Shown piece by piece: positions 1-15,971 of a stretch of DNA of 15,971 nucleotides. Every line of letters starts with the position of its first letter. Within the stretch, counting starts at the first letter, position 1. The DNA is from Coleofasciculus sp. B1-GNL1-01 (GTDB taxonomy: Bacteria; Cyanobacteriota; Cyanobacteriia; Cyanobacteriales; Coleofasciculaceae). The DNA lies in NCBI GenBank assembly GCA_040220235.1, contig JAVJTO010000110.1; one strand, given 5' to 3'. The translations under genes and the position numbers were made by a program. The notes below the pieces were generated by a model. It was given only the letters and a program-made list of their open reading frames with translations. It was not told the DNA's origin and made no database searches.

Positions 1-56
1 CCTCTGGTAACGATTGACTCTCTAAAGGGATTTGACTTGCCTGTACTCGAGTCAAA
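1..56. repeat. Terminal direct repeat, copy 1 (identical to 15916-15971)
   Basis: cctctggtaacgattgactctctaaagggatttgacttgcctgtactcgagtcaaa occurs exactly at both window ends. Confidence 0.97.
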
Positions 57-301
57 CAAACCACCTGGTAAGGCTTGATCCGAGATAACCGTCGTCCCAC
101 TACATCTCCCGGACCCCAAAAGCCAAGGGTAACCAGTTGACCCTCTTCGTTCCAAGTTAGCGATCGCACGATACCTTGTTCAATTTTCCACAGATAGTCT
201 GAACCCAGAGGTAGCAAATCTTTGCGATTAAACGCTTTTTGGGGATACACAACATGCAGACGGGTGGGAAATATATAGGGGATTAATGTGGATAAAGACA
301 T
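1..301 (-). CDS. Crp/Fnr-family transcriptional regulator, 5' part (continues into 15581-15971 across the terminal overlap)
   Basis: Manual translation from ATG at 301-299: MSLSTLIPYIFPTRLHVVYPQKAFNRKDLLPLGSDYLWKIEQGIVRSLTWNEEGQLVTLGFWGPGDVVGRRLSRIKPYQVVC. It has no stop and is in frame with the 15581..15970 ORF. LWKIEQGIVRSLTW...TLGFWGPGDVVG is typical of cyanobacterial Crp-family N-domains. Absent from the ORF track because it runs off the edge. Confidence 0.9.
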   Translation of the reverse strand, partial: MSLSTLIPYIFPTRLHVVYPQKAFNRKDLLPLGSDYLWKIEQGIVRSLTWNEEGQLVTLGFWGPGDVVGRRLSRIKPYQVVCLTRVQASQIPLESQSLPE

Positions 302-596
302 CGGCTGATTGATGGTTAATGGACAAAGAGTTTGAGGTGTGATTAGTTGTCGTTTTGGCACAAAAACATGGGGAATGTACACCGTTAGATCCAGGCGATG
401 CAGCGATTGGTTCGTAGTCTAAACAACCAATTGCCTCTTCCGATAAAGCCTTGCTAGGATGCACGGTACATTTGAGGCGATAATCTCCTGTAAAAAAGGC
501 ACAGTGGCGACAAGGAACTTGATGTAATCGCTTGAAACATTGATCTCTACAAAGGATGGAGCTGTTGCGAACACTCAGAACACAAACCCAAAAATT
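228..596 (-). CDS. Small Cys-rich cyanobacterial hypothetical protein, now fused in frame to a P1B-ATPase fragment (chimeric ORF 228-662)
   Basis: RLHQVPCRHCAFFTGDYRLKCTVHPSKALSEEAIGCLDYEP resembles a conserved small cyanobacterial protein (CxxC...C...HP...C). Its native N-terminus appears replaced. Confidence 0.6.
   Translation of the reverse strand, partial: NFWVCVLSVRNSSILCRDQCFKRLHQVPCRHCAFFTGDYRLKCTVHPSKALSEEAIGCLDYEPIAASPGSNGVHSPCFCAKTTTNHTSNSLSINHQSADVFIHINPLYISHPSACCVSPKSV
547..584. repeat. 38-bp direct repeat, copy 1 (copy 2 at 15463-15500)
   Basis: ctacaaaggatggagctgttgcgaacactcagaacaca versus ctacaaaggatagagctgttgcgaacactcaaaacaca, 36/38 identical. Confidence 0.93.
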
Positions 597-772
597 CAAA
601 ATAGCCGCTCCAATCGCCGCAAGGGTCATCAGCAAGTTCATATCTGCTCGACGCAGTTTCAAAGCAATCCATGCAGCACTAGATTTGCCTGAATGGTTTT
701 GGCACAGTTAGGGCAGTCCATCCCATTAACTATTGCTTGTAAGGTACTGTTCGAGGGGGTTGTTGGGTTCAT
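597..772 (-). pseudogene. Remnant of a heavy-metal P1B-type ATPase (CadA/ZntA-like)
   Basis: ATG 772-770 gives MNPTTPSNSTLQAIVNGMDCPNCAKTIQANL, containing the HMA GMxCxxC motif. A frame-shifting deletion near 680 then joins it to AAWIALKLRRADMNLLMTLAAIGAAIL, the transmembrane DMNxLMxxAxIGA motif. The rest is missing. It is divergent from the ArsR gene. Confidence 0.85.
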
Positions 773-867
773 GAGACAATTGACTATTGAGCAAAGACAG
801 GCGACCTGGATTATGATGCTCTTATCGACAGCCGGGTAATTCGATACAACTCGACCTATCCGGTTCT

Positions 868-889
868 CATATCAGTGATAACTGATATG
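868..889. promoter_or_regulatory. ArsR/SmtB-type operator 1 (9-4-9 inverted repeat)
   Basis: CATATCAGT-gata-ACTGATATG lies between the ATPase remnant and the ArsR gene. Confidence 0.8.
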
Positions 890-906
890 TCTTCTTTAAA
901 GCTATC

Positions 907-936
907 ATTAAATATCAGTAACAACTGATATGTCAA
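907..936 (-). promoter_or_regulatory. Sigma70-like promoter of the ATPase gene with operator 2 (912-931) in its spacer
   Basis: Minus strand TTGACA (936-931), N18, TTTAAT (912-907). ATATCAGT-aaca-ACTGATAT is a near copy of operator 1. Confidence 0.72.
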
Positions 937-949
937 GCCACAAGCCTGT

Positions 950-1220
950 TGCCGCTCGTAAATGTCTACCCACAACTACCCAAAACTCAGCATTTTGGGT
1001 AGGTGGGGTGAGCGTGCAGACTCAGCCGTAAAAAAGAGTAACCTACCATCTAGCAAGGTTGGCTACGCTTCCTTTTGTCATGACACCCAAGAATGAACGC
1101 TAGTTTTTGGCACTGTCGGAACGATCAACGAAAGGACCAGACATCTGAGAAAGCCCTCTGATACTCCATAACAAGCCTTAGAAGCATTGTCGAAGCTTTC
1201 CATTACTTTACGAAGGACTG
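950..1220 (+). ncRNA. HEARO / IscB-type omega-RNA-like scaffold without iscB (ends approximate)
   Basis: Landmarks in the expected order: hairpin ctacccaaaa (976-985) / ttttgggtag (993-1002), CAGACTCAG (1017), CTACG (1063), GTCATGACACC (1077), GAATG..GCTAGT (1091-1104), CTGTCG (1113), AAGCATTGTCGAAGC (1182-1196), CATTAC (1201). Recognised from memory of HEARO scaffolds, not by a covariance-model search. Confidence 0.65.
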
Positions 1221-1277
1221 GTCAAACCGACCAAACAAATTGTCCATAAATTAACGAACAGCAACCTACCCCTATCA

Positions 1278-1640
1278 ATGATTACCAAACCTCAAGTCAC
1301 CAAAACTCAAGCTACTGACCTGAAGGTCAAAATGTTTCGGGGATTTTCTGACTCCTCGCGTTTATCTATCCTTAATGTTTTACGAGATGGACCCAAGAAG
1401 GTCAACGAAATTGTTGAAGCAACAGGACTCACCCAGTCTAATGTTTCCAATCATCTGAGTTGTCTACGCTGTTGCGACTTGGTTGTCCGTCAACAGCAGG
1501 GTCGTTTTGTGTACTACCAACTCAGCGATGCCCGAATCGTCAAACTTCTTGACCTAGCTGATGAATTACTGGCTGATGTGGCTCTTGGTGTAGACTCTTG
1601 CACTCGCTATGATGTGAAAGATAGCGATCAAACAGTTTAA
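1278..1640 (+). CDS. ArsR/SmtB-family metalloregulator, CmtR-like (alpha4C site)
   Basis: Winged HTH (SRLSIL...TQSNVSNHLSCLRCCDLV...GRFVYY). CxxxC in helix 4 plus a C-terminal Cys (CTRY), as in Cd/Pb-sensing CmtR. Confidence 0.9.
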   Translation: MITKPQVTKTQATDLKVKMFRGFSDSSRLSILNVLRDGPKKVNEIVEATGLTQSNVSNHLSCLRCCDLVVRQQQGRFVYYQLSDARIVKLLDLADELLADVALGVDSCTRYDVKDSDQTV

Positions 1641-1671
1641 AATAGGTGTTAAAAGTTAGGGGTCTTCCGTC

Positions 1672-1782
1672 ATGGTTATGAAGCAAAACACCTTGTGGCT
1701 AGAGCAATTGAAATTTAACGAGATGGGATTGATTCCGGCGATTGCCCAGGACTATCAAGACAAAAGGAGCGGATGGAGTTAA
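1672..1782 (+). pseudogene. hisI: 5' stub of phosphoribosyl-AMP cyclohydrolase (HisI-like)
   Basis: MVMKQNTLWLEQLKFNEMGLIPAIAQDYQD matches the HisI N-terminus pattern (LKF...GLIPAIAQD). Similarity stops at about 1761, where isrB sequence begins. Confidence 0.72.
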
Positions 1783-2720
1783 GGCGGGTCATGCGTCGAT
1801 CCAGACGGGGAAGACGGATTAATCGGGAACTACCCTACTCCGAAAGATGTCACCGTCAAGCTCGGTTTGAGAATCGTAGACAAGGCAAATTACCGCCATC
1901 GATTCGGGCAAACAAACAGCTAGAGCTACGGATAGTCAAAGAGTTGTTTAAGTTGTTCCCCATTAGTGCCATTCACTATGAATTGGTTATGGCTGATGTC
2001 GATAGAACCAGTGGGCGCAAGTCGGCTCGGTCTGGTGTTGGGTTTTCTCCGGTGATGGTGGGTCAGCGGCAAATGTTGACTTGGTTGTCTGAGTTAGCGA
2101 CCGTTACAACTCACCAAGGATGGCAAAGGGATGGCAACGGAACCAGTCAGCTTAGGCAATGGTTAGGATTAGCCAAAGACAAGAAAAATAAGGAACAGCA
2201 AATACCAGCCACACACGCTGTTGATGGTGTTACCTTAGCCGCGTTCGAGTTCATCCAATGGCGGGAATGGCACTCTGATAATGCCAAACTTGGGTTATGG
2301 TGTGGTGATGTGCAAGTGACACCTGCACTGTTTGCGGTAATCCGTAGACCGCCAATTAGCCGTAGACAGTTGCATCTGTGCGTCCCATCCAAAGGGGGTC
2401 AGCGCCGGAAATATGGTGGCACTGTTACCCGCCATGGCTTCTCCAAAGGCGACAAAGTTATAGCATTAAAAGCCGGAAAGACTTACATAGGCTGGTGTTC
2501 TGGGGACACCAAGACACAAGTTTCTGTTTCCGATAAAAACTGGAAGCGGTTAGGGCAGTTTAGTGCCAAAAAAGTCCAGTTGTTGCAGCGAAGTACGGGG
2601 TTAATTGTCGTGCCTTCAACTAGACCCTTCAAATCTTCCCTTATTGAAAGGGTCGATTTGACCGCTATCCCTCTCCGGCTTGCTTCGCTCTTATCCGGAG
2701 TCTCACGCGAATTACGATGA
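1762..2720 (+). pseudogene. isrB: 5'-truncated IsrB (RRXRR family, IS200/IS605 OMEGA nickase)
   Basis: Arg-rich bridge helix RRVMRRSRRGRR, LPPSIRA, RuvC-II (IHYELV) and RuvC-III (HAVDG) are present, with no HNH. The PLMP domain, RuvC-I and upstream omega-RNA are absent. Confidence 0.85.
2665..2720 (+). mobile_element. 3' end of the IsrB element with subterminal hairpin and ATGA TAM-like site
   Basis: ctccgg...ccggag stem followed by tctcacgcgaattacg, then ATGA (2717-2720). An NTGA TAM is known for a characterised IsrB. Confidence 0.55.
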
Positions 2721-2754
2721 AGAGTCACTTTTCACGGCGGGTGCTGTAGAATAA

Positions 2755-3879
<1,125 letters not shown>

Positions 3880-3940
3880 GGGAGTGGGGAGTAGCCCCTT
3901 CATCCTTTCATTTTCCCAATTCGTTGAGAGGATTCTTCAG

Positions 3941-5080
3941 ATGATTCATTCAAAAACAAGATTACAACCATCCAGCAATCTCGTTCGTCAGTTTTCTGTA
4001 GTGGTTGTATCCGCGATCGCCGTTAGTTTAGGAAGTTGCCAAACGAATGCACCGACGACAAACACAGATTCACAAGCACAATCGACGACCGCCGCAACAA
4101 CGGATGAGTTACAAGTAGTGACAACGTTTTTGCCCATCACTCAGTTTACCAAAGCGGTGGCGGGCGATCGCGCTGAAGTCGTTCAACTGCTTCCCACTAA
4201 TGTGGGTCCCCACGATTACCAGGCAAAACCAGGTGATGCTCAGGCGATCTCCACTGCTGATGTGCTGGTGAAAAATGGCCTGGAAATGGAGTTCTTCCTG
4301 GATGACATGATCGAAAACGCCGAAAACGCTGACCTGGTGATTATCGACTCCAGCGAAGGCATTGCCACCCTTGATATGGATGATCACGGGCATAATCACG
4401 GGCATGATCACGGTCACGACCATGCCGAAGGGGAAGCCCACGACCATGACCATGCTGAAGCCGGACACCACCACCATCATCATGGCGAATTCAATCCTCA
4501 TGTCTGGTTAGACCCCAAACGGGCGATCGAGCAGGTGGAAAACATTCGGGATGGGCTGATTGCGGCTGATCCAGACGGTGAAGCAGAATACACCGCCAAT
4601 GCCGCTGCCTTTATTGGTGAACTGGAAGCGCTGGATGCCGAAATCACCGAAGAGCTGGCTCCCTTTGCAGGACAAACCTTTGTAGTGTTCCATGATTTCG
4701 CGCCTTACTTTGCCGAGAGCTATGGGCTGGAATCCAAAACGCTGGTGGGCATTCCCGAAGAGAATCCGTCTCCAGAGGACGTGAAGCAAGTAATGGAAAC
4801 AGTGCAGACGGAAGGGCTGAAAACAATCTTGAGCGAACCCCAGGCTGGGCAAAAGACGTTTGAGGCGATCGCCAATGACCTCAACATCGATGTCAGTATG
4901 TTTGACCCCATCGAAACAGGACCAGCCGAAGCGGTGCAACCCGACTATTACCTGACCACAATGCGTCAGAACGTCGAAAATTTAGTAAACAGCTTCGAGG
5001 CATCGAACCAGTCATGGCTTCCTCTCTGGGTGATCCAACCTGTGGCGGTCGTACCCCAACGGGTAGGTCTGCGGTTTTGA
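3941..5080 (+). CDS. znuA: Zinc ABC transporter substrate-binding lipoprotein
   Basis: Lipobox LGSC; cluster A-I ligands PHDY, NPHVW, FHD and SEP; 16-His loop at about 4379-4483. ATG 3941 is preferred over GTG 3884. Confidence 0.93.
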   Translation: MIHSKTRLQPSSNLVRQFSVVVVSAIAVSLGSCQTNAPTTNTDSQAQSTTAATTDELQVVTTFLPITQFTKAVAGDRAEVVQLLPTNVGPHDYQAKPGDAQAISTADVLVKNGLEMEFFLDDMIENAENADLVIIDSSEGIATLDMDDHGHNHGHDHGHDHAEGEAHDHDHAEAGHHHHHHGEFNPHVWLDPKRAIEQVENIRDGLIAADPDGEAEYTANAAAFIGELEALDAEITEELAPFAGQTFVVFHDFAPYFAESYGLESKTLVGIPEENPSPEDVKQVMETVQTEGLKTILSEPQAGQKTFEAIANDLNIDVSMFDPIETGPAEAVQPDYYLTTMRQNVENLVNSFEASNQSWLPLWVIQPVAVVPQRVGLRF

Positions 5081-5107
5081 TACCCGTTCAGTTTGAGTTT
5101 TGAGTTG

Positions 5108-5140
5108 GAACCCTGGGAATTCACGAGGAACTCAGGGTTC
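5108..5140 (+). other. Intercistronic stem-loop after znuA
   Basis: GAACCCTG (5108-5115) ... CAGGGTTC (5133-5140). No U-tract, so more likely an mRNA-stabilising hairpin than a terminator. Confidence 0.5.
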
Positions 5141-5209
5141 GAGGCTGTAGACTAACGGGGGAGAATCAGTATTCAGCAGTCAATTTCTTGTGTAGTAAGG
5201 GGGCGGTAG

Positions 5210-5974
5210 TTGAGCGATTCGGTTTTAGTCATTGATGGGTTAACGGTGTACCGTGAAACTCACCTGGCTGTGGAAAATGTGTCCTTTGAGGTGCAACCCG
5301 GAACAGACACCGCCATCGTCGGACCCAACGGAGCCGGGAAAAGTACTCTGATTCAAGCTGTGCTGGGCATCTTGCCGCGCCAATCGGGGGATGTGTTTGT
5401 CCTGGGGCAGCCCCTGTCTGCTAGGGGCTACTTACCGACCGAGGTGCGGCAACGCATTGCTTACTTGCCGCAAAACTTTTTGTTCGATCGCCGCATTCCC
5501 ATCACTGCCTCTGAGTTAGTAGGACTGGGTTGGGATCGGATGGAACCGCAACTGCCCTGGGCGGGAGGGCGATCGCGCCGTCGCGCCGTGCGGGAGGCGT
5601 TGACGCAAGTGGAGGCATGGCATCTGCGCGACCAACTGGTCAGTAGCTTATCGGGAGGGGAAACCAAACGGGTGCTGCTTGCCTACTGTCTGGTGCGTCC
5701 CCGCTCCCTATTGATTTTGGATGAAGCCCCAGCAGGTTTAGATGTGCGTAGTGAATCTGACTTTTATCAGTTGCTCTATCAACTGAAGCAGGAACAGGGT
5801 TGGGCGATTTTGCAAATTTCCCACGACCTGGATATGGTGCGTCGCAATTGCGATCGCGTCCTCTGCCTGAACCGCACGTTGCTTTGTCAAGGGGTCCCCG
5901 GTCACACCCTCTCACCAGAAAACCTGTCACTGGCTTATGGTTCCGAGTTCGTTCGTTATCATCATTCTTGCTAA
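5210..5974 (+). CDS. znuC: Zinc ABC transporter ATP-binding protein
   Basis: Walker A GPNGAGKST, signature LSGGE, Walker B LLILDE, SHDL, C-terminal YHHSC; TTG start. Confidence 0.94.
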   Translation: MSDSVLVIDGLTVYRETHLAVENVSFEVQPGTDTAIVGPNGAGKSTLIQAVLGILPRQSGDVFVLGQPLSARGYLPTEVRQRIAYLPQNFLFDRRIPITASELVGLGWDRMEPQLPWAGGRSRRRAVREALTQVEAWHLRDQLVSSLSGGETKRVLLAYCLVRPRSLLILDEAPAGLDVRSESDFYQLLYQLKQEQGWAILQISHDLDMVRRNCDRVLCLNRTLLCQGVPGHTLSPENLSLAYGSEFVRYHHSC

Positions 5975-5997
5975 ATTCCCACCGCTAAATTTCCATC

Positions 5998-6855
5998 ATG
6001 ACCATTCAGGCTGAACTCACTCGCATCATTGAACTCTTTCAACTACCCTTTATGCAGCGAGCACTCATCGGTGGAGTGTTAACGGGATTGATGGGCGGAC
6101 TGATGGGGAGTTTCACAATTCTCAGGCAGCTATCATTTTTTAGTGACGCGCTGGGACATTCAGCCTTGCTAGGCATCGGTATTGGATTACTGTTAGGGTT
6201 TGATCCTTCATGGGTGCTGCTGCCGTTTGCGGTCATTTTTGCCCTAGTCGTTGCTTATTTTCTAGAACGCACCCACCTCTGGACTGATGCTCTGTTAAAC
6301 ATCATTTACTCATCCTCCCTGGCGGTGGGAATTATCCTGCTCAGCTTCCGTGATGAATATCAAGGGGGCATCGGCAATCTGCTCTTTGGAGATATTCTCG
6401 CTGTGCAAACGAGTGATCTCATATTTGGCAGTGTGTTGTTAGGAGCTTGTGGGCTGTTTCTTGGCTTGACGTTGCGATCGCAAATTCTCCTCACCCTCAA
6501 TGAACCGATGGCGATCGCTCGTGGGGTGTCGGTGTCGGCTCATCGCACTGCGTTCATTGTGCTGCTGTCGCTGGTGGTGGGAATTTCGATTAAGGCGATC
6601 GGGGTATTACTGGTGAGTGCCTTTGTGGTCATTCCCGCCTGCGCCGCCCGGTTGCTGAGTCGTACATTTGCCAACTACGTGGTGCTATCGGCGGGGCTAG
6701 GGGCGTTGAGTGCGGTGATCGGCATGATAGTTTCTGCGGGGTTCAATTTGCCATCGGGTCCCAGTATTGTGGCAACCCAGTTGGCGATTTTTCTAACAGC
6801 AATGGCATTACCTCGATTGCGTGTCTTAGGACAGGGGGAACCACGCAATGTCTGA
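5998..6855 (+). CDS. znuB: Zinc ABC transporter permease
   Basis: ABC-3 motifs FFSDALGHSALLG, LLFGDIL, IGVLLVSA and PSGPSIV. Confidence 0.94.
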   Translation: MTIQAELTRIIELFQLPFMQRALIGGVLTGLMGGLMGSFTILRQLSFFSDALGHSALLGIGIGLLLGFDPSWVLLPFAVIFALVVAYFLERTHLWTDALLNIIYSSSLAVGIILLSFRDEYQGGIGNLLFGDILAVQTSDLIFGSVLLGACGLFLGLTLRSQILLTLNEPMAIARGVSVSAHRTAFIVLLSLVVGISIKAIGVLLVSAFVVIPACAARLLSRTFANYVVLSAGLGALSAVIGMIVSAGFNLPSGPSIVATQLAIFLTAMALPRLRVLGQGEPRNV

Positions 6856-7174
6856 CTCTGGTATTACTCCCAAAATCTTGAAGATGATCGACATTTTGGA
6901 AGCCCTGGAAACTCTGCTGGATAAAGCTCCCACGCCCGAAGTTGAAGCAATTCTGCAAGAAGCTTGGATTAAGGTAAGTGAAACCTTTCCTGAAGATTTT
7001 AAAGAGGCAACGCGAGAAGATGCTGGGGCAGAAGGACTGCGGCGTTATATTCGAGTCAAGGCATTTTTTGAGAATCCCACTGAGAATCCCATCAGTCCGG
7101 AACAATTAGAAGCCTACTATCGGAATCGTGAGCCTGTGGATGAGGATGAGGCAGAGTTTTTCTTTCCAGAGTGA
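6848..7174 (+). CDS. Acidic hypothetical protein, 108 aa
   Basis: The start overlaps the znuB stop (ATGTCTGA). Helical, Glu/Asp-rich composition; no family recognised. Confidence 0.7.
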   Translation: MSDSGITPKILKMIDILEALETLLDKAPTPEVEAILQEAWIKVSETFPEDFKEATREDAGAEGLRRYIRVKAFFENPTENPISPEQLEAYYRNREPVDEDEAEFFFPE

Positions 7175-7203
7175 GGGGCGATCGCAATCCAAATCGTTCA
7201 TAA

Positions 7204-7290
7204 TCAGTCGTTTGCCTGGAAATAATCGAGAATCCCTTGTGCGATCGCCTGTGCCATTTGGGTTCGAGTGGTACCGATCGCGCTTGGCGC
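7204..7290 (-). pseudogene. Possible C-terminal remnant of an N-acetylmuramoyl-L-alanine amidase (Amidase_3)
   Basis: Minus strand RTQMAQAIAQGILDYFQAND* (7266-7204) resembles the last helix of AmiC-like amidases. VRQAR in a neighbouring frame resembles the RGVRQARF motif. Confidence 0.5.
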
Positions 7291-7299
7291 ACCGCAATC

Positions 7300-7935
7300 T
7301 TAGTACCCGTTCGATTCATCGCGAATTGCAGCAATGCAGGCATTGTCCTCAGCACACAAATATCCCTGACGGAGTTTTTGATTAATGCTCACTACATGAC
7401 GGGCAAACTCTGAATCTGCGTCTTGAATATTGGGTAAATGATGAGCTTGTTGGGGGTTGGTAATGATTGAGCCAGATGCGATATATTTGCCCGCCGGAAT
7501 TTCTACATTCTCGATTAGTGCATGGGACATAACGATACAACCATCCCCAATACGAGCGTTAAACACAGTCGAGCGGAAGCCAATAAAGCAAGCGTTTCCC
7601 ACGTAAGCAGGACCGTGAATTAAAGCCATGTGCGTAATGGAAGCGTTATCGCTAATCCACACGGAGTAAAGCTGTCCATCATCCCCGATGACTCGTCCCT
7701 GTTCCAATCCATGAATCACCGCTCCATCTTGAATGTTTACATTCGCACCAATATAAAACGGCATTCCTTCGTCGGCTCGAATCGAGACACCGGGAGCAAT
7801 GTGAACCTGCGCTCCAATCCGCACATCCCCAATCACGTTGGTCAGAGGGTGGATATAGACGGTGGCATCTAGGGTTGGCTCAGCGAGTTGCTGTGACCAG
7901 GGGGTTGGTGGGGCAGGAATGTTGTACATAGTCAT
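7300..7935 (-). CDS. Stand-alone gamma-carbonic anhydrase, CcmM N-terminal-domain-like, without SSU-like repeats
   Basis: PPTPWS N-terminus, [19 protein letters not shown] and [10 protein letters not shown] (three His ligands), [11 protein letters not shown], and C-terminal [10 protein letters not shown]. It stops at 211 aa. Confidence 0.9.
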
Positions 7936-7940
7936 GTTAA

Positions 7941-7959
7941 AATGAGAGTGATTATCATT
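7941..7959. promoter_or_regulatory. Zur box in the divergent gamma-CA / cysS promoter
   Basis: AA-TGAGAGTGATTATCA-TT, 7-1-7 type. Confidence 0.85.
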
Positions 7960-8010
7960 CTAAATGCTACTGGGATACTTGATCCAAACCTTGACAATCC
8001 AAAATTTGCC

Positions 8011-9495
8011 ATGAGCCTCACTTTATACAACACATTGACTCGCCAAAAAGAGCCGTTCACAACAATTGAACCCGGTAAAGTCACAATGTATTGCTGTGGG
8101 GTAACAGTGTACGACTATTGCCATTTGGGTCATGCCCGGTCTTATATCGGCTGGGATGTAATGCGGCGTTATTTACAATGGCGGGGTTATCAAGTACGGT
8201 ATGTGCAGAACTTTACCGATATTGATGACAAAATTTTGAATCGGGCTAGAGTTGAAGGCAGCTCGATGCCAGAAATTGCCGATCGCTACATCAATATATA
8301 CTTTGAGGATATTCGGCGGTTGAACGTCATGGATGCCGATGAGTATCCTCGTGTCACCCAACATATCCCAGCGATTGTTCATCTCATCCAAGCACTGGAA
8401 AGCAAAGGCTATGCTTACGCCGTGGATGGTGATGTTTACTACAACGTGCAGCAGTTTTCCGAGTATGGCAAACTCTCTGGACGAAAAAGAGAGCAGATGC
8501 AAGCTGGGGCAGGTGGACGCATTGACCCAGGCGAACCAGAGGGCAAAAAACAAGACCCTTTTGATTTTGCACTGTGGAAAGCTGCCAAACCAGGGGAGCC
8601 TGCTTGGGATTCTCTTTGGGGTAAAGGACGACCTGGGTGGCATATTGAATGCTCGGCAATGATTCGTGCCCGATTGGGTGAAACGATTGATATTCATGGC
8701 GGTGGGGGCGATTTGGTGTTTCCCCACCATGAAAATGAAATCGCTCAATCAGAAGTGCTAACAGGTAAGCCCTTGGCTCGATACTGGCTACACAATGGCA
8801 TGGTGACAGTGAATGGGGAGAAGATGTCTAAATCCTTAGGCAACTTTACCACCATTCGAGATTTGTTAGACGGTAAATGGTCAGAGTATCCGCAGCCGAT
8901 CGACCCAATGGTCGTCAGGCTATTCGTTTTGCAAGCTCATTATCGTAAGCCCTTAGATTTTACGGCATCAGCCATTACCGCCGCTGTTCATGGCTGGCAA
9001 ACCCTCAAAGATGCGCTGAATTTAGATTGGCAGCAATGCAATCTATCGCCACAAGCTGCGATTCTTGATGAATTGGACTCACAGCGTTCGCGTAGCGTGT
9101 GCGCAGCACGTATCGCCCGTTTTCAAGCGGCAATGGATGATGACTTTAATACGGCGGCTGGATTAGCGGTGTTGTTTGAGTTGGCAAAATCCCTAAAACG
9201 AGAGTTTAATCAGCGTTGCTATCAAGGGTCTCAGGAACTTGAGGATGTGCAGTTACGTGCTTTATCGCAGACGTTGATACAGCTTGCTGGGGTGTTTGGT
9301 TTAGAGGTTGAACCCGAAACCTTACCTGTACCAGAGATTAATGTGAATTGGATTGAATCGCTACTGCAACAACGGCACCAAGCACGCCAAGAAAAACGCT
9401 ATGTCGAGAGCGATCGCATCCGTAATCAACTGCAAGCAGCAGGCATTACCTTGATTGATCAGCCCAACGGACAAACCCGTTGGCATCGTTTTTGA
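8011..9495 (+). CDS. cysS: Cysteine--tRNA ligase (probable Zur-regulated paralog)
   Basis: [11 protein letters not shown] start, [15 protein letters not shown] (HIGH), [17 protein letters not shown] and KMSKS. The Zn ligands are intact. Confidence 0.97.
9084..9116. repeat. SDR5-like insertion in a HIP1 site within cysS
   Basis: GCG|ttcgcgtagcgtgtgcgcagcacgt|ATCGC, which produces the atypical peptide [14 protein letters not shown]. Confidence 0.7.
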
Positions 9496-9525
9496 ACTCT
9501 CTAGTGGAAAGGAACAATTTTTGTG

Positions 9526-10053
9526 ATGACACTTGGTATGACTCCTATCCTTTCGGACTATCCCATATTCGGCACAGAGATTCGATGTCCTCAGTGCCAT
9601 CAACCAATTCCAGCCTTGTTACTCACAGACTCTTACGTTTGCCCTGAGCATGGAGCTTTTGAAGCCAACCCCAATACAGGGGAATTAGTTCATGTTCAGT
9701 CGGGGCGATGCTGGCATCAATGGGAAGGTCAATGGTATCGTCAGCATATTCATCCCGATACCCTACGCTTTGAAATCGCTGAGGCGCTTGAACACCTTTA
9801 TCGAAATGGATATCGAGCAACCCAGGTGATTGTTGCTCAACGGTATAAAGAGATGCTTGGCAACAGCTTAGAACATCATGCTGACTGGTTTAGGCAGTTT
9901 TATTTTGTGAAGCAACGATTGTATGGAGTGCCAGTGGAATTTAGCTCAGATCAACATACAGAACCTCGTTGGAAAATTATGAACTTTGAGTTTCAAACTG
10001 AACCGGGGAACCCAACGAACTATACTTATCCATTTCTCAAAGCATGGCGCTAA
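9526..10053 (+). CDS. TIGR02652 (DUF2396)-family cyanobacterial protein
   Basis: YPIFGTEIRCPQC...LTDSYVCPEHGAFEA...WYRQHIHPD..RFEI..ALE.LY..GYRAT; Zn-ribbon-like CxxC/CxxH. Confidence 0.85.
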   Translation: MTLGMTPILSDYPIFGTEIRCPQCHQPIPALLLTDSYVCPEHGAFEANPNTGELVHVQSGRCWHQWEGQWYRQHIHPDTLRFEIAEALEHLYRNGYRATQVIVAQRYKEMLGNSLEHHADWFRQFYFVKQRLYGVPVEFSSDQHTEPRWKIMNFEFQTEPGNPTNYTYPFLKAWR

Positions 10054-10127
10054 GAGGACAATGCCATAAAGGTTGACAGTGAATGCTTGGAAAAAGTAAA
10101 CCAATTTTCAATCAGGAGGTAAAAGCG

Positions 10128-10313
10128 ATGACAACAATTCAGCACTATGCAACGAATTACATTGAGAACGCCAAAGTATCGATGATTACTCCCACACAAA
10201 CCATTGAAGCTGCTTCGGTTGAGTACTGTATTGCCAGTGGCTACGTCAAAATTGTGACTCAAGATGAACGGACGTTAATTACACATATCAGCAACGTTGT
10301 CATTGAATGCTAA
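10128..10313 (+). CDS. Small hypothetical protein, 61 aa
   Basis: Strong RBS AGGAGGT (10114-10120) before ATG 10128. Beta-rich sequence ending LITHISNVVIEC. Confidence 0.75.
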   Translation: MTTIQHYATNYIENAKVSMITPTQTIEAASVEYCIASGYVKIVTQDERTLITHISNVVIEC

Positions 10314-10861
10314 AATAGGGCGCTGCCCCAAGCCAGAAGCAGCGAAAAGCTGACGCCTGCCACAACTTGCTGGCTCAAAAGCTTCAGGGCAAAGCGCCAA
10401 GATACCTCGCGCACAATAGTTAGGAGGGTGACAAGGCAAGGCAGAATTACACCTGCCAGATAGACGGCTGTGAGAATCTGCAAGGGGGTTAAAGCATCCA
10501 CTACATTCGGTTCGGTGAATAGCAAAATGCCATCCTTGCGAATAGAGGCAAGCACTACAGGTAAAGCGGCTTCAGCCGGAAGGCGAAACAATCCCATCAC
10601 AGGGCGAAGAACACCCGACAATAAAGAGAGAACACCTAGCCAGTCGAGTAGCGACGCAATAATTGTAATTCCCAAGAAGATGGGGATTGCCTGGAGAAAG
10701 AATTGAGATAGGGTGCTGCGGGCTTCGCGCCAGATGGCGATCGGGCGGGGAAATTCCAGGAAACTACGCCCTTCAACGAGCAACTTATTTAACGGCGATC
10801 GCGCTTTTTTGGGTGCTGTCAGTCGGGTGTAAATTAAGGTTGTTACTGTCAGATAGAGTAA
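10310..10861 (-). pseudogene. C-terminal part of a FeoB-like / gate-domain membrane transporter
   Basis: Open frame LLYLTVTTLIYTRL...FFLQAIPIF...LFRLPAEAALPVVLASIRKDG...LPCLVT extends to the IS end at 10862. No GTPase domain or native start. Confidence 0.78.
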
Positions 10862-12244
10862 TTGACACTCCCCCGGCTAAAAGAGCGCGGGGGATTCTTC
10901 CGTCTCAGGGATTCCTATGAATTTACCCTCAGAAAGCATCTTGACCGTGTGTCCCACGGCTGCAAGTCCACGAATACAGACTATTTGGGCGGCTGCTACA
11001 TCTCTATCAGTTGTGTAGCCGCAGTGACTACATGAGTGGACGCGCTCAGACAGTAGCTTTTTGCCCGTTTCTGTTAAGCAATTAGGGCATATCTGGCTAG
11101 TCTTTTTGGCGTCTGTTTTTAGGAAGAATACACCACGCTTAAAGCAGCATTGCTCTAGTATCTGGAGGAATTGACCCCAGCCAGCATCTAAACAATGCTT
11201 ACCCAACATCCCTCTGGCTAACCCTTTTAGATTGAGATCTTCGACGAATATCATACCCGCCCAGTCACATAGGTTATGGGCTAACTCCCAATGGTAATTT
11301 TTCCTTACGTTGGCGATTCGTTCATGCAGTCGGCTAACTTTAGCTTGTGCCTTTCTCCGGTTATTACTCCCTTTGCGCTTTCTACTTACTCTTTGTTGCA
11401 GCAATTTAAGCTTGCGTTCGAGTTTCCGAAAAGGCTTAGGATTGGGGAATAGTTTACCATTTGAAACGGCTGCAAAATGACTGATTCCTACATCTATTCC
11501 TATGGCTTCACCATGAGGCATTGGTTGAGGTACATCTAGATCCCACTGTAGGGTTAACATGACGTACCAACCTGATGCCCGTTTGACTACACGGGCTTGC
11601 TTGATGGTTGCCCCGTCTGGTATTGGACGTGATTGGTTAAACTTAACTAACCCAATCTTGGGCAACTTAACCGCAGTTCCTTGAATGGGTTCTTTTCCCA
11701 GTTGAGGAAACACGAAAGACCGCATTCTGCCAGCTTTCTTAAACCGTGGGAAACCGTGACCACCTTCCCACATACTGACAAATGCTTTTTCTAAACGCTT
11801 GAGCGTTTGTTGTAGCACTTGTGCGTTTACTCGTTGGAGATTTTTACTTGTTTTTTTGTATGTGGTTAAAGCTACGGCTTGCCTGTTGTAAGTAGGTCTA
11901 GGAGTATCAGCCGAAATGATGTATTCAGATCGGAGTGAACAGGCGTTAATCTGACACTTACGCGAGTTATACCAATCCTTGCGCTCGCCTAATGCGTAAT
12001 TATACACACGGCGGCACTGCTCTAACCAATCTTCAAAAATGGCTATCTGAGTTTTAGTCGGCTTTAACTTAAATTCGTAGGTCAGATTGAACAACTTGCA
12101 TCACCTCCTAACCCTAGTATACACCATTAACTAACTACCGTCAGGACGTTTGCTAGGACTCGTGGCTAAAGCCACTAGCTAGACGCTTTGCTCGATTTCA
12201 TCTCCCGGCTGTAGAGCGCGGGAGTCTTCACCATCGCTCACGCG
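10862..12244 (-). mobile_element. tnpB-only IS200/IS605-family (IS1341-like) element
   Basis: Minus strand: TTTAT (12249-12245) precedes the left end. Related subterminal hairpins are ctcccgcgctctacagccgggag (left) and cccccgcgctcttttagccggggg (right). The right end is ...gagtgTCAA at 10862. No tnpA and no target duplication. Confidence 0.85.
10877..12094 (-). CDS. tnpB: TnpB RNA-guided endonuclease
   Basis: N-terminal HTH, GFPRFKK, RuvC GIDVG / FVEDL / DRDVAAA, Zn finger CPNC...CSHC. AGGAGG RBS before the TTG start. Confidence 0.96.
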   Translation of the reverse strand: MFNLTYEFKLKPTKTQIAIFEDWLEQCRRVYNYALGERKDWYNSRKCQINACSLRSEYIISADTPRPTYNRQAVALTTYKKTSKNLQRVNAQVLQQTLKRLEKAFVSMWEGGHGFPRFKKAGRMRSFVFPQLGKEPIQGTAVKLPKIGLVKFNQSRPIPDGATIKQARVVKRASGWYVMLTLQWDLDVPQPMPHGEAIGIDVGISHFAAVSNGKLFPNPKPFRKLERKLKLLQQRVSRKRKGSNNRRKAQAKVSRLHERIANVRKNYHWELAHNLCDWAGMIFVEDLNLKGLARGMLGKHCLDAGWGQFLQILEQCCFKRGVFFLKTDAKKTSQICPNCLTETGKKLLSERVHSCSHCGYTTDRDVAAAQIVCIRGLAAVGHTVKMLSEGKFIGIPETEESPALF

Positions 12245-12261
12245 ATAAAAAAACTCAGCTA

Positions 12262-13401
12262 TTAACAAACACAATCATTGCTACAGCAGGAAAGGTCATC
12301 AAGAAATAAACCCTGTTCGCGGTAAACCTGCAAAGGTGAGGGATCTAAACCCAAACGTTGTGCGATCGCATCAGCCACCACCGCAAACCGCTGCCGGAAT
12401 TTATAGATAAAACAGAAAATCACATCCCCGTGACGCACAGAAGGTCCGACAACGAATAACCCTGAAGTGCGGGTCGATTCATCGCATTCATTCAGCACAG
12501 CATGTCCGTCTGACCAATGAAACAAGTGAGCTATGGTACTGAGACTGCCCTTAAAACCCGTACACAGAATAGGAGGCGTGGGACTCATCCACTGGCGATA
12601 CTCAAGCCTCTCATTTTCTTGCGCCCCGACGACAGCATAACCGTTGGCGTCGCGCTTGACTCCCACAATGTCCGTATTCCCAATCAGTTCAAGGCGACCT
12701 GTCCCATAGACAAACTCCAAGCGCTGTATTGTGTAAGGAGACAAAGAGATGCTCGGATCGGGGTTATTGGATGCCCAACTTTTTGCGCGATCGATTACTG
12801 CCACTCGTTTTCCCAAGGCAACTAAATTGGTGGCAGCATCCATTCCACTTTCATAACCGCCAATCACAATAACCTCCTCTCCCTGTATCTCGTCCCAGGA
12901 GCGTACCTGAGTATTTTGAATGCACAAATCGGCACCGGGAAAGGAATCGAGGCGCGGATACTGAAATTCTCCCGCCGCCCAAATGACAAAGCGGCTTTGG
13001 ACATCGCCTTGGGAAGTTTTGAGGATAAACCCTTTTTCTCCTGGTAGTGCTTCAATATCGTGAACCTCAATGCCCGTTTTTACTGGAAGCTGAAAATGCT
13101 CGACAACCGTTTGTAAATAGAGGGCATACTCCTTACCCGTTAGGTGTTCTCGTCGAAAAGATAGAGCTGGGGAGGTATTTAGAGCTACTGCATTCAGGTC
13201 GAGTAACCCAAAGCCGTGACTGGGAAACGACGGGGTAATAAATCGCATTTGTGCGGGCCAGCGATTAAAAGATGCTCCCACTTCATGGCGCTCTAACAGG
13301 ATAAAATTTTGGAGTCCTAAATCTTTGAGAACGACCCCACAACCGACCCCCGCCGCACCCGCACCGACAATGACTACATCCAAGATTTTAGAAGAATTCA
13401 T
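12262..13401 (-). CDS. NAD(P)/FAD-dependent oxidoreductase (CzcO-like / pyridine nucleotide-disulfide type)
   Basis: GAGAAG and GGYESG Rossmann motifs, FCFIYKFRQRF, and Cys-rich tail DDLSCCSNDCVC. Confidence 0.88.
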   Translation of the reverse strand: MNSSKILDVVIVGAGAAGVGCGVVLKDLGLQNFILLERHEVGASFNRWPAQMRFITPSFPSHGFGLLDLNAVALNTSPALSFRREHLTGKEYALYLQTVVEHFQLPVKTGIEVHDIEALPGEKGFILKTSQGDVQSRFVIWAAGEFQYPRLDSFPGADLCIQNTQVRSWDEIQGEEVIVIGGYESGMDAATNLVALGKRVAVIDRAKSWASNNPDPSISLSPYTIQRLEFVYGTGRLELIGNTDIVGVKRDANGYAVVGAQENERLEYRQWMSPTPPILCTGFKGSLSTIAHLFHWSDGHAVLNECDESTRTSGLFVVGPSVRHGDVIFCFIYKFRQRFAVVADAIAQRLGLDPSPLQVYREQGLFLDDLSCCSNDCVC

Positions 13402-13476
13402 TACAGCTATTAACTAGAAAGCAGTTACCAGTTTCTGTACGGTCAGACCTAAATTATTTTCTCTAACTTGACAAGG

Positions 13477-15348
13477 TTAAAGCGTTGATTTCTCTTCAAT
13501 CACTCCTTGCAGACAAGCTTGCAACTCAGCTAAAGTTAGCATTCCTAACTCTCCCCCCTTCCTTGTCCGCACACTCAGAGTTTGATTTTCTACTTCCCGT
13601 TTACCGACTACAGCAACAACGGGAATTTTTTCTAACTCTGCATTGCGAATTTGCTTACCCAAACGCTCTCCACTGCGGTCAATCTCAACCCGATACCCAG
13701 TTTTTTTAAGAGTGGTGGCAACTGATTCTGAATACTCCCGTTGAGCATCGCTCACGGGTAACAGACGCACCTGAATGGGGGCTAACCACAAGGGGAAATC
13801 ACCTGCGTAATTCTCAATTAAAATCCCGAAAAAGCGTTCCAACGAGCCAAAAATTGCTCGGTGAATCATAATCGGTTGTTGGCGACTTCCATCAGCAGCG
13901 ACATATTCCATATTGAAGCGATCGGGTAAATTGAAATCGACCTGAATTGTCGAACATTGCCAGAAACGACCAATGGCATCTCGAATCTTAAGGTCAATCT
14001 TGGGACCATAGAACGCGCCACCCCCCACATCTTCAATATAATTCCAACCTTTGGCAGCTAAAGCTTGTTTTAAAGCTGTTGTCGCTAACTCCCAAACGTC
14101 ATCGGTGCCAACAGATTTAGCCGGACGAGTGGATAAATTAACCTCATAATCGGTAAAGCCAAAATCTGATAAGATTTGCTCGGTTAGATTTAATACTCCA
14201 ATGATTTCATCGGCAATCTGATTGGGTAAGCAGAAAATATGAGCATCATCTTGGGTGAATCCTCGGACACGCATCAAACCATGCATAACGCCTGAGCGTT
14301 CGTAGCGATAAACTGTTCCTAATTCAGCAAAGCGTAAGGGAAACTCGCGGTAAGAATGCAGGTCCTGCTTATAGGTCAGAACGTGAAAGGGACAGTTCAT
14401 CGGCTTAATTTGATAAGCCTGTTGTTCAATATCCATTGAGTCAAACATATTCTCTCGATAAAAATCAAAATGACCCGATGTTTTCCACAGTTCCAGATTG
14501 GCGATATGGGGTGTGTAAAGGAGTTGATAACCTGCTGCTAGGTGAGACTTTTTCCAGTAATCTTCGATAATGTTACGTATCGCTGCGCCACGCGGATGCC
14601 AAAAAACTAAGCCACCGCCAGCATCGTCTTGGATACTAAAGAGTTTGAGGTCTTGACCAATTTTTCTATGGTCGCGTCGCTTGGCTTCTTCTTTTTGTTG
14701 AAGGTAAGCCGAGAGTTGTTCGGGTGTTTCCCAAGCCGTACCATAGATGCGTTGCAACTGAGGTTTGGTTTCATCTCCCCGCCAGTAAGCACCCGCAACA
14801 GTTTCTAAGGCAAAAGCATCGGGATTGATTTCTCCAGTGAAGTTGACGTGAGGACCAGAACATAAATCCCACCAGTATTCATCCGGCGGTAGCGTCACTT
14901 GTTCAAATAGAGAAGGTTCTGGCTGGATTGTATCGGTTGACCCTCTGCCGCAATCAGGGTTACCGATGAAGTAGCGGGTAATAGTTTCTCCTTCGGGAAT
15001 AAAGTCGAGGATTTCCAGCTTGTAGGGTTCCCCTAACTGCTCAATTTCCCCACGAATCTCTTCCCGATCTACAACTTCGCGGATAATTGGCAAGTTAGCG
15101 TTGATAATCTGCCGCATTTTGGCTTCAATGCGGCTCAAGTCATCTGGGGTAAAGGGTTGCTGGCGATCAAAGTCGTAGTAAAATCCGGTGTCTGTGGTGG
15201 GTCCAATCGTTACTTTTGTCTGTGGGAGGAGAGTTTGCACTGCCATTGCCAAGATGTGAGCGCAGGTGTGGCGAATTCGCTCTAGTTTTTTTGGGTCATC
15301 TTGGTGAGGACTGTTCTCAGACAGAGACTGAGTTAATTGACTGACCAT
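13477..15348 (-). CDS. thrS: Threonine--tRNA ligase (probable Zur-regulated ThrRS2)
   Basis: Editing domain RHTCAH...DLCSGPH; catalytic motifs KPMNCP, RVRGFTQDDAH, AFYGPKID and IHRAIFGS; anticodon-binding domain. Confidence 0.98.
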   Translation of the reverse strand: MVSQLTQSLSENSPHQDDPKKLERIRHTCAHILAMAVQTLLPQTKVTIGPTTDTGFYYDFDRQQPFTPDDLSRIEAKMRQIINANLPIIREVVDREEIRGEIEQLGEPYKLEILDFIPEGETITRYFIGNPDCGRGSTDTIQPEPSLFEQVTLPPDEYWWDLCSGPHVNFTGEINPDAFALETVAGAYWRGDETKPQLQRIYGTAWETPEQLSAYLQQKEEAKRRDHRKIGQDLKLFSIQDDAGGGLVFWHPRGAAIRNIIEDYWKKSHLAAGYQLLYTPHIANLELWKTSGHFDFYRENMFDSMDIEQQAYQIKPMNCPFHVLTYKQDLHSYREFPLRFAELGTVYRYERSGVMHGLMRVRGFTQDDAHIFCLPNQIADEIIGVLNLTEQILSDFGFTDYEVNLSTRPAKSVGTDDVWELATTALKQALAAKGWNYIEDVGGGAFYGPKIDLKIRDAIGRFWQCSTIQVDFNLPDRFNMEYVAADGSRQQPIMIHRAIFGSLERFFGILIENYAGDFPLWLAPIQVRLLPVSDAQREYSESVATTLKKTGYRVEIDRSGERLGKQIRNAELEKIPVVAVVGKREVENQTLSVRTRKGGELGMLTLAELQACLQGVIEEKSTL

Positions 15349-15360
15349 AATCCAAGAATA

Positions 15361-15383
15361 AAAATAATAATCATTCTCATTTT
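15361..15383. promoter_or_regulatory. Zur box upstream of thrS
   Basis: AAAA-TAATAATCATTCTCA-TTTT (minus strand TGAGAATGATTATTA), just upstream of the thrS ATG. Confidence 0.85.
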
Positions 15384-15462
15384 AACAGAAAAGCCTGGAT
15401 TCAGGCTACATAGAGGAACTTGATCTCGATTAAATTCATCCATGCATGATGTCAATTGACCA

Positions 15463-15500
15463 CTACAAAGGATAGAGCTGTTGCGAACACTCAAAACACA
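15463..15500. repeat. 38-bp direct repeat, copy 2
   Basis: 36/38 identical to 547-584. Confidence 0.93.
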
Positions 15501-15558
15501 TCACCTGTAAGCTATCCAAAACCTCTTGTGGAAGTGTTACCTGCTTCAGTCATTGACA

Positions 15559-15579
15559 GGTGGGCAGTGTCCACCCTAC
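15559..15579. repeat. Cyanobacterial short dispersed palindromic repeat
   Basis: GGTGGGCAGTGTCCACCCTAC resembles the common GGTGGGCAnTGCCCACCCTAC repeat and lies just downstream of the Crp stop. Confidence 0.6.
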
Positions 15580-15580
15580 G

Positions 15581-15971
15581 CTAGATCAAGGTTTTGATGC
15601 TTTCAAAATGCAAATTTTCAGTACCATTGTACTGAGAATGTTCACCCGTGGTGAGGATGAGATTTCGACGCGATCGCACAATCCTCCCTTCCTGTTCCAA
15701 ACGATTGATCAGGCGTGTAACAGTTACCCGAGTAATCCCAATCGTCTCGGAAATATCCTGATGAGTCAGGTGAAAGTTCAGCAATTTACCCTGAGGAACT
15801 GTTTGTCCAAAATGACAGGATAGCCATTCCAACAGATGCAGCAGGCGGGCATAGGCAGAGTGCTGATGTAGAATATTCAATAGTTCTTCGCTTTTGCAAG
15901 CATGAATCAGTAACGCCTCTGGTAACGATTGACTCTCTAAAGGGATTTGACTTGCCTGTACTCGAGTCAAA
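15581..15971 (-). CDS. Crp/Fnr-family transcriptional regulator, 3' part (HTH)
   Basis: RLLHLLEWL..FG....LTHQDISETIGITRVTVTRLINRLEQEGRI is a Crp-type HTH. It joins in frame to 1-301. Confidence 0.92.
   Translation of the reverse strand, partial: LTRVQASQIPLESQSLPEALLIHACKSEELLNILHQHSAYARLLHLLEWLSCHFGQTVPQGKLLNFHLTHQDISETIGITRVTVTRLINRLEQEGRIVRSRRNLILTTGEHSQYNGTENLHFESIKTLI
15916..15971. repeat. Terminal direct repeat, copy 2 (identical to 1-56)
   Basis: Exact 56-bp match to the window start. Confidence 0.97.

Follow-up and report, generated by a model that had tools for sequence, protein, structure and literature searches.

Is a cyanobacterial contig whose two ends match a small free circle, or an ordinary piece of a chromosome? 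The contig in question (JAVJTO010000110.1, 15,971 nt) belongs to Coleofasciculus sp. B1-GNL1-01 (assembly GCA_040220235.1, here G000) and was analysed at its whole length, which we call the window. Its bases 1-56 equal 15916-15971 with 100% identity, and a crp gene of 636 nt (211 aa) runs across the join with no internal stop. A sequence-only reading had noted both features, which we found again, and had claimed that the window closes into a circle. This claim is not supported, as the end match is explained by the assembly graph. Most probably the window is part of a Zur-regulated island in the chromosome, present there once and lying between direct repeats of crp, and it would appear circular because it is flanked by two near-identical copies of this regulator gene.

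In this k=141 assembly, 91 of the 102 pairs of contig ends with a common suffix share exactly 141 nt. The last 141 nt of the window are identical to the end of contig C5, while C41(-) and C86(-) share a 141-nt prefix and both begin in a paralogous crp flank. The genome has three crp copies, the third carried by C45, and in the graph the crp repeat has three entries and three exits. Given this common end with C5 and the paralogous flank at the start of C41 and C86, we read the terminal overlap (1..56, recurring at 15916-15971 and as the last 56 nt of C5) as left by a short collapsed crp repeat, whose length would be 226 nt (15831..141), calculated as 2x141-56. Inspection of the graph, which the earlier reading had proposed, thus revealed an end overlap shared with C5 and not a closed cycle with ends of its own; C41, C86 and C45 bear the same repeat at their ends. 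Overlaps below 141 nt between contig ends are commonplace (97 of 144 contig links), and of the 172 contigs the window and C156 alone overlap themselves, C156 forming a loop of this shape with C25 and C102 on its sides. A repeat of 56 nt is beyond chance, yet it is not diagnostic of a circle. Nor is the uninterrupted gene over the join a surprise, since it is this gene that is repeated, and the path from the C5 end into the window start likewise leaves the crp frame open (203 aa). As a general lesson on false circles, when a terminal overlap is shorter than k and occurs on another contig too, it marks a collapsed repeat.

In the linear order that we propose, C5 would be followed by crp copy A, the window, crp copy B and C41. 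The two crp copies would form direct repeats, about 95% alike, and the assembler would have broken at their identical core, leaving the 56-nt overlap between the contig's own ends. We infer this pairing of the crp halves in the sample from the graph overlaps, the paralogy of the contig ends and the synteny in relatives. The graph is equally compatible with a chromosomal site left empty and a free circle alongside, excised via the crp repeats and either lost over time or replicated in trans, a reading which we consider improbable.

Against such a circle, contig C194 (134.7 kb) of the congener G004 carries window positions 7298-10861, 12245-15971 and 1-334 in line and then C41, so that the junction thrS2-crp-C41 lies within a long contig. 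In G005 (contig C265) C41 is joined directly to the thrS2 promoter, and in G019 the cluster lies on a 7.47-Mb contig, a chromosome, with C41-like bases after 15500. The backbone order in G002 (contig C122) is C23-C5-C41-C45-C86-C29; there C5 is joined to C41 without the cargo, and the window's slot falls between these two. Like this genome, G007 (98-99% identity) has its contig breaks within crp on either side. Strains that have diverged still carry the segment, despite its lack of rep and par genes, with insertions and deletions that arose independently. Of the two junctions that the linear order needs, a contig was seen for thrS2-crp-C41 only, and none was found spanning the left one, from C5 through crp into the window start. 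Among the pieces listed for the Logan contigs of four of 19 runs, none connects the unique sequence on one side of the repeat with that on the other. No further genome resolving the junctions turned up among 52 of the family or among 401 of the order, the latter being a sample with two candidates scored per genome and without G004 and G007 among those listed. Single-nucleotide phasing with relatives is mostly uninformative because the crp copies are mosaics: 307T ties the crp copy on the thrS2 side of G004 to the short unitig predicted to be missing, and at 323-333 the same copy matches the window head. At 15812/15830 C5 has T/T and the window tail A/C, and at 307 the window head has G and the C41 side T.

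Counting against the linear reading, C5 joins C41 without the cargo in G002, as noted, and in a metagenome contig of 2,107 nt (L073) a C5-type crp tail runs straight into C41. L073 represents an empty site (C5-crp-C41), the reciprocal of a circle. Its crp tail matches C5 in 450 of 451 nt and its C41 part is 97.9% identical; its alleles 305C/307T are those expected of the missing unitig. However, such a short contig could have been assembled as a chimera over the identical tract, and it has allele 15812A, which among the eight tails compared is otherwise found only in the window tail. In the metagenome scan the 24-nt crp motif was found on three contigs, L073 and two others (L071 and L072) that pair C86 with crp; none of the three carries cargo. 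The motif has no match in viral contigs, which also speaks against a free circle.

Depth was compared in runs of close strains; among 19 runs none resembles the source sample (best share 0.82). The cargo contigs have depths of 9.6-12.4 in X1, 14.6-17.4 in X2, 108-130 in X16 and 8.6-11.4 in X3, and the C41-type allele at 546 has 10.3, 15.4, 121 and 12.9, respectively. Cargo depth thus equals C41-type depth in all four close-strain runs, from three studies. Across the join the contig depth is about double that of the cargo (18.9 in X1, 26.4 in X2, 214 in X16); the join contig of X3 (depth 181) was omitted from this ratio, since it comes from an abundant strain and its depth does not extend over the cargo. 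These values argue against a free circle, although contig depth is not copy number and a low-copy circle could equal chromosomal depth. They argue as well against a chromosomal segment in tandem, C5-[unit]n-C41, collapsed by the assembler, which zinc limitation would select and which is consistent with a unit flanked by direct repeats with an identical core. We regard this reading as very improbable. The earlier suggestion of an excisable or amplifiable unit retains a measure of support from one short contig with the empty site; depth is not raised in any of the four runs.

At the left end of the window, the 5' part of the crp-family regulator (1..301, minus strand, ATG at 301), one of the three genomic copies, is followed by the crp upstream flank (312..596), which is 95% like the C41 end and, up to 535, 93% like the C86 end; within it, at 539-584, lies copy a of a 46-nt repeat. 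A microhomology, CCAAAAATT (588..596), joins the C41-type flank to the interior of the P1B-ATPase gene of C5. Joins of this kind are made by tandem duplication or by circle formation, so this one may reflect either. The window's left end holds remnants of the P1B gene of C5, in keeping with the linear order: an internally deleted 5' end with promoter (588..950, minus strand; intact heavy-metal P1B ATPase at 9474-11939 of C5), in which a palindromic pair (868-888/912-934) is found. An ArsR/SmtB metalloregulator gene (1278..1640, plus strand) follows, which in G002 adjoins the intact P1B ATPase. The duplicated P1B/ArsR remnant beside an intact P1B gene suggests an earlier duplication, as the tandem reading would have it. 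Between remnant and regulator lies a 317-nt insertion (951..1268), missing from some related-strain contigs, with G002 among the genomes compared. A 5'-truncated IscB element (1764..2716, plus strand) is read as a recent insertion because it is absent in G007 and in the runs X1, X2 and X16.

At the right end, copy b of the 46-nt repeat (15455..15500) corresponds to a single copy in G019, where it coincides in part with a Fur-family gene's 3' end and continues as C41 20349-20316. It is followed by a 58-nt remnant (15501..15558) of an ORF beside a PIN gene on C5 (13008-13070), and by a stretch (15559..15971, minus strand) comprising a short genome-wide repeat (15559 to about 15640) and the 3' part of crp; this stretch is 95% like the C5 end, with the last 141 nt identical.

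No rep or par gene is present, which counts against a free circle. None of the 50 window ORFs of at least 60 aa matches NCBIfam models for rep, par, relaxase, integrase or tnpA, and Pfam on 18 window ORFs and PHROGs on 12 likewise gave no replication or integration gene, which bears out the sequence-only reading on this point. It was also right that nearly all of the sequence is accounted for: assigned features cover 15,112 of 15,971 nt and the largest unassigned gap is 129 nt, leaving no room for such a gene. The window has no integrase or relaxase with att sites, its flanking repeats being gene copies, and Rfam gave no match at the gathering threshold. The six-frame Rep and integrase search of the genome that had been proposed found DUF3854, which we take to be Rep-associated in cyanobacterial plasmids, on C70 only, and phage integrase (PF00589) on C127 and C135 only. 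On the preferred linear reading the segment would be copied as part of the chromosome and would therefore need no rep gene.

The view of the cargo as a zinc-starvation set holds up in domain content, zinc-enzyme paralogs and Zur-box-like sites. A first palindrome of this type (2760..2774) lies upstream of hemB2 (2782..3879, plus strand), encoding a porphobilinogen synthase 55% identical to the copy on C51; the latter retains the Cys zinc ligands (CLCEYTSHGHCG), which HemB2 lacks. Next come genes for a zinc-type ABC transporter, znuA (His-rich), znuC and znuB (3884..6855, plus strand; ZnuA, ABC_tran and ABC-3 domains), and an acidic ORF of 108 aa (6848..7174, plus strand) in a region conserved in G019 (73%). 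This ORF has no family match in Pfam, NCBIfam or PHROGs and no usable atlas hit, which indicates neither novelty nor a replication role. A second palindrome (7943..7957) lies between two divergent genes, one for a CcmM-like gamma-carbonic anhydrase paralog of 211 aa (7300..7935, minus strand; 63% to the C48 copy), whose G019 orthologue has 315 aa and one small-subunit-like domain, and cysS2 for a second cysteinyl-tRNA synthetase (7942..9495, plus strand; 61% to the C17 copy), which probably starts at 8011. Further on are a DUF2396/TIGR02652 paralog (9523..10053, plus strand; 57% to the C65 copy), a FeoB-like gene with Gate domain reduced to its 3' part (10302..10861, minus strand; 555 aa in G019), a TnpB-only element of the IS200/IS605 family (10862..12249, minus strand), in place of roughly 1.1 kb of different DNA in relatives, and a gene for an FAD-dependent oxidoreductase with a Pyr_redox_3 domain match (12262..13401, minus strand). 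The third palindrome (15365..15379) is upstream of thrS2, encoding a second threonyl-tRNA synthetase (13477..15348, minus strand; 50% to the C109 copy).

HemB, CysS, ThrS, the gamma-carbonic anhydrase and the DUF2396 protein thus each have a counterpart on a different contig, at 50-63% identity. With what we take to be the Zur consensus, three sites within two mismatches are found in the 16 kb, all at gene starts, as against about 0.25 expected from the genome-wide frequency of 15.8 per Mb. A second pattern (four matches, 0.04 expected) was derived from the sites in the window itself, and we do not treat it as a test. Judged from sequence, the cargo has the make-up of a Zur cluster: zinc-enzyme paralogs, predicted Zur boxes, and a putatively zinc-free HemB2 with a ZnuABC-type importer. 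Also the neighbouring contigs C5, C41 and C45 carry COG0523 proteins, folE, metE, znuABC and oprB; as zinc-starvation genes beside the window, these favour the linear island. From the gene set and the literature we would expect that Zur leaves the three operators when zinc is scarce, and that derepression yields the zinc importer, the zinc-free HemB and the second CysRS, ThrRS and CcmM-type carbonic anhydrase.

Direct-repeat-flanked units are known from RecA-dependent gene duplication-amplification and from translocatable units. The window would resemble such units in that its cargo, in the linear order, is flanked by direct repeats of about 1 kb each and that an empty-site allele exists; it differs in that the repeats are crp copies and not insertion sequences, and neither amplification nor a circle was detected. 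The repeats may serve as substrate for RecA-type loop-out or amplification and could allow the 15.9-kb segment to loop out as a circle. It is conceivable, if rather doubtful, that the window is a zinc cassette moving without a mobility gene: recombination between crp copies would excise exactly the 15.9-kb circle or amplify it, and the circle would re-enter the empty C5-crp-C41 site of another strain. The crp copies would then stay free of differences in a core of a few hundred bases, and mat populations would hold filled and empty alleles in a ratio tracking zinc supply. If the alleles do interconvert via the crp repeats, a nutrient-stress module with translation genes could be gained, lost and amplified without transposase or integrase. 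A literature search on amplification, direct repeats or excision with zinc limitation or cyanobacteria, by title and start of abstract, gave nothing on the subject.

Related clusters are carried on plasmids, which would suit a free circle and also a location of the whole island on a large plasmid or integrated mobile element. Homologous clusters are found on cyanobacterial plasmids of 79-394 kb, and island DNA that is 95-99% identical between separate species-level genomes, yet patchy in the genus, suggests horizontal exchange. Against this location, the island in G004 and G002 continues into DNA matching many other G000 contigs at about 90% and including ordinary genes (RNA methyltransferase, pterin-binding enzyme), the G019 copy is on the 7.47-Mb contig, and the sole DUF3854 match is on C70; we therefore give it hardly any credence. 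Most evidence favours the arrangement that the sequence-only reading had named as contrary to its circle, a single linear copy with a Crp-containing repeat on either side; an assembly loop was among its three options.

As a single-copy chromosomal segment, the window would be a further cyanobacterial Zur island, one that combines thrS2 with cysS2. Anabaena PCC 7120 has a Zur-regulated thrS2 operon, all4725-all4721 (PMC4787780, PMC6103462). The window is similar in the Zur-type site just upstream of thrS2, in hemB2 and znuABC of the same regulon and in COG0523 genes nearby (C5, C41), but its hemB2 and thrS2 are in separate convergent units, it adds cysS2 and the CcmM-type carbonic anhydrase, and crp direct repeats flank it. 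Zur regulons are listed with paralogs of HemB, CysRS, ThrRS, Cam and HisI, with HemB2 lacking Cys ligands as in the window (PMC2770081); the lists, in the part considered, are mainly proteobacterial and mention neither flanking repeats nor excision. A literature search for a zinc genomic island in Coleofasciculus found nothing, and cyanobacterial cysS2 clusters may be listed in other papers. The cargo type is already known, and the presumed rarity of mobile modules with two aminoacyl-tRNA synthetases loses force: the genes thrS and cysS occur together on a 307-kb plasmid of Gloeocapsopsis dulcis (NZ_CP119970.1), with a CcmM-like gene, folE and GTP-binding proteins. Plasmid A of Trichormus variabilis (NC_007410.1, 366 kb) carries thrS, hemB, znu, a porin gene and LanM. 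Unlike these two typed replicons, the window has no rep gene and is joined in the graph to chromosomal-type contigs.

The 56-nt end match (bases 1-56 equal 15916-15971) and a Crp-family frame of 211 aa across the join, both described in the sequence-only reading, were found again. The same holds for the lack of a replication or integration gene: family models for rep, par, relaxase, integrase and tnpA matched none of the 50 window ORFs, and searching all six frames for the DUF3854 and phage-integrase families gave no match in the window. Assigned features cover 15,112 of the 15,971 nt, the biggest gap being 129 nt. What could not be upheld is the closure into a circle, as the end match is explained as the leftover of a collapsed crp repeat which other contigs share.

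The assembly comprises 172 contigs with 8.66 Mb in which the cyanobacterial HIP1 octamer is abundant, and the window is the entire contig C110. Exactly 141 nt are common to 91 of 102 contig-end pairs with a common suffix, and these shared 141-mers point to a de Bruijn assembly with k=141, the assembler name not being given. The last 141 nt of the window are also the last 141 nt of contig C5. C41(-) and C86(-) have their first 141 nt in common with each other, a stretch 93-95% like window 312-452. A third crp, on C45(-), resembles window 15559-15971 and 1-446 at 92-94%, and C45(-) has a 135-nt overlap with both C41 and C86. Therefore crp is entered by three paths (C5, window tail, C45) and left by three (window head, C41, C86). 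The 56-nt overlap would be what is left once a 226-nt repeat unitig (2x141-56) has dropped out of the contig set; the shortest contig retained has 1,769 nt. Such overlaps are routine here, since 97 of the 144 exact links between contig ends measure 30-140 nt, with a 141-mer-sharing sibling on both sides in 48 cases, on one side in 22 and on none in 27. The only other self-overlapping contig, C156, has the same loop form between C25 and C102 (1,769 nt, self-overlap 136 nt, no stop-free frame of at least 150 aa). Because the repeat itself is crp, an open frame across the join is expected whatever the reading; the frame has 203 aa on the path from C5 to the window, 198 aa on C45 and 209 aa in the congener G004.

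Comparison with related genomes favours a linear arrangement of the window between C5 and C41. On the 134.7-kb contig G004:C194, window 7298-10861, 12245-15971 and 1-334 are found at 96-98%, followed by C41, and on G005:C265 the thrS2 promoter is joined to C41 19316. In G019, hemB2-znu, gamma-CA-cysS2-DUF2396 and oxidoreductase-thrS2 all lie within 3.49-3.52 Mb of a contig of 7.47 Mb, and crp is absent there; past window 15500 the G019 sequence continues with 34 nt of C41 sequence, in which a gene of the Fur family has its 3' end. Thus the old left flank of thrS2 is now on C41, and the crp module lies between two 46-nt repeats. At the other end, window 588-950 corresponds to the start of the P1B-ATPase gene of C5 with part of it deleted, and in G002 the window's ArsR adjoins the intact P1B gene. 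The backbone order taken from G002:C122 is C23-C5-C41-C45-C86-C29. As C5, C41 and C45 together hold six COG0523 matches, folE, metE, znuABC and two OprB porins, the window represents one part of a larger zinc island.

In relatives C86 has a crp copy of its own (G004:C197, G005:C356, G007:C550, G002:C122 and the metagenome contigs L071 and L072), so that C5, the window and C41 remain to be joined. The contigs of this genome fit either a linear C5-crp-window-crp-C41 or C5-crp-C41 plus a circle, and for each model one of its two junctions is seen in another assembly. We prefer the linear form because rep and par are absent and depth is equal in all four runs discussed below; most likely the window is a single-copy segment of a chromosomal zinc island between crp repeats. 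A free circle is improbable and is not supported, a tandem amplification is slightly less probable still, and a plasmid-borne island is very unlikely.

Against the linear form stands the metagenome contig L073, an empty site reciprocal to the proposed circle, which runs from a C5-type tail through crp to C41 19222-20622 (97.9%). Its tail has one mismatch in 451 nt, including flank absent from the window. L073 carries 305C and 307T, the alleles to be expected from the graph in the missing unitig, but agrees with the window at 142, the position at which the k arithmetic would put the branch. It also has 15812A, an allele met elsewhere only in the window tail. Three origins are conceivable for L073: an empty allele occurring in nature, the product of a loop-out, or a chimeric join through the 390 nt that are identical. 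In G002, too, C5 and C41 adjoin without the cargo, which likewise speaks against the linear form. The microhomology join at 588-596 shows a past duplication or circularisation of a unit bounded in this way. The linear form could have arisen from tandem duplication and differential loss, or from a circle integrating at crp. A bolder reading, in which recombination toggles the cassette and filled and empty alleles both occur in nature, is possible but rather doubtful. ORF 228-662 looks chimeric, combining a P1B membrane segment, C41-type flank with a 46-nt repeat, and the 3' part of the small Cys-rich pre-crp ORF of C86. C86 also encodes an 1,845-aa protein (3840-9374) with caspase-like peptidase, TPR repeats, RelA/SpoT and TGS domains.

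Contigs with depth came from four of 19 runs (three studies), all from relatives at strain level (word share 0.79-0.82); these depths are not copy numbers and were compared only as ratios inside one run. Cargo contigs have depths of 9.6-12.4 (X1), 14.6-17.4 (X2), 108-130 (X16) and 8.6-11.4 (X3), and the C41-type allele at 546 has 10.3, 15.4, 121 and 12.9, respectively. Contigs spanning the join reach 18.9 (X1), 26.4 (X2) and 214 (X16), about 1.7-2 times the cargo, as would a collapsed two-copy repeat. The depth argument is limited because low-copy plasmids can equal chromosomal coverage (PMC13577107). The same source describes frequent assembly errors, including collapsed repeats and wrong circularisation. 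Neither the IscB nor the TnpB insertion is present in X1, X2, X16 and G007, and 348-724 is deleted there; from such strain-specific changes it follows that the segment was inherited long enough for divergence, hence replicated. In X1, X2 and X16, 15541-15798 is missing from one crp tail, while the thrS2-side tail of G007 is intact; linear pairing would tentatively put both lesions in one crp copy. In the deleted strains (G007:C580, X1, X2, X16) crp lies 46 nt behind the P1B remnant and might be transcribed from the ArsR-controlled promoter.

The TnpB-only element (10862-12249) is not a simple insertion but takes the place of roughly 1.1 kb that make up the greater part of a FeoB-like gene; relatives have 1,103-1,107 letters of other DNA there. 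The gamma-CA paralog (CcmM-like, 7300-7935) has 211 aa and is shorter than its counterparts in G004 (335 aa) and G019 (315 aa, with one Rubisco small-subunit-like domain). Similarity to either relative ends at ~7298-7307, and judging from sequence the C-terminal domain seems lost in this lineage. The small ORFs 6848-7174 (108 aa) and 10083-10313 (76 aa) match no Pfam or NCBIfam family; the region of the former is kept in G019.

For each of HemB, CysS, ThrS, gamma-CA and DUF2396 the genome encodes another copy outside the window, at 50-63% identity, and the Cys ligands absent from the window HemB are kept in its C51 copy. Three Zur sites are predicted (up to 2 mismatches to a cyanobacterial consensus), one ahead of hemB2, one in the gamma-CA/cysS2 interval and one ahead of thrS2; with 15.8 such sites per Mb in the whole genome, ~0.25 would be expected in the window. 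Paralogs of HemB, CysRS, ThrRS and Cam have been known from Zur regulons since 2009 (PMC2770081), and the regulon of Anabaena includes hemB2, thrS2, folE2 and znuABC (PMC6103462); its thrS2 is reported to be Zur-repressed, to rise 200-fold in zinc limitation and then to support tRNA charging and growth (PMC4787780). The cargo is of an already known kind, and it is also found in mobile form: a 307-kb Gloeocapsopsis plasmid has thrS, cysS, a CcmM-like gene, folE and GTP-binding proteins together, and Trichormus plasmid A has thrS-hemB-znu. COG0523 genes are reported on Acaryochloris plasmids (PMC3323870). None of 608 matching plasmid records covers 80% of the query 2700-10000. What sets this locus apart is its flanking by direct repeats of crp, together with the contig showing an empty site, and no paper on a zinc island with both was found in the literature searched. 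C41 holds ten Zur-like sites, amid which two LanM lanthipeptide synthetases and a peptidase ABC exporter are encoded (3284-13945); LanM adjoins the zinc cluster also on Trichormus plasmid A and in G019.
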